A DNA stretch of 64,000 nucleotides from Cyanobacteria bacterium P01_A01_bin.123 (GCA_039815185.1 JBCBZT010000005.1:64001-128000), one strand, 5' to 3'; shown: positions 1 through 64,000, counted from the stretch's first letter. A program made the numbers and translations. Notes: generated from the sequence alone by a model not told the origin.

Positions 1-809
1 AATTCCCCCTGAAAATCTGCCATGGTTTGCAGCTTTTGACGCTGCTGGGTAAACTCGTTCGCCTGTTGGGAGTAGCTGTTAGAACGCTCTGGGCGATAGT
101 GGTCAAACGCTAGGAAAAACTCATCCTCTTCAAGTTGGGAGGGGTTTGGCACAAGCAATCCCTGGGGGTTTTGGCGGCTGGCGGCAAATTGGCGACACCG
201 CTGCTCAAACTGATAGCGGGTCTGGCGCTGGAGTTGAATAATGGTCTCGCGTTGATCGTGGGCCACATCCTTGGTGGTCATCGTTGTTTCATGCAGGTAG
301 AAGTAGCGCCTCAGGTCTTCCCCCAAGTAGCGATCGCGTTCTGGCGGTATGGCTGTGTCGCCGTCATCTGCAAACAACACCTGCATCTGGCGCTTGAGCG
401 CGATGTGCTGAGGTGTGCCGACAAACCCCAGTACTAGCTGCTGGAGTTGGCGCACCTGGGGGGTATTGACCCGTTTTTTCGGCAGCTTCTCTAGCTGTGA
501 GACGAGCTCGCGAATCGCCCCATGGTAGGACACGTCCGTACGCCAGGGGTTGCATAAGATGTAAAAACAGCGATTGAGAACGTAGTGAAATACCTTCTCA
601 GACTCCGGTTCGGTGGCAATCTGCAACAGCGCTTCCCGCGCCTCCGGTGTGCTTGGGTTCAGCGCTTGAAAGAAAAATTTATAAAACTGATCAATTGCCT
701 GATCGGTGGGTAACGCGGTAAGACGCCTAGCGAAACCGTAGATCCGGGTTTCCTCAGGGGTATCCGGGCGCAGTGAGAAAAGTTTAGCACCATCTCCTGA
801 ATGATACAT
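1..809 (-). CDS. Conserved cyanobacterial hypothetical protein; 3' end runs off the window edge (absent from ORF track)
   Basis: Manual translation from ATG at 809 (MYHSGDGAKLFSLRPDTPEETRIYGFARRL...VLNRCFYILCNPW...NPSQL...) stays open to position 1. The LNRC..IL.N.W motif resembles a family of cyanobacterial helical hypothetical proteins. Confidence 0.75.
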   Translation of the reverse strand, partial: MYHSGDGAKLFSLRPDTPEETRIYGFARRLTALPTDQAIDQFYKFFFQALNPSTPEAREALLQIATEPESEKVFHYVLNRCFYILCNPWRTDVSYHGAIRELVSQLEKLPKKRVNTPQVRQLQQLVLGFVGTPQHIALKRQMQVLFADDGDTAIPPERDRYLGEDLRRYFYLHETTMTTKDVAHDQRETIIQLQRQTRYQFEQRCRQFAASRQNPQGLLVPNPSQLEEDEFFLAFDHYRPERSNSYSQQANEFTQQRQKLQTMADFQGE

Positions 810-1111
810 GACAGCCAGCACCTTGCAACACAACAGAATTCAGTATATTCTAGTAAATTCTTTGTATAAAAAATACGGTCATATTCACAATCGAGATAAT
901 CAGTACATACACAAGCGTAAAACCTTACTCAAATCAAAAGCTTACCCAGATCGGGTAGCTAAATGAACCCAAAGCAATCAGGCTCAATCCTTGTATCTGG
1001 TTTTGAATGTGATCCACGTCATTCATCTTGTAAGAAAAAGTGGGGAAAAAGCCTTTATGTGCCAGATTACGGACTGTCTTAGTTAGAAAAAAGCATTTTT
1101 AAGCACAATCA

Positions 1112-3973
1112 TTAAATAATGGCCCCTTGTCTAGCCAGTATGCGCTTTTCCACTTCAGAGAGCCCTTGTACCTGCTTGAGATTGAGCCCGGCATAAAAGG
1201 GTTGGTCGGTTTCAGCAGTTGTGATGGGCAAACTGGTGAATTTGCGTAACGGTTTACCACTCAGGGTTTCCCAAAGGGTTATGCCAAACCGAGTCCGGGT
1301 TAGCAGAACCTGCCCATCCCCACTAAAAACCAAGACAGAGGCAGACTGTTCAAATCCTGAAAGCGTTTGTAATGGGGCTTGACCCGGTTGGCTTAAATCC
1401 CAAATTTGAACCGTCCTGTTCTGGCCGCTGCTAGCCAAGAAGCGCCCGTTAGGACTGAAGGCAACGGTTACCACGTAGTCGCCATCGTCGCCTGTGTGGG
1501 ATAACACGCGAGAATCGGCTGGGGTCTGATCAAGACTCTCAATATGAATGCTGCGGTCATTGTACTCAGCCCATAAAACCCGTTCACGGGCGAGACAAAG
1601 GGTGGCTCGAATGGTGTAGTAAGCAGTCGAATGAATGGTTTGAATTGGGCGATCGCGGTCAATGTCCCAGATGAATGTCTTGCTATCGTCCCCACAGCTA
1701 ATCAAGTAGCGTGCTTCTAAATCGGCAGGGCTAAAGGTGAGGTGATGAACGCTGTCGCTGTGGGCACTGAAGACTTGCTTCGGTAGCCCAGTGGCACACT
1801 CCCAGATGACAATGGCACCATCTTGTCGGCCCGCAGCCAGGTAAACCCCATCGGGGCTAACTTGTAGGCAGGTGACGGGGCTGGGGTGATCCATTTCAAA
1901 GGGCATGGGATCAGATGAGCGCAACACATCCCAATAAAACTGAACCTGCCCCTGATCGTTGGCTACGACTAAAGCCCCTGAGTCTGGACAAAAGGCTAAT
2001 GCCTTAACGGGGTGACCATCGCCCGATAAAAAATTGATCAGCGCTAGCCGCTGCTGGGGCGCATATTGCCACACCCACACCCCACCCGTGGCATCACCAA
2101 TGGCCAATGTGCTGCCATCAGCGCTAATCGCGCCACAGATATCACCCCGTAGTCCAGGGGTAAAGATAATATCTTCCAACTGGGCTCGGGCGAAGTTCAC
2201 GCTGCGCACCAAGTTCCGGCGTAAATCAGCTTGGGCAATGTGCAACTCCGTTAACTCCCAATCACGGAGGTCTAGGTTGAGCGCGATCGCCAGGTTAATC
2301 AAGTTGCCTGCCGCATAGCTCCGCTGTTGGGGGTGTTGTCTCAGGTCCTCCAGTAGGGCTTCGAGGGCTTGTTTAAGCACACCTAGATCAGTGCCAATCT
2401 GATATCGTACGGCCCGCACAATTGCCTGCACGATTAGCTTGTTATGGGTTTGACGGGCCTGTTCAGCTGCCGTTGCCAACAAGATGGGATGACTATGGAG
2501 TAATTGAGGACGGCAGTCGAGCACCTCTTGAGAGACAATTGTGGCCAATCGTTCCAAAATCAACGGTCGCAACAGGGGCGGGGTGGGATAAATCAGTGAT
2601 GATGCCGGGTCTTCAATAATCAGATGGCGGCAGGTTAGCGATCGCAATACCCAACCGATAGAAATATTTTGTTCAGTGGTCTTTAACCGCTCCCGCAGCT
2701 TTTGACGGGGTTGAGGAGATAACGCTAACCAATACAAAACGGCTTGCTCGGCTACCAGCAGATCCCGGAAGGGGGACAAGAGCCGATCACTCAATCTCGT
2801 CAGGCTTTCAAGGTTTTCAGGTTTGAGCAGATGCTCTATGTTGCCATTGTGAAAGCGCTGAATTTCATTGACTGTGCCTTGTAGAAGTTCTGGATTGCCT
2901 GCACAAAGCGTGACTAATTCTTGACGGGTTTGGGGTGCCCCTTCTAAGTCAGGGAGGGTTGCCAACCATTGCAGCGCATCGGTTTCTGAAAACCCTGAAA
3001 TGGTCGCTTCAAAATACCGATTATCTGTACCCAATAAATTAGGTCTGACACGGCTAACCCAAATCACACAGCTCCGGTGATAACGCTCTGTCAACGCATC
3101 AAGTAATAGGGGGTAGCCCTGCTTTTCGCGATCGCGTTCACCAGTCCTTAGGGTCAGCACGTCCAGCGGCACGTCGAGTTCTTCAGCTTGATCCAAAACA
3201 ATCAAATACCGTTCTTGCCCCAACTGCCTAATCAATTGATCGACTAAGGCTGGTTCATTCGGCAAGTGTGTTGAGTCAATCGGCACTTGTAGAAACGCCA
3301 TAAACTCTCGATAGAGGTCAGCGACTGTTGCAACTCGATTAGCTCTGCGATAGAACACAGGGCGATCTGCCGGGATATCTCGCAATAGCTTTCCGAGTAA
3401 CCAGGTTTTACCCGAACCGCTGGGGCCATTGAGCACAACTAGCCGATGGTGATTAGCCGTCAAAATCGGTTGCAGTTCTACCAACTCTTGAGTTCGACCG
3501 TAGAAGGCCGGATTGTCGCAGGTGAGTTCTTGAATGTCTCTTTTGGGAGGCGATGGCGTTGCCAAAGGCTGGCTTTCAACGATGGGATTAACCCGCAGCG
3601 TTGACGTCGAAAAAGATGGTTGGCTATTAATCTCGGGGGAGGACCTTGACAATGGCTGTGACTTCTCAAACATCAAAGTCTCAACCGTGCTGCGAAAGGT
3701 ATATTTCGTTAAGCGTTGTTGATTCCAAGCCTTTTTGAGTGATTTCCAAAGCTTTGGTGCGGCATCCCTTTGGAGGGTACCTGGTGAGTAGCTACACTCC
3801 TCAGGACAAAAACCAGGAACATCGTCGTATCTCAAGTCTTTCCAAGCGGCTAACAAGACACAGCGCTCAGTCCGTTTTAGCCCCCTGCCTTCATGCTGTT
3901 GCAGCGTTTCAGCGACATACCGTAGAACGGATTGAAACTCCTCGTTGTCCATAATCTCACGTATCTGACGCAT
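1112..3973 (-). CDS. STAND NTPase (NB-ARC/NACHT-like) with N-terminal HTH-like domain and C-terminal WD40 repeats
   Basis: Walker A GPSGSGKT, Walker B LIVLDQAE, GNP motif, SYAAGNLINL followed by a pentapeptide-like stretch, and WD repeats (VAFSPNGRFLASSGQNRTVQIWD). The N-terminal 'VLLAAW..Y...LWKSL...TK.TFR' pattern is typical of cyanobacterial HTH-STAND-WD40 proteins. Confidence 0.9.
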   Translation of the reverse strand: MRQIREIMDNEEFQSVLRYVAETLQQHEGRGLKRTERCVLLAAWKDLRYDDVPGFCPEECSYSPGTLQRDAAPKLWKSLKKAWNQQRLTKYTFRSTVETLMFEKSQPLSRSSPEINSQPSFSTSTLRVNPIVESQPLATPSPPKRDIQELTCDNPAFYGRTQELVELQPILTANHHRLVVLNGPSGSGKTWLLGKLLRDIPADRPVFYRRANRVATVADLYREFMAFLQVPIDSTHLPNEPALVDQLIRQLGQERYLIVLDQAEELDVPLDVLTLRTGERDREKQGYPLLLDALTERYHRSCVIWVSRVRPNLLGTDNRYFEATISGFSETDALQWLATLPDLEGAPQTRQELVTLCAGNPELLQGTVNEIQRFHNGNIEHLLKPENLESLTRLSDRLLSPFRDLLVAEQAVLYWLALSPQPRQKLRERLKTTEQNISIGWVLRSLTCRHLIIEDPASSLIYPTPPLLRPLILERLATIVSQEVLDCRPQLLHSHPILLATAAEQARQTHNKLIVQAIVRAVRYQIGTDLGVLKQALEALLEDLRQHPQQRSYAAGNLINLAIALNLDLRDWELTELHIAQADLRRNLVRSVNFARAQLEDIIFTPGLRGDICGAISADGSTLAIGDATGGVWVWQYAPQQRLALINFLSGDGHPVKALAFCPDSGALVVANDQGQVQFYWDVLRSSDPMPFEMDHPSPVTCLQVSPDGVYLAAGRQDGAIVIWECATGLPKQVFSAHSDSVHHLTFSPADLEARYLISCGDDSKTFIWDIDRDRPIQTIHSTAYYTIRATLCLARERVLWAEYNDRSIHIESLDQTPADSRVLSHTGDDGDYVVTVAFSPNGRFLASSGQNRTVQIWDLSQPGQAPLQTLSGFEQSASVLVFSGDGQVLLTRTRFGITLWETLSGKPLRKFTSLPITTAETDQPFYAGLNLKQVQGLSEVEKRILARQGAII

Positions 3974-3980
3974 ACAGACT

Positions 3981-4296
3981 CTGACCTAGTAAAGAGTCTA
4001 ACGTGAAGTCACTGACTTTTGCTGACTTTTGAACAACTAACCTCTGCCCAAAACCGATTTTCACCGTCTTCACAACTGACTTTTTGTTAGGAGGTCAGTT
4101 ATTTTATCTGAGGACTTACTGACTCTATGCCCTGATCTCCTTCATGGAGTCATACATTTCCCTGCTTTACTTCTAAAAGAGCAGGGCTCCCTTTTACGCC
4201 TGTTATAAGTATTTTCCCTCAATTTTCTTAACTCTCTACTAACTTTCACTGACCTTTTTGATAACTTTCACTGACCTTTTTGTTGACTTTCACTGA
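3981..4296. promoter_or_regulatory. Cluster of CTGAC(T/C)TT motifs, including a 22-bp tandem repeat, upstream of the STAND-WD40 gene
   Basis: CTGAC at 3981, 4012, 4022, 4076, 4119, 4249 and 4271, with variants at 4239, 4283 and 4293. AACTTTCACTGACCTTTTTG(A/T)T occurs at 4241-4262 and 4263-4284, plus a partial third copy. Confidence 0.55.
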
Positions 4297-4382
4297 TGAC
4301 GTTTAATGCTGGCAAATGTAGGATGTTAAATGATAGAGGGTTATATTATGGATCTAGAACGTAAACTTCTAATAGTTTATGC

Positions 4383-4424
4383 ATGCAATCAAGGAACATA
4401 TAAATGCAATCAAGGAACATATAA
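4383..4424. repeat. Perfect 21-bp tandem duplication ATGCAATCAAGGAACATATAA x2
   Basis: Read directly at 4383-4403 and 4404-4424. Confidence 0.95.
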
Positions 4425-4557
4425 GTTCTGATTGGGCAAGAATGTATAGCCCGCAAGCGCTTTTGGCTAAAGGTAGAATCTTGTTTTTTGTAAGGTTCTT
4501 TCTTGATTTGCATTTTACGGAAAGTTGCAGCCACTATTATGTTGTCTTTGAAGTAGA

Positions 4558-4917
4558 ATGATGGCTATTCTCTCTGGTAAGGATAATTTGAACAGTGTTG
4601 ATTACAGTGGCCTTGTTAAGGCTATTGTCACGCTAAATTTAAGAGAGCAACCTTCGTTGTATTTGGACACTGTTAAGCCTACCGATTTTTCTTCCCGATA
4701 CGCTTACAGACAGGCTCTTATTGATAAGCAAAACTTTTATACTGGTGAGTTGATTCAAAAAGTTAGGAAAGAATTGCAGAATATCGTTCCAAAAGTTTTC
4801 GGCGGTTCTTCAAGTTCAGTGTTTGTTATAGAGGGAACCATATCGCAAGTGGCGCAAGTAGAAGCGCTAGAAAGCGTAAAGCGAGTAGTGCTGGATGCAC
4901 CAATCCAGATGCATTGA
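4558..4917 (+). CDS. Small stand-alone protein homologous to the N-terminal domain of the neighbouring NACHT protein; putative subtilase-prodomain/I9-inhibitor-like
   Basis: KPTDFSSRYAYRQALIDKQ...GGSSSSVFVIEGTISQV...L..VKRVVLDAPI aligns by eye with NACHT DPKNYKSRKAYREAAISRQ...GGQTSNVVTARGTVEQF...LPGIIKGKLDEDI. Confidence 0.75.
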   Translation: MMAILSGKDNLNSVDYSGLVKAIVTLNLREQPSLYLDTVKPTDFSSRYAYRQALIDKQNFYTGELIQKVRKELQNIVPKVFGGSSSSVFVIEGTISQVAQVEALESVKRVVLDAPIQMH

Positions 4918-5294
4918 ATAGTTCAATAAAGAAGTGCTTACCTTCCGCAATGTTGATTTTCCTTGCTAATTAGGAGGACTTCAGATTGTCTACGGGAAAC
5001 TGAATCTTATATCTACGGCGTACTAAGAGGCAGTTAGGGCATTATCCAAATCACTAGTTCATAGTTCATCTTTGATAGGAGTTTTTGCCTCAGTGTCCCT
5101 GGTCTCTTAGAGAGCGATAAGTGTCTGAATCGCTTATACGGCAGGCACCTTGAGTGATTTCGGTAAAACCTCTGGAAGCGCTTACTCCTTAATGCTTTAT
5201 GACTCCTGTCATCCGTTAGCAGATCAGTTGCCAACTCAGAATATCCTAAATGACTTTTTGCGATAGTATATGCTTTTTTGAGCAGATGGTGTGA

Positions 5295-6212
5295 TCATCC
5301 GTACGAGCTGATGCCAAAAGCGATGTAGTTGTATGGAATAAGCTGATCCCGACCGTAGTCTTTAACAATTTGTCCAGTGGTCGCGTCGTAGACCCAGTCT
5401 TTCCAATCCCAAGCGCGCTTCAAAGCCTCGGGAATCTGGACAGCGACATAAACGCCTTGAGCAAGTTGAGCCCCCATTGGGTTATTCCCAAAATCTAAGC
5501 CAATCTGGATATCCTGGACAGCAACATTTTTACGGCGCTTTGCAATTGACTTGGTCAAACCAACAGCCATCTCCGACAAAGGTCTTATAGCTGGTTGAAC
5601 GGTGGTAGCGAGCTGCAACCCTGCTTTGAATGCATCGGATTCGAGAAACTTAATGGCTTGCTCATCTTCTTCATTTTTTACATTGACGGTAAAGCATTTG
5701 AGAATTAGGCCGTCGTTGCCGATATTTATACCGAGAAATATTGGATAGTTTAAGATAGCTGCGCGTTCTCCCTCACGTACTCGATATGTACTGTTGAAAT
5801 GCAAATGCTCCGTGGCTTCGGGAAGAACATTCTGAGCATAAAAATCAAAAAGAATTTGATGGGTTCCACTACCTGGGTAAGACGCAACTCTCAATGCGTT
5901 AAGTGTGACTTTGATCTGGCGACCTTTTAAGGATAAGTCAGATGAAACATTGCTGGCAGAGCTAATAGGTATATCTCGGTTGTCAGCAATATCTGGAGGG
6001 ATATAACCGAACGTATAGGCTGTGTGTTGCCAAAGTCTGTTCTGAAAAGGCCAGGGCCTGCCTAAGCTCAATATTGTTACTTTTTCATCAGTAACTTCTT
6101 CTAGCGCCTCTGCTGAAACTTCGTCGCCCATCTCATATAACTTCGTTGCTGCCTGCTCAGGAGACATATTAGCAATTACGCATAAATCATCAAACCATTG
6201 ACTCGAAATCAT
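5295..6212 (-). CDS. Hypothetical protein (305 aa), last co-oriented gene of the S8-NACHT run
   Basis: Long clean ORF with an acidic N-terminus, beta-rich core and an amphipathic helical pair (AGLQLATTVQPAIRPLSEMAVGLTKSIA). No catalytic motif recognised. Confidence 0.8.
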   Translation of the reverse strand: MISSQWFDDLCVIANMSPEQAATKLYEMGDEVSAEALEEVTDEKVTILSLGRPWPFQNRLWQHTAYTFGYIPPDIADNRDIPISSASNVSSDLSLKGRQIKVTLNALRVASYPGSGTHQILFDFYAQNVLPEATEHLHFNSTYRVREGERAAILNYPIFLGINIGNDGLILKCFTVNVKNEEDEQAIKFLESDAFKAGLQLATTVQPAIRPLSEMAVGLTKSIAKRRKNVAVQDIQIGLDFGNNPMGAQLAQGVYVAVQIPEALKRAWDWKDWVYDATTGQIVKDYGRDQLIPYNYIAFGISSYG

Positions 6213-6213
6213 T

Positions 6214-6249
6214 GATTTTATTTTAAGAAACGATTTTATTTTAAGAAAC
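6214..6249. repeat. Perfect 18-bp tandem duplication GATTTTATTTTAAGAAAC x2 immediately upstream of the 305-aa gene start
   Basis: Read directly at 6214-6231 and 6232-6249. Confidence 0.95.
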
Positions 6250-6357
6250 GTTTGAAGGTATTTTATACGGATAGATAGATTCTGTACTCAATTTTCAATC
6301 TACTTCTACGTGTGGTTGCGCTTTGTAATTTTTAGAACACGGCATATCTATTTTAAG

Positions 6358-9051
6358 CTAGCAAACTGTTATCATTTTAGCTCTAACTTCTTCAACAATC
6401 TTAGTTGAGACACGAGAAGCGGCTTTAATACATAGCGACAAGATGTAGTTAGCATAAAAATACTGCTCTATATGTACTGATTCCTCTAAGCTGATTGATG
6501 TAATGTGTTTTGGCAAGTCAAAAAGTTCAATGCAAATTTGCTTCAATGAGTTAGAGGCCATATCAATATATTCAACGAGATGCCTTCTTCTCAATGTCTT
6601 TTCGGATTCAGATACTGGTCTTTGGCTGCTAGGCAAAGTGATGGTCAAATTCTCCAAACCAGGTAAAATATCGTGAAGTTTAGCTTCTCTAAATATAGAA
6701 ATGTGAGTTGATCTTTGAACTTGCTCCTTGGACATGTGATGTATACTCTGCATAGCATTTTTGATCTTTTGATTGCGATGCTGACGCAACTCTTTCTGTA
6801 AGGTTTTGGTTCTATCCAAAGCTAAGCTAAGCGTTCTTTCAATCTCCGATATGCGTGACAAGTGTAGTTTATTGTTGCTTATTCCATCTCTTGCAATTTC
6901 GCTAACAGTTACAAGCAAATCAACGATACTTCTCAAAATCACAAAATCACTAGAAAGTTCTGTTTCATAAGGGAATCTTGCTTCGTATGGCCAATGTTGT
7001 GACCAATAGATTGACGAGTTAATATTCTTTTTTAAATCTTGATTTTTCTCTTCTACTACCAAATAATCTAATGCACATTTCAATAAAAAAGTACGTTCTT
7101 TAAGCCCCGCATAATTCTCTCTACTATGATGGCTACATTTCTCTGATGCCCAAGAAAGAAGACTTGTTAACTTGTCAATCTTAGCTAAGGTCTTTGTTTC
7201 ATCGAGAATGCACCGGATCATCTCATCTGCTCCTGGATTGAATAGCATGAGTCCAGAAACAAGAGGAAACACTGAACGCCAGCGTTTGTTGGTTAGACTA
7301 TCTTTAACTAACTTTTTGAATCCATATGATTCATGCACGAATTTTGCAACTAAGTACTCTTGAAAGGTTAAATGAGAAAATAAATAAATAACTTCCCCTG
7401 ATTCCGTGGAATGTTCTACCAAGATGCCTTGAGTTGTTGTCAATTCCTTCAAAACAGAGTTGCTTGTTAAGTTCAGAGGTGAGTTTCTGTTGCTATCTAT
7501 AAACTCTTGTATTTGGCCATTGAGTGAATTTTTTGTTGCAAAAAGGTGGTTGGATTTAAAGCTTTCAAATGCTATTTCTGCTAAGAGTGTCTCTTCCATA
7601 TGCAGCTCAAGCTTCTTAAAAATTCCTTGTGATTTAGCCGATTTCTCCGCTGGCCATTCCTTTAGGAGGATATGTAGTGCTTGCTTATAGAGAAAAACTC
7701 TGTTTTCGGGGAAATCACGATAGTAATCGTAGATTAAACAGAGATATGTTAGAAACAAGGGTGTCCTTGACAGTTCCCTTGCATTAGCATTCTCGGGCCT
7801 TTGCAAAAGGTTGAAGCAGTTGTCGGCTGTTTTTTCTGAGATATGCTCCTCGGAGTTGAACCATTTTCTAATAAATTTTAAAACCTTTTTATTGTCGAAA
7901 TCAACGATTCTAGCTTTGCTAAAATTATCAATGCATTCTATGTTTTCAACTGCCTGATAAGCTGCGGCCCTGCATGAAATGATTATCCTATTGTGCATGT
8001 AATTTTCGACAAGTTGTCTGATATTATCCTTTACAACTTGCAAATTTGATTCGGAAACTTCATCCAATCCGTCTAGTATGATTATTAATTTTCCAAGCCT
8101 AAGTGCAGCACTAGAAAATTCAAGGGCACAACGAATACCAACTGCTCTAAATTCTTTTGCAATAACTCTGACGATATCTGGTGTATCATTGGAGAGTTTT
8201 TTCAAGTCGAGGAAGAGTGGTACGCTATAGCTATTGTTCTCGTTCAACTTTCTGATGGAGCCTAAAGCAATCATCTTCAGAAAAATGGACTTCCCAGAAC
8301 CAGCATCCCCAAAGATAATCATGTGCTTATTTTCTTTGAAGAAGGAGAAGGCAGAAGTGCTTTCTCCTTCTCCTCGTGGCATTGGCATTCTGTTCAAAAA
8401 TGTATGCGATAATTTCTTGACAGAAGACTTTTGGAGAAAGTTGCCGACGTCGCACACTTCAATATCTGTATAAACGGAGCTTAGAGGTCTTGCGTCAGAC
8501 ATGCCTAAAACGCTTAGGCTTCCATACCTGCTCTCATATGACTCAACGAATTTTTTCGCGCCTCCATGGATAATCTGTTCATCCTCATTCAACCCCTGAA
8601 ATTCTAATAACTCTTGTATGAGATTGCTTAGCCTATCTATTACTTTATGTTGATGAGTTTGATCAATAATTATATCTTCATCAAGTTTGCCTTTGATGAT
8701 GCCAGGTAACGTCAAAACTTTTCTAAATTGTTCAACGGTTCCGCGTGCAGTAACAACATTGCTAGTTTGTCCACCTGCAAGCTCAATTGAAAACTCTTTG
8801 ATCTTATCTTTTGTTTTGCCAATGCTATGGTTAATCAACTCAGTTTGTCTAGAAATCGCAGCTTCTCGATATGCTTTTCTAGACTTGTAATTCTTAGGAT
8901 CTATACTGTCTTTATACTGAACTTCCTGGCTTATATTCCCTGTGTCAAGATGCAGAATAAGTGTCAAAAACCGATTTTTTTTGTCTTGCAAGAGGATTTC
9001 TTTGAGTTCATCATCCACTTTAGAAAGAATTGCCTTACTTATCTTTTGCAT
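6358..9051 (-). CDS. NACHT-family STAND NTPase (bacterial NLR-related) with N-terminal prodomain-like module and C-terminal helical domain
   Basis: Walker A GDAGSGKS, Walker B IIILDGLDE, IIISCR, TPLFL, winged-helix FSHLTFQEYLVA. The C-terminal YFYANYILSLC...VS pattern resembles the NCH2-type helical domain of cyanobacterial NACHTs. Confidence 0.92.
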   Translation of the reverse strand: MQKISKAILSKVDDELKEILLQDKKNRFLTLILHLDTGNISQEVQYKDSIDPKNYKSRKAYREAAISRQTELINHSIGKTKDKIKEFSIELAGGQTSNVVTARGTVEQFRKVLTLPGIIKGKLDEDIIIDQTHQHKVIDRLSNLIQELLEFQGLNEDEQIIHGGAKKFVESYESRYGSLSVLGMSDARPLSSVYTDIEVCDVGNFLQKSSVKKLSHTFLNRMPMPRGEGESTSAFSFFKENKHMIIFGDAGSGKSIFLKMIALGSIRKLNENNSYSVPLFLDLKKLSNDTPDIVRVIAKEFRAVGIRCALEFSSAALRLGKLIIILDGLDEVSESNLQVVKDNIRQLVENYMHNRIIISCRAAAYQAVENIECIDNFSKARIVDFDNKKVLKFIRKWFNSEEHISEKTADNCFNLLQRPENANARELSRTPLFLTYLCLIYDYYRDFPENRVFLYKQALHILLKEWPAEKSAKSQGIFKKLELHMEETLLAEIAFESFKSNHLFATKNSLNGQIQEFIDSNRNSPLNLTSNSVLKELTTTQGILVEHSTESGEVIYLFSHLTFQEYLVAKFVHESYGFKKLVKDSLTNKRWRSVFPLVSGLMLFNPGADEMIRCILDETKTLAKIDKLTSLLSWASEKCSHHSRENYAGLKERTFLLKCALDYLVVEEKNQDLKKNINSSIYWSQHWPYEARFPYETELSSDFVILRSIVDLLVTVSEIARDGISNNKLHLSRISEIERTLSLALDRTKTLQKELRQHRNQKIKNAMQSIHHMSKEQVQRSTHISIFREAKLHDILPGLENLTITLPSSQRPVSESEKTLRRRHLVEYIDMASNSLKQICIELFDLPKHITSISLEESVHIEQYFYANYILSLCIKAASRVSTKIVEEVRAKMITVC

Positions 9052-9054
9052 AAC

Positions 9055-10296
9055 TCACCATGCTTGAACTAGTCCGGAACCTTGTCGTGCCTGATTGTCA
9101 AGAGATTTGCATCTCGAACAAAGCATTTCTTTTAGTTCGTCTAGTTGCAATTGAGGGTTTTCCCCTAATATCAAGGCTGCTATACCGGAAACAATAGCCG
9201 TTGCCATAGATGTTCCCGTCTCGGCTTCATAATTTCCATTTGGAACACAAGAGAAGATTTCAAAGCCAGGAGCAACCAAGGAAGGGATTTCACATCTTCC
9301 GTGATTATCTAAAGTGTACGTGCCGCCGCCGCTGAACCCAGCTACTTTATTTTTTTTGTCGGTTGCACCCACAGAAAGAACTTCAGGATAGATTGCAGGA
9401 CTCTTAATAGTACTTGCACCATCATTTCCTACTGCAGAGACTAAAAGAACACCGGATGCTGCGACGCTCGCTACTATATCTTCCAGCGCCCCGCCATCGT
9501 CCTCAATTTCGATGCCTGCTGATACATTGACGATGCTGACTTCTGGTTTCGTACAAACGTGGTCTAATGCTCGAATCAGTCGCACTAGAGATCCCTTACC
9601 CCTAGGAAGCACAACGCAACTTAGTAACGAAGCATTTTTAGCGATACCAGTTTTACTACCGCAGATTAATCCCGCAATATGTGTGCCATGTTTATGAGTA
9701 TCTCTGGAGTATTTTTGTCGATTGAAATTTAGGCTCTCACCATCAAACTCATACGCTGATATGGTTGTATTGCGAAAGTCTTCATGCCTTGAGTCTATAC
9801 CAGTATCAATGACCGCCACTGTAACATCAGCGCCGAATTGACTGTTTCTATGAAGCCTCAATGTGTCATAGCCAATCTCTCTGAGATGCCATAAATGACT
9901 CTCATCGACTTGTTCTGTATATCGTGGATTTCTGGTCTTTAGCGAGTTAGGGTATATTGCCGCTGACTCTGGAGATATTAGCCTTATAGGCTGGTCGCGG
10001 ACAATTTTCAGCCCCGTTAAATCTTTTTGGATTTTTTCAACTTCGTCTTCTGGTAAGTCGAGGATACTGGCACCAGTAACGCTTGGATCCATTGGGCCTT
10101 TTATTACTTCTAATCTATGCTCTTGCTTAGCTTCCGAAAGCCACGCCTGCAATTCCACCTGATGTGGTTCTTCGCGATTTAGCTGAATAATACGCTCTAC
10201 CTGCTTTCGTCTACTAGTTGGATCCAGTCCAATTGAATCAAAGCTAAGGGGATGGACAGATGAAGCTTCTTCAGGACGAACAATATATATTGCCAC
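9055..10296 (-). CDS. S8 family serine peptidase (subtilase), no signal peptide
   Basis: Complete triad VAVIDTG / HGTHIAG / GTSMA and oxyanion AVGND. The ~110-aa prodomain ends IVRDQPIRL. GTG start; the stop lies 3 nt before the NACHT ATG. Confidence 0.95.
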   Translation of the reverse strand: MAIYIVRPEEASSVHPLSFDSIGLDPTSRRKQVERIIQLNREEPHQVELQAWLSEAKQEHRLEVIKGPMDPSVTGASILDLPEDEVEKIQKDLTGLKIVRDQPIRLISPESAAIYPNSLKTRNPRYTEQVDESHLWHLREIGYDTLRLHRNSQFGADVTVAVIDTGIDSRHEDFRNTTISAYEFDGESLNFNRQKYSRDTHKHGTHIAGLICGSKTGIAKNASLLSCVVLPRGKGSLVRLIRALDHVCTKPEVSIVNVSAGIEIEDDGGALEDIVASVAASGVLLVSAVGNDGASTIKSPAIYPEVLSVGATDKKNKVAGFSGGGTYTLDNHGRCEIPSLVAPGFEIFSCVPNGNYEAETGTSMATAIVSGIAALILGENPQLQLDELKEMLCSRCKSLDNQARQGSGLVQAW

Positions 10297-10301
10297 GGTA
10301 G

Positions 10302-10347
10302 ATCAGAGAGATAATATACTACAAATCAGAGAGATAACATACTACAA
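10302..10347. repeat. 23-bp tandem duplication ATCAGAGAGATAA(T/C)ATACTACAA x2 just upstream of the S8 start
   Basis: Read directly at 10302-10324 and 10325-10347, one mismatch. Confidence 0.9.
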
Positions 10348-10542
10348 ATCAATATATTGAGATGCATGCCTTTGTCTAGTCCAGTAGATACCTATACATG
10401 CTTTGCGCCAAAAGCATACGCATACCTCTTTACCTGAAAAGATCGAAGACAACCCACAATCTATGAGTTTCCCATATAGTACAGATACTATTTTCAACTT
10501 ACAAGGATATATATTTCAATACATCGTAGAGAACTTTGATTA

Positions 10543-11034
10543 TCAGCATTTTCTCTGCTGGCGAATCCAGCGGGTTAAGTGTAACCCTAAGAAATAACTA
10601 ACAACGGCACAAAATAGCCCCATTACAAAACATCCCAAAAACAGGGTGATGGTAATATCAGCGCCCATGCTCATCCAAGATTTCAGGGCATCTACATCTT
10701 CAAAAGCATTAGCTTGAGCCTGATTGCCCAAGATCAGCCGCCCCACCCGATAATTAAAAAAGTAGATCGGTACATAGGTAAACGGATTGCTGATCCAGGT
10801 GGCGGCAGCAGCCATAATTTTGTTGCCCCGAATCACCGCAGCAATGACAACTCCAATGATGGTTTGCAAACCAAACAGCGGGAAAAGCCCAGCAAAAACG
10901 CCTGCAGCAATGCCCCGGGAAATTTCTTGCGGGCTGCCACGCATCCTGACAAAGCGCAGGTAAAAATAGCGTAAGCGACGCCGCCAGCGCTTTTGGGGAG
11001 AGTAGGATTTAAGATGCTGGCGTGGGTGAGTCAC
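10543..11034 (-). CDS. DUF2062 family membrane protein
   Basis: SPQEISRGIAAGVFAGLFPLFGLQT and WISNPFTYVPIY motifs. Confidence 0.85.
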   Translation of the reverse strand: MTHPRQHLKSYSPQKRWRRRLRYFYLRFVRMRGSPQEISRGIAAGVFAGLFPLFGLQTIIGVVIAAVIRGNKIMAAAATWISNPFTYVPIYFFNYRVGRLILGNQAQANAFEDVDALKSWMSMGADITITLFLGCFVMGLFCAVVSYFLGLHLTRWIRQQRKC

Positions 11035-11225
11035 TCAAGGGCTCCCGTAATTGACCAAACTCTATTCTAAAGGGCGACCTCCGCCAGGGTTGGAAAACTC
11101 ATTTAGACTCATTTCAACTGAATCAAGGTTCAGCATCGCTTCACAATAGGTTCACAATGATAAGGGTTGCCTTTGTGTCAACGTTGGCCTGCTAGGCTGG
11201 AAAATCGAGGATTGTTGAGCCGTCC

Positions 11226-12656
11226 GTGACCGTCAATTCTAAAACCGTAAAACTTAAAACGACAAACGCTGCTGCCTCCATTGTGCAGGGCGAAACGATT
11301 GCCGCGATCGCGACCGCAGTGGTTCCCCAACAAGGTAGCGTGGGAATCGTACGGCTTTCTGGCGTAGACGCGATCGCCATTGGTAAAACCCTGTTTCAGG
11401 CACCGGGCAATCAACCCTGGGAGTCCCACCGGATTCTCTATGGCTTTGTGCGTCATCCCCAAACCCAGGCAACGGTTGATGAAGCATTGCTACTCCTAAT
11501 GCGATCGCCCCGGTCTTATACCAAAGAAGATGTGGTGGAGTTCCACTGCCATGGGGGCATCATGGCGGTACAGCAGGTGTTGCAGTTGTGTGTGGCCCAG
11601 GGGGCACGGCTGGCAGAGCCGGGGGAATTTACGCTGCGTGCCTTTCTTAACGGCCGGCTAGATCTGACTCAAGCCGAAGGCATTGCTGATTTGGTCGGGG
11701 CGCGATCGCCCCAAGCCGCCCAAATAGCCCTAGCAGGGGTGCAGGGTAAGTTAGCGGGTGCGATTCGTCATTTTCGGGCCACTTGCTTGGACATTTTGGC
11801 AGAGGTAGAAGCCCGAATCGATTTCGAAGATGACCTACCGCCTTTGGATGAAGCAGCTGTTCAGCACCAGCTCAACGCCGTCTTCGCTCAGGTGAATCAG
11901 ATTCTGGCTACTGCCCATCAGGGGGAACTGCTGCGTGCTGGCATCAAAGTCGCCATTGTGGGGCGTCCCAATGTGGGCAAGTCCAGCTTGTTGAATGCCT
12001 GGAGCCGCAGCGATCGCGCCATTGTCACTGACCTCCCCGGCACCACCCGCGACGTCGTCGAATCTCAGTTGGTCGTGGGCGGGATTCCGGTGCAGGTGCT
12101 TGACACCGCAGGCATTCGTGATGCTACCGACCGGGTGGAAAAGTTAGGGATTGAGCGATCCCAAGCGGCGGCTCAGGCCGCAGATTTGGTGCTGTTGGTG
12201 ACTGATGCTCAAGCAGGCTGGACGGTAGAAGATGGGCTGCTTTATGAGCAGGTGAAGGGGCGTCCGCTGATTCTCGTGCTAAATAAAGTGGATTTAGTTG
12301 CGGGGGATGTCAGTGCAGAGGTTCTGCCTGGAATCGGTCTGCCCATGGTTTACACGGCTGCTGCCCAGAACCAAGGCATAGTGGATTTGGAAGCAACCAT
12401 TTTGCAGACCATCCAAACTGACAATCTCGTTGCCGCCAATACTGATCTAGCCATCAACCAGCGCCAAGCTGCTGCCCTGACTCGCGCCCAAGTCGCCCTG
12501 ACTCAAGTGCAGCAAACTTTGCAAAATTCCTTGCCCCTGGATTTCTGGACGATTGATTTACGTATCGCCATCCAAGCGCTGGGGGAAATCACCGGAGAAG
12601 ATCTGACTGAATCGATGCTGGGACAAATCTTTAGTCGGTTTTGTATTGGGAAATAA
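11226..12656 (+). CDS. mnmE: tRNA modification GTPase MnmE (TrmE)
   Basis: [24 protein letters not shown]1 [23 protein letters not shown] and C-terminal FSRFCIGK. Exact start uncertain. Confidence 0.98.
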
Positions 12657-12665
12657 CCCTGCCCC

Positions 12666-14417
12666 ATGAAATTATTGCCCCTCAGAAAATCTGTCTCCGA
12701 CGCCTTGGTGGCGCAACCCTACCATTGGCCCACAGGGCTATTGATGTTCGGTAGCGGTCTGGTCATGGGCCTGGCACCAGCCCCGCTCAATCTTTGGCCC
12801 CTGGCTTGGCTCGCGATCGCGCCCTTGTGGTTCCTCCGCCTGCAAACCCTGCCGTCTTCCAAGCCTTTTGCCTTAAAACCCCTACTCTATCCCTTACTCT
12901 GGGGGCTAGGTTATCACGGCTTTGCCCTGGCTTGGATTACTCACCTCCATCCGCTGATGTGGATGGGCATTCCCTGGTTAGGTAGCATCGCGATCGCGCT
13001 GTTTGCCTGGGTATTTATTACGCTTTGGGGCGCAGCGTTAGTGGTGATTTGGTTTGGGGTATGTGGTTGGGCTTGGGGAATTCAGAGAGGAAGGAAGATA
13101 GAGGAGAGAGGAGAAGAAGTTAAGAGTCAGAATTCAAAATTCAAAATTCAAAATCCAAAATTCAAAATTCAAAATTGGCAAGAAAAAGAAGATTCTGCTC
13201 GGATGACGTACAGCCTTATCTATCGGCTGATCACGGCGATGGCGCTCTGGTGTGCGTTGGAAACGATCTGGAGCTGGGGTCCACTGTATTGGACTTCGAT
13301 TTCTTATACGCAGAGTCCGGGTAATCTGTGGCTGTTGCAGTGGGGCAAGGTGTCTGGGCAGTTTGGGATTAGTGCTGTGTTGATGCTGAGCAATGGATTG
13401 CTGGCGGAAACCTGGGCATTGCGGTGGCGTTTTCCAGGCGACTCTAATATTTGGCGACGCGGGGCGGTCGCACTGGTGGCTTTTTTCATTGCGGCCCACG
13501 GGATTGGGTGGGGAATGCAGCAGGGGGCGATCGCTGATAATCCAGATCAAAAGCTCACCATTGGTTTGATTCAGGGCAACATTCCGACTCGCATTAAGCT
13601 GACGCCAGCAGGGGAGCGGCAAGCGATCGAGCGGTATACCCAGGGCTATGAAACTTTAGCGGATCAAGGCGTAGACGCAGTAGTCACACCAGAAGCGGCG
13701 CTGCCTATTTTGTGGCAGCGGGCTAAGTCCCAAAATCCCCTGTATCGAGCGGTGCGTAATCGGGGGGTGCCGTTGTGGTTAGGGACTTTCGCAATTGCAT
13801 CCGATCAACCCTCAACCTCAAGTTGGTCGCCGCCGTTGACCCAAAGTCTGCTATCGATTGATGGCAATGGAGAGACCATAGGCCGCTATAACAAAGTGAA
13901 GCTGGTGCCTCTGGGGGAATATATCCCCTTTGAGCGTGTTCTGGGAGCGCTGATTCAGCGATTGTCTTCGATGAGCGGCAGCTTAGTGCCGGGTGAGCCG
14001 ACCCAGGTGTTTGCGACCCCTTTGGGTAATGTTGTTGTCGGCATTTGCTATGAATCGGCCTATGGAGAAGTGTTTCGACGACAAACGGCTCAAGGGGGCC
14101 AGTTGATTGTGACCTCGTCTAATAATGATCCGTATCCGCCGTCGATGTTGATGCAACATCACGCTCAGGATGTGATGCGGGCGGTGGAAAGCGATCGCTG
14201 GTCGGTGCGCGTGACGAATACGGGTATTTCAGGGTTGGTGGATGCTCAGGGGCATACGCACTGGCTGGCGCAACCGGATGAGTATGTGACCTATGCGGCT
14301 ACGGTGTATCTTCGTCAAGGTCAAACGCTGTATGTGCGGTGGGGGAATTGGTTGACTTGGGTACTGGTCGCGATCGCGGTTGGTTTTGCTTTAATAACGA
14401 GAGGCTATGCTAGATAA
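12666..14417 (+). CDS. lnt: Apolipoprotein N-acyltransferase
   Basis: Multiple TM helices, QGNIP, nitrilase-fold triad PEAA / YNKVKLVPLGEY / GICYES, NTGISG. Confidence 0.95.
   Translation: MKLLPLRKSVSDALVAQPYHWPTGLLMFGSGLVMGLAPAPLNLWPLAWLAIAPLWFLRLQTLPSSKPFALKPLLYPLLWGLGYHGFALAWITHLHPLMWMGIPWLGSIAIALFAWVFITLWGAALVVIWFGVCGWAWGIQRGRKIEERGEEVKSQNSKFKIQNPKFKIQNWQEKEDSARMTYSLIYRLITAMALWCALETIWSWGPLYWTSISYTQSPGNLWLLQWGKVSGQFGISAVLMLSNGLLAETWALRWRFPGDSNIWRRGAVALVAFFIAAHGIGWGMQQGAIADNPDQKLTIGLIQGNIPTRIKLTPAGERQAIERYTQGYETLADQGVDAVVTPEAALPILWQRAKSQNPLYRAVRNRGVPLWLGTFAIASDQPSTSSWSPPLTQSLLSIDGNGETIGRYNKVKLVPLGEYIPFERVLGALIQRLSSMSGSLVPGEPTQVFATPLGNVVVGICYESAYGEVFRRQTAQGGQLIVTSSNNDPYPPSMLMQHHAQDVMRAVESDRWSVRVTNTGISGLVDAQGHTHWLAQPDEYVTYAATVYLRQGQTLYVRWGNWLTWVLVAIAVGFALITRGYAR
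13128..13176 (+). repeat. STRR-type heptamer array (CAAAATT)x7 inside lnt, preceded by a purine-rich tract
   Basis: CAGAATT CAAAATT CAAAATT CAAAATC CAAAATT CAAAATT CAAAATT; encodes QNSKFKIQNPKFKIQN. Confidence 0.9.
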
Positions 14418-14440
14418 GAAAGCGAAAGCACGCATCATCA

Positions 14441-14494
14441 ATGCATTTGATTTCAATTCGGAAACTTCGTGCTAATAATGACTCTTACTTTTGA
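14441..14494 (+). pseudogene. higB: higB-like toxin remnant (internal deletion)
   Basis: 17-codon ORF MHLISIRKLRANNDSYF*. The start matches cyanobacterial HigB N-termini, and the NDSYF* end overlaps the downstream MTLTF start as in intact higBA pairs. Confidence 0.7.
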
Positions 14495-14879
14495 CTCAGC
14501 AGTCTATAACGATTTACTTGTAGAGGTGACTCCAAAGGTTATTGAAACTGAACCAGAGTATGAGCGAACTTTGGCGATTGTGGAGGAGCTAACCTTCAAC
14601 CAGAATCGGACGCCAGAGCAAGTTGCACTACACAAACTATTGGTGATGTTGGTTGAGGCTTATGAAATAGAGAATTATCCAGTAGCACAGCCCTCACCTG
14701 GCGAGATTTTACGCCACATTATGGAGGCTAGTGGAACTCGTCATGTTGATTTGGTGGGAATTCTTGGTTCTAGTGATGTTGTGTCAGATATTGTGGATGG
14801 TAAAAGAGAAGTCAGTGAAACTCAGGCTCAAATTTTAGCTGATTTTTTTAAGACATCACCGAGTTTATTTAGTCGTTAG
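14478..14879 (+). CDS. higA: HigA-like antitoxin / HTH transcriptional regulator
   Basis: MTLTF...PKVIETE.EYE..L...LL..LVE.YE...YP, followed by HTH (LRHIMEASG...DLV.ILGSS.VVS.IV.GKR..S..QA..LA.FF). Likely start ATG 14478. Confidence 0.8.
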   Translation: MTLTFDSAVYNDLLVEVTPKVIETEPEYERTLAIVEELTFNQNRTPEQVALHKLLVMLVEAYEIENYPVAQPSPGEILRHIMEASGTRHVDLVGILGSSDVVSDIVDGKREVSETQAQILADFFKTSPSLFSR

Positions 14880-15066
14880 ATTTAGATGATATCAATAAGG
14901 AGCTGATATTGACAATCTCGACGCCAATTAGCTTACCAGCTTCATTGAATTCGGCTGTAATGTTAGGGGAAATTTCTACACTCGCGGTTTCGGCTCCATC
15001 AGAGATAGCCAGGTGTAAAATATCTTCTTTCTCAAAATAATTCAGTTTCACATTTTTGCTGGTCAT
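14869..15066 (-). CDS. DUF2283 family protein
   Basis: KLNYF..EDILHL.IS......SVEISPNITAEFN..GKLIGVEI pattern. Likely start ATG 15066. Confidence 0.75.
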   Translation of the reverse strand: MTSKNVKLNYFEKEDILHLAISDGAETASVEISPNITAEFNEAGKLIGVEIVNISSLLISSKSND

Positions 15067-15092
15067 CAATGTTGGTGACAAGTTGGTGACAA

Positions 15093-17699
15093 TTAATTGA
15101 TCTGGGGAGGCTGAGGTTTGAGCTGGCGTAGGCTCAAGGCTGACTCTAGGAAGCCCTTCATTTCTTGAGCATGGGGATAGTTAGGGAAAATGGTTAACAG
15201 ATCTTGTAAATCTTGGATGGCTCCTTTGAGAAAAAGGACAGGCGCTTCTCGAGAAAGAGCTTCTTGATAAAAGTGCTTTCCTTTGTCGAGCTTACGCGAG
15301 ACTAAATGATAAAGAGCCAGATTAAATGTATGGCGATGATTATTGGGGACTTTCTCATGATTTTTCTGAGCAATTTGAATGGCTTGAGTTAAATGGGCTT
15401 TGGTGCTTTCTATCTGTTTTAGACCTAGATAAGCTAGGGCTTGTCTGTAGTAGTCCCAATCATTGTTTGTATCCATTGAGGCTTTGAAGTCTAGAAGCGC
15501 TTCATCATATTGGCGTAATAGCAAATAGACCTCGCCGCGATTTGCAGCTGCCCGTTTATACTCAGCATCCAACTCAATAGCTCGATTAAAATCTTGTAGA
15601 GCTTCTTTATAAGACTTTATAGAGTGATAAGTTCGACCACGTCCTGTGATCGCCCACTTATCCTCAGGATCTAGTTCAATGGCACGGTTAAAGTCTTCCA
15701 ATGCCTCCTCGTAGGATTCTAAAAATCGATAGATTGAACCACGTTGTGCAATCGCCCACTTATATTCAGGATCTAGTTCAATAGCACAATTGAGGTCTGT
15801 CAGTGCTTCCTCATAGCGCTCCATAAAACGATAGGTTATACCACGATGTGCGATCGCCCACTTATCTTCAGAATTCAATTCAATAGCTCGACTGAAGTCT
15901 GTCAGTGCTTCCTCATAACGCTCCATAAAACGATAGGTTATACCACGATGTGCGATCGCCCACTGATACTCAGGTTCAAGTCCAACGGCACAATTAAAAT
16001 CTTGAAGTGCTTTTTCATGCGCTGACATTAGCCGATAAACGTTACCCCGCCAAGAATAAATGATTGAATATTTCTCCGCTTTAACAACCTCTGCATTCAA
16101 AAGATCGGTCAACACTGTTACCGTTTCTCCATAGCCATCATCTTCATAAGCTTGAAGCCCCTTCATCAGACGCTTACCCCAATCACATAAGGCTTTAACC
16201 TCGAGCTCTTGACCTGCTTGCAACATCACAGCAGCCCACTGCTGGGCAAAGTCGCTATTTTGTTTCAGCGCATCTAGAAACTGATTGAGTGCAACGGCAA
16301 GTTTCTGTTGGGGGTGACTACATAGCTGATGATATAGCCGTCGCAGCGCATAGCTTTGCCAAGTCGCATCGGCATAGCGAACCTTATCATCCTCTAAATC
16401 AAGCTGTTGAGCGCAGCCGTCATAATACGCCGCCAACACCCCATGCTTCTCAGCCCAACTTTTCGCAGACTCGCGCTGCTGATAACGCAACATCTGAGGC
16501 CGCACCACATCGTGATATGCCCAACCATCACTACGCTCACCTACAAAGGGCATGGTTTTGAGCCAGCCATACAAAGCATCAACATCGGTCTCCTCATCTA
16601 CTAGCTGAGCAACCACATCCCGATTCAAGCTTTGAGGTAAGGCCGCATCCAAAGCCAACTGCCGTTTGGCCGGATCCTCTACCCACTTCAGGAAGCGCTC
16701 CACTGCCGTACCGCTCGCTTCCCCCACCTGCACCGGATCATTTGGCGAACTCTCTGCCAAAATCGCCAGCAGCAAGGGCAACCGCCCCGACACATCCAAA
16801 ATCGTGCTGATCACCTCTGCATTGGTTACCCCTTTACGCTGCAAAAACTGAGTTGCCTCTTCTGCCGTAAACGGTTCCAAGGGAAACTGCACTGGGTCAT
16901 ATCCCGACCAATCATTGGGATTCAAGCGATCGCGTCCGGCAATCACCCAGATGCAGTTGGGCGGCAAAACGCCATGGCGTTCTGCCAAAATATCTAGCAG
17001 CCAGGGCTCGACCACCTCACCCGTGCGCTCATAGGTGTCAAACAGCAACACCATTTGCCGATCGGCAATGGTTTCTAGCCCTTCTAAAAACAGCGGAGTC
17101 AAGACACCAAGTGGTTCATTCACCAATTGAATCTCATCTTTATTCTTCAGCTTTCGGCTGACAAACGTTGCCCATTCCCCAGCCCCCTCCACCAAGCCCT
17201 CTTCATCGACAAAATCCAGGGCGGCACCCGCAATCGGCACTTGCCGTCCTAACTTTAGCCCAACCTTTGTGACCGTTTTGCCCACAAAGGCAGAAAATCC
17301 CTGGGGAGCCTCTGGATCGGTTTCTAACTCCTCACGCTTGTGGCGATAAACCTTATAGCGCTCACTAAACTTGGCTAGCGGCTGTCCCTGATCTGCCAGC
17401 TGTTTGGCAAATGCAGCCATGACCTCTGGCACGGTGGTAATTGCCTCATCAATTCGCGCCACGACATGCTGATGCCCTTTAGCAATTGCTTCAAACTGGC
17501 GTAGCAGGGTTGTTTTACCCACGCCGCCCTGTCCCCAAATATTGAAGAGAAATGCACCGGGATAGGCAAAGCCATCCACTATTTGCAAATGGGTCAGGTT
17601 GTGTTGAAACGTTTCCAACTGCTCAACCCGACCGACAAAGGCCGAACGCTGCTGAGCACGAATCAGATCTTGGCGGCTAGGACGCTTTTTGGGGGGCAT
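15093..17699 (-). CDS. STAND-type ATPase with C-terminal TPR repeats
   Basis: FVGR, Walker A GQGGVGKTT, Walker B LLFDTYE, GRLPL, and about 7 34-aa TPR units (WAIAHRGITYRFMERYEEALTDF.RAIEL). Confidence 0.9.
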   Translation of the reverse strand: MPPKKRPSRQDLIRAQQRSAFVGRVEQLETFQHNLTHLQIVDGFAYPGAFLFNIWGQGGVGKTTLLRQFEAIAKGHQHVVARIDEAITTVPEVMAAFAKQLADQGQPLAKFSERYKVYRHKREELETDPEAPQGFSAFVGKTVTKVGLKLGRQVPIAGAALDFVDEEGLVEGAGEWATFVSRKLKNKDEIQLVNEPLGVLTPLFLEGLETIADRQMVLLFDTYERTGEVVEPWLLDILAERHGVLPPNCIWVIAGRDRLNPNDWSGYDPVQFPLEPFTAEEATQFLQRKGVTNAEVISTILDVSGRLPLLLAILAESSPNDPVQVGEASGTAVERFLKWVEDPAKRQLALDAALPQSLNRDVVAQLVDEETDVDALYGWLKTMPFVGERSDGWAYHDVVRPQMLRYQQRESAKSWAEKHGVLAAYYDGCAQQLDLEDDKVRYADATWQSYALRRLYHQLCSHPQQKLAVALNQFLDALKQNSDFAQQWAAVMLQAGQELEVKALCDWGKRLMKGLQAYEDDGYGETVTVLTDLLNAEVVKAEKYSIIYSWRGNVYRLMSAHEKALQDFNCAVGLEPEYQWAIAHRGITYRFMERYEEALTDFSRAIELNSEDKWAIAHRGITYRFMERYEEALTDLNCAIELDPEYKWAIAQRGSIYRFLESYEEALEDFNRAIELDPEDKWAITGRGRTYHSIKSYKEALQDFNRAIELDAEYKRAAANRGEVYLLLRQYDEALLDFKASMDTNNDWDYYRQALAYLGLKQIESTKAHLTQAIQIAQKNHEKVPNNHRHTFNLALYHLVSRKLDKGKHFYQEALSREAPVLFLKGAIQDLQDLLTIFPNYPHAQEMKGFLESALSLRQLKPQPPQIN

Positions 17700-17999
17700 A
17701 CCCAGAGTGAGACGATTTTCTCAGGGAACTTTGCCATATTCTGACAAAGTAATCCGGTTAGGTCACTAGCGTCGCCAATCGGCCCAGGATTTCGTCTATA
17801 TATTGGGATGACCTAGACCAATTTCTTTGGGAAAATTATTGACAATGTGATCTGATTTGATACATTCTTGCTATCTTTCGTTAGAACTATAGCTGGGTGC
17901 GATCGCCGGGTGCGGTCTAATCAAGCAATTTGTGGTGATTTGAGGAACTGCTGTGGTTCGTAGCCATCCCAGTCGGCCCGCAGCTTACGAACAGGTGTC

Positions 18000-20669
18000 A
18001 TGTCAAACCTAGCGCTGGAATACCATCAGGAAGAACGGCCCTCGATTAAACAGGAAGCCGCAGGGGGCAGCTTTCGCGCGATCGCCCTGTGGTTGAATGA
18101 ATATTTAGTGCCCCAACAAATTTTTGCCCAAGTGGGCTCAACTCAGCCCGGTTGTCTACAGGTGATTGTAGAATTTCATCAGCCGCCCCACCGCGATCGC
18201 TTAGTACGGTTTATCTGTCATCGGCTCTGGCACCTCAACTCTGAGCTGATTGAAGGGGCTCACATCATCGCCCGCATCATGGGCCAAACTCGCCCCCTTT
18301 GGCAAGAGAAGGTTCGCATCAGCACCGCGGCTTCCCGTGCCAATCAGACTGCCACGACGATTAAGATCCCTACTCCCAAGTCGATTGCCCAGCCAGAGCT
18401 GCCACCTCAGATTGCCCAGCGGAAAAAAGCTGTCGCAACGCCTCCTTATGCGGCTGTGCTCAATCGCCATTTAAAGGTGGTGCGGGCCTTTTTGATTAGC
18501 GGTTCTGCTGTTGCGGCCTTTTTATTTGGCTGTTTTGCCGAAATCATGGTGTCTAACCCAGGGCCAGCCTTGCCGGTGATTTCCCAAGCTCCCACCACAT
18601 CAGGTGAACAACCCGAGCCGGACGATCAGACAGCCGTCTTACCGGTTAATGATCCTGGGGCAGTGCCTGCCTCGCGAGTGCTGACGCCAGAATCAAATTC
18701 ATTCCAGGAGGAGTCTCGACCCAATCTGGTGAATGCCCCCCTTGAACCCGTGGCGGTGATTCAACACGATCGGGTCATGTATCCTGCTGACCCCAACGTG
18801 ATTTTGCTGTTTGGGGGTGAAATAGACTTAGATGATCTACCCTACGATACCGTCGAGACTGACGCAGAAATTCTAGGGACATTGGCGGATTACCAACAAG
18901 CCGACGTGGCCATGATTGGCTTGGGCGACCCCTTGACTTCAGCCGGGACCCAGCCCAAAGAAGAACTCTACAACCACCAACGCCCTGATGCAGTGCAGGT
19001 CTTAAAGCAAGCTGGGGTTGATATGGTCAATCTCAGTAGCGGTAACTTGCTGGAATTTGGTGAATATGGCCTAGAAGAAACCCTCACGACCTTGGATCGA
19101 GAAGGTCTCTACCGAGTCGGGGCCGGACGAGATGGTCAAGAAGCCCGTCGACCCGAGATTTTAGAGGTTAAAGGCCAACGTATCGCTTACTTAGCCTACA
19201 ACCAAGACGATCTCCACGAAGCTTACAAGGATGTCGCGGGTATCAACGCCCAAGGCAAGCGGCAAGTGATTGAAGACATCCGCACGCTTCGCAGCCAAGT
19301 CGATTGGATTGTAGTCAACTACCGCTGGCAGGAAGAAGTACCCCAGTCTCCTGCGGATTGGCAAACGAATTTGGCTCGGATGGCCATCGATCAAGGGGCT
19401 GATGTGGTTGTGGGTTACCATCCGTCCCAAATACAGGGGGCTGAAATTTATAAAGGACGCCCGATTGCGTATTCTCTGGGTGATTTTGTGTTTGGGAATG
19501 CTGGCCGCGATAATCAAAGGCCAGCCGCTGATTATCGCGAAACGGCTATGCTCAAAATCTCTGTTCGCCCAGAGCAGATGAAAGTTGACTTGCTGCCCGT
19601 TGTGATCGACAACGACCAGCCCCAGTTAGCCACAGGTGTCACCGCAGACGCTATCTTGCGCAAGATTGAAACGGCCTCCATTGACTTTAATCAGCCCATG
19701 CAGGTGGCGGAGGTTCTAGACATCCGCCACCGCTATCAGGCTCCGCCCCAACGCCCGGCCCAACAACCTTCTGACGGCGGTTTTACCAGTCCAGGAGAAA
19801 CACTACCCAGCCAGGATGCGCCCAGTTTCTCTCCGGGTGAGACGATTTCTCCTAGCCCAGCGCCGCTGACGACTCCGGCAGCTCAGCCGCGCCGTGATTC
19901 TCTAGATGATGCACCCGCGCCCGCGTTAGAATCGCCTGTTGCCCCGACCCAGGATTCCGGTCGTCAGGAGACGAATGAAGGCATGACCCAACCCGTCTTC
20001 CCCAGCCCTAACTTCCTAGACGAGAATAAGCCCACCATCACCCCGATTCAATCTCCTGCGGGGGCGACGGGAAGCGATCCTCAATCCCCTCAGCCCACCC
20101 TGATCCCTGATCCGTCAGTTCCCAGAATTAACCAGCCAGTACCGAGTTCCAAAGAGTCTTCGGATCAAGTGCCTTTTGAGTCAGAATTGGAAATTCAACT
20201 TGACGGCGCCCCCTCAGATCTCTTGCCCGAGTGGGGGCCAAAAGAGTCTTCCGACGAAGACTTTGAATCGATCCCCGATGTCCCTCAAAGTCTACCCCTG
20301 CCAGAAACCATGCCTGGCTTAACCCTGGATGACAGCACCTCCGACTCATCGGTCAGCGAAGATTCTTCTGCAACCCAGGCGGCGCCACCCGCTATGCCAA
20401 ATGCTGCGCCTGAATTAGTCCCTCCAGAAAAGGCAGTAGAGGAATCGCCCGAAGCAGAAGAAACCCCTGAGGCACAGTCTCAGCCTGAAGAAAAGGCGAC
20501 TGAAGAAAAGCCGATAGAGGTACAGCCTGAACCCGACGCTGCCTCACCGGATGCCATTGGCCCTTATCATGAACCCCTGGTTGGGCCGCTCAGCTCCGCT
20601 GAAACCGATGCTGTGCCGACTCCAGAGCCCCAACCGATTGCTTTATCTGCTGATGGTGTTGAGCGGTAA
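18000..20669 (+). CDS. CapA/PGA_cap-family (metallophosphatase-fold) membrane-anchored protein with degenerate active site and long Pro/acidic tail
   Basis: One TM helix near aa 165-185; ARRPEILEVKGQRIAYL, AIDQGADVVVG.HP, IYKGRPIAYSLG.FVFG; low-complexity C-terminal ~300 aa. Confidence 0.85.
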   Translation: MSNLALEYHQEERPSIKQEAAGGSFRAIALWLNEYLVPQQIFAQVGSTQPGCLQVIVEFHQPPHRDRLVRFICHRLWHLNSELIEGAHIIARIMGQTRPLWQEKVRISTAASRANQTATTIKIPTPKSIAQPELPPQIAQRKKAVATPPYAAVLNRHLKVVRAFLISGSAVAAFLFGCFAEIMVSNPGPALPVISQAPTTSGEQPEPDDQTAVLPVNDPGAVPASRVLTPESNSFQEESRPNLVNAPLEPVAVIQHDRVMYPADPNVILLFGGEIDLDDLPYDTVETDAEILGTLADYQQADVAMIGLGDPLTSAGTQPKEELYNHQRPDAVQVLKQAGVDMVNLSSGNLLEFGEYGLEETLTTLDREGLYRVGAGRDGQEARRPEILEVKGQRIAYLAYNQDDLHEAYKDVAGINAQGKRQVIEDIRTLRSQVDWIVVNYRWQEEVPQSPADWQTNLARMAIDQGADVVVGYHPSQIQGAEIYKGRPIAYSLGDFVFGNAGRDNQRPAADYRETAMLKISVRPEQMKVDLLPVVIDNDQPQLATGVTADAILRKIETASIDFNQPMQVAEVLDIRHRYQAPPQRPAQQPSDGGFTSPGETLPSQDAPSFSPGETISPSPAPLTTPAAQPRRDSLDDAPAPALESPVAPTQDSGRQETNEGMTQPVFPSPNFLDENKPTITPIQSPAGATGSDPQSPQPTLIPDPSVPRINQPVPSSKESSDQVPFESELEIQLDGAPSDLLPEWGPKESSDEDFESIPDVPQSLPLPETMPGLTLDDSTSDSSVSEDSSATQAAPPAMPNAAPELVPPEKAVEESPEAEETPEAQSQPEEKATEEKPIEVQPEPDAASPDAIGPYHEPLVGPLSSAETDAVPTPEPQPIALSADGVER

Positions 20670-20846
20670 ACGTATGGGCCAATCTAAGGTGTTGCTAAGG
20701 CAACGCCCTGGCCTCGAAAAGTTGTTATTTTGCCTCTATTTATTGCTCGGTTAACTTTATTGACTCGTAAGGGACTTAAGTTGGCAAACCGCCTTAAATA
20801 GGGAGAGTTGTGACGAATTAGACGTTTCTTGACTGGATAAACGACC

Positions 20847-22052
20847 ATGGCGACTTGGATGAAAGAAACGGATCAGGCGATCTACCTGATGCAGGGAGGC
20901 TACTATATCGACAAAATTGAAAAACGTCCTTATGTCGAAGGGCAAACGCGGCTGACCCTGCTCGATATGAAAGACTGGTTCACCCGTCCTGATCCGCCTG
21001 GTGGTATGGTCGTCGCTTGGGATAGTGATGGGCCAGAACCCCAACCCAAGCCAAAACCTGATGCCACCCTGGAACTCACCCAGGTGCCCCAATCAGTTGA
21101 AATCAAAGAACTCTTCCAGATTCAGGGAAAGATTGCGCCAACCTATGTGGGGCAATCTGTTCAACTCTCCATTGGTGGGCAAGTGGCAACCTCTGCGCCT
21201 AAGGTTCAGCCCGATGGCCGTTGGGTCATCAATTATCGCTTCTTTGGGGCCGGTACCCGCTCTTTGAAGGTGACCATCAGCGATCAAAGTGCTGACTTCA
21301 GCATTAAGGTGGTTGAGCCTGCACCCGAGACGATCGATTTGAGACTCAGTGGCAGTGTTGGTATTTCAGCGGATAACCATGCCGAAGACGTGATTTCAGT
21401 CAAAGAGAGACTTGCTGCGCTAGGATTCAGCTTTTTTCAAGTCTCGCCATCGGTGGATGCCGGGTTAATTCAAGCGATTAAACTGTTTCAGTCGATTATT
21501 TCGGGCAGCACTAAGCTAATTGGGGATGGTCGAGTTGATGTCAATCGCAGAACACAGGAGTTCTTGGAAGCCTCAAATGCGCCTAAGTGGATGCTCATGC
21601 CGATTCGGGGAGAAGGGTTTATCAACTTTGAGCGTGAAGACTTGAAAGATCAGCATGATTATGGGTCAAGCTGGATGGCCGATAGCATCATTGCTGCCGG
21701 TAAACGCTACGAAACTACCTATCGCAAAGGTCGCTCCAATATTTCCTTAATCCCGGTTAATGATGTGAGTTTTCCTAAAGGGGGCAACACGCCGGATCAT
21801 GCAGGCCATGAAGCAGGCAATGCCTGCGATGTTTCGATTCCTAGGACTGGGGGGAGCTACGGAACGACTTGGCAAAGCAGCAATTACGACCGCGATTCGA
21901 CTCGGGCAATTCTGCAGGCGCTGAAAGCGCAACCGTTAGTGACGCGGATTTACTTTAACGATACGAAGTTAATTGGCGAAGGCCTCTGTCAGCGGGCAGG
22001 GGGGCATGACAACCATATTCACTTTGAAGTAGGCGTGCCTAACCCACAGTAG
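20847..22052 (+). CDS. Putative peptidoglycan endopeptidase (MepA-like LAS metallopeptidase) with peptidoglycan-binding and Ig-like domains
   Basis: H-x6-D motif (HEAGNACD) plus HDNHIHF; PG-binding-like SVG....N..EDV..VK.RL..LG...AIKLFQ...DGRVD; N-terminal TW.KETD.AIYLM module. Confidence 0.7.
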   Translation: MATWMKETDQAIYLMQGGYYIDKIEKRPYVEGQTRLTLLDMKDWFTRPDPPGGMVVAWDSDGPEPQPKPKPDATLELTQVPQSVEIKELFQIQGKIAPTYVGQSVQLSIGGQVATSAPKVQPDGRWVINYRFFGAGTRSLKVTISDQSADFSIKVVEPAPETIDLRLSGSVGISADNHAEDVISVKERLAALGFSFFQVSPSVDAGLIQAIKLFQSIISGSTKLIGDGRVDVNRRTQEFLEASNAPKWMLMPIRGEGFINFEREDLKDQHDYGSSWMADSIIAAGKRYETTYRKGRSNISLIPVNDVSFPKGGNTPDHAGHEAGNACDVSIPRTGGSYGTTWQSSNYDRDSTRAILQALKAQPLVTRIYFNDTKLIGEGLCQRAGGHDNHIHFEVGVPNPQ

Positions 22053-22195
22053 ATTTTGGATGTTGCCTAAGCTTTTGAGGCTCCCCCGCTGTCCCGGGGG
22101 TATGCAAATTGGGTTGGAACTTGCCTCCTTTGAGTTTACATTCCGCGTAACGATCAATTTTGATTCAAAATAGGGAAGCAACACAAATCCTGACC

Positions 22196-22597
22196 ATGAC
22201 CGACTCATCTGACAGCAACGGGATCTCCCGCCTAGACCGCATCGAAAAGCTAGTTGAGGCGAACGCCTTGGCAATCGAAGGGTTGCGAGTGGCTCAGGAA
22301 GCAGAACGTCTACAACTGCGTAGCTCTATCGAAGACTTGGTGGCAATGCTGGCTCAGCAGTCCGAAGAAGCCGCTCAAGAGCGTGCTGAGATGAAGCGAC
22401 AGCAGGAAGAATCAGACCAGCGCTTTGAGACGATGCTGGCCGAAATGAGAGCAGATCGCACGGAAAACCGTCAGAACCTTGAAGTTCTGTTGGCCGAGAT
22501 CAGGGCAGATCGTGAAGAAAGCCGTGTAGAACGCGAGGCAAACCGTCAAGAGCATAAAGAATTTCGACAGGCTATTCGAGCGTTGATAGCGTCATGA
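22196..22597 (+). CDS. Coiled-coil hypothetical protein
   Basis: RLDRIEKLVEANA... heptad pattern typical of cyanobacterial paralog families. Likely start ATG 22196. Confidence 0.7.
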   Translation: MTDSSDSNGISRLDRIEKLVEANALAIEGLRVAQEAERLQLRSSIEDLVAMLAQQSEEAAQERAEMKRQQEESDQRFETMLAEMRADRTENRQNLEVLLAEIRADREESRVEREANRQEHKEFRQAIRALIAS

Positions 22598-22803
22598 CCT
22601 GCAAGGTGTAAAGCGCTACATTCTTTGATCTCCAACAATGCAACTACCCATAACTTCACCCAATAGTGCAAGCTTTCGGAAGCCCGCTAGGCATCCTAAG
22701 CCAGAAGCGCTAGATGCATCTGTGGAAGACGTTGATTGAGTCATCCGTAATATCGACCCAACGGGTTGATGTTCAAAGGGCAGGTCTTGGAAAAAACAGC
22801 GCC

Positions 22804-23391
22804 ATGAAGCCCGTTCTATTCGGTTCTATTCTCGGTATTGTCAGCTTGTCGGCTCTAGTGGGTGGTGCCATTGCCCAGAGTGTGCCGCTGACATCAGAGA
22901 TGACCGCCATGGCCCAGGCAAACGAACCCACTGCTGCACCAGCCCTTGCCAGCGGCTACAATCGCTACACCTCGTCTGGGCAATATTCGATCGAATTCCC
23001 CGATGGTGCCTACCTGCACAACAACAATCAGGGCTATTTGATCATGAGTAACTATGCTCCGCAGGTTGGGGCCTGTTGTTTTGAGGCCGAATCGCTCAAA
23101 ACAGATATCTACGTCACGGCTATTCCCTTCGAGACCGCTAAAGAAAACGCGGTGATTGACGATAGCGGCATGGCGGGTGAGTTGGTTCAACAATCGGTGA
23201 TTAATCTCAACGGACGAGAGGCCATTCGCACCTGGTGGATCAATGGAGACAATGGGTCTGACTCTGTTTCTACGATTGTGCAATTCTCGGAAACCGAATC
23301 TGCCTATATCACTAGCTTTTATGCCACTGGCGATCGCACGATGGACAGTACGATTGAAGCCATTCACAACTCTTTTCAGGCATTGAACTAA
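22804..23391 (+). CDS. Secreted hypothetical protein, possibly PsbP-like fold
   Basis: Signal peptide from ATG 22804 (MKPVLFGSILGIVSLSALVGGAIAQ); YSIEFP, INLNGREAIR and terminal I.NSF pattern. Confidence 0.65.
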   Translation: MKPVLFGSILGIVSLSALVGGAIAQSVPLTSEMTAMAQANEPTAAPALASGYNRYTSSGQYSIEFPDGAYLHNNNQGYLIMSNYAPQVGACCFEAESLKTDIYVTAIPFETAKENAVIDDSGMAGELVQQSVINLNGREAIRTWWINGDNGSDSVSTIVQFSETESAYITSFYATGDRTMDSTIEAIHNSFQALN

Positions 23392-23403
23392 TCTCGAAAG
23401 GTC

Positions 23404-23438
23404 GCAAAGCGGTCTTGCTATTGGCAAGACCGCTTTGC
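23404..23438. terminator. Perfect 15-bp stem hairpin between convergent genes (likely bidirectional terminator)
   Basis: GCAAAGCGGTCTTGC-TATTG-GCAAGACCGCTTTGC. Confidence 0.75.
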
Positions 23439-23479
23439 ATAGCACTGCTTTTCAAAAGCAACGATTCAACCCCGGATCG

Positions 23480-26400
23480 CTAAACGACCACAAAATGCGC
23501 GTCGTCAAGCATCGTAGATTGCACACCTTGAAGGAGCACTAAGGTTTCTGCACCCACACTGATCAGGGCATCGTTGCCTTGCTGACGAATGGCCAGTTGA
23601 CCCAAGCTAAGGCCGTCCGCCAACCCAATTAGGTCAATCCCGATTTCAAAGTCGGTGATGGTGTCGGTTCCTTCGCCCATCGCAAATACGAAGGTATCAC
23701 TGCCTTGTCCGCCAGAAGCATCATCTCCGGTTAAGGTGTCGTTGCCGAGACCACCCCGTAGCAGGTCATCACCGTCATCGCCCCAGATTTGGTCGTTCCC
23801 AGCATCTCCAAAGAGGCGGTCATTGCCAGACTTGCCGCCGATGCGATCATTACCGTCACCCCCAAAGATTACGTCATCGCCCCCGGCTTCGCCCGCTTGG
23901 GCACTGCGGACATTGCGATCGCCCCGCAGCACATCATCGCCAGTACCGCCGTAGATAATATCGCCAGCCAGTTCGCCAGCCAGGGTGTCATCACCGCCAA
24001 ACCCGTTGAGGATGTTGGTCACATCATCGCCAACCAGGGTTTCCCCATCGGCGCTGCCACTGATTAGTGCTTGAACTGGATTGCGCGGATCGTAGCTGGT
24101 AGTGTCGATGTCGAGGGGATTGGGGAATGCTTCAGCCACGTTCTCCCAAGGCACCAACTTTAAGTTGGTGCTGTTGTTTTCCAGCTCTTCGTCGTCTTCG
24201 ACCGCATTTTGCGGATCATTGGCCCCGTCCTGGACGACGAGTAAACCGTTGGGAAACGCCGACCCCAGCGATACATTAATCACATCGAGACCATCGCTTT
24301 CGTTGGCCTGATCAATCGGCCCGTTCGCGCCGACGACGAAACTGCCGAGATAGGCGTTATCGCCTTCTCGGTTGAACACGGCGTAGGACGAATCCCCTTG
24401 GCTATTGGCAATCAGGTAACCGCTGCCGTCTGCGCCGTAGTAGATGCTGAGTCCTTCCAGGTCGGGCACCAGATAGTCTTCATCAATGGATTGAATCACC
24501 TGAAAATCATTGCCACCATCGGGTTCAGCCGAGAACTTGAGGATGCCAACTTCATCTTCAAGCGACACGTAGAGGAAGCCCAACTCCTGGTCAACCACGA
24601 TGCCTTCGGATTGGGAATCAGCCGGATCGCCTGTTGGCGTGGGGAGTTCTAACGTGCGAACCACACTGGCGCTGACTTTGCCACTGTCTTCAACTAGCTC
24701 TAGCTGGGCGACCAAGTTACCGTCAGCCTGGGTGACAAAGGCGTAGGACTTGCCGGAAACGGGGCTAGTGTAAGTGCTGAGACCGTAGGCTGTGGCCTCA
24801 CCATCGTCCACACCAAAGATAGTTTCAGGGATGTTGGCCGAGGTGACGTCGGTGATGCCCCCGGTTTCGGGATCGATTTGCAAAATGGTGAGGGTGTCGT
24901 TTTCGCGATCGCTCAAGATCGCCAAATCCGTCGGGCTGCCACCCAAATCAAAACCATAAACCAGGTCCACGTTGTTATAGCGGATGTCGCCAAATTCAGC
25001 GGGGCGAAACGTGGACAGGACATTCCCCTCCAGATCAAAGCTTGCCAGACCACCATCTTTAAGGGTGCCAAACACCACGCTTTTACTCGGATCGGTGGGG
25101 TGCACCCAAATCGCGGGATCGTCAGAATCCCCTTGAAGCGGCGTCGTGCCGTCTTCGTCATCTACCGTCAGAGGCGTTTCCAGTACGGGCAGGGCAGCGG
25201 GTGTGCTCTCCAAATCTAGGGCAAAAGCTAGGAACTGGGTTTTCTGCGTATCGCTGAAGTTGTTGTCACTGACCACAATTAGGGACTGACGACCGTCTTC
25301 TAGCACAGGCCCGAGGGCAATCCCTTCCAGGTTGTCAGGGGCGATGCCTAAGTCTGCTTCGATATCTAGCAGTTCAGTCTTCGTGACTGCCGGATCAATT
25401 TCAAAGGGGCCGGGGGGTAAAATCTCACCATCGTCATCCAGCGGCTCTTCCCGGAACAGGTCGGGGGTGTCGAACACGTCCAGTGCCCCCTGAGCATTCA
25501 CCTGGAACAGCTTGACCGTGTTGCCCACACCGACGGAGAAGCCCCGCTCTAGGGCTAAGAAGGTGCCATTGTTGTCCAGCGCCAACAGCTCAACCAACCC
25601 ATTGGTGGCAAAATCATCAGCGGGTATGGGTTCATCGGGAATCGCATCCACTTCATAAACAAACTCGGCGACGGGTTCGCCCGTGCTGAGGTCGTATTTG
25701 AGGATGCGGCTGAGGCTACCGTTGTCTAACGTGGCCTCTGGCCCATCTTGGAACAGGGCATTCTCGGTGGCGGTGTAAAGGAAGCGTTGATCGGGAGTAA
25801 TAGTTAGGCTCTCAAAGGCAGCGTTGTTGCGAATGCCGCTGGACTGATCCGCCGTGGGCAAGTACTTATCAGGGACAGGGAGTTCGCTGATTTGCTGCCC
25901 AGTGAGCGAAAACTGCCGGACAAAGGGATCGATCAGCTGATTTGCATCCCCTTCAGAAGAAATGTACAGCGTCCCTGTGCCCGTTAGTGCAATCCCTTCG
26001 GGATCAAGGACGCCATCGTCGAAGGGGTTACCTTCAGCATCCAGCAGTAGAGTCGTCTCTTGGAACGTGATGTCGCCGTCATCCAGGCTACCGTCACTGA
26101 GGTCAATACCTAGCGTGTAGAATCGGGCATCGGAGCTGCGATCGTCTGCTAAGGCATAATACAGGCCGCGATCGCTGTCGTAAGCAATGCCCGAGAGCCC
26201 CCCTATTTCGGTGCCGTCCAGTTCAGTCCCAGTGACAAAGGAAACCTCACCCAAGAATTCCACCCCAGCTACAGACTGGCGGTCTTGGCTAGCACCCTGA
26301 CGGGCCACAGCCACATCGGTATAGACCAAGCGATGGTCAGAACTGGGGAAGGGAAAATCGCCGACTAGATCAAAGTTTTCGGCGTCGGCGTCGGGCCAAA

Positions 26401-27451
26401 ATACTGAGGCTTCTGTGATCTCTAGATTGTCGGAGGGCAGCACATAGTCTACCCGCAGGTTACCCGGCCCACCAAAGATCGATTCGCCAAAGTCAGCCGT
26501 ATCGTAGCGGGGGGCGCTGAGGTGATCAAAGTTGTTGTCGCCTTGACGGAGCGTGGCGTCTACACCGCCCTCACTATCTGGTGTCGCCGCCGTATTTACC
26601 CGAGGATGAGCCAGCAACTGCTGAATCGCCCCAGGGATGCTATCGCCATCGAAGGGATCTGAGTTTTGGTCGCCCATCACCACGAAGCGGGCACCGGATT
26701 CCAGACCGCCCGTACCGCCATTGTCGTCATAGATATAGTCGGCCCCGTCAACATAGTCCGCCCAAAAGCGGATCTCATCAAAGTTGCGGGTGCCGTTGCG
26801 ATCTTCGGGGCCATCGAAGACGGGCGGTGTCGGGTGGCTAGCCAATACGTGGATGATTTCACCATCCACTTCGATTGGGATATCCCAATGACTCTTGGAC
26901 GACAGGCGCACCTGCTCTAGTTCTGCCTCGGTGTACCAATTTTCGGTGTCGCCGTTGCCGTCTATATCCTCAGGATCGGTAGGCAACAAGGCATCGGGCA
27001 TATCCTTCCACAAAAAGTTTTGGAACGTGCGGACGTTAGCCGTATCGATGGGATGTTTGGAGTACACCACCATGCCAAATTGACCGGGGAAAAAGCCGAA
27101 TCCATAGGCATCCCCAGGACCGTCTGTCGTACCGTCGTTGTCGAGATCCAGTCCGGAGGGAATACCCGTATTTGAAGGTGCTAGGTAAACATAGGGGTAT
27201 TCAACCGGGTCTACACCGTTTTGACTCACGCCCAAATAGTTTTGCTGGAACAGGGCGGCGGCTTCGCCGTTGGCGTCGTAATCAAACTCATTGACCAGCA
27301 GTACATCCGGGTTAGCCCGCTGAATAATTTCAGCCACGGCTTGGGCTTGAGCATTATCTGGGGTAGATAAATCGCCAATCAACTCGCCTTCGTTGTTGCG
27401 ATTTAAGGAAGCGTTGAATGTCGAAAAACGAACGGTTTCAGAACCAGCCAT
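23480..27451 (-). CDS. Multidomain phytase: endonuclease/exonuclease/phosphatase + phytase-like esterase + beta-propeller phytase + RTX Ca-binding repeats
   Basis: TFNASLNR / NEFDYD / SHPTPPVFDG / SSDHRLV; GGLSGI / DPEGI / DNLEG / VSDNNF; DSDDPAIWVHP / YNNVD / SEGIVVD / VQDG; GGxGxD repeats. Confidence 0.9.
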   Translation of the reverse strand: MAGSETVRFSTFNASLNRNNEGELIGDLSTPDNAQAQAVAEIIQRANPDVLLVNEFDYDANGEAAALFQQNYLGVSQNGVDPVEYPYVYLAPSNTGIPSGLDLDNDGTTDGPGDAYGFGFFPGQFGMVVYSKHPIDTANVRTFQNFLWKDMPDALLPTDPEDIDGNGDTENWYTEAELEQVRLSSKSHWDIPIEVDGEIIHVLASHPTPPVFDGPEDRNGTRNFDEIRFWADYVDGADYIYDDNGGTGGLESGARFVVMGDQNSDPFDGDSIPGAIQQLLAHPRVNTAATPDSEGGVDATLRQGDNNFDHLSAPRYDTADFGESIFGGPGNLRVDYVLPSDNLEITEASVFWPDADAENFDLVGDFPFPSSDHRLVYTDVAVARQGASQDRQSVAGVEFLGEVSFVTGTELDGTEIGGLSGIAYDSDRGLYYALADDRSSDARFYTLGIDLSDGSLDDGDITFQETTLLLDAEGNPFDDGVLDPEGIALTGTGTLYISSEGDANQLIDPFVRQFSLTGQQISELPVPDKYLPTADQSSGIRNNAAFESLTITPDQRFLYTATENALFQDGPEATLDNGSLSRILKYDLSTGEPVAEFVYEVDAIPDEPIPADDFATNGLVELLALDNNGTFLALERGFSVGVGNTVKLFQVNAQGALDVFDTPDLFREEPLDDDGEILPPGPFEIDPAVTKTELLDIEADLGIAPDNLEGIALGPVLEDGRQSLIVVSDNNFSDTQKTQFLAFALDLESTPAALPVLETPLTVDDEDGTTPLQGDSDDPAIWVHPTDPSKSVVFGTLKDGGLASFDLEGNVLSTFRPAEFGDIRYNNVDLVYGFDLGGSPTDLAILSDRENDTLTILQIDPETGGITDVTSANIPETIFGVDDGEATAYGLSTYTSPVSGKSYAFVTQADGNLVAQLELVEDSGKVSASVVRTLELPTPTGDPADSQSEGIVVDQELGFLYVSLEDEVGILKFSAEPDGGNDFQVIQSIDEDYLVPDLEGLSIYYGADGSGYLIANSQGDSSYAVFNREGDNAYLGSFVVGANGPIDQANESDGLDVINVSLGSAFPNGLLVVQDGANDPQNAVEDDEELENNSTNLKLVPWENVAEAFPNPLDIDTTSYDPRNPVQALISGSADGETLVGDDVTNILNGFGGDDTLAGELAGDIIYGGTGDDVLRGDRNVRSAQAGEAGGDDVIFGGDGNDRIGGKSGNDRLFGDAGNDQIWGDDGDDLLRGGLGNDTLTGDDASGGQGSDTFVFAMGEGTDTITDFEIGIDLIGLADGLSLGQLAIRQQGNDALISVGAETLVLLQGVQSTMLDDAHFVVV

Positions 27452-27594
27452 AAGTCCTCAAGGGGTGAAGGAAATATACATGACAAAACGGTGAGATCGC
27501 TCCTATGAGCAATCTCACAATGAGGGTTTCAAATTTGACCAGCACAACCTGAGCTGAACTTAGTAGCTCTGCCCATAGGGGATCTCCGTGCCGG

Positions 27595-27686
27595 GGTTAA
27601 GCCCTAACAAATCCGTAATGAAATATACCAGCACTGGTTAAAGAAAGGATTATGGCAACGTTATGGCAATGGCAACGACGGTTAAG
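27595..27686 (-). promoter_or_regulatory. Possible Pho (SphR) box repeats upstream of the phytase
   Basis: Minus-strand YTTAACC half-sites at about 27595, 27636 and 27680, plus degenerate CATAAT/CATAAC copies at about 11-bp spacing. Confidence 0.4.
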
Positions 27687-27849
27687 TATCTTTACGCAGA
27701 GAAGAAGTTTGATGCATTAGTCCTGAAGTATTGAGAGGAATTAGGGCGTGGCGCGATCGCGATTGTTCCTGGGGGTGAGTATCTTGATGTGAAGAGTAAA
27801 ATTTAGACTATTGGAAATCGACGCTTACGAAAATTGATGACAAAGGTTG

Positions 27850-29478
27850 ATGGCAAAGGTTGCACTGCTAATTGGGGTCAGTGAATACGGTGAGGGTTTG
27901 TCAAACTTACCAGGTACTCTGGAAGACCTCCAGGCAATGCAGCGGGTGTTGGAAAATCCTCAAATTGGCGGCTTTGACAAAGTTGAGGTGTTGCCCAACC
28001 CCAATCGGACTGATATGGAGCGGGCGATCGAAACGCTGTTCAACGAAGACCGCCGCCGCGACGATTTGGTTTTACTCTACTTCTCCGGACATGGGGTTCG
28101 AGACGACAACGGCACCCTATACTTCGCCACAAAAATTACCGAGAAAAATTCCCAGGGACGAATCCGCACCAGCACCGCAGTCAGTTCTAGAGCGCTGCAA
28201 GACTACATGACCCCAAGTCGATCTAAGCGGCAAGTATTGATCTTAGACTGTTGCTTTAGCGGAGCCTTCGCCCAGGATATGAAGGCAAAAGCTGACGAAG
28301 CCATTGACGTGAAAACTCAACTGGGTAGTGAAGGCAGGGCAGTCTTAACCTCTTCGACGGCAACCCAAGTGTCTTTTGAAAAAGAAGGAGCCAGCGTTTA
28401 CACTCGCTATCTGGTGCAGGGGCTAGAAACTGGCGCTGCTGACCGGGATGAAAACGGCCAAGTCACTGTGGATGAGCTGCACGAATACGCCAAAGAAAAA
28501 GTGCAAGAAGCAGCCCCCACCATGCAGCCTGAGATTTATGCTGTGAGGGAAGGCTACAAAATCTTGATTGCCCGTGCGACTCAGAGCGATCCAACGCGGG
28601 TGTTTCGTAAGGAAGTAGAAGCACGGGCCAAGCAAAAGCGCGGCAAACTTTCGCCTGTGGATCGGCGAGCATTTCGGTTTCTTTCAAACGAGTTACAGCT
28701 ATCCACTCAAGCAGCAGAACAAATTATTGCCGAGGTTTTGCAACCCTACGAAGCATTTTGGGAGAAAGTAGGGGAATTTGAGCAAGCAGTGAAAGAAACG
28801 CTAGAGTACGATCCGCAGTCGAGCGCGGCTAGCATTGACGATCTACAGTATTTTCAAAGGATGCTGAAGCTACGGGATGAAGATATTGCCCCGGTGCTTA
28901 ATACCTATCAGATTGAGCTGACTTCATCTCCACCCAAAACAGACTCTGGCAAAGCACGAACCAAACCTCAACCTGCGGCAAATCAGGTAACTGAAACGCC
29001 CATATTGCAAAAAATCGAAGAAATCCCTCCGGAAGCAGGGAAGTGCATTGATTACAGCAAGCTGCGAGGTTTTCTAAAGGCTCAGGACTGGAAAGCAGCA
29101 GACAAAGAAACTGCAGCTCAGATGCTAAAAGTAATGAACAAGACAAGCTGGATCAATATAACCCGCGATGACTTATTGCACTTTTCTTACAAGGATTTGA
29201 AGAATATCAATGATCTCTGGGTGCACTACAGTCAAGGTAAATTTGGCTTCAGTGTACAGAAAAAAATATATGTGGATTGCGGTGCAACGCTAGATGGTAA
29301 TTATCCAGGTAATGAGATTTGGAGGAAGTTTTGTGTTCGTGTAGGGTGGCGAGTGAACAACAAATTTGTTTCTTACTCCGAGATTACTTTCAATATTTCT
29401 GCCCAACGAGGACACTTACCTCGTTGGGTGGGACGTGGAGGACGGTCCCCTTATCTTCTCTCTCGCCAGGGCTTATAA
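27850..29478 (+). CDS. Caspase-like peptidase (C14) fused to a C-terminal GUN4-like domain
   Basis: KVALLIGVSEY, dyad FSGHG / ILDCCFSG, QP.IY; GUN4 DYSKLR.FL...DWKAADKET, LW..YS.GKFGFSVQK.IY, GHLP. Confidence 0.9.
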   Translation: MAKVALLIGVSEYGEGLSNLPGTLEDLQAMQRVLENPQIGGFDKVEVLPNPNRTDMERAIETLFNEDRRRDDLVLLYFSGHGVRDDNGTLYFATKITEKNSQGRIRTSTAVSSRALQDYMTPSRSKRQVLILDCCFSGAFAQDMKAKADEAIDVKTQLGSEGRAVLTSSTATQVSFEKEGASVYTRYLVQGLETGAADRDENGQVTVDELHEYAKEKVQEAAPTMQPEIYAVREGYKILIARATQSDPTRVFRKEVEARAKQKRGKLSPVDRRAFRFLSNELQLSTQAAEQIIAEVLQPYEAFWEKVGEFEQAVKETLEYDPQSSAASIDDLQYFQRMLKLRDEDIAPVLNTYQIELTSSPPKTDSGKARTKPQPAANQVTETPILQKIEEIPPEAGKCIDYSKLRGFLKAQDWKAADKETAAQMLKVMNKTSWINITRDDLLHFSYKDLKNINDLWVHYSQGKFGFSVQKKIYVDCGATLDGNYPGNEIWRKFCVRVGWRVNNKFVSYSEITFNISAQRGHLPRWVGRGGRSPYLLSRQGL

Positions 29479-29729
29479 CGATAGTAGATAGCTGCTTCAG
29501 CTCGACCTGGAAGTTTCATTTTAGTTTCCCTATCTCTTGATTGGCATGGCATAAGCGATAGAACTGTTCATCCGTCAGATTGACATGATCGAGGTTTAGC
29601 ACCATCGGCCATCCAGAGACCATACCAGCGTCCTCCCCTTTGGTTCCTTTTAATCCTAAGTATCCTGTTCAACCCAAGATCTCAAGAGTTTTTCCAAAAA
29701 TCCTGGGATCTGGACGTTTCAGTGAACGA

Positions 29730-30038
29730 TTAACGCATCTGCAGAAAACAAAGCCCGTTTAACAGCGCGGTCAAACAAGCCGCGATCACGATTCCCTTGA
29801 CCATGCCTGGGTTTCGCCGTCGTTGCAGCCAAATCACTAATGGAATCACGTACAGCAACTGCCAAAAAAAGAAGCCCGCCGCCCCAATCAATAACACAAC
29901 CAAGCTGGTGTAATAACCCGTAGCGAATTCTTCAGCCAACACCGCGATCGCCAAAATTAACCCGGCCATGACCAGATGCAAACCCAGGGTCAATAAAATG
30001 CCAAGCAAAATACCAAGGGGTTCATTTCTCTCTGTCAT
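29730..30038 (-). CDS. Small 3-TM membrane protein, coupled to the radical SAM gene
   Basis: Hydrophobic helices, QLLYVIPL..W motif, 4-nt overlap with the upstream gene. Confidence 0.75.
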   Translation of the reverse strand: MTERNEPLGILLGILLTLGLHLVMAGLILAIAVLAEEFATGYYTSLVVLLIGAAGFFFWQLLYVIPLVIWLQRRRNPGMVKGIVIAACLTALLNGLCFLQMR

Positions 30039-31465
30039 GGGGCATTGACCTGCTGGACGTCTTTCAGCTTGGCTTGCCCTGCACTACCCTCTCGATAAAA
30101 CAGGTTATACGTTTCAAACGGAATCAGTCGTCCATCGGGATGCACGATGTGAATACACGATCGCTTTACGGATTTCACATCGAAGTTGTAGGCATCCATA
30201 AATTGCACAATCATGATCCGAAAAATGTTTTCATAATCGAGGGTATCGGGCACAGGCACTAGCGGCAAACAGCACAGCAGTTGCTTGAGTGAGGTCGCCG
30301 CCGATCGGGGGGAATGGCTGGTAGAAAATAGGTCAAACAGCTTTTGCTTGAGCGACTCGTCTTGTTCGTAAAGTACGCTGTTGGGCATCACATTGACAAA
30401 CTCATCCGGATTGATTAATCCCGTGAGGGGAATCATCTTGCCATTGACTTTCAAGGCATAGGCCATGGCTAAGGCATCGGGGTGGCAGGGCACAGGCACG
30501 ATATCTTCGGGTTTGAAGTGGGATGTTTGCTCAAGAATGGCGCGGCGTACGGCGGTTAACGGGTAGCGATCGCGCCTCGCATCATACCCCTCCAACCGTC
30601 CCGCCGCCTGAATCGGCTGAAAAGTGACACCCCGAATGCAGGGTTGCGCTAGAGCGTAGTCGATAATTTTGCCGATTTCGTGATCGTTGAGTCCCTTTTT
30701 TAGCGTCACTACCAGCGTTGTAGACAGGTTGAACTGGTTTAAGTGGGCGATCGCGGCCTCCCTGACCGATCGCAAATCGCTGCCTCGTAATTCCATCAGT
30801 ACCCCAGCTTCAAAGCTATCAAACTGGAGATAAATTTCAATCCCCGGTTTGTATTGGCTCAGCTTTTCCACGAACGCCAAATCTTGGGCGATGCGTATGC
30901 CGTTGGTATTGATCATCAAGTGCTTGATCGGTTTGCGCTTGGTCAGCGCCACAATCTCAAAAAACTGGGGATGAATCGTCGGTTCTCCGCCGCTGAGCTG
31001 CACGACCTGGGCTTCTCCCTCATTGGCTACCACCGCATCGATCAAAAACTCAATTTCTTCTAGGCTACGGTGGCGACGGGGCGTATGGGTGGTGGCTGAA
31101 ACCGCATCCGGGCCAGAATCGGCATAGCAAATGGAGCAGGCCAAATTGCAGCGATCGCTGACTTCAATCAAGCTCAAGCAGCTATGTTGCTCGTGGTCCG
31201 GACAAAGACCGCAGTCGTAGGGGCAGCCATAGCGAATCGGGGTATTGAACGTCAGCGGCATATCCCCCGGTTTGATGTAGCCCTGCATTTTCTGGTAGTA
31301 CTCAATATCGTCGGCAATCAGCACCTCCTCCGCCCCGTGGATCAGGCAGTGTTTAGACAGATAAACTTGGCCATCTCGAAATAGGACTTTCGCCTCAACT
31401 TTGCTCAAACACTGGGAGCAAACACTGTTGGTCAGACCGTAAAACAGGTGGTTGCGAGTCGGCAT
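30035..31465 (-). CDS. Radical SAM protein, Tes/GDGT-MAS (MJ0619)-like architecture
   Basis: CNLACSICYA SAM motif, SGGEPT, NTNG; N-terminal CSQC...KHCLIHG and GCPYDCGLCPDHEQHSC; C-terminal PCHPD, LLCCLP, SCIH. Likely start ATG 31465. Confidence 0.88.
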   Translation of the reverse strand: MPTRNHLFYGLTNSVCSQCLSKVEAKVLFRDGQVYLSKHCLIHGAEEVLIADDIEYYQKMQGYIKPGDMPLTFNTPIRYGCPYDCGLCPDHEQHSCLSLIEVSDRCNLACSICYADSGPDAVSATTHTPRRHRSLEEIEFLIDAVVANEGEAQVVQLSGGEPTIHPQFFEIVALTKRKPIKHLMINTNGIRIAQDLAFVEKLSQYKPGIEIYLQFDSFEAGVLMELRGSDLRSVREAAIAHLNQFNLSTTLVVTLKKGLNDHEIGKIIDYALAQPCIRGVTFQPIQAAGRLEGYDARRDRYPLTAVRRAILEQTSHFKPEDIVPVPCHPDALAMAYALKVNGKMIPLTGLINPDEFVNVMPNSVLYEQDESLKQKLFDLFSTSHSPRSAATSLKQLLCCLPLVPVPDTLDYENIFRIMIVQFMDAYNFDVKSVKRSCIHIVHPDGRLIPFETYNLFYREGSAGQAKLKDVQQVNAP

Positions 31466-31684
31466 AGGCCAAACGGAATGAAGGGATAGCTTAGGTATAG
31501 GCGATCGCGGCAGGCAATCTGCCATTTCAACCCAAGTCTCTTTAGGAAGCCCCTTGGGGCTTCAATGGGGTTTCAATGACATTTCACTTTGTATTCATAA
31601 AGCTATCGCCAACCCTGACTGACGGGTTATACTCGGTGGAAGAAATTGTGCATGTTATAGTGAAGGGCCGAATAGTTCCTGAAG

Positions 31685-32008
31685 ATGGCGAGTAGCATGT
31701 TGTCAATCCCAACTCATAAAACTAAATCAGAGCACGAACGGTTGGTGTATCTGGCGGAAGAGTATGAGAAGAAAGGCTACCAGGTCAATCTTTACCCAAC
31801 CGATGCAAATCTGCCGGAATCTTTGCGGGGTTTTGTGGTTGGCCTCGTAGCTGAAGCTAAAGGTGAATTAGTGGTCGCGGACGTTAGAAACCGTGAGCAT
31901 TTAACCCGAAACGGTGCAGAGGACTTGCGCGCCCTGGCCCGCAAGTTGGAAATGCTGCCAAACAGTCGTTTTGACTTGGTTGTGTTCAACCCCAGCCTCT
32001 CTAAATAA
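31685..32008 (+). CDS. Hypothetical protein, possibly restriction-endonuclease-like (AHJR-like) fold
   Basis: LA.EY..KGY.V...P....LP..L..F...LVA......VV.DV...LA......P..RFDLVV pattern. Confidence 0.55.
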   Translation: MASSMLSIPTHKTKSEHERLVYLAEEYEKKGYQVNLYPTDANLPESLRGFVVGLVAEAKGELVVADVRNREHLTRNGAEDLRALARKLEMLPNSRFDLVVFNPSLSK

Positions 32009-32266
32009 GGCTTGGTGGGGCCCATCTTCACAGCGACCCCCATGATGACAATGTGAGCCGCGATGGGTAAAACTATGGCGGTTGAGTGTTGCGCTCCCTG
32101 AGCGATTAAGGTTATGGGGAGCGCGATCGCTGCGCTTAAGACTGCACCAGCAATAGAAATCCGTTTCATCGCATCCGCCTGATCGGAGATGGGTATTTAT
32201 CCTTCATCCTGTGCGCTGCACCTTGGCCAACCGCGTTAATGAATGGCATCCATTCCTTATCTCCCA

Positions 32267-32305
32267 TTAAATGTGTCACATCCTCTGACGTTGTGACACA
32301 TTTAA
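32267..32305. promoter_or_regulatory. Perfect 14-bp inverted repeat directly before the RBS of the sigma-like gene
   Basis: TTAAATGTGTCACA-N11-TGTGACACATTTAA, then AGGAGG (32308-32313) and ATG 32316. Confidence 0.75.
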
Positions 32306-32315
32306 GTAGGAGGAC

Positions 32316-32927
32316 ATGAACCCCATGAGTAATGAGGTCTACGACCAGCTTGAACGCCTGAATGAAGTCATTAAGAGTGCATTATCACCCAAGGAGAGTG
32401 GAACTTCGAGAAAGCTAATTCTATTTATACGACGCTCGTTGAATCAGGTAGGACTGTATAACGAGTGGAGCGAACACGAAATTCTACTTGAGGCTTACTT
32501 GCGGACGCATGAGCGTATCAAGGCGGGAGAGGTGATCGATAATCTGCCTGGGTATTTGAATCGTGTTTCTCATTTTCTGATTCTTGAGAAAAACAAGCAC
32601 AGACGGCGGAGACAAAATATTCGCCAAAAACTTTCTGGCTTCACGTCTGAAACGATGTTTTTCCCAGAAATTTCTTACCTAGATGGCGTCGGTACTGACA
32701 CGGTTAACTTTTTGCTAGCTGCCTTTGAAGCTTTGTCAGAGAGAGACCAGCAAATCTTAGTGCTGCGGACAGTAAAGGGGTATTCCTGGAAAGAGATCGC
32801 CTACTCAATGGTAGAGAATGGAATAGCAGAGGAATGTACAGATAGCTTAGTTGCAAAGTTGAGAAAACAAGGTGAAAGAGCCTTGGATAAACTCAGGAAA
32901 AGGATGCTGTCTGTCGATAATTCATAA
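32316..32927 (+). CDS. Sigma-70-family (ECF-like) RNA polymerase sigma factor-like protein
   Basis: Region-2-like EILLEAYLR...I.NLPGYL and region-4 HTH LSERDQQILVLR.VKG.SWKEIA...LRKQGERAL.KLRK. Confidence 0.75.
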   Translation: MNPMSNEVYDQLERLNEVIKSALSPKESGTSRKLILFIRRSLNQVGLYNEWSEHEILLEAYLRTHERIKAGEVIDNLPGYLNRVSHFLILEKNKHRRRRQNIRQKLSGFTSETMFFPEISYLDGVGTDTVNFLLAAFEALSERDQQILVLRTVKGYSWKEIAYSMVENGIAEECTDSLVAKLRKQGERALDKLRKRMLSVDNS

Positions 32928-32992
32928 TGGCTTGAAAGAATTGGCGGATAGTCAGCCCAACAACTATTTAGATAAGGATTGGTATAGTTTTG

Positions 32993-33622
32993 ATGCAGCC
33001 AGAGGAAGCCCAAAATTTTAGAGCCTCATTCAATGCTTCTTCAAAAGAATGTAGAAAGGCTCTTACTGAATATTATGAACTGGCCAGATTGCCAGAGTTA
33101 TCTGAGGAGCAAGCTATTAGGCTGCACAATATCCTTGGAATGGCAGAGTTAGATGAAACCGTGGGGTTTCTCATCAATGAAATTGATGAGCTGACCTTTC
33201 AAGAGTTAGGGTTCTATGAAGAAGAGTTTCAAGCTCATTTTGAGAATGAGGTATCCAATATTCAAGAGTTTATTCTTGATGGTGCTGAACGTAGAACATT
33301 GTTGCTTTCTGCAATCGCAAATCAGGTTAACCCTAGCAGTGCCAGGCAGGATATTTATTCTAACTACAGCTATCCCCGGCTAGAAATGCTGCTCGATACT
33401 GGCCACGCTGTACGCACGGATCTCCAGAAGCTGGTTTTTTCAGACGAAGTTTTGTTTTGTTCTAGAGAGATGGGCTTCTATCTGCGTAAGCACCAAGATA
33501 GACGCGATCGCGCCTTACCTTGGTATAGACCTGGGTCAATTCTCAACTTCTTGAAAGAGGAATCCATCTCCCTATTGGCTGCCGCTTCTTTGACGCTCTT
33601 AGTGTGCTTGATAATCTTTTGA
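32993..33622 (+). CDS. Hypothetical protein with C-terminal TM helix (possible anti-sigma partner)
   Basis: Helical N-terminus (EYYELA....L....A.RL..IL..A..D......I.EID) and hydrophobic tail SLLAAASLTLLVCLIIF; directly follows the sigma-like gene. Confidence 0.6.
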   Translation: MQPEEAQNFRASFNASSKECRKALTEYYELARLPELSEEQAIRLHNILGMAELDETVGFLINEIDELTFQELGFYEEEFQAHFENEVSNIQEFILDGAERRTLLLSAIANQVNPSSARQDIYSNYSYPRLEMLLDTGHAVRTDLQKLVFSDEVLFCSREMGFYLRKHQDRRDRALPWYRPGSILNFLKEESISLLAAASLTLLVCLIIF

Positions 33623-33651
33623 TCTAATTTTGATAGCTTTTATAAACGTGG

Positions 33652-33685
33652 CGGAAGCTGATGAAGTACGATACATCAGCTTCCG
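33652..33685 (+). terminator. 12-bp stem hairpin after the sigma/partner pair
   Basis: CGGAAGCTGATG-N10-CATCAGCTTCCG, followed shortly by a T-rich run. Confidence 0.6.
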
Positions 33686-33741
33686 TCACATTGTTTTTTC
33701 TGCGGACACATATTATTAGAAGTCATTAAAACTATTTGCGT

Positions 33742-33948
33742 ATGTCATACACTATCCATGAAGATCGTCAAAACCTGCAAATCTGTCCCAAGTGTGGAAA
33801 AGCGGCCCTAGCTCAACCTAGGGAAAATCTTTATCGCTGCCTATGGTGCGGATTTGAATCCGATATCTCTGGAACGACTTTAAGGGTTCCATCTTTCATT
33901 CTATTAATAGTTTTTGTCGTGATTGTGATCATCTTTTTGCAAGGATAG
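33742..33948 (+). CDS. Small zinc-ribbon membrane protein
   Basis: CPKCG...YRCLWC followed by a C-terminal TM helix. Confidence 0.65.
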   Translation: MSYTIHEDRQNLQICPKCGKAALAQPRENLYRCLWCGFESDISGTTLRVPSFILLIVFVVIVIIFLQG

Positions 33949-33983
33949 TTTGGTTGCAACAATTCAAGTTGCTTTCAGTTGAA

Positions 33984-35549
33984 TCAAGTTTGAGGAATGC
34001 TGAGATGATGTCCACCACGACGAAAATCTCCGGCCCCAGTAATCGTGCCGTCGTCATTAACGGTCACCGCATGAACACCGCCAAAAAACATGTTGGGTTG
34101 ACTCCACCACAACCAGTCATTGACGGGCCAATCTCCAATCTCGCCAATGGCCTCTCGATCAAATCCCGGTTCTAAATTAAAGGTTTCTCGTTCCCAGTGG
34201 ATGCGGGGGGCGACTACAGCCTCAGCAATGGGCAAGTGAAAATCCACCACGTTTGAAATTACCTGCAAAATAGCCGTGCGAATCCGGTTGGCACCACCAG
34301 AGCCTAGGGCAATTTGGGCCTGACCATCTTTGAGCACCAAAGTTGGGGCCATCATTGATGAAATCCGCTGGTTAGTCTGCCACTGATGAAACCCATGGGG
34401 GTTGAGATCTTCTTCACCCAGCATGTTGTTCACCATAATCTGAGTGCCCGGAATCACATAGGACGAGCCTTCTCCATTGGACGTGGTTACACTGGCCGCG
34501 TTGCCGTCGCTATCGATGACGCTGACATGGGTGGTGCTGCCCCATTTATTCACCTGTTGCTTAAAGTCGTGCCAGTAAGGTGCAGCATGGTCTGAGGAGA
34601 GGAAAAAATCAGCCACGTTCTCTTGGTACAAGTTGGCATCAAATCCGTCTCGGCGAGCTACGTTGGTCAGTCGCATGGCCTCCACCAGGGTGCGGAGATG
34701 GTCAACGCTGCCGGGGGTAAATTGGCTCAAATCGGTTTGACTCAGTAGACTCAAGGCGAAGGCGATTAGCGTTCCACCAGAGCTGGGAGGTGGATTAGTT
34801 AGTAGGGTGTTGCCTCGGTAATTGAGACGCAGCGGCGATCGCTCGATCACTTGATATTGATCAAAATCAGCCTGGGTGAGGTAGCCCCCTTGCGCAGCGC
34901 AGGCTTGCACAATATGGTGGGCAAAATCACCCCGATAAAATCCATCAATACCGCTTTGGGCTAGATTTGCCAGGGCTTCGGCCATCGCTGGTAGGCAAAA
35001 TCTATCGCCGACTTTGAGTAAATCCCCCCCTGGTGCATAGATATCGCGAGTGGCGGCATTCGCCATCAAAATGGGCTCCAAAAGAATAAAGGAGTAAGCC
35101 CGAAAATCATCGACGATGACCCCAGTTTCGGCTAGCGCGATCGCAGGTTCAACTAGGATTTTGAGCGGTAGTCGCCCGAGGCGCTGGTGGACGTGAAGCA
35201 GTCCGGCAAAGTTACCCGGAGTAGCCATTGACCCCAAGCCAATGTGAAACTCTTGCACGGTGTCGCCAAAGTTGGCGTTGACCGGATAAAAGTCGATGGG
35301 ATTAGCCCCAACTTTGCTGCAGGGAGTTTGCGTGAAGAAATCGAATAAAACGTCTTCTCCCTGGGCCGTGTGGGCTAATAGGAAACCGCCGCCGGCAACG
35401 GAAGTGAGCGTTGGCTCTGCTACGAAGGAGGCAAACACGGCGGCGATCGCGCTATCAAAGGCATTGCCCCCTGCTGCTAAGATTGATGCCCCAGCTTCAG
35501 CGACTTTTGGATGTCCCGCTGCAATCGTGCCTTGACACGTTTCTGTCAT
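33984..35549 (-). CDS. ggt: Gamma-glutamyltransferase
   Basis: GGNAFDSAIA, GGGF, PPPSSGG, catalytic TTHVSVID.DGN, NNMLGE, SSMMAPT, GSGG. Confidence 0.93.
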   Translation of the reverse strand: MTETCQGTIAAGHPKVAEAGASILAAGGNAFDSAIAAVFASFVAEPTLTSVAGGGFLLAHTAQGEDVLFDFFTQTPCSKVGANPIDFYPVNANFGDTVQEFHIGLGSMATPGNFAGLLHVHQRLGRLPLKILVEPAIALAETGVIVDDFRAYSFILLEPILMANAATRDIYAPGGDLLKVGDRFCLPAMAEALANLAQSGIDGFYRGDFAHHIVQACAAQGGYLTQADFDQYQVIERSPLRLNYRGNTLLTNPPPSSGGTLIAFALSLLSQTDLSQFTPGSVDHLRTLVEAMRLTNVARRDGFDANLYQENVADFFLSSDHAAPYWHDFKQQVNKWGSTTHVSVIDSDGNAASVTTSNGEGSSYVIPGTQIMVNNMLGEEDLNPHGFHQWQTNQRISSMMAPTLVLKDGQAQIALGSGGANRIRTAILQVISNVVDFHLPIAEAVVAPRIHWERETFNLEPGFDREAIGEIGDWPVNDWLWWSQPNMFFGGVHAVTVNDDGTITGAGDFRRGGHHLSIPQT

Positions 35550-35925
35550 TAAATTATCCCCACCCCCCGGATTTAATCATTGAGACGCAAGTGCTAAATT
35601 GTAGAACCAGAGTTAGTAAATTGCTTTAAAGATTGCGCTCAAAACTGACGACATAAAGCTTGAATCCTCTGCCAAATCATAGTCATGGCAGGTCACAGTT
35701 CGGTTTAAATAGAGCGGAATCTCATTAATTTTTAAGGTTTTTATTCACCTTCCAAGCGCTTAAATGCCAACAACCATCGCGGCTTACAGCGTGTTGTCCC
35801 CATTATTAAATGCTTCGAGTCATGCTGAACGGTTCTGCTAGAGCAGCATGGGCTAAGCCCTTTGCAACTCAATGCGGTGGATCTGACAGCAACCACAATC
35901 CTATTTCCCACGGAGATTTTCTAAC

Positions 35926-36795
35926 ATGCAGTTTCATGCTGGCTTATTTGCTGCGATCGCATTAGGGAGTTTCTCGCTCGTAGCTTGCACCAACGCACCC
36001 CCCTCGACTGCCCCCTCTGCAGATACCCCTGAAGCCGAGGCTACCGACGCAACCCCTGCTGAATCTAGCGATGTGGGTAACCTTGCCGTTCGCGCCAACG
36101 GGGAAGATTTTGTCCGTCAAGGGTTTGTCTCTAAAGACGGCTGGCAAATCAGCTTTGACCATGTCTATGTCAATTTGACCGAAGTCACTGCCTATCAAAG
36201 CGACCCTCCTTTTGACCCCGATGGTGATGTCTCCCCAGAAGCCACTGTAGAAACTCTCCTGATCGACGAAAAGACGGTGGATCTCGCGGCAGGAGGCGAT
36301 GCCGCTGAACCGATTCTGGTGAGCGAAGTCGCTGCTCCACCCGGACGCTACAATGCCCTAGCTTGGAAGATGGTACCCGCCAGTGATGGGCCTGCTGCTG
36401 GGCAAACCCTACAGCTCATCGGTACGGCTGAAAAAGAGGGCCGCACTGTTAACTTCATTCTCAATGTTGATCAGTCTTACACCTACGTTTGCGGTGACTA
36501 TGTGGGTGCAGCCCGCAAAGGGATACTTGAGGCAGGGGGAGATGCAGATTTAGAAGCCACTTTCCACTTTGACCATCTGTTTGGCGACGGGGAAGCGCCC
36601 CCCGATGACGCCATCAATGTGGGTGCGTTAGGGTTTGAGCCCCTCGCAACCCTAGCTGCAGATAACTCCCTTGAGGTCGATATGGCTACGTTGGAGACGC
36701 AATTTTCTGATGAAGACTATACATTGTTAGAAACTGCACTTATTGGCCTAGGACATGTTGGGGAAGGCCATTGTGCAGAAACCACAGCGTCCTGA
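35926..36795 (+). CDS. Lipoprotein (DUF4382-like), probable metal-binding accessory of the Co/Ni ECF transporter
   Basis: Lipobox SLVAC; ANGEDFVRQGF, TFHFDHLFGD, GHVGEGHC; first gene of the cbi run. Confidence 0.7.
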   Translation: MQFHAGLFAAIALGSFSLVACTNAPPSTAPSADTPEAEATDATPAESSDVGNLAVRANGEDFVRQGFVSKDGWQISFDHVYVNLTEVTAYQSDPPFDPDGDVSPEATVETLLIDEKTVDLAAGGDAAEPILVSEVAAPPGRYNALAWKMVPASDGPAAGQTLQLIGTAEKEGRTVNFILNVDQSYTYVCGDYVGAARKGILEAGGDADLEATFHFDHLFGDGEAPPDDAINVGALGFEPLATLAADNSLEVDMATLETQFSDEDYTLLETALIGLGHVGEGHCAETTAS

Positions 36796-36893
36796 GTCTA
36801 TGCAGCATTGAGCCGCTAAATTTGGAGCTCTAACTCTGGAGTATCGAATGGGCTGCTGCAAGTGCTACTGATGTCAATCAATTAGAAGAACTA

Positions 36894-37382
36894 ATGACAA
36901 GGGTAAAGCAACGTGGTTTTCGACCGAACCGCTGGTTATGGGGCATCGTCACTGTTGGGACTGTTTTAGGCCACGCACCCTCGGTTACAGCCCATGGGGT
37001 CAGCATTCAGCACCAAATGACCCGCGAAGTTAAAATTCAGGCCGTTTATGACTCGGGCGAGCCGATGGCTGAAGCCCAGGTTTCGGTGTATGCCCCTGAT
37101 GCTCCCCAAACACCATGGACAACCGGAAAGACGAACGAACAAGGAGAGTTTGAGTTTGCACCAGACAGTACTTTAGAAGGTGATTGGGAAGTCCAGGTGC
37201 GCCAAGCGGGACACGGGGATATCGTGACGATTCCCATCACCTCAACGGCAGAGACGACGATGCAGGCCAGTGTTGTGCAAGCTAGTGGTGGGCATACCCC
37301 AGCTCAGCTGGTATTGATGGGAGCCGCAGGGATTTGGGGGTTTGTGGGGACGGCCTTGTTTTTCTCCCGGAGGTCAGCTTAG
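36894..37382 (+). CDS. Co/Ni ECF transporter accessory component (CbiL/NikL-like)
   Basis: Signal peptide ending VTAHG, YDSGEPMAEAQV.VYAP, GHG and C-terminal TM; its stop abuts the cbiM ATG. Confidence 0.7.
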   Translation: MTRVKQRGFRPNRWLWGIVTVGTVLGHAPSVTAHGVSIQHQMTREVKIQAVYDSGEPMAEAQVSVYAPDAPQTPWTTGKTNEQGEFEFAPDSTLEGDWEVQVRQAGHGDIVTIPITSTAETTMQASVVQASGGHTPAQLVLMGAAGIWGFVGTALFFSRRSA

Positions 37383-38024
37383 ATGCACATTGCCGACGGG
37401 ATTTTGCCCGCCCAAATTGCGATCGCAGGGTATGCCGGTACTGGATTGGTCACCTGGTACAGCCTCCGCAAAATTAATCAGCTACCCAACCCCCAGGCTC
37501 AAATTCCCAAAGCTTCGCTGCTGACAGCCGCGTTCTTTGTCGCCTCTTGGATTCATATTCCAGTGCCGCCCACGAGTGTTCATCTGATTTTGAATGGTTT
37601 GCTGGGGACTGTACTGGGTTATTTTGCCTTTCCGGCTATCCTGACTGGACTGTTATTTCAGGCCGTTATGTTTCAGCATGGGGGGTTATCCACCCTCGGG
37701 ATTAACGCGTTGATGATGGGCATACCGGCGATCGCAGCCCACCATATTTTTCAACTCCGGTATCAGTTTAAGTCATTGCCAGCTTGGAGCTTGGGGGTAT
37801 TTGGCTTTTTGTCGGGGGCTTTAGGATTGGGGCTAGCCGTTGTTATTTTCTTTGGATTACTGGTGACGCATCTGGCAGCAGGGCTAGACGCTCAAACTGA
37901 AACCGCAGCGATTATTGGGTTATGTCTAGCCCATATTCCTGTGGTGATGCTTGAGGGGATCTTTACAGCCCTTTTGGTGACGTTTTTTAACCGAGTCAAG
38001 CCAGAGTTGCTGCCATCGCCATGA
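37383..38024 (+). CDS. cbiM: Cobalt/nickel ECF transporter S component CbiM
   Basis: N-terminal MHIADG, SVHLILNGLLG, LFQAVMFQHGGLSTLG.N. Confidence 0.92.
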   Translation: MHIADGILPAQIAIAGYAGTGLVTWYSLRKINQLPNPQAQIPKASLLTAAFFVASWIHIPVPPTSVHLILNGLLGTVLGYFAFPAILTGLLFQAVMFQHGGLSTLGINALMMGIPAIAAHHIFQLRYQFKSLPAWSLGVFGFLSGALGLGLAVVIFFGLLVTHLAAGLDAQTETAAIIGLCLAHIPVVMLEGIFTALLVTFFNRVKPELLPSP

Positions 38025-38785
38025 AGCTAGGACTCGAACACTTTGCCCACCTCAACTCGCCCATTCACCGCTGGGCACCAGTGCCTAAACTGCTAGGCTT
38101 AGGAACGTTGATTTTCGCCTTTTCCAGTGTGCAGACTTTGATCGTGCTGCCAGGGATGATGGTGATCACAGCTGGCTTATTTAGCCTGTCAAGGTTGCCC
38201 TTGACCTTTTGGTGGCAGCGGTTGAAGTTGCCGGGGTTATTTTTAATCGGATTAGTGATTGCATTGCCCTTCATTTCGGGGGAAACGCCCATTTTTCAAT
38301 GGGGAATTCTACGACTCTATGGGGAAGGTCTCCAGGCTGTTGTGCTAATTTCTGTGCGGTTTGTTTGTATTCTCACCCTAGGGTTAATTTTGTTTGGTAC
38401 GGCCCCTTTTTTAAACATGATTACTGCCCTACGCAGTCTGGGCTTACCGCCGCTATTAGCCGATATGATTTTACTGTCTTATCGGTATATTTATGAGATT
38501 GGTGACTATTTCCAATCCATGAGGAAGGCTGTGAAGCTGAGGGGCTTCCGCAGCGATCGCCCCAATCTCAAAACCCTCAAAACCCTTTCAGCTCTGGCGG
38601 GGAGTTTGATTATTCGCAGCTATGAGCAATCTGAACAAGTGTATAAAGCGATGCTGATGCGGGGGTATGGGCAAGGGGCAAGCGTAGCTGAGCGTGCTCG
38701 CTTTTGTAGCCAAGACTGGGCGCTATTGGGGGTAACCGTAGGGAGTGCGATCGCAATACTTTTAGCAGAAGTTTTACTTGGATAA
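38021..38785 (+). CDS. cbiQ: Cobalt/nickel ECF transporter T component CbiQ
   Basis: SPIHRW.P..KL, YRYI, LRGF, RSYEQSEQVYKAM..RGY; ATGA overlap with cbiM. Confidence 0.9.
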   Translation: MKLGLEHFAHLNSPIHRWAPVPKLLGLGTLIFAFSSVQTLIVLPGMMVITAGLFSLSRLPLTFWWQRLKLPGLFLIGLVIALPFISGETPIFQWGILRLYGEGLQAVVLISVRFVCILTLGLILFGTAPFLNMITALRSLGLPPLLADMILLSYRYIYEIGDYFQSMRKAVKLRGFRSDRPNLKTLKTLSALAGSLIIRSYEQSEQVYKAMLMRGYGQGASVAERARFCSQDWALLGVTVGSAIAILLAEVLLG

Positions 38786-38941
38786 TGATTCTAATAAAGG
38801 ATGTAGTGGACAATAGTGATAGCAGCAGTACACCATCGGTGTAATCCAAACACAGGTCTACAGCTATGGCAATCTGCTCCTAGCGGTAAGGGCTTCTTCA
38901 AGTTCTGAACCATTGTCTTTTTCAGTACTCGATTAACCTGT

Positions 38942-40171
38942 ATGAAGATTCCAAGTCTCAATCGTGACCAACAGAAATTTCTATTTGTACTGAGTATTGC
39001 AGTTATTTATATAACACTCGTAGCCTGGCTTAATTTCTTACAAGGCCCTACCTGGTGGGATGAAAAACACTTCTGGGAAACGAGCCTAACATTTAGCGAT
39101 CGCCTGGTGCCTAGCATTAATGATTTGAGAGATTATGGCGAGCTGAATACGCCGCTGCCATTCATTATTTTTGGTGCTCTAGAGTATTTCTTCCATCAAG
39201 GGATATTTGCAGGTCGTCTGCTAAACCTGATTTTATCCCTCAGCATGGTCTTTATTATCGGTTGGCCTGCTCGAGGAAAAGGTGGACGAGCTATTTTGTG
39301 TCTAATTGGTCTATTCCTGTGCCCCTATTATCTCTGGTTGAGTGGGCGTTTATATACGGAGATGATCACCAGCTTTTGGGTGATGATGGGATTTGTCGCG
39401 TACGTTCGAAATCGGCATTTTCTGAGTTGTGTTGCCTTCATATTGGCGATCGCATCGCGGCAGTATATGTTAGCTTTTCCCGTTGCAATTATGGCTTATG
39501 AGCTTATGGTTGCCATACTCAAAATCATCCGCCGTCGTGGGATTATTCTAGTTGAACCGTGGAGGTGGTTAGCTCCCCTAATAGCTTCTGCGTCAATTTT
39601 GGGATGGTTCTATTTATTTGGAGGATTGGCACCTGCAACGGGCATAACGGTTCGTGATACACCTGAACTACAAGAAACAATTTGGGCTGTAACACCCGGT
39701 GGCATCATCAATTTTTTGTCCTTCGTTGGTGTCTATATCGTCATTCCAGAATTCATTCTATTTCAGCCTCAGAATAGACTCCAAGCGTTGAAGCCGAAAT
39801 GGCGTAAAGTCATCTGTATTGCAGTAATTTTGTTGCTATTTCTACTTGTATTTCCCCCATTATTTGGCGGTTCAGGCAATATCAATAAACTTGCTAGATT
39901 ATTGCCTTATGACATTCTGAAACTCATCTTCTACTATTGTCTATCTCTGCTAGCCTGCATTCGATTCTCCCAGCCCGATCTAATTTCAACGGTTGTTTTA
40001 TTTAATAGCTTAGTAATGATGAAGGCGCATTCTTGGGATCGATATATATTACCCCTGGTGATCGTTTTCTGGTATCTAAAGTCAACGGGGCTTGCAGAAG
40101 AACTTAATATCTTTAAACAACAAGATAAAATGCTAATCAAAGAGGATGGTGTAACAAAACTCCTCAACTAA
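38942..40171 (+). CDS. Polytopic membrane protein, probable GT-C fold glycosyltransferase
   Basis: About 10 TM helices; WWDE after TM1, TPL, GRLL, LYTE, RQ and late RYILP motifs. Confidence 0.6.
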   Translation: MKIPSLNRDQQKFLFVLSIAVIYITLVAWLNFLQGPTWWDEKHFWETSLTFSDRLVPSINDLRDYGELNTPLPFIIFGALEYFFHQGIFAGRLLNLILSLSMVFIIGWPARGKGGRAILCLIGLFLCPYYLWLSGRLYTEMITSFWVMMGFVAYVRNRHFLSCVAFILAIASRQYMLAFPVAIMAYELMVAILKIIRRRGIILVEPWRWLAPLIASASILGWFYLFGGLAPATGITVRDTPELQETIWAVTPGGIINFLSFVGVYIVIPEFILFQPQNRLQALKPKWRKVICIAVILLLFLLVFPPLFGGSGNINKLARLLPYDILKLIFYYCLSLLACIRFSQPDLISTVVLFNSLVMMKAHSWDRYILPLVIVFWYLKSTGLAEELNIFKQQDKMLIKEDGVTKLLN

Positions 40172-40726
40172 AATAAGATCTACTTGCTTAAAGCCCTTAA
40201 TTTCAAAAACTTGGTTTTGTTAAATCAGAGATATTTTTCCTAGATAGCAACCACCAAGTCTAATCTCATTGGATTATCAAGGACGAATCTCTAGCAGCTT
40301 CAGCATAGTTTTATACCAAGTCTGCTCATGAACTTGTCAGGCAGCAAGACTACATCGATATTGAGACAGCCCTGACGGGAACAAAATGACGAGTAAATCC
40401 GTCTGCCGGGAAATTGCTTATCGATACTGCAATAACCTTGCTATAACGTCTGACAAAACCACTACGGAAGCTGGAGATCTGCCGTCTAGTTATAAATAAA
40501 TAACCTGCCCCATCAAGATTACGTAAAGTTTCGATGAATATACGGAGAAATATCTTGCAAAATTCCAGATAAAAGTTTTAGCTATATCTTTATACAAGCC
40601 ATAGACCTTAGTGTTGAATTGCATAAACGCCTATTGGCGTATTTTTAACGGGATTTTTAAGGCTAGGGCACCAAGGCATTCTTTGCTTTTTTTGAAGTGA
40701 TGGTTTAGCTTTTACCAACCATAGTA

Positions 40727-41746
40727 ATGTCTTCAATCAGTGTTTCAGTTGTGATTCCCGTTTACAACGGCGGGAAAGATTTTCGACTATGTTTAACCAG
40801 CGTCCGAGCAAGCCTGCGTACCTCTGATGAACTTATTGTGGTGTCTGATGGTGATACGGACTGCTCTTGGTGTGTGGCAGAGGAATTTGGCGCCAAGGTA
40901 CTGCGGCTAAGGGATCAAGGTGGGCCTGCCCGAGCTAGAAATGTTGGTGCCAAGGCAGCTCAAGGGGCTATTGTGTTCTTCGTGGATGCTGATGTCACGC
41001 TCTATCCCGATACGTTGAGTTTGATTGAACAGCGGTTTCAGCAGCAGCCAGACCTGGCCGCGCTGATTGGTTCCTATGACGATGCGCCAGGTGCCAGCAA
41101 CTTTCTTTCTCAGTACAAAAATCTGTTTCATCACTACACCCATCAGGCATCTCTGGAAGTTGCCTCTACTTTTTGGGGGGCATGTGGGGCGATTCGTCGG
41201 TCGGCCTTTCAGGCAGTGGGTGGATTTGATGAAAGTTACCGCAAACCCTGCATTGAGGATATTGAGTTGGGCTATCGGCTCAAACAGGCAGGTTACACGA
41301 TCCACCTATGCAAAGATATTCAGGTAAAGCACTTGAAGCGATGGGAGCCAATATCCTTGCTAAGGGCAGAGATTTTCTACAGAGCATTACCTTGGGCAGA
41401 GTTGATTCTGCGCGATCGCCGCTTGGATGCTGACCTGAATCTCAGCCACACCAATCGTGTAAGTGTTTTACTTGTATTTGCCCTGGTTGGGAGTTTAGGG
41501 GCTGGTGTCATGATCCCTTGGTTATGGTTGGTTACTGCGGTTTCAGCGCTGGGGCTACTGGTGATCAACCTAGATGTCTATCGGTTTTTTTACGATAAAC
41601 GGGGACTGCTATTTACTTTGCGAGTGATTCCTTGGCACTGGTTTTACTTCCTCTATGGCGGTGCCGCCTTTGCCTATAGCATTTTGAGGTACTACGTTAG
41701 ACCGCTTGCATCTACCCGAGCCCATGGTGGACTGGGGAGTTCGTAA
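40727..41746 (+). CDS. Glycosyltransferase family 2 with C-terminal TM helices
   Basis: SVVIPVYN, GGPARARN.GA, FFVDAD, GGFDE, IEDIELGYRL. Confidence 0.92.
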   Translation: MSSISVSVVIPVYNGGKDFRLCLTSVRASLRTSDELIVVSDGDTDCSWCVAEEFGAKVLRLRDQGGPARARNVGAKAAQGAIVFFVDADVTLYPDTLSLIEQRFQQQPDLAALIGSYDDAPGASNFLSQYKNLFHHYTHQASLEVASTFWGACGAIRRSAFQAVGGFDESYRKPCIEDIELGYRLKQAGYTIHLCKDIQVKHLKRWEPISLLRAEIFYRALPWAELILRDRRLDADLNLSHTNRVSVLLVFALVGSLGAGVMIPWLWLVTAVSALGLLVINLDVYRFFYDKRGLLFTLRVIPWHWFYFLYGGAAFAYSILRYYVRPLASTRAHGGLGSS

Positions 41747-41799
41747 ATCGAGATGGTGTCTATGCCACTAAAGCTCAGAACATTAATAACTGGAGTCTC

Positions 41800-43299
41800 A
41801 TGGTGATTAATAATTCCTCCCCTGTGGTAATTATCGGCGGTGGGCCTGCTGGTCTAACATCGGGATATGAACTGATGAAACATGGTGTCACTTCAGTTGT
41901 GCTTGAAAAAGCTGATAAAGTGGGTGGAATCTCTCGCACGGAAACCTACAAGGGCTATCGGTTTGACATTGGGGGGCACCGCTTCTTCACAAAGGTGGGT
42001 GAGGTGAAAGCCGTCTGGAAAGAAATTTTAGGCGATGACTTTATTCAAGTCCCTAGACTCTCTCGTATCTACTATAAGGGTAAGTTTTACGACTATCCGA
42101 TCTCTGTTTTTAAGACCCTGAGAAATATTGGTCCCGTTTACAGTTCTTTAGTGATAGCCAGTTATCTTAAGGCTAAACTCCGGAAGAAACTAAACCCCGA
42201 GTTTGAAGCAGAAACTTTTGAAGAGTGGGTCACAGACTGTTTTGGAGAACGGCTTTATCGAATGTTCTTTAAAACCTATACCGAAAAGGTTTGGGGGATT
42301 CCCTGCAGCCAAATTCGTGCCGATTGGGCCGCTCAGCGGATTCAAAATATGTCCCTGAAACAAGTTGTGATCAATGCAGTATTTGGTAGTCAAAATGCTA
42401 AAAGTTTGATCAAGAAGTTTGACTATCCCCGTTTAGGGCCAGGCATGATGTGGGAGCGATGCCAGGAGTTACTTGAAGTTCACGGGTCGCCAGTTCACCT
42501 CAATACCGAAGTGGTGCGTGTTGAGCGAGAAGGCACTCGCATTACTCAGGTTGTTGCTAAACAGGGCGATCATACCTTTACCTTGACCGGAGAACATTTC
42601 ATCAACTCTATGCCGGTCAGTGCTTTAGTTCGTCGTCTCAACCCACAGCCTCCCAAATCTGTCTTAGCAGCAGCTCGGGGGCTTAAATATCGTGACTTTC
42701 TGATTGTTTCGCTGATTGTCAATCAAGATCACCTGTTTCCTGATAACTGGCTCTATATTCATAGTCCCGAGTTTAAGGTTGGCCGTATTCAAAACTTTAA
42801 AAACTGGAGCCCTCACATGGTTCCTGATGCCAGTAAAACCTGCTTAGGAATGGAATATTTTTGTAGTGAAGGTGATGACATATGGGAAATGTCAGACTCG
42901 AAGTTAATTGAAGTAGCATCCCAAGAGATTACTCGATTAGGGTTAGGCGTGAAACTTGATGATGTTGAAGATGGCTGCGTGATTCGTCAACGTAAAGCCT
43001 ATCCAGTCTATGACGGTGAATATCGCAAACATCTACAGGTACTGCAAGATTATCTGAAAACCTTTGAAAATCTGCAAACAGTAGGTCGTAATGGTATGCA
43101 CCGTTACAACAACCAAGATCACTCAATGCTGACAGCGCTACTGGCGGCTAAAAATATTCTGGGCGAGAACCATGATTTATGGAATGTGAATGTTGAGCGG
43201 TCATATCACGAAAACTTTACTGACGCAGAATGGTCAAAACTTAAGCAACAGCCCAAAGAATCTGTTGCAGATGCTCGCTCTTTGTCGCCTGCTGCTTAG
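41800..43299 (+). CDS. FAD-dependent oxidoreductase (UDP-galactopyranose-mutase/protoporphyrinogen-oxidase-like superfamily)
   Basis: GGGPAGL, VGGISRT, FDIGGHRF, YTEKVWG, AYPVYD, GRNGMHRYNNQDHSM. Confidence 0.85.
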   Translation: MVINNSSPVVIIGGGPAGLTSGYELMKHGVTSVVLEKADKVGGISRTETYKGYRFDIGGHRFFTKVGEVKAVWKEILGDDFIQVPRLSRIYYKGKFYDYPISVFKTLRNIGPVYSSLVIASYLKAKLRKKLNPEFEAETFEEWVTDCFGERLYRMFFKTYTEKVWGIPCSQIRADWAAQRIQNMSLKQVVINAVFGSQNAKSLIKKFDYPRLGPGMMWERCQELLEVHGSPVHLNTEVVRVEREGTRITQVVAKQGDHTFTLTGEHFINSMPVSALVRRLNPQPPKSVLAAARGLKYRDFLIVSLIVNQDHLFPDNWLYIHSPEFKVGRIQNFKNWSPHMVPDASKTCLGMEYFCSEGDDIWEMSDSKLIEVASQEITRLGLGVKLDDVEDGCVIRQRKAYPVYDGEYRKHLQVLQDYLKTFENLQTVGRNGMHRYNNQDHSMLTALLAAKNILGENHDLWNVNVERSYHENFTDAEWSKLKQQPKESVADARSLSPAA

Positions 43300-43361
43300 A
43301 GATGGATGATTTAGAGACCATAGCTCACCTATTTCCTTGATCAATACTGAGATTGGTTTTT

Positions 43362-44180
43362 ATGGCGTGTATTGCTCAAACTAACCTTCAGCTATTTAAT
43401 CAGCTTCAGGCACTCAACTACTCAGAAGCTGATCTCGTTTGTATCAACAGAGCTTACAACTTGACAGCCCGTTCTTTTTCCGGTTACTACCGGGGCTCGG
43501 GAAAACCCTTTCTAGCCCATTTAATTGGCACGGCTAGTATTCTAGCTTCAGTCAAGGCTCCAATTGAAACAGTGGCGGCGGGGTTGCTCCACGCTATTTA
43601 TAATTTTGGGCGATATACGGGCGATCGCCCAATCGCTGCTCATAAACGCTTGTGGTTGAGAAAGCGCGTGGGTGAAAAAATAGAGGCTTATGTGGCGCAG
43701 TATTCTACCTTCGTCTGGAACGAGCAAACGATCCCTGAAATTTTCAACAGCTTGCCAAGCCTAGAAAAAGATGAAATTGGCGGTCAAGTCTTACTCGTCA
43801 GATTGGCTAATGAACTAGAAGACCACCTCGACTTGGGGGTTTTGTATTGCCGTAATTTAGAAGGGCGACTGGCGTATATCCGGAATAGCGGTTCCCTAAT
43901 AGTTGATATGGCAAATGCATTGGGATTTCCTAGCTTATCTGATCGACTTTCAAAAACATTTCAAGAAACTTTAGAAGCAGAGGTTCCACAGCGGTTTCAT
44001 ATTTCGAATGACTATTCTTATTTGGTTCCGACAGAGCCATATCTTCTATATTTAACAAAAAAGACATATGCATCAATACTTTATCGATTTGATCACCACC
44101 GCTGGAGTCAAAAGTTTGCCCACAAATTCAGGAATCAAACTTTTGAATGGTCGAATAAGCTAGGCTTCACTAAAGAGTGA
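43362..44180 (+). CDS. HD-like domain protein (DUF6817-like)
   Basis: AQTNLQLFNQL, RGSGKPFLAHLIGTASIL, AAGLLHAIY, RLANELEDHLD. Confidence 0.7.
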   Translation: MACIAQTNLQLFNQLQALNYSEADLVCINRAYNLTARSFSGYYRGSGKPFLAHLIGTASILASVKAPIETVAAGLLHAIYNFGRYTGDRPIAAHKRLWLRKRVGEKIEAYVAQYSTFVWNEQTIPEIFNSLPSLEKDEIGGQVLLVRLANELEDHLDLGVLYCRNLEGRLAYIRNSGSLIVDMANALGFPSLSDRLSKTFQETLEAEVPQRFHISNDYSYLVPTEPYLLYLTKKTYASILYRFDHHRWSQKFAHKFRNQTFEWSNKLGFTKE

Positions 44181-44209
44181 GGAGTTTAAGGGGGGTGAGG
44201 AGATAAACT

Positions 44210-45271
44210 TTGAAAAGGATAAAGGTTGGATTAGCAGGTTTTGGAAGATTTTCAGAATTGGTTCTGATTAATATCCTGATGCGATCGCCTTGGGACTTGC
44301 TAGCAATTGCTGACACCTCAAAGGCACGAAGAAACCTAGCTAGGCAACTTACCAAAGATGTAGAAATCCTTGAAAGTTATCAGGAACTCATTTTACAACC
44401 TAATATAGAAGCGGTCATTATTTCATTGCCCAGTAATCTTCATGCGGAGGCAAGTATACTTGCTTTTCAGCACGGCAAGCATGTGTATCTTGAGAAACCT
44501 ATCGCTACCAATATTGTAGATGCCAAATGCGTTATCGAATCCTGGAAAGGTTCTAAATGTGCCGGAATGATAGGTCTTAACTACAGATTTCATCCCCTAA
44601 ATCAACTGGCACAGAAATATTTTAGCCAAAATAAACTTGAAGATGTCTTTCATGTCACTTCAAGTTTTTCTTCCCCCATACGGGAACTGCCGAAATGGCA
44701 GCATTCACGTGAAAGTGGTGGAGGTGTTCTGCTTCATTTGGCAACTCATCATATCGATCTGATTCGCTTCATTTTGGGCGCTGAAGTGAGAACTGTCTTT
44801 TCTAAAATAAGCACCCAAATATATCCAGGAGATACCGCCTGGCTGCAGATGACCTTAGACAATAACATTACGACTCAATCTTTCTTTTCTCATAGTGCTG
44901 TTCGAGAAGATGTTTTTCATTTCTATCAAAAGACAGGTAAATTGACTATTGATAGATACCATTCACTGAATTTGGAATTTACCAAGCCGGATATTCAACC
45001 CTCACGCTTTCCCGCTATAGCGCGTTACTTCAAGCAACTCATTAACAGTCCGGTTTTGCGTTCAAAACTAAGCAATCCTCGAAGAGAACCCTCATATAAA
45101 TTGGCTTTTGACCGCTTTGCAGATGCGATCAAAAGCCGAATCTCGCCAAGCCCTGATTTGTGGGATGGATACTACAGCTTTTTGGTTGTTGAGGCAGCCG
45201 AAAAATCGGCTCAAATAGGGAAGGTCGTCAATTTGGAGCAGTGGGCCAGTGAAAGTACTGCTTGTCAATGA
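44210..45271 (+). CDS. Gfo/Idh/MocA family oxidoreductase
   Basis: GLAGFGR, GKHVYLEKPIA, NYRFHP, GGGVLLHLATHHIDL. TTG start. Confidence 0.88.
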   Translation: MKRIKVGLAGFGRFSELVLINILMRSPWDLLAIADTSKARRNLARQLTKDVEILESYQELILQPNIEAVIISLPSNLHAEASILAFQHGKHVYLEKPIATNIVDAKCVIESWKGSKCAGMIGLNYRFHPLNQLAQKYFSQNKLEDVFHVTSSFSSPIRELPKWQHSRESGGGVLLHLATHHIDLIRFILGAEVRTVFSKISTQIYPGDTAWLQMTLDNNITTQSFFSHSAVREDVFHFYQKTGKLTIDRYHSLNLEFTKPDIQPSRFPAIARYFKQLINSPVLRSKLSNPRREPSYKLAFDRFADAIKSRISPSPDLWDGYYSFLVVEAAEKSAQIGKVVNLEQWASESTACQ

Positions 45272-46424
45272 CTATGCCACGCCGACTGGGGGCGCTGAGT
45301 TGATTATGCTAGCCCTGCGCCAGCAGTTAAGAGTGCTCGGACACGACGTAAGGCTTTTTGCCAGTTCTGCGAGGCCCTTGAATAAAAGGAGTGAAGCCGA
45401 TTATGAATGTCTAGGAACCACCTCAAGATTTCGGACTTTATTGCAATCCAATAATCCCTGGGCCTCCCAAAAGCTTGCCGAGGTATTGGCTGATTTCAAG
45501 CCCGACATTGTCCATGTCAGGATTTTTTTAACGCAACTTTCGCCCAGTATTCTGCCGCTCTTAGTCAATATCCCAACCATATACCATGTTGCCTGGTATC
45601 GCCCCATTTGTCCGTTAGGAACTAAACGGCTACCTACTGGTGAAAGCTGTCATTATTCAGTGGGAGCTGAATGCTATAAAAAGGGTTGTTTGCCAATTCA
45701 TGACTGGCTTCCCCTGATGTTTCAGATGCGTCGTTGGGATGCTTGGAAGCATGCGTTTAATTTGGTGGTAGCTAACAGTCACTTTGTGAAAGTGCAACTC
45801 GTTGGCCAAGGTGTTGATGCGACAGAAGTTATATGGAATGGCATTCCCTATCAACCCATATGCTTAGAGCTCTCACCAGCACCAACGGCTGTTTTTGCAG
45901 GGCGATTGGTGATTGAAAAAGGTGTCGATGTGTTGATCAAAGCCTTTAACCTTGTGACCGATGCAGTTCCCCATGCAAAGTTACTGATTGCGGGCGCAGG
46001 ATCAGAAAGGAAAAATCTTGTTGGCCTAGTTTCAGACTTAAAGCTCCAAAATAGCGTGACCTTTTTAGGCCATCTATCGCGTAAAGATATGGAGGAAAAA
46101 TTTAAAGAGGCCTGGGTTCAGGTTGTTCCTTCTCAATGGCAAGAGCCCTTTGGAATTGTTGCAGCAGAAGCCATGATGAGAGGAAAGGCCGTGATTTCAA
46201 GTAACTTGGGTGGATTGACTGAGATTGTGCGTCCAGGTGAAACTGGGTTATTGTTTACGCACAATAATATTCAGGAATTGGCGAGTTCGATCACAAGCAT
46301 TTTAAGTGATCGAGCTGTTGCTAGAAGCATGGGCGAGGCGGGGCGTAAAATTGCACTAGCTGATTTTAGTGAAGAGTCTTTTGTCCAGAAATTTTTGAAC
46401 CTTTACCGAAAGGTGGCAGTTTAG
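45249..46424 (+). CDS. Glycosyltransferase family 4
   Basis: GGAE, FAGRL..EKGVD, EPFGIVAAEAM..G..VI.S..GGL.EIV..GETGLL. Confidence 0.92.
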   Translation: MKVLLVNDYATPTGGAELIMLALRQQLRVLGHDVRLFASSARPLNKRSEADYECLGTTSRFRTLLQSNNPWASQKLAEVLADFKPDIVHVRIFLTQLSPSILPLLVNIPTIYHVAWYRPICPLGTKRLPTGESCHYSVGAECYKKGCLPIHDWLPLMFQMRRWDAWKHAFNLVVANSHFVKVQLVGQGVDATEVIWNGIPYQPICLELSPAPTAVFAGRLVIEKGVDVLIKAFNLVTDAVPHAKLLIAGAGSERKNLVGLVSDLKLQNSVTFLGHLSRKDMEEKFKEAWVQVVPSQWQEPFGIVAAEAMMRGKAVISSNLGGLTEIVRPGETGLLFTHNNIQELASSITSILSDRAVARSMGEAGRKIALADFSEESFVQKFLNLYRKVAV

Positions 46425-46465
46425 TCCAACTTTGATCTTCAATTGATATTTATGAGGTAAATAAA

Positions 46466-47500
46466 ATGAGCACCAGCATTGGAGTTAAAACGGACGCTAA
46501 TGAAGTGGCTGCTGCTGAAATGTCTAAAGCGCATCCGCTTGTCTCTGTCGTCGTTGAAGGCTACAACGAGTTAAATGATTTAGGAACGGCTAATGATACT
46601 TTAGATGCACTTGCCAATCAACAGTATCCACTCAACCTAATAGAAGTTATCTTAGTTGGCACATCTGCACAGGTAGAGGTTTGGGAAAAGCAGTTCTCTG
46701 ATACTCAATTTTCTGCTGTTAAACCTTTTGCCTATGATGGGATTGGCTATTACGAATTTAAGAACCTATGCCTCAATGTTGCATCAGGTCAGGTATTCGC
46801 CTTTACTGATTCGGATGTGACTCCCAGATCAGAGTGGATTAAATCTGGTGTAGAAGAAATCCAAAAAGGAGCAGCGGCGGTTGTGGGGCCAAGCCTTTTT
46901 CAAAACGAAGAATGGGGCCCCGATACGATGCTAATGAGGGTGGCAGCATCTGTCTCATGGGGATTTGTAGTTGGTGAAGACAAAGGCAGGGGTTGTTTGA
47001 TCGCGGCTAACATGCTAAGTCATAACGTCATCTTTAGCGCCGACACATTTCGCGAGTTTCAATTTACGACAGATTATGGCAGAACTTGCTCTCCAGCTTT
47101 GCTTTACAAAACCCTCATTCACTCAAACCGGAAAGTTGCTTTTAACCCGAAACAACAAGCGGCTCACTCATTTACCTGGAAGTGGTGGCTGTTTCAGTAC
47201 CATTATCGTTTGGGTTACGAGATTTATCGTTTAAGAAGGCTGGACGCCTCTTATCCCAATCAGTGGATTAGCAAAACGAAAATTCTAGAGCCAGTTGTAA
47301 CACTAATGTGGCATGTCCTTTTGGACTTACCAAGATGGCTGAGATTTAGCAAAGCCTTAAATGAAAATCCTTTGCGTCGGTGGGCTTCCTTCCCACTATT
47401 AGTTATCTTGTCTTTGATCGCCCATAGTTCTGAAATGATTGGAATGTATGCAACTTTGGCTAACCCTGAGAAAATGAGGCAATGGGCTGAGAGTGCATAG
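46466..47500 (+). CDS. Glycosyltransferase family 2-like protein
   Basis: LVSVVVEGYN, FAFTDSDV.P...W. Confidence 0.75.
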   Translation: MSTSIGVKTDANEVAAAEMSKAHPLVSVVVEGYNELNDLGTANDTLDALANQQYPLNLIEVILVGTSAQVEVWEKQFSDTQFSAVKPFAYDGIGYYEFKNLCLNVASGQVFAFTDSDVTPRSEWIKSGVEEIQKGAAAVVGPSLFQNEEWGPDTMLMRVAASVSWGFVVGEDKGRGCLIAANMLSHNVIFSADTFREFQFTTDYGRTCSPALLYKTLIHSNRKVAFNPKQQAAHSFTWKWWLFQYHYRLGYEIYRLRRLDASYPNQWISKTKILEPVVTLMWHVLLDLPRWLRFSKALNENPLRRWASFPLLVILSLIAHSSEMIGMYATLANPEKMRQWAESA

Positions 47501-47600
47501 CGCTTTTGTTGACTATCGATATGAATTAGACAGCTTAAGTCTGTCAGAAAGTATGGGTGTTTAGTCAAATCCTATTGGATGACAAAGAGATTTGGGAGAA

Positions 47601-48521
47601 ATGAGTAAGAGTAGTAATTTGCCTAATTTGTTAATTATTGGTGCTATGAAGTCTGGCACAACCAGCCTTCATTATTATTTAGATTTGCATCCGGAAATAT
47701 GTATGTCTCGGGCAAAAGAACTAAACTTCTTCATTGAAGAATTTAATTGGAATCAAGGAGTACAGTGGTATCGATCTCACTTCCTAGGGCAAGCAAAAAT
47801 CTATGGGGAATCATCACCTAACTACACTAGATATCCTAAATGGAAAGGAGTGCCGCATAGAATTTTTTCAGTGATACCAGAAACAAAATTGATATACCTA
47901 GTGCGTGATCCAATTGAGCGAATCATCTCTCACTATATACACTTCTATTCCAATAATATGGAAAATCGAAGCATCGATGAAGCCTTGGCCAAGTTCGATG
48001 GCAATTTATATGTGGATCGCAGTAAGTATTTTTTCCAGCTAGAACAATACTTTAGTTATTTTTCTAATGCTAATATTTTAATTCTTACTTCTGAAGAGCT
48101 TCTGAATTATCCTCAGAAAACGATGAAAAAAGTCTTTCAATTTCTAGAGGTGGATGATAGTTTTCAGTTCAAGTTTAGAGCCAAAAACCTTTCGGATTTT
48201 TTACGTTTTGGCCCTGCTATTTTTAATTCAAACTTCCAGTTCAATATGAAACTTCATGAGTCTTCTCGAAAGAGAAGGATAACAATGCCTAAACATAATT
48301 CAGTAATGGCAGCTTTAGCTATGACGCTTCAATATCTACCTCCTGAGTTGAGGTGTCACCTCGAGAAGGTCATGTATAGGCCTTTTTCTCAGAAAATTGA
48401 GCGCCCGAGAATGAGTGATGCTCTACGGGATAGGTTGTTGGAATATCTTGCTGATGATATTAAGAGACTCCAATCATATGCAGAATGCGACTTTAAAGAA
48501 TGGAATATAAGTCCGTCCTGA
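47601..48521 (+). CDS. PAPS-dependent sulfotransferase
   Basis: 5'-PSB IIGAMKSGTTSL..YL..HP.I, KE.NFF, GESSP.Y, 3'-PB RDPIERIISHY. Confidence 0.92.
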   Translation: MSKSSNLPNLLIIGAMKSGTTSLHYYLDLHPEICMSRAKELNFFIEEFNWNQGVQWYRSHFLGQAKIYGESSPNYTRYPKWKGVPHRIFSVIPETKLIYLVRDPIERIISHYIHFYSNNMENRSIDEALAKFDGNLYVDRSKYFFQLEQYFSYFSNANILILTSEELLNYPQKTMKKVFQFLEVDDSFQFKFRAKNLSDFLRFGPAIFNSNFQFNMKLHESSRKRRITMPKHNSVMAALAMTLQYLPPELRCHLEKVMYRPFSQKIERPRMSDALRDRLLEYLADDIKRLQSYAECDFKEWNISPS

Positions 48522-48614
48522 TTTCAAGTCTGCTCTTTGCGCTAAAGATTTAATCAAGATATGGTGACTACCTTAAACTCGACCAGTTAATGAGTTTGTT
48601 TAGGATTGAGAAAT

Positions 48615-50078
48615 ATGAGTCTTAAGCAAAAAGCCATTAAGGGCATTATATGGTCTGGAATTCAAAACTGGGGAAGTCAAGCGGGTTCGCTCATCGTCTT
48701 TTTTGTCTTAGCTCGCCTACTTTTACCAGCAGATTTTGGATTGGTTGCTTTAGCTAATACCTTTTTAATTTTTTTCGATATTTTTGTCGATCAAGGATTT
48801 TCCTTAGCGCTTATCCAGCGACATGAGATAGAAGTAGAACACTTAGATACTGCCTTTTGGACTCAGATTTGCCTAGGGTTAAGTTTTACAATATTCGGCT
48901 TAGTCAGTGCTAATCTAATTGCTGAAATATTTCAGCAACCGCTTTTGACTCCCATTCTGCAGTGGTTTTCTACCCTGGCATTTCTGAGATCCCTCAGCAT
49001 CGTTCAGCAAGCTATATTAAGAAGAAAATTTGAATTTAAGAAAATTGCAATTCGAGCTTTGTTGGGTATTCTTGTCAGTGGTTCAGTTGGCATTACACTA
49101 GCACTACTGGACTTTGGAGTTTGGAGTTTGGTAGGCCAACAACTAACGTTTGAAGTGGTAGGGGTTATTGCATTTTGGAGCTTGAGTGACTGGAGACCTA
49201 GACTTCGGGTTTCAACTCGGCATTTGAAGGATCTCTCTGGTTTTGGCATCTCAATATTCTTCTCAAATATTCTAAAGTTCTTTAACCAAAATTCAGACAA
49301 TCTACTAATTGGCTATTTCCTGGGAGAAGTTGCACTAGGTTACTATGCGGTTGCCTATCGTATATTACAAGTCTTGACCCAGTTGCTGGTTCATACGGGC
49401 AATCAGGTTGCTATGCCAATGCTCTCTCGATTGCAAGGTGATTCTGAACGATTTATAAAGGGATTTTATAAACTCATAAAACTAGCTAGCGTAGTGACTT
49501 TGCCAATCTTTCTTGGTGTCATTGCCCTGGCAGCTGAATTAGTTATCACTGTCTTTGGAGAGAAATGGGAGGCATCTATTCCCGTTATTCAAATTCTGTC
49601 AATTGGAGGGATTATTCATCTTATTCTTTTCTTTAACCGCTCAGTTTTTGTTGCAATCGGTAAACCTTTTTGGCGACTGCGCTTGGAAATATTGAATGTC
49701 TCTCTAAATATTGCTGCTTGTATGCTGGCTGTGCGCTGGGGCATTGTAGCTGTGGCGTTTGCATACATCCTGAGCGATTTGCTTGTCGTGCCTGCTAGCT
49801 TACTAGTTTTGAGGCAGCTGACGGCCCTATCTTTAAGGGTTTATTTTAAGCAACTTTCCTCGCCCCTCGTATGTGCTGTCTTGATGATGGTGTTGACTTG
49901 GCTGGCAGAATATGGCCTAGCACAAATATTGGAACCCAAAATAGTTCTGCTGATCTGCACTCTTTTAGGAGCCATGCTATACACTTTTTGCCTTCGATTA
50001 CTGGCTCCCGCGCTTTTTCAAGAACTTTGGGAACTGGTCGTTATCGGTTTTTTAAAGCGACGAGAGAAACCTTCTTAA
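48615..50078 (+). CDS. Wzx-type oligosaccharide flippase (MOP/PST family)
   Basis: LARLL.PADFGL, G.S.ALIQ, GVWSLV.QQ, D.LLIG.FLG..ALG.Y..AY; 12-14 TM helices. Confidence 0.9.
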   Translation: MSLKQKAIKGIIWSGIQNWGSQAGSLIVFFVLARLLLPADFGLVALANTFLIFFDIFVDQGFSLALIQRHEIEVEHLDTAFWTQICLGLSFTIFGLVSANLIAEIFQQPLLTPILQWFSTLAFLRSLSIVQQAILRRKFEFKKIAIRALLGILVSGSVGITLALLDFGVWSLVGQQLTFEVVGVIAFWSLSDWRPRLRVSTRHLKDLSGFGISIFFSNILKFFNQNSDNLLIGYFLGEVALGYYAVAYRILQVLTQLLVHTGNQVAMPMLSRLQGDSERFIKGFYKLIKLASVVTLPIFLGVIALAAELVITVFGEKWEASIPVIQILSIGGIIHLILFFNRSVFVAIGKPFWRLRLEILNVSLNIAACMLAVRWGIVAVAFAYILSDLLVVPASLLVLRQLTALSLRVYFKQLSSPLVCAVLMMVLTWLAEYGLAQILEPKIVLLICTLLGAMLYTFCLRLLAPALFQELWELVVIGFLKRREKPS

Positions 50079-50102
50079 TTGATGATAAAAAACTTTTGAA
50101 TC

Positions 50103-51023
50103 ATGAATCCTCAAAATTTAGAATTCTCTATTGTTATTCCAACCTATAACCGTCCCGAGCGATTAGCTCAATGCTTACAAAGTCTGACTCAGTTGGATTA
50201 TCCGCGCGATCGCTTTGAAGTTATCATAGTGGATGATGGCAGTCACATAGCTCTAGACGCGATCGCAGTTCGGTTTGAAACCCATCTTTCGATAAGTCTA
50301 ATTCGCCAAAACAATGCAGGCCCGGCTAGTGCCCGCAACACTGGAGCCGCGGCGGCCCAGGGCCACTATTTGGTTTTTACCGATGACGACTGCCAACCTG
50401 ATTTTGGCTGGCTCAAGGAATTAGCAGCCGCAGTTGCTGAAGTTCCGGATGCTCTAATCGGGGGACATACGGTCAATGCTTTACCTGACAATCTTTGTTC
50501 CACTGCCAGCCAATTATTGATTGATTATATCTACGACTATTACAATTATGCTAAAGGAGAAGCGACCTTTTTTGCATCTAATAACTTTGCAATGCCTCGC
50601 TTGCTTTATCAACAGCTTGGCGGATTTGATACCACTTTTCCTCTAGCTGCTGGAGAAGATCGAGAATTTTGCGATCGCTGGCGATATAAAGGATTCTCAA
50701 TGCACTACGCTGCGGCTATGCAGGTTCACCATGCACACAACCTCAGTTTAGCTTCCTTTTGGCGGCAGCATTTTAACTATGGTCGCGGGGCATTTTACTT
50801 TCATAAGATTCGTAGCCAACGTCAATCTCAACCAATCAAAGTTGAACCGCTCACGTTCTATTCCAAATTACTAATTTATCCCTTCTCTCAATTGGAAGGA
50901 TGGCGATCCTGGAACCTATCTGGATTATTCTGTCTTTCCCAAGTTGCCAATGTAGCCGGGTTTTTCTGGGAGAGATATCAACAAAGATCAAGCCTATCTA
51001 AGCTGACGACCACTTCTTCCTGA
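50103..51023 (+). CDS. Glycosyltransferase family 2
   Basis: FSIVIPTYNR, VIIVDDGS, GPASARN.GA, FTDDDC, GGFD, GEDREF. Confidence 0.92.
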   Translation: MNPQNLEFSIVIPTYNRPERLAQCLQSLTQLDYPRDRFEVIIVDDGSHIALDAIAVRFETHLSISLIRQNNAGPASARNTGAAAAQGHYLVFTDDDCQPDFGWLKELAAAVAEVPDALIGGHTVNALPDNLCSTASQLLIDYIYDYYNYAKGEATFFASNNFAMPRLLYQQLGGFDTTFPLAAGEDREFCDRWRYKGFSMHYAAAMQVHHAHNLSLASFWRQHFNYGRGAFYFHKIRSQRQSQPIKVEPLTFYSKLLIYPFSQLEGWRSWNLSGLFCLSQVANVAGFFWERYQQRSSLSKLTTTSS

Positions 51024-51166
51024 GCGAGTAGCGGTGATCAGGGATGCATATTTGTTCGCTTACTTTTCAATATTTGCTCATGAGCGAACGATATATCCGG
51101 CTACGGGTAGTTCTTTGGGTATCTAAAGTCGATTGAATTTGCAGGTGACTATCTTTATTGAGATAA

Positions 51167-51805
51167 CTAATCAAAAAGATCGGTCTCTTGGGGCGCTGCA
51201 ATCAAGACTAGACCTGTAATGCCGCCTACGATTAGACCGACAAGGCTACCGGCCATCATGTCAGCCAAAGCAGGGGAGAAGTCTAGTAATGCAATTGGAA
51301 GTATTTGCCATAAGATGGCCCACCCCAAGAACTCACCTAATGCAATGCTTAGCCAAGCTGCTTTGAACCAACTGTAGGCATTTATATGTGTATTCCGGAG
51401 GACAGAGGATTGGCACAGGGCGACCCAAAAGCCATTGACAATACCGTACCAACTGTCTAAAAATAGCTGGACTCCCGAATCGACAGCCTCGATATTGTCG
51501 TAGGCCCATGCATTCAAGTAAGAGCCTAGGCCATTGCCTACTGCAAACCCGAGGAATGTTAACGGTATCCAGAGGGCAGATAAGCGGATGCGGTTATGTA
51601 AGAAAACCCATGATGAGATGCCCACAATCAGACCGTAGATGAGGCCATAAACGATGCCCCATTCAAAGTTATTGCCAACATTAAAAAACGATGCGATGTA
51701 GGCGGTGTCGTCTTCGAAGCCGATAAATGCCCCAAGATATGCGCTGATAAGCCAGCCAAGGGCTGTAATCAGCGTCCAGCTTAACCATAGTTTCATTGCA
51801 CTCAA
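51167..51805 (-). CDS. Gly/Trp-rich membrane hypothetical protein
   Basis: About 6 TM helices with G..YG..G..Q/W repeats. Confidence 0.65.
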   Translation of the reverse strand: MSAMKLWLSWTLITALGWLISAYLGAFIGFEDDTAYIASFFNVGNNFEWGIVYGLIYGLIVGISSWVFLHNRIRLSALWIPLTFLGFAVGNGLGSYLNAWAYDNIEAVDSGVQLFLDSWYGIVNGFWVALCQSSVLRNTHINAYSWFKAAWLSIALGEFLGWAILWQILPIALLDFSPALADMMAGSLVGLIVGGITGLVLIAAPQETDLFD

Positions 51806-52043
51806 GTCACTTATGTTATGGCCATCTTTAACGGTTCGCTCGAAAACCTGGCTGAAGAAATCAGATCTATCCTAAAAGTGTAAGTGATCGCACTGAACTT
51901 TTAATTTGCTAATTTCCAATCTTATCTTTTCAAAAAAGAATTTTACTTATCATTTCTCAAAATTTGACTGCAAGTTCTTTGGAAAGCCTGAGGGAAACCC
52001 GATTTCCTTGCAAAATCCGATAGCTTAATGAAAGCATCTCTGC

Positions 52044-52838
52044 TTGCCGTCTACGGAATTGAATTTGTCTATGCTGAATCCTGCCTCTACGGTCTCATCA
52101 CCTCTATTGCGTTTGGGCACCCATGCTCTGGCGGTGGAAGAATTGTGTTTTGCCTATCCTGATGGTCTCCAGGTTTTACAGGCGGTAGAGTTTGAGATTC
52201 AATGGGGAGAGCGAGTTGGGTTGATTGGCCCCAACGGAGCGGGCAAAACGACGCTATTTATGCTGCTGTGTGGCCTGTTGACTCCCAATCAGGGGGAGAT
52301 CCGCCTGTTTGAACGGGCTGTCGTCCCTGGGGAGTTTCGCTCTGAAATTGGCTTGGTATTTCAAAATCCTGCGGATCAGTTGTTCTCCCTTTCAGTTCGC
52401 GATGACGTTGCCTTTGGCCCAATCAACATGGGGCTCTCTGCTGATGAGATAGAGCGACGGGTACAGGCGGCACTGTATCTGACGGGGATGGTTGAGTTTG
52501 CCGATCGGCCACCCCACCATCTGTCAGGGGGACAAAAGCGAATGGTGGCGATCGCGAGCGTGTTAGCCATGCATCCCCAGTTGATTATTTATGACGAACC
52601 CAGCGCCAATCTGGATATCCGGGCGCGACGACGGTTGATTCAGTTTTTGCAGCATGCGGAGCAAACCACTTTGGTTTGTTCCCACGATTTAGACCTGATT
52701 TTGGATGTCTGCGATCGCGTGTTGTTGATCGACCAGGGGCAGATTATTGCCGATGGGCCAACGCGGGAGATTATGGGCAACGGTTCGCTGATGGAGGCCC
52801 ATGGGTTGGAGTGTCCCTATGCGTTGTCCAATCATTAA
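52044..52838 (+). CDS. cbiO: ECF transporter ATP-binding component CbiO
   Basis: GPNGAGKTT, VFQNPADQLF..SV.DDVAFGP.NMG, LSGGQKR.VAIA, DEPSANLD, SHDLD. Start may be ATG 52071. Confidence 0.9.
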   Translation: MPSTELNLSMLNPASTVSSPLLRLGTHALAVEELCFAYPDGLQVLQAVEFEIQWGERVGLIGPNGAGKTTLFMLLCGLLTPNQGEIRLFERAVVPGEFRSEIGLVFQNPADQLFSLSVRDDVAFGPINMGLSADEIERRVQAALYLTGMVEFADRPPHHLSGGQKRMVAIASVLAMHPQLIIYDEPSANLDIRARRRLIQFLQHAEQTTLVCSHDLDLILDVCDRVLLIDQGQIIADGPTREIMGNGSLMEAHGLECPYALSNH

Positions 52839-53184
52839 ACGATGATGGCGTGGCAAGCAGTCAGTCTGCCTCTGCCCAAGGATCCCCTAACTTCGCGCTA
52901 ATAAGGGAAACTCATCCTGCAAAATCACCCGATTTCAGTCATTAATCGGGCAATGCTTTGTAGCTTTCTATACTATTGAAGCAACAGGTTCGAAGAGCCC
53001 GCCGCAAAGCCACCTACAACCGAAACATGGCAGTCATTAGCCTCTGCTGGAATTTCCTTCAATGAGGATGTCAACACAGATCAAAAATCACTGAGGACTG
53101 TGTTTCTGTTGTAGTTATAGGGAACCATAGCCTAAGTGTTACCTGATATCAATTGTGCGAGTGTAACTTAAAGGCAATAATTTC

Positions 53185-54342
53185 ATGGTGCATCAAGCAG
53201 GCTTTGAGGCAACCCAATTCGCAACAGAGCTACAGGTTGACCCGTCGTCTTACTTCAAGAGAGAATTTCAGCTTTACTATCAGCCGATAATATCACTTGA
53301 AAATCAAAGATTACATAGCTTTGAAGCCCTCATCTGGTGGCAACCAAGTAGGGCGCAGTTTTATTCATCGAACTTGCTTGATTTGCTTAAGGACTCTACA
53401 TTAGATGTGCCTTTACATCAATGGATACTTTATGAAGCTTGCCAGCAACTTAAATTTTGGCAGATTTACTATTTAGCTAATATTCCTTTGTCCTTGAGCG
53501 TTAATTTGTCTGTTAGACAATTAAACCAAAAGCAAATTGTTGAGTTTGTAGAATATTTAATCGCTTCAGTTAAGCTGATGCCTACTCATCTACAGTTAGA
53601 GATTCCTGCAGAATGGGCATTGCAAAATTGGTCAGCCGCAAAAGCTATTTTCAATCGGTTTAAGCGGATAGGAATTTCAATTTGCGTTGATGACTTCGAT
53701 CCATCATATATGTCTTACGAAGATTTGAAAGGCTTACCCATTAAGGTTCTTAAAATCAAGCAAGATTATATCAGACAGCTGCCAAATAATTATGATTTCC
53801 AGAACGCTTTTCAAGAAATCATTTTGGTAGCGAAAAGCGCTCGTATTCAAGTTGCGGCCAGAGGAATTGAGAAAGCTTCTGAATTAGATGCCATAAAATC
53901 CCTAGGTTGCACAGCTGCTCAAGGCGTCTTCCTCTCAGAGCTACTATCTGCACGTCAAGCAGCTGAATTGATTTCCTGGCAGGTTAAAAAACAGCCCAAA
54001 GATTTGATGGCTTATGTCATAGTGATGAACATTCTGAGTCAATTTGCTCAGTGTTTTCTAGGCAAAACTGTCGTGATCCGACTCTGGAAAGAAACCATGC
54101 CGAAAAAGCCATGGCTGGCTTTAATTAAACCCTACGAAGATCGTCGGCTGATCCTGAAGTCGGTACGGCTTAACAAACTAGATATGACGCGCCAGCAAGA
54201 ACTACGGCAGTGGATGTATCAATTTATCCAGCGCTGTAGTCGTATCGTTAAGAACTTTTCCCAACTTTTAATTCAGGCTGAACGCACTCCAGCGGAAACA
54301 AGACTCCTTAGCGTTTTATGCCCAACTCTATTTTCAGAGTAG
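53185..54342 (+). CDS. Degenerate EAL-domain protein with C-terminal extension
   Basis: LYYQPII, FEAL, SVNLS, LEI, VDDF, LKI and QG are present, but EGVE is replaced by RGIE. Confidence 0.82.
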   Translation: MVHQAGFEATQFATELQVDPSSYFKREFQLYYQPIISLENQRLHSFEALIWWQPSRAQFYSSNLLDLLKDSTLDVPLHQWILYEACQQLKFWQIYYLANIPLSLSVNLSVRQLNQKQIVEFVEYLIASVKLMPTHLQLEIPAEWALQNWSAAKAIFNRFKRIGISICVDDFDPSYMSYEDLKGLPIKVLKIKQDYIRQLPNNYDFQNAFQEIILVAKSARIQVAARGIEKASELDAIKSLGCTAAQGVFLSELLSARQAAELISWQVKKQPKDLMAYVIVMNILSQFAQCFLGKTVVIRLWKETMPKKPWLALIKPYEDRRLILKSVRLNKLDMTRQQELRQWMYQFIQRCSRIVKNFSQLLIQAERTPAETRLLSVLCPTLFSE

Positions 54343-54376
54343 TTTGTCAAGCTGACCTTGGTGCTGAGAATCCTCT

Positions 54377-54505
54377 TCGGTGCATGTGTTGGCTGGGGGT
54401 GAATATCAGCTAAGGCAATTTCAGGCATGCGATCGCGTTATTTCAGCCACGTTTCTGGAATTGTCGGTGACGGCTGAGGCGATATTTGGGGCGGCTGGTT
54501 TTTAG
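54377..54505 (+). pseudogene. Uma2-family endonuclease 3'-end remnant 1
   Basis: Frame reads SVHVLAGGEYQLRQFQACDRVISATFLELSVTAEAIFGAAGF*, matching the typical C-terminus of cyanobacterial Uma2 proteins. Confidence 0.65.
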
Positions 54506-54550
54506 AGTGCTTAGTGGCGCAACAGTTGCGCTATTACAGGGGCAAGACAG

Positions 54551-54736
54551 TCAGTTTTCTTCAGATTGGGGATTATCGCGTCCGATGAGATAGTCAAGCA
54601 CCCGGTCGATCTTATCTAGTGCAGCCTGGATGCTATCTAAAGTAGTCTGGATAGTGCGGCGAAACGCTTCAAACTCGGCCCGATCACTGACGGCTTGTAG
54701 GGCGAGTTGGGCCATTGTGCGATCCAGACTGGCCAT
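54551..54736 (-). CDS. Small coiled-coil protein, possibly 5'-truncated or frameshifted
   Basis: LDRTMAQL...DRAEF...IDRVLDYL; an out-of-frame ATG (MANPPSPTD) lies at 54762. Confidence 0.45.
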   Translation of the reverse strand: MASLDRTMAQLALQAVSDRAEFEAFRRTIQTTLDSIQAALDKIDRVLDYLIGRDNPQSEEN

Positions 54737-54928
54737 CTGTTGGCGATGGGGGGATTGGCCATGGGGTGATCTGATTTGGATGCTTAACGCATTCTACCCG
54801 CCTTATTTTGGCCCGACTTATTCTGGGAGGAGATTGCGGACTTTGCTAGCGTGGCCATATAGAAATGGTTTGCTGAAGTGGGCGTTGGGCAAGAGAAATT
54901 ATTTAAGTAACTACCAAGGGAAAAGAGA

Positions 54929-55366
54929 ATGTTGCAATCGTGGATTAACGAGTTCGAGGGAAGTGAGTGGGAAGGTAGAGCTGAGTTGTGGCTTGATCCT
55001 GAAGGTAATGAAGTTGATATTAGTCAATGTACTTTAGCTATCAATTCAGGTGTTCTTGCTTACACGTGGGTTTACAAAGGCGAAACAAAAACGGGTTCTT
55101 TCACATTTCATGATGGTGGTGCAACGTGGACAGATAGCTGGCATCAGCCAGAACCTAGGCATTGTGAATATCTTAGTGGTGCTTGGGGGCTCTTCACCGT
55201 TGAATATTCATATTCAGTTCCATCAAGCCCTGACTGGGGTTGGAGAAGTAAGCTATCACAGAGGCCAGATGACAGTTTGGTTCTCCAAATGACCAATATT
55301 GCCCCATGGGGTGAAGAGGGTCGGGCTGTAAGAATGATATTTCAAAGCGCGGACGCGAAATCTTGA
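54929..55366 (+). CDS. Hypothetical beta-rich protein (DUF1579-like)
   Basis: W.G...LW..P, YTW.Y.G, WTDSWH, P.WGWR, L.M.NI.P.GEE..AV. Confidence 0.6.
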   Translation: MLQSWINEFEGSEWEGRAELWLDPEGNEVDISQCTLAINSGVLAYTWVYKGETKTGSFTFHDGGATWTDSWHQPEPRHCEYLSGAWGLFTVEYSYSVPSSPDWGWRSKLSQRPDDSLVLQMTNIAPWGEEGRAVRMIFQSADAKS

Positions 55367-55393
55367 TGGGTTGGCGTTAAGGATATTGGAAGT

Positions 55394-55463
55394 GCGATCG
55401 CGTTGTTTCGGCTACGTTTCTGGAGTTGGCGGTGATGGCTGAGACAGTCTTTGGGGCTGCTAG
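55394..55463 (+). pseudogene. Uma2-family 3'-end remnant 2 (direct repeat of remnant 1, beginning at a HIP1 site)
   Basis: DRVVSATFLELAVMAETVFGAA; nucleotide-similar to 54429-54498. Confidence 0.6.
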
Positions 55464-55690
55464 TGGGCCAAGATCCCTGGGTTTTCAGAAAACCCAGGGA
55501 TCTGAGACTTTTAAGTCTCTCATCGCTTTGACGTTCACAGCTATTCAAGTGACATAGCGGCGAAATGTTTTCTAGGTATTGGTGGTGTAGCTAATCAGCA
55601 CTTAAATTTGAACTGGCTCTGTTTTCGCGTAGCTGGCATCCGTACGGATCTCAAAAAATTGCGGTTGACGAATGTCTATGTATTGATGTT

Positions 55691-55786
55691 CAACCGATCG
55701 TCTCTTCCATATTTCCAGAACTGACCTTAACCGTGAGTCAAATCCTGGCTGCTGGAAAATTACCTGGCGAACAAGAAAATCCCTAA
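55691..55786 (+). pseudogene. Uma2-family 3'-end remnant 3
   Basis: QPIVSSIFPELTLTVSQILAAGKLPGEQENP*. Confidence 0.65.
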
Positions 55787-56537
55787 ACCATCCATCTAAA
55801 ACTACTCGCCACCCTACTGATTCTGGATTGGAATTTATTCTGAATATGATCAGTTGCTGAAAAAGTCATGATACTGCCACATAATATTGTGCAGGAGTGG
55901 ACGGATTGGAAAAAACCCAGGCATTACTCAAAAATGTTGACCGCGATATACGGAAAAATTTTGCCTATTTATCCAAATCAGCGGAACGTCCAGGGTTATT
56001 CAGTCTAATAATAGTTTAATAGTTGTACTGCTCAGGCGATCGCTGTCCTGTTCGTCGTGCATGGTTAGCTTGCCAAAATCTGAGGGAACCCTAAGGGACA
56101 AACTGATCCAATTGAACCCCAGATTCCAACTAAACCTATGAGCGTTCAAACTCGCATCACCTCACCTCAAACATTGCCTGAAACCCCTTGGCTATGCCAT
56201 TGTTGAGTCACTGTATTTAGGTTAGAGCTTGTTGGTAGCAGACGCTACAAGACAATGACGCTACAAGACAATTTGGTCGGGGCATCTCAGTCAACAAAAC
56301 TTTCTCCAGTAGAACTAGTAGGATTTGGTTTTAGTAGCCCCACAGAACTCTATAGGGGCAGCTTAGATAGAAAAATCACAATAGATCAAAGCAGCAAATT
56401 GATTATGAAGCTACCTGTTTCAGGATAAGTACGGCTAAAACGGTTTTTGGAAATACTAATTGATCTGGTTGCAATGCTTCACTCGTAGTCTTTCTGAATC
56501 CTTGAAACTAATCCTTGAAACTATAGTCCATTGATTT

Positions 56538-58784
56538 ATGCAGAATTTATTGCCACGGGCCATCAACCTTTATCAGACCTCCCTTACAGCAAAAACCTTG
56601 CTGAATATGTCGCTGAGGGTTGCATTGGTGGTGTTGGTGTCAGCTATTGTGAGCTATTTCCACGTTGTGCATAACCTAGAAGCTCAAACGATTCAGGAAT
56701 TAGAAAGTTACATAACAGAGCGTGGACAACGAGAAAGTTCAATATTCCAACTAGCAGAAGATAATTTAACTGCCTTGCGGGATCGCTTTTTACAGGAAAT
56801 AGGCCAACCCTCTAAGCAGAATGTCTTAGCGGAGTTTAATCAGCAATTTTTTGCTTGGGATGATGGTACAACTCGTAATTTTCACAATGACCGACCGCTG
56901 TCAGAATTCGATACCATTCGACAAGCCACCTCATTTGTCAATAAATGGACGGAGATTACTCCAGCGCTCAAACGACAACTATTAATTGCTCAACGTTTGA
57001 TTACTAGCCATGGCATAGCATGGAGTAATCGGTTTATGAATACCTATTTGAATACAGTCGAAAACACGACAACAATATACTGGAGCAGCACTCCGCTGGG
57101 ATTACAGGCGAAATCTGATTTTGAACCATCTCAAGATGAGTACCTTTATGCGGCAGACCCCCAGCATAATCCAAACCGACAGCCTGTTTGGACAGGGGTT
57201 TATTCTGATACTGTGACTGGGGTTTGGATGGTGTCAGCTGTAGTTCCTCTTTATGAGGGAGATCGCTTTGTCGGTGGCTTTGGCCACGACATTCAGCTTG
57301 ATAACTTGATAGAGCAAACCATTAATAATAATTTACCAGGAGCTTATAATCTTATCTTTAGTCGAGGCGGTCGATTAATTGCTCATCCTCAATACATTGA
57401 GGAAATTCAACAGGCCCAGGGTAATTTAAATATAAATAACTTAAACGACGACCATCTTCAAGAAATTTTCCAACTGAGCCTGGCTATGCCAACAGGTGTG
57501 ATTGAAAATAAAAGAGATCAGGAGTTCTTGGCAGTCACACAACTGGCTGGCCCAGATTGGCTCTTCGTAACAGTCTATCCGAAAGCACTCCTTTCAGAAG
57601 CAGCTTTGGACACCATTAAATTTGTTCTGGCTGCTAGTTTTATAGCTCTCTTGGTTGAAGTTATCTTGCTGTTTTCCGTCTTGCAAAATCAGATTACTGA
57701 TCCACTCCACTATCTCATGACGGCAAGTCAGAAATTGGCGGATGGTGAATTTGAAGTAGATCTCAAAATTAATCGCAAAGATGAATTGGGCCAGCTTGCG
57801 TTGTCGTTTTCACAAATGACTCATCAACTTCAAAATGCTTTTCGTGCTTTACAGCAAAAGGTCGTAGAAAAAGAGCGGGCAGAAGAACTAATAATTGAAA
57901 GAAATAATGCCCTTGAACAGGCTTTGATTGAACTCCAGAGAATGCAGCTGCAAACCGTGCAATACGAGAAGATGGCGACTTTAGGTGACTTGGTCGCTGG
58001 GGTGGCGCATGAAATCAACAACCCTATTGGTTTCCTCAATGGTAGCATCCAAAATTTGGAAGATTATGTCAAAGACTTATTTGAGCATTTAGAAACTTAT
58101 CGAGAGCAGCATCCTCCCAATGATCTAGTTCAAGAAAACGCTGAAGACATTGATTTGGAATTTGTGCTAAAAGATTTACCCAAACTGCTGGAGTCTATGT
58201 GGGAGGCGACAGATCGCATTAAGGGCATCAGCATTAGCCTACGTACCTTCTCGCGCGCTGATACTGAATACAAAGTCAGCGCGAATCTCCATGAAAGTCT
58301 CGATAGCACGTTGCTGATCCTGAAATATCGACTCAAGGCCAATGATCAGCGCCCGAAGATTGAAGTGGTTCAAAACTATGGTGAGCTACCGGAGATTGAC
58401 TGTTTCCCCGGCCAGCTCAATCAGGTGTTTATGAATATCCTCGCTAACGCGATCGATATGTTCGATGAAATAGCCCAGGAAACTACTTTTGAAGATTTGA
58501 AAGAGGATTCTCAAAAAATCACAGTTCAAACTGCTATATCGGCCAACCAAAGTGCTATCGAGATTCGAATTGCTGACAACGGCAAAGGTATGTCAGAAGA
58601 GGTTAAATCCAGGATTTTTGATCACTCTTTTACAACTAAAAGTGTTGGTAAAGGGACTGGATTAGGGCTGGCGATCGCTCGACAAATTGTAGTGGAAAAA
58701 CACGGCGGTAGCCTAGAGGTGCAGTCTGAGTTGGGGCAAGGTACTGAGTTCTCTATCCGCCTACCAATTCATGTCTATTCGTAA
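56538..58784 (+). CDS. Sensor histidine kinase (Cache-HAMP-HisKA-HATPase)
   Basis: Two TM helices, PVWTGVY.D, DELGQLA.SF..M, VAHEINNPIGF, NQVFMNILANAID, DNGKG, GKGTGLGL. Confidence 0.95.
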   Translation: MQNLLPRAINLYQTSLTAKTLLNMSLRVALVVLVSAIVSYFHVVHNLEAQTIQELESYITERGQRESSIFQLAEDNLTALRDRFLQEIGQPSKQNVLAEFNQQFFAWDDGTTRNFHNDRPLSEFDTIRQATSFVNKWTEITPALKRQLLIAQRLITSHGIAWSNRFMNTYLNTVENTTTIYWSSTPLGLQAKSDFEPSQDEYLYAADPQHNPNRQPVWTGVYSDTVTGVWMVSAVVPLYEGDRFVGGFGHDIQLDNLIEQTINNNLPGAYNLIFSRGGRLIAHPQYIEEIQQAQGNLNINNLNDDHLQEIFQLSLAMPTGVIENKRDQEFLAVTQLAGPDWLFVTVYPKALLSEAALDTIKFVLAASFIALLVEVILLFSVLQNQITDPLHYLMTASQKLADGEFEVDLKINRKDELGQLALSFSQMTHQLQNAFRALQQKVVEKERAEELIIERNNALEQALIELQRMQLQTVQYEKMATLGDLVAGVAHEINNPIGFLNGSIQNLEDYVKDLFEHLETYREQHPPNDLVQENAEDIDLEFVLKDLPKLLESMWEATDRIKGISISLRTFSRADTEYKVSANLHESLDSTLLILKYRLKANDQRPKIEVVQNYGELPEIDCFPGQLNQVFMNILANAIDMFDEIAQETTFEDLKEDSQKITVQTAISANQSAIEIRIADNGKGMSEEVKSRIFDHSFTTKSVGKGTGLGLAIARQIVVEKHGGSLEVQSELGQGTEFSIRLPIHVYS

Positions 58785-58881
58785 ATTTTGCATCAGAGTG
58801 GTGGCGCAGTAAAACAAATCGTTAGAGCTGCTGTATTGAAGCGGTTGATCGGGGAAAAGGCGGCGACAGCGAATCAACTCC

Positions 58882-58980
58882 ACTGACCTTAACCTTTACC
58901 AAATCCTGGCTGCTGGAGAGTTATCCATAGACTGACCTTAACCTTTAGCCAAATCCTGGCTGCTGGAGAGTTGTCCATAG
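58882..58980 (+). repeat. Tandem 49/50-bp duplication derived from a Uma2 3' end (remnants 4 and 5)
   Basis: ACTGACCTTAACCTTTA(G)CCAAATCCTGGCTGCTGGAGAGTT(A/G)TCCATAG x2; shares CTGACCTTAACC and CAAATCCTGGCTGCTGGA with 55721-55756. Confidence 0.85.
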
Positions 58981-59012
58981 AACCGGATAATTCCTGATCC
59001 ACCTATCTAAAA

Positions 59013-59624
59013 CTAATCGCTATCCCAAACCTTAGCTAATCGCTGATCGCGACCGCAGCCAAATCGATAAACCTTATAGCGCACGGGGTGGGTTTCATAA
59101 TAGTTTTGATGATAGTCTTCCGCTTCGTAAAACGTGGTCGCAGGGCGAATTGTCGTGGCAATTTCTTGGTCAAACTTCAACGTTTCCAAATCTTGCTTGG
59201 ACTGCGCTGCGAGAGCTTGCTGCTGCTCATCGTGGTAAAAAATTGCCGATCGATACTGGCTCCCCTTATCGCAAAACTGACCCCGGTCATCCAAGGGATC
59301 AACATTGTGCCAAAACACATCTAGCAGTTGTTCGTAGCTGACCTTGTCTGGGTCATAAACCACTTGCATCGCCTCCACATGGCCCGTTGTTCCCGAAGAA
59401 ACTTGGTAGTAAGTTGGGTTTTCCTTGTCACCCCCCGTATATCCCGATGTTGTCGAGACAACGCCGTCGAGTTCGTCGAAGGGATGCTCCATGCACCAAA
59501 AACAGCCGCCTGCAAAGGTGGCTTTGGCTAGGGGGCTGTCAGCTTGGGCAAAGCCTGCTATGGAGGTAAGAGAAATGAGGCAAAGAACCAAAACGGAGAG
59601 GGCAATGGAGAAGAGTCTGGACAT
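59013..59624 (-). CDS. msrA: Peptide-methionine (S)-S-oxide reductase, exported
   Basis: FAGGCFWCME, SGYTGG, GH.EA, QYRSAIF, AEDYHQNYY; N-terminal signal peptide. Confidence 0.95.
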   Translation of the reverse strand: MSRLFSIALSVLVLCLISLTSIAGFAQADSPLAKATFAGGCFWCMEHPFDELDGVVSTTSGYTGGDKENPTYYQVSSGTTGHVEAMQVVYDPDKVSYEQLLDVFWHNVDPLDDRGQFCDKGSQYRSAIFYHDEQQQALAAQSKQDLETLKFDQEIATTIRPATTFYEAEDYHQNYYETHPVRYKVYRFGCGRDQRLAKVWDSD

Positions 59625-59794
59625 GAATTTAAGAACTAAGGGCGATCGCGATTGTATCTAAATCGTAACAATTTTTCCTCCCCAGAGTTTATAGTGCTGG
59701 CCAGCTTGCTGAATGCATCGAGTATCGCTGAGATGCCCAATACATAAGCAATCTGGCTTGCCGTAGCACCCAAAGCTTTGTGGGTACGGCGATA

Positions 59795-60979
59795 TTAAAG
59801 CCCTACTTTTGATGGCGATCGCGGGCGGGTACCCCACAGTATGGCCATCAGCGCGATCGCCATCAGCGGTAACCCCACCTGATTCACTGTCAGCCAGCTA
59901 AAGCGGTGGAATAAATGGCCGGAGAGAAAAGTAGTTAATGTGACAAAGCCAAACATCAAAAAGTCATGGGCGGCTTGGGTTTTAGCCTGCTCTGCCGGGG
60001 TATAAGCGGCTGTCAGCAGCGTGGTGGAGCCGACAAACATAAAATTCCAGCCGATGCCGAGTAGCAGTAAGGCGATCGCGAAATGCTCAAAACTCAGGCC
60101 CAATAGGTTAGTCCCTAAAGCCAGCAGGTTTAGCAAAATCCCAACCAGGATAATCGGAATGACGCCAAAATATCGAATTAAAGACCCAGTCAAAAAGGAG
60201 GGCGCAAACATACCCAACACGTGCCACTGAATCACCGATGCAGTAGCCCCAAAGGAATGAGGCACAGCTTGCATCGCTAAAGGGGTTGCCGTCATCACCA
60301 GCGTCATCACGCCATAGCCAATCATGCTGCCGATCACCGCCACCAAAAATACGGGTTGACCCATGATTGTCAGCAGCGATCGCCCCGTGTCTTGATTTTC
60401 TTGCACGAGGGGGGGCGGGGTTTGAATCAGCACCAAACAGACCACCGTCAGTAACTGGAGCCCCAAAATCGCCACCAGCGACCCAACATATAGCGTCGAG
60501 TCAAACCAGGTTTGGGAAACTCGGGCTAGCCAAGGGGCGGCGATCGCGGCAATGGTGCCCCCCGCCACCACCCAAGAAATCGCCTGGGCACGGAAAGCTT
60601 CGGTTGCCGCGTCGGCAGCGGCAAAGCGGTAGTAGCCCACAAACCCGTTGAATGCCCCCAAGAGCGCGATCGCCAGACAAAACAACCCAAAGCTCTGTTG
60701 CTGCACCGAGGCGATCCCCAACCCAGCACCCACTACCCCCAAGCCCGAGCCAATCAAAAAGCCCTGTTGCCGCCCTAAGCGCCGCATGAATAGGGCCGCT
60801 GGGATGGTTAGGGCCATGGTTGCCACCTGCCGCAGGGTCAGCGGCAACGTCGCCAAAGATTTGTCTTCAGCCAAACCAAAGCCAATCAGCGCCGCTGTGG
60901 TGATCAAAATTGTGTTGCTTGACATCGCCAGGGCTTGGCATAGGGCCAAAAGAGCTACGTTTCGTCGGGCCAGGGACAT
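59795..60979 (-). CDS. MFS transporter
   Basis: 12 TM helices, YRFAAAD, IQWHVLGMFAPSF.TG.LI, LLG.GWNF.F. Confidence 0.9.
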   Translation of the reverse strand: MSLARRNVALLALCQALAMSSNTILITTAALIGFGLAEDKSLATLPLTLRQVATMALTIPAALFMRRLGRQQGFLIGSGLGVVGAGLGIASVQQQSFGLFCLAIALLGAFNGFVGYYRFAAADAATEAFRAQAISWVVAGGTIAAIAAPWLARVSQTWFDSTLYVGSLVAILGLQLLTVVCLVLIQTPPPLVQENQDTGRSLLTIMGQPVFLVAVIGSMIGYGVMTLVMTATPLAMQAVPHSFGATASVIQWHVLGMFAPSFLTGSLIRYFGVIPIILVGILLNLLALGTNLLGLSFEHFAIALLLLGIGWNFMFVGSTTLLTAAYTPAEQAKTQAAHDFLMFGFVTLTTFLSGHLFHRFSWLTVNQVGLPLMAIALMAILWGTRPRSPSKVGL

Positions 60980-61160
60980 AGGTATCGATTTGGGATTCTG
61001 GGCTTTGTTGTGAGTTCGGTTGTTTGAGTGCCCTGCAAATTACCCGTGGGGGTAATGTCAGTGGCCCCATCTGCCAAACACAATGGGGGCAAGTATAACC
61101 CCCGTCGATAACCAGAATCTATCGCTTTTTCCGATTTGCTCCATTGTGTTCCTGAATACT

Positions 61161-61826
61161 ATGACGCTTTCCCTGATCAACGTTACCCGCTACTACCAAG
61201 GCAAATCCCATCAAGATCAAGCACTGACTTATCTGCAACAGCAGCTTGAAGCCACCCAGCCCAATTTACTGGCCGATAATTCAGAATTTGCTCGACGCTG
61301 GCGCAACCTCAACCCGGTATCGCCCGACCGTTTGATCTCAGCAGAAGGCATTGGTTTGGCTCAGCTGGGTATGACCTACGGCGCGTTCAAACAGCAATTG
61401 GGCGAGGCGATAACTTTCCAGGTGCGATCGCCCTTTATCGTCGATTTCGACGCGATCGCTGTCGTTCTAGATGGCCAAGACCTCTTCTACATCCTCTATC
61501 CAGCCAGCACCACCCTAACCGACGTCGATACCCTTGAAAGCCTAGTCACCGAAAATCCGAACTTCCGCACCGCCGCAGGGGTCGGTCCCGGCGTTTTGCT
61601 GCAGCAAGGTGTCCAAGCTTATGGTGCGCCTAGCTTTAGCTATAGCCTAGCCAACGAATCCCGCGAGTTTGTTAAATTTGCCAATCAACCTTCTCCCCGC
61701 ATTGGCTTTAGCCCAGTTGCTCCCTGCTATCAGTTTGCAGGCATCTACAGTGAACCCGTTCAAGAATTTAACCAAACCAATGCCTACCAGGCAAATACGT
61801 CGCTGTGTCGCGTTTGGGTGAGTTGA
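61161..61826 (+). CDS. Hypothetical protein
   Basis: Likely start ATG 61161; N-terminal L.NV..YY....HQ..AL..LQ...F...WR module, then ISAEGIG.A.LGMT domain. Confidence 0.65.
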   Translation: MTLSLINVTRYYQGKSHQDQALTYLQQQLEATQPNLLADNSEFARRWRNLNPVSPDRLISAEGIGLAQLGMTYGAFKQQLGEAITFQVRSPFIVDFDAIAVVLDGQDLFYILYPASTTLTDVDTLESLVTENPNFRTAAGVGPGVLLQQGVQAYGAPSFSYSLANESREFVKFANQPSPRIGFSPVAPCYQFAGIYSEPVQEFNQTNAYQANTSLCRVWVS

Positions 61827-61832
61827 GAGGCA

Positions 61833-61958
61833 GTGATGGGGTGATGGCGTAATCGGGTGATGGGGAAGGTGGGGTAGAATCGTTGGCGAATTCCTCCCCA
61901 CCTTCCCCATCTGTTCCACCTCAACTACTCCCTCACTCCCCCAACTCCCCGCTCCCCT
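61833..61958. repeat. STRR-like G-rich then C-rich short repeats between convergent genes
   Basis: GTGATGGG-like units followed by CTCCCC(A)-like units; the two sets are mutually complementary. Confidence 0.6.
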
Positions 61959-62100
61959 GCGATCGCCGCCGTCGACATCGATCAGAACAATACTTCACCT
62001 CATCCCAACAGTCGGCCCATTTTTTTCGCCAGGTGAAGGGACGTTGGCAAACGGGGCACTGCTTGGTGGGTAAGTCAGATTTGGAACGTTGGCGTGCCAT
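61933..62100 (-). CDS. DUF2256 family zinc-binding small protein (absent from ORF track, 55 aa)
   Basis: MARQRSKSDLPTKQCPVCQRPFTWRKKWADCWDEVKYCSDRCRRRRSQGSGELGE*. Confidence 0.9.
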   Translation of the reverse strand: MARQRSKSDLPTKQCPVCQRPFTWRKKWADCWDEVKYCSDRCRRRRSQGSGELGE

Positions 62101-62158
62101 AGATTAGGGTGGAGTGGGTTAAGTTAACAAACCTCTTAAGATTATCCCTTCAAAGCCT

Positions 62159-63013
62159 ATGGCTGGATTGCTAGATCACATTCGGATTGTGTTGGTTGAA
62201 CCAGCAGGGGCGTTGAATGTGGGATCTATTGCTCGGGTGATGGCCAATATGGGGTTGTCGCGATTGGTGCTGGTCAATTCCCACTGTGATCCCTTGGGAG
62301 AGGAGGCATTGCGGATGGCCGTTCATGCCGATGGGGTGCTGCATCAGGCGCAGCAGGTGGCTGACTTATCGACGGCGTTGGTCGGGTGTCAGCGAGCGAT
62401 CGCGACCACAGCTCGCCCCCGCGCTGACATGCCCTTAGAAACCCCAGAAGCCGCGCTTCCCTGGCTGCTCAATTCTGATTCGGATGTGCCTTTAGAAACG
62501 GCCTTGATCTTCGGGCCTGAAGATCGGGGGCTAAGCAATGGCGAACTCAACTATGCCCAGCGTTACGTAATGATTCCCGCAAATCCAGCCTATCCGTCGC
62601 TCAATTTGGCCCAGGCGGTGGCAGTGTGTGGTTATGTGTTGCGCCATTGTGCTGATGCGGGTGGGGGGGCTGCAAAATTAGCCCAGATCAGGCATGCTGT
62701 AAGTAGTACATGCACTCTGCCAAATTCCCAGGCGGCTCCAACAGCCCCTAGCCAGACTGTCCTGACGGCTCCCATTGATCAAATTGACGGATATTTCCAA
62801 CATTTAGAAGCCGTTTTGCTCAAAATCGGCTATCTTTACCCCCATACCGCTTCGAGTCGCCTGGAAAAGCTGCGGCGACTTCTGTACAGAGCTGAACCCT
62901 CTGAACAAGAAGTCTCAATGTTGCGTGGCATTCTACGACAGGTAGAATGGGCACTCGATAGGGCTTCATCAGTGGCTGTCGATACTGTTGATGAGGCTGA
63001 AACCGGGGGTTAG
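62159..63013 (+). CDS. trmJ: TrmJ/LasT-family SPOUT RNA methyltransferase
   Basis: IRIVLVEP...NVGSIARVM.NMG, ATTAR, ALIFGPEDRGLSN.EL, YPSLNLAQAV, LRGILRQ. Confidence 0.88.
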   Translation: MAGLLDHIRIVLVEPAGALNVGSIARVMANMGLSRLVLVNSHCDPLGEEALRMAVHADGVLHQAQQVADLSTALVGCQRAIATTARPRADMPLETPEAALPWLLNSDSDVPLETALIFGPEDRGLSNGELNYAQRYVMIPANPAYPSLNLAQAVAVCGYVLRHCADAGGGAAKLAQIRHAVSSTCTLPNSQAAPTAPSQTVLTAPIDQIDGYFQHLEAVLLKIGYLYPHTASSRLEKLRRLLYRAEPSEQEVSMLRGILRQVEWALDRASSVAVDTVDEAETGG

Positions 63014-63058
63014 CCCAACGGTTTACCTTGACAATTGTTATTCCATAAGGTTGCTCTT

Positions 63059-64000
63059 ATGTCGGATTACGGCGATGGCCCCCTAAGGCCGGTCTCTGAC
63101 CATCGTGCCCAAGGCATGCGCCCTTCTAGATCCCCTTCGGTTCCTCCCCTGCCGAGATCACAATCGGCATCATCTCCCTATAGTGGCGATTCTCATCCCT
63201 ATAGTGGCGATTCTCAACAGTCCTCTGGTACAGGGTCTGAGTTTGGCGCGAGTCGCTACGATCAAGCCTATGCAGCCCACCAGAGAAATAGTCAGGGAAC
63301 CCAACCCAGTCGGCCCCCCGGGACGAATTCCAATTACGGGTTAACCCCAGATCAAGGTGCACCTCCCCCTACTGCACCGCCTAAAGTGCCCGTCAGACGC
63401 GCCAAAGATTATCCGCGTTCTTCTAGGCAAACTGCAGGGGCATCTGGCTTCAGTCTGAGGCGATGGTTAGCAGGCGGCAAGCCGACCCAGCGCCCCAGAC
63501 GCTCTGAACCCCGCGATTCAAGTCGCCTGGGGCATGATGGTCAGAGACCGGATCCAGAAGGACATCTTCACGGGCGCGATGGCCAGAGGGCAGCCCAGGG
63601 AAGCTATCGCGTTAATTCAATGCGCCAAAGCCCCCCTGCGGTTGTCCCACCCCGGCGACAACTCAAAGTTCCAGCGGCCCCCCAAAGCGATCCAAACAGC
63701 GGTATTCAACCGGCAACTTCGTTTGATCTCTCCTCAACTGGGACGCGAGTGGGGCTCGCTAATGGTTCCCCATCCCCCCAGACCCAAGGGAATGGCAATT
63801 ACTATCAAGATCCCCGCTATGGTGATCCATATCGGCAAAGCCAATCCCCTCAATACCCATCCCCATATTCGCCTGCACCCACGGCTCAACCGTCACCCAA
63901 TCGCCATCGGCATTTGTCGCCTCAGCCACCTGCACTCCAGTCACCTACATCCCAGGCATCTGCACCCCAGGCACCCCAATTTCAGAACAAAGTAACGCCC
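63059..64000 (+). CDS. 5' part of a protein with a long Pro/Ser/Gln-rich disordered N-terminus; runs off the window edge (absent from ORF track)
   Basis: Manual translation from ATG 63059 (MSDYGDGPLRPVSDHRAQG...) is open for 314 codons to the edge; contains a 21-bp duplication (PYSGDSH/PYSGDSQ, 63176-63217). Confidence 0.7.
   Translation, partial: MSDYGDGPLRPVSDHRAQGMRPSRSPSVPPLPRSQSASSPYSGDSHPYSGDSQQSSGTGSEFGASRYDQAYAAHQRNSQGTQPSRPPGTNSNYGLTPDQGAPPPTAPPKVPVRRAKDYPRSSRQTAGASGFSLRRWLAGGKPTQRPRRSEPRDSSRLGHDGQRPDPEGHLHGRDGQRAAQGSYRVNSMRQSPPAVVPPRRQLKVPAAPQSDPNSGIQPATSFDLSSTGTRVGLANGSPSPQTQGNGNYYQDPRYGDPYRQSQSPQYPSPYSPAPTAQPSPNRHRHLSPQPPALQSPTSQASAPQAPQFQNKVTP

Follow-up and report, generated by a model that had tools for sequence, protein, structure and literature searches.

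A cyanobacterial locus pairing an S8 peptidase with a NACHT NTPase: subtilase-prodomain-like domains and a candidate C2-like effector

The locus and its S8 and NACHT proteins

The window analyzed is a stretch of 64,000 nucleotides from Cyanobacteria bacterium P01_A01_bin.123 (GCA_039815185.1, JBCBZT010000005.1:64001-128000). An original prediction, made from the DNA alone, had proposed within it an NLR-protease conflict system of four genes, and all four open reading frames proved to be intact (Table 1). They encode an S8 peptidase, a NACHT NTPase, a protein of 305 residues and a protein of 119 residues. The NACHT ATG lies 3 nt past the S8 stop codon, a spacing for which prediction and coordinates agree. 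The 305-aa gene is co-oriented with these two genes and is separated from the NACHT gene by 145 nt, and the 119-aa gene is convergent to the other three.

Table 1. Coordinates of genes, domains and candidate regulatory elements, counted from the first nucleotide of the window
Feature	Position	Strand	Description
S8 peptidase (P0001)	9055-10296	-	413 aa; Pfam Peptidase_S8; predicted cytoplasmic, triad intact
Putative N-terminal prodomain of the S8 peptidase	9946..10296	-	approximately residues 1-117; limits inferred
NACHT NTPase (P0002)	6358-9051	-	897 aa; prodomain-like domain at the N-terminus, then NACHT and a helical C-terminal part containing NCH2
Subtilase-prodomain-like N-terminal domain of the NACHT protein	8647..9051	-	approximately residues 1-135; BLASTP with the 119-aa protein
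305-aa protein (P0003)	5295-6212	-	helical hairpin, flexible linker and C2-like β-sandwich with helical insert (model)
119-aa stand-alone subtilase-prodomain-like protein (P0004)	4558-4917	+	AF2 model and fold search
Tandem 2 x 23 nt repeat	10302..10347	.	just upstream of the S8 start; possible operator
Promoter-like site	10378-10351	-	accompanies the 2 x 23 nt repeat upstream of S8
Exact tandem 2 x 18 nt repeat	6214..6249	.	immediately precedes the 305-aa gene, within the 145 nt that separate it from NACHT
Promoter-like site	6244-6215	-	ahead of the 305-aa gene

The genes occupy an AT-rich island free of HIP1 sites, as had been noted from the DNA. The HIP1 site (GCGATCGC) occurs 66 times in the window and 0 times between 3128 and 11304, compared to ~6.7 occurrences expected per 6.5 kb. 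The GC content is 0.397 (39.7%) at 4001-10500 and 0.486 (48.6%) in the remainder of the window. This low-GC, HIP1-free stretch indicates that the four-gene locus was most likely acquired horizontally. DNA of the locus is present in sequencing runs of one marine-metagenome study, and no RNA run is listed for it.

The S8 peptidase matches Pfam Peptidase_S8 (PF00082) with an E-value of 8e-46 (157 bits, cut-off 21.8), and the PADLOC 'subtilase' model with an E-value of 4e-27. It contains the motifs of Asp164, His203, the oxyanion Asn291 and Ser363, and these residues are invariant across 25 homologues. The D/H/S order of the triad, the oxyanion Asn and the PF00082 match above cut-off together identify the protein as a member of the Peptidase S8 family. 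Its N-terminus is free of hydrophobic stretches, and the highest-scoring Kyte-Doolittle window (19 residues) falls at residue 271, within the catalytic core. An S8 peptidase with an intact triad and without a signal peptide was therefore correctly recognized. The N-terminal region is kept in 10/10 related cassettes with 26-32% identity over ~147 aa, and the peptidase appears, from its sequence, to retain a prodomain of its own besides the prodomain-like copies found elsewhere at the locus.

The NACHT protein matches Pfam NACHT (PF05729) at residues 244-400 (E 7e-13, 49.3 bits, cut-off 26.7) and NCH2 at residues 800-894 (E 8e-7, 29.5 bits, cut-off 27). With a Walker A motif at 248-255 and a Walker B motif at 326-331, it is a NACHT STAND NTPase. 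Pfam identifies NACHT and NCH2 only, with neither a repeat domain nor an enzymatic domain, consistent with the proposal that this NACHT protein carries no enzymatic effector.

A prodomain-like domain shared by the NACHT and 119-aa proteins

The 119-aa protein is homologous to residues 46-127 of the NACHT protein, with 30% identity over 82 aa (BLASTP, E 2e-11). The two therefore contain one shared domain, as originally suggested. A search of our library with this domain gave 42 matches, which include 12 N-termini of NACHT-NCH2 proteins, 25 stand-alone proteins and a fusion to a TIR domain (P0155).

The AF2 model of the 119-aa protein (pLDDT 85) has a β-α-β-β-α-β order. In a fold search of 48,161 chains, S8 propeptides occupy ranks 1-4 with Z scores of 7.2-7.9, which are middling values, and the ferredoxin-like fold is a common one. 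The best matches are propeptides within inhibitory complexes and, judged by title, 13 of the best 50 rows belong to I9 inhibitors or to propeptides of subtilases or kexins. A structure search of the Atlas gave S8 or I9 clusters in 7/10 rows. Its feature scores, which serve as leads only, were 0.94 for PopD (173 shared features), 0.92 for Inhibitor_I9 and 0.89 for the CspB prodomain. No PDB entry matched the model in Foldseek at E≤0.001, and neither the 119-aa protein nor the NACHT N-terminus matches Inhibitor_I9 (PF05922) in Pfam at E≤1. By BLASTP, the 119-aa protein showed no meaningful similarity to the S8 peptidase, the S8 N-terminus included. Profile alignment of the two families by hhalign gave a single match, which is weak (probability 11.9%, E 0.0025) and falls on S8 residues 27-117, in the putative prodomain of the peptidase itself. 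Additionally, the motif L-D-x-P-I-x-L-[IV]-x-P ends the S8 prodomain consensus as well as many members of the 119-aa family.

Modeling of the S8 peptidase with a partner, suggested by the original prediction, was carried out for S8 residues 118-413 and the 119-aa protein. The complex scored 0.89, compared to 0.64 for the best of 3 controls, the one in which the 119-aa partner was kept and the S8 peptidase was replaced by an unrelated protein. The mark for this score is reached by 116/157 solved complexes and by 2/215 mismatched pairs; the score obtained here may reflect memory of solved propeptide-subtilisin complexes. The model runs share at least 95% of contacts, with a pLDDT of 81 for the 119-aa partner. 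In the modeled interface, partner residues 113-119 meet Asp164, His203, residues 290-291 (Asn291 among them) and residues 361-363 of the S8 peptidase, such that the C-terminal tail of the 119-aa protein is placed inside the active-site cleft. The description of the shared domain as prodomain-like is supported by its top fold matches and by this predicted placement. Based on the model, we propose that the 119-aa protein may act in trans as an inhibitor or buffer of the S8 peptidase.

The distribution of the domain can also be read differently. Its occurrence at NACHT N-termini, alone and fused to TIR is of the kind described for effector-associated domains (PMC7159879), and CARD-only decoys have been described in gasdermin systems (PMC10312443). 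The ~110-aa domain could then be an adaptor of the CARD/EAD type, binding like with like, by which NACHT recruits the S8 peptidase through the S8 prodomain, and TIR elsewhere, and the free 119-aa protein would be a decoy that blocks recruitment. The TIR fusion likewise fits a plain adaptor role. However, the complex model, which outscored its controls, places the 119-aa tail in the S8 cleft, the fold search is headed by propeptides bound as inhibitors, and the 119-aa protein resembles the S8 N-terminus not at all by BLASTP and weakly by profile. We therefore consider an adaptor role unlikely as the whole explanation, although it is compatible with active-site inhibition, and the inhibitor reading is the one developed below.

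Two conserved modules and the 305-aa family

The 119-aa-type domain is present in 10/400 other cyanobacterial genomes. In 10/10 of these genomes, the NACHT gene bearing the domain is immediately preceded by an S8 gene or its remnant (8 intact, 2 decayed), and the called S8 and NACHT ORFs of all 8 intact pairs overlap or lie within ~200 nt of each other. In every related cassette, the NACHT protein begins with the ~110-aa domain that also makes up the stand-alone 119-aa protein. No 305-aa gene and no stand-alone 119-aa gene lies within ~17 kb of any of the 8 intact cassettes, and these two genes are therefore dispensable to the S8-NACHT core pair. Of the recurrence that the original prediction suggested looking for, the S8-NACHT pair is conserved, but its association with the 305-aa and 119-aa genes is not seen in these cassettes.

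The 305-aa protein has no match at E≤1 in Pfam (C2 included), PADLOC or NCBIfam, and contains no hydrophobic segment. Its family is nevertheless large, with at least 768 homologue clusters and ~55% identity across phyla, spanning many bacterial phyla and a few archaeal records. The AF2 model (pLDDT 71, pTM 0.73) has a conserved N-terminal helical hairpin, followed by a flexible linker and a C2-like part (residues ~92-305), a β-sandwich with a ~45-residue helical insert. In an exhaustive search with VIA-align, ~47 of the best 50 rows are C2-bearing chains by their titles; the best C2 match has a Z score of 8.5, which is middling, and an rmsd of 2.7 over 106 residues. At E≤0.001, Foldseek retrieved no PDB structure. 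No gasdermin was identified by Pfam or PADLOC at E≤1, or among the best 50 rows of either fold search with the 305-aa model.

With neighbors checked by Pfam, a protease gene is found within 5 kb in 54/90 loci of the 305-aa family (46 CHAT, 7 C14, 1 S8). When only loci with at least 3 kb of flank on both sides are considered, a protease is present in 38/50 and absent from 12/50. The most common partner is a CHAT-STAND-TPR protein rather than an S8 peptidase, with some C14 caspases. Among 75 loci with a 305-aa homologue, tblastn with pieces of the S8, NACHT and 119-aa proteins identified a single S8 gene, in locus L055, and nothing for NACHT or the 119-aa protein, and the four-gene set is therefore not the common form of the family. 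Scanning of metagenome contigs with the 305-aa protein gave 16 loci; by tblastn, 10 of these have a CHAT-type match (one duplicates locus L013) and 0/16 an S8 match. A scan of viral contigs with the 305-aa alignment gave no relative. In a quick tree, the copy from the window falls inside a cyanobacterial clade with a support of 100; all other members of this clade with a known neighbor are CHAT-linked. One relative adjoins a type I restriction enzyme. The 305-aa proteins thus form a protease-associated gene family, compatible with the substrate or effector role assigned to the 305-aa protein in the original prediction. From the model, we propose that it may be a membrane effector activated by proteolysis.

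The complete layout appears to be rare. Homologues of the S8 (64% identity), NACHT (55%), 305-aa (73%) and 119-aa (57%) proteins are each recorded on a Logan/ENA contig of 7,438 nt. That this is a single contig is inferred from equal nucleotide sizes and sources, and it appears to carry all four genes; no other locus that was read has the four together. The proposed four-gene layout is present in this genome, but it is a rare composite, found here and on the one inferred metagenome contig, and not a widespread unit, and members of the 305-aa family usually accompany CHAT-STAND-TPR proteins. Two modules, each conserved in other genomes, are thus combined at the locus, the S8-NACHT cassette and a protease-associated 305-aa gene.

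This composite nature bears on whether the 305-aa protein belongs to the system. The S8 peptidase could itself be the terminal effector, acting by broad or host-factor proteolysis after NACHT fires, with the 305-aa gene independent or tied to another protease. The 8 intact cassettes that lack a 305-aa gene would fit such a role, as would the 145-nt gap and promoter-like site ahead of this gene; protease defence without a dedicated effector has also been reported (PMC12642450). On the other hand, the family stands beside proteases of three classes in 38/50 assessable loci, the source genome has a single 305-aa copy, located directly after its protease-NLR pair, and the same four proteins appear to occur together on the 7,438-nt contig. 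We consider it quite unlikely that the S8 peptidase acts alone, and retain the 305-aa protein as the candidate effector.

Proposed mechanism and comparison with known systems

Gene content, homologies, conserved linkages, fold likenesses and a complex model that passes its score mark form the basis for reading the locus as an NLR-type conflict module, most likely for phage defence by abortive infection, in which a sensor, a prodomain-tethered protease, a cleavable membrane effector and an inhibitor buffer would act together. We assign this reading a probability of roughly 0.5. By analogy, the locus resembles a bacterial inflammasome. The S8 peptidase, bearing its own prodomain, would be a zymogen in the cytoplasm. 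The paralogous prodomain-like domain at the N-terminus of NACHT would dock on the S8 catalytic domain in the manner of a propeptide, with its tail in the active-site cleft, and would thereby hold the protease at the sensor in a silent state. The 305-aa protein, whose family accompanies proteases of three classes, would be the latent effector. A trigger sensed by the C-terminal helical region of NACHT would lead to NTP-dependent oligomerization that gathers S8 molecules, and the clustered peptidases would degrade the inhibitory prodomains in trans. Freed S8 peptidase would then cleave the flexible linker of the 305-aa protein (residues ~43-60), releasing the C2-like domain, which, with its helical insert, may attach to the membrane and damage it. 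Stray S8 peptidase would be soaked up by the free 119-aa protein, which would thereby set the firing threshold.

A broader version of this proposal is more tentative, and we would put it at somewhat less than even odds. Prodomain mimicry may be the means of wiring an NLR to its protease: the sensor would carry a copy of the inhibitory propeptide of the protease, such that recruitment and inhibition become a single contact, with the free copy setting the threshold and the same domain tagging TIR and other proteins for the protease; the 305-aa protein, in turn, may found an unnamed family of C2-like effectors unleashed by CHAT, C14 or S8 proteases, a non-gasdermin executioner in the place of gasdermin.

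A role outside phage defence was also considered. The locus could be a circuit for development, kin discrimination or stress death in a filamentous or colonial cyanobacterium, or control a held-back protease as PopD controls PopC. PopD of Myxococcus xanthus is a small protein that binds the subtilisin-like PopC, which lacks a signal peptide, and is degraded on starvation (PMC6434023). The role proposed for the 119-aa protein is similar, in that a separate small protein would hold a cytoplasmic subtilisin-like protease until degraded, and the Atlas sets the 119-aa protein near the PopD cluster. Systems of this general kind are also described as enriched in multicellular bacteria (PMC7159879). 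However, the likeness to PopD (PF27478) is a lead from a language-model feature score. The low-GC island without HIP1 sites, the patchy phyletic spread of the 305-aa family at its ~55% identity and the relative beside a restriction enzyme fit mobile defence genes. We thus regard a non-defence function as very unlikely, and favor the conflict module.

Two parts of this module are without a description that we could find in the literature, the putative propeptide-derived coupling domain and the candidate C2-like effector family; titles and abstracts gave no account of the 305-aa family or of the S8-NACHT pair, and supplements of bioRxiv preprints may list such loci. Coupling through a propeptide-derived domain, if true, would account at once for the retention of a dangerous cytoplasmic subtilase at a sensor and for its silencing. 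The 305-aa family is large, highly conserved and C2-like by its model, and it travels with three unrelated classes of protease in many phyla. As the family is widespread, mostly beside CHAT-STAND-TPR proteins, a result obtained here would annotate hundreds of loci.

Consistent with the original prediction, the locus matches no named system in the Pfam, PADLOC and NCBIfam models or in the Pfam scans for CATRA, CATASP and Trypco. IetAS consists of the ATPase IetA and the S8 peptidase IetS. It resembles the locus in its pairing of an S8 peptidase and a P-loop ATPase, there in defence and here in a putative defence setting. The S8 peptidase is not IetS, with 28.2 bits against a cut-off of 900 for NCBIfam IteS and a PADLOC IetS match (E 9e-10) confined to the generic catalytic core; nor is the locus IetAS, as it has no IetA gene and the partner is a NACHT STAND NTPase. 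In bNACHT/Avs proteins, as in the NACHT protein of the locus, a NACHT module is located between an N-terminal domain, there an output domain, and a C-terminal region, there a sensor and here a putative one (bioRxiv 10.1101/2022.07.19.500537). The N-terminal peptidases named in that preprint are of caspase, trypsin, transglutaminase-like and SMT4 types, and the words 'subtilase' and 'subtilisin' have 0 occurrences in its text. The NACHT protein is also distinct from EruA (48 bits, NCBIfam cut-off 1000).

In its model, the 119-aa protein resembles subtilase propeptides and I9 inhibitors in the β-α-β-β-α-β order and in the C-terminal tail, which is predicted to lie in the S8 cleft. Unlike I9 inhibitors, the domain at the locus lacks an Inhibitor_I9 match, is fused to a NACHT NTPase and is duplicated as a free gene.

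The protease-effector modules of Evans et al. 2025 include MBL, α/β-hydrolase, Pepco, EACC1 and other effectors, which are gated by proteolysis and occur with interchangeable proteases and sensors; a clade of the MBL effectors is linked to S8 peptidases (PMC12642450). The modules described there resemble the locus, as proposed here, in having a latent effector beside a sensor and a protease of swappable class. By Pfam models only, the 305-aa protein matches none of CATRA-N, CATRA-C, CATASP, Trypco1 and Trypco2. The CATRA/CATASP families PF20269, PF20270 and PF20271 have no match in three genomes carrying the 305-aa gene, and none for P0003 or P0004. Pepco, a protein of ~117 aa that occurs in cyanobacteria, is a β-barrel (PMC12642450). 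The 119-aa protein is ferredoxin-like in its model, has no Trypco1 or Trypco2 match and is thus not Pepco. The source genome contains 5 Trypco1 matches, all on other contigs, and no Trypco2 match.

To our knowledge, bacterial NLR-protease-executioner systems have so far involved CARD-type adaptors and gasdermin, nuclease or small pore-forming effectors. In type II bacterial gasdermin systems, an NLR-like ATPase is found with a CARD-protease and a gasdermin or other effector (bioRxiv 10.1101/2021.06.07.447441; PMC10312443). As described, these systems share with the proposed module an NTPase sensor, a protease that is recruited and a latent effector from a gene of its own, and the 305-aa family holds the place of gasdermin, next to proteases of CHAT or C14 type that carry STAND and TPR modules. 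In contrast to gasdermin systems, the candidate effector is C2-like without a gasdermin match, the putative coupling domain is prodomain-like rather than a CARD, and the protease is an S8 peptidase.

Genes and genomic setting of the island

All four ORFs of the original prediction are intact, at the coordinates it had reported (see table). The S8 peptidase retains Asp164, His203, the oxyanion Asn291 and Ser363, each unchanged across 25 aligned homologues. No hydrophobic N-terminus was found in its sequence and it is therefore a cytoplasmic enzyme, as had been proposed. The NACHT start codon lies 3 nt past the S8 stop codon, confirming the spacing. The NACHT protein contains Walker A (residues 248–255) and Walker B (residues 326–331) motifs, and Pfam searches found no repeat domain or enzymatic domain in it, consistent with the suggestion that it carries no obvious enzymatic effector. 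The 305-aa and 119-aa proteins have no match in Pfam, PADLOC or NCBIfam at E≤1.

Features of the island and its neighborhood (window coordinates)
Feature	Coordinates	Strand	Description
S8 peptidase	9055–10296	minus	413 aa; Pfam Peptidase_S8, E 8e-46
NACHT NTPase	6358–9051	minus	897 aa; Pfam NACHT 244–400, NCH2 helical domain 800–894
305-aa ORF	5295–6212	minus	145-nt gap after NACHT
119-aa ORF	4558–4917	plus	convergent with 305-aa ORF
60-aa ORF	4379–4561	plus	end overlaps 119-aa gene start by 4 nt; no Pfam match
NACHT-WD40 gene	1112–3973	minus	953 aa; STAND-type, directly beside island
AAA_16-TPR gene	15093–17699	minus	868 aa; STAND-type, near island
Tandem repeat	4227–4296		3 x 22 nt
Tandem repeat	4378–4419		2 x 21 nt
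Tandem repeat	6214–6249		2 x 18 nt, exact
Tandem repeat	10302–10347		2 x 23 nt

The description of the locus as an AT-rich, HIP1-free island also holds: none of the 66 HIP1 sites in the window lies between 3128 and 11304, and the GC content of the island is 0.397 versus 0.486 elsewhere in the window. The island DNA is foreign to the genome (an 8.1-Mb assembly) and is flanked by ordinary cyanobacterial genes encoding a NACHT-WD40 protein, a DUF2062 protein and MnmE. The sequencing runs containing this DNA belong to one marine-metagenome study. Two STAND-type genes lie close by, and the one directly beside the island looks native since HIP1 sites are present in it. A short tandem repeat is located immediately 5' of every transcription unit of the island, and these repeats may be operators. 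The 60-aa ORF starts inside one of them (2 x 21 nt) and, thus, may not be a real gene.

The 119-aa domain and the S8–NACHT cassette

The 119-aa protein aligns with NACHT residues 46–127 (BLASTP, 30% identity, E 2e-11), and by this sequence criterion the two are the same domain. Searched exhaustively with HMMER, 1.84 billion representatives yielded 42 relatives, comprising 25 stand-alone proteins of 95–151 aa, 12 domains that head NACHT proteins (mostly also with NCH2 by Pfam), one TIR fusion and four other or doubtful cases. The TIR fusion (P0155, 296 aa, on a 419-kb contig) matches Pfam TIR_2 (E 9e-15) and a ThsB-like PADLOC model (E 1e-18). A domain shared in this way could be a homotypic adaptor, a rival to the propeptide-like role favored by the following comparisons.

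The AlphaFold model of the 119-aa protein (27-row alignment, pLDDT 85) has the order β-α-β-β-α-β. Foldseek returned no match to it at E≤0.001. VIA-align, run exhaustively against 48,161 chains, placed subtilase propeptides at ranks 1–4, namely pro-subtilisin E (Z 7.9, rmsd 1.9 over 62 residues), the subtilisin BPN' prodomain (Z 7.9), a Tk-subtilisin-type propeptide (Z 7.5) and the cucumisin propeptide (Z 7.2), matches that are weak on their own, given the moderate Z-scores and a fold that occurs widely. Judged from titles, 13 of the best 50 rows are subtilase/kexin propeptides or I9 inhibitors. S8 or I9 clusters account for seven of the ten rows listed in an Atlas structure search, and the Atlas feature search gave PopD (0.94), Inhibitor_I9 (0.92) and the CspB prodomain (0.89). 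The sole hhalign match between the 119-aa and S8 families places residues 45–119 on S8 residues 27–117, the N-terminal domain of S8 itself, with a probability of only 11.9% (E 0.0025). In the consensus lines of both families, the domain closes with the motif L-D-x-P-I-x-L-[IV]-x-P. Thus, the domain shared by the 119-aa protein and NACHT looks like a subtilase propeptide, as judged from these models and alignments.

The original prediction proposed complex modeling of S8 with its partners. The S8 catalytic domain (residues 118–413) with the 119-aa protein scored 0.89 compared to 0.64 for the best of three controls, although the score may reflect likeness rather than binding by this copy, since propeptide–subtilisin complexes have been solved. 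Among solved complexes, 116 of 157 attain the mark concerned, as do 2 of 215 mismatched pairs. One of the controls had an unusually high score. Three runs agreed in at least 95% of contacts, with a pLDDT of 81 for the 119-aa partner. In the modeled interface, residues 113–119 of the 119-aa protein would occupy the S8 cleft, which includes D164, H203, N290–291 and residues 361–363.

Among 400 further genomes of the phylum, 10 have a match to a profile of the 119-aa domain. Within the ∼17 kb examined around each match, the domain invariably heads a NACHT ORF, and immediately upstream of this ORF is an S8 gene or what remains of one. Of the ten pairs, eight are intact (S8 of 400–454 aa, NACHT of 789–834 aa), their ORFs as called overlapping or at most ∼200 nt apart, and two (L089 and L097) are decayed. 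Compared to the window's proteins, identity is 39–46% for the catalytic part of S8, 26–32% for its N-terminal domain and 35–37% for the NACHT core. Neither a 305-aa homologue nor a second, free copy of the 119-aa domain was found in any of these ten regions. Therefore, the core unit is the S8–NACHT pair, and the co-occurrence expected from the original prediction extends, in these genomes, to this pair but not to the other two genes. In genomes with plain cassettes the protease is the only enzyme, in keeping with a rival reading of S8 as the sole effector.

The best non-self matches of all four proteins, P0167 for S8 (64% identity), P0286 for NACHT (55%, full length), P0007 for the 305-aa protein (73%) and P0124 for the 119-aa protein (57%), are each recorded on exactly one 7,438-nt contig, from the same two sources (Logan and ENA). 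Their summed coding length of ∼5.2 kb fits such a contig, which leads us to infer that the complete locus exists in a second, well-diverged copy. The longest contig is 4,772 for both P0011 (305-aa homologue, 70% identity, Logan) and P0170 (S8 homologue, 40% identity, ENA), which may mark a third S8-linked locus, or chance. In the window's locus, two modules that are conserved separately form a rare composite.

The 305-aa protein and its protease neighbors

The second module is a large, unnamed, protease-linked family. A word-indexed search retrieved 768 clusters, with identity of ∼55% across Cyanobacteriota, Chloroflexota, Pseudomonadota, Planctomycetota, Acidobacteriota, Bacteroidota, Myxococcota and others, and a few archaeal records. 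We assembled 90 loci (75 from species genomes plus 16 metagenomic loci, less one duplicate) and searched them by tblastn with a panel of CHAT, C14 and S8 domains drawn from the same loci. A protease lies within 5 kb of the homologue in 54 (46 CHAT, 7 C14 caspase and 1 S8); many of the other 36, without a match, are short contigs. Of the 50 loci whose flanks extend 3 kb or more in both directions, 38 have a protease and the remaining 12 lack one. The dominant form by Pfam (35 loci) is a ∼1,100–1,300-aa protein combining CHAT protease, AAA_16-type STAND and TPR, encoded directly upstream on the same strand. A C14 caspase gene lies 6 to 170 nt downstream in Sorangium and in two loci from metagenomes, and in L055 (Thermoanaerobaculia) the homologue is followed by a 561-aa S8 protein.

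The window's copy groups with P0007 (SH-aLRT 88) in a quick maximum-likelihood tree, inside a cyanobacterial clade (support 100) in which every other member whose neighbor is known is CHAT-linked; L055 is far away. These neighbors and the tree together indicate that the family switched protease class several times, and that the S8–NACHT cassette captured its 305-aa gene from a CHAT-linked cyanobacterial ancestor.

Several other loci vary the arrangement. In a Phycisphaeraceae locus (L020:6373–14562), CHAT-STAND-TPR genes (∼1,200 aa) lie on both sides of the 305-aa gene. Distant homologues (38–39% identity) at L112:6118–12077 and L113:9992–12145 precede a C14 caspase, with a type I restriction enzyme gene upstream in L112. 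In an Acidobacteriota MAG (L064:6015–10927), where no protease was found, the homologue follows two Hsp70-like genes, one with TPR, recalling the DnaK-like fusions of EACC1 modules described in PMC12642450.

The predicted structure of the 305-aa protein (pLDDT 71, pTM 0.73) consists of two N-terminal helices (18–39), a low-confidence linker (43–52 below pLDDT 50) and a β-sandwich with three inserted helices (181–225). The best Foldseek rows are C2 domains (E ∼0.01), and about 47 of the best 50 rows of the exhaustive search, judged from titles, are C2-bearing chains, covering residues 92–305, among them the C2 domains of Vps34 (Z 8.5, rmsd 2.7 over 106 residues), cPLA2 (Z 7.8) and perforin (Z 7.4). 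C2 domains are membrane-binding modules. No hydrophobic segment was found in the protein. The N-terminal hairpin contains residues invariant in the family, and the linker that joins the hairpin to the first core motif is variable, both in length and in sequence. It is in this linker that S8-linked copies diverge most from 70%-identical CHAT-linked relatives, as could be expected of a protease-specific cleavage site or, equally, of a little-constrained stretch.

Proposed mechanism and comparison with known systems

From the observed parts, homologies and linkages, we infer how the system would work throughout. S8 would be synthesized as a zymogen carrying its own prodomain, and the N-terminal domain of NACHT, a putative prodomain paralogue, would bind the S8 catalytic domain, retaining it at the sensor in an inactive state; a fixed complex of this kind agrees with how tightly the two genes are coupled. 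On sensing a trigger through its C-terminal helical region, NACHT would undergo NTP-dependent oligomerization and cluster the proteases, and these in turn would strip away the inhibitory domains in trans. In subtilisin maturation, propeptide release and degradation is the rate-limiting, self-accelerating step. The freed S8 would itself be the effector in the eight plain cassettes, and at the window's locus would also cut the 305-aa linker, so that the C2-like domain is released and can target the membrane. S8 that leaks would be captured by the free 119-aa protein, setting the threshold, with parallels in PopD, which holds PopC (PMC6434023), and in CARD-only proteins, which damp CARD systems (PMC10312443). 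The inflammasome-like reading of the original prediction is supported in architecture and logic but not in scope, the locus being a composite; a role outside defence would be a rival to it.

No named system with this four-gene layout emerged from PADLOC or NCBIfam, as originally suggested: neither the 305-aa nor the 119-aa protein is matched, and scores for the IetS and EruA models fall far short of the cut-offs. Gasdermin, MBL and hydrolase profiles (Pfam, PADLOC) do not match the 305-aa protein. The survey by Evans et al. (PMC12642450) names ten effector families, three of which are covered by the five Pfam models tested. CATRA-N, CATRA-C, CATASP and Trypco2 gave no match, and Trypco1 (Pepco) matched only on contigs other than that of the locus. 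The window's genome has five Trypco1 genes above the Pfam cut-off (contigs C130, C35, C120, C39 and C99; L115–L119) and is, therefore, rich in protease-effector modules. The N-terminal domains of bNACHT proteins include caspase, trypsin and other peptidases in the bNACHT preprint (bioRxiv 10.1101/2022.07.19.500537), whose text does not mention subtilases. In the titles and abstracts of papers retrieved by full-text searches, we found no description of an S8–NACHT pair with a prodomain-like adaptor, or of the 305-aa family, though an earlier mention of either may exist.

The logic of the locus is that of bacterial gasdermin systems and of the protease-effector modules in the survey by Evans et al. 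(PMC12642450). Two of its putative parts, prodomain mimicry linking an NLR to its protease and a C2-like, protease-linked effector family, may themselves be new.
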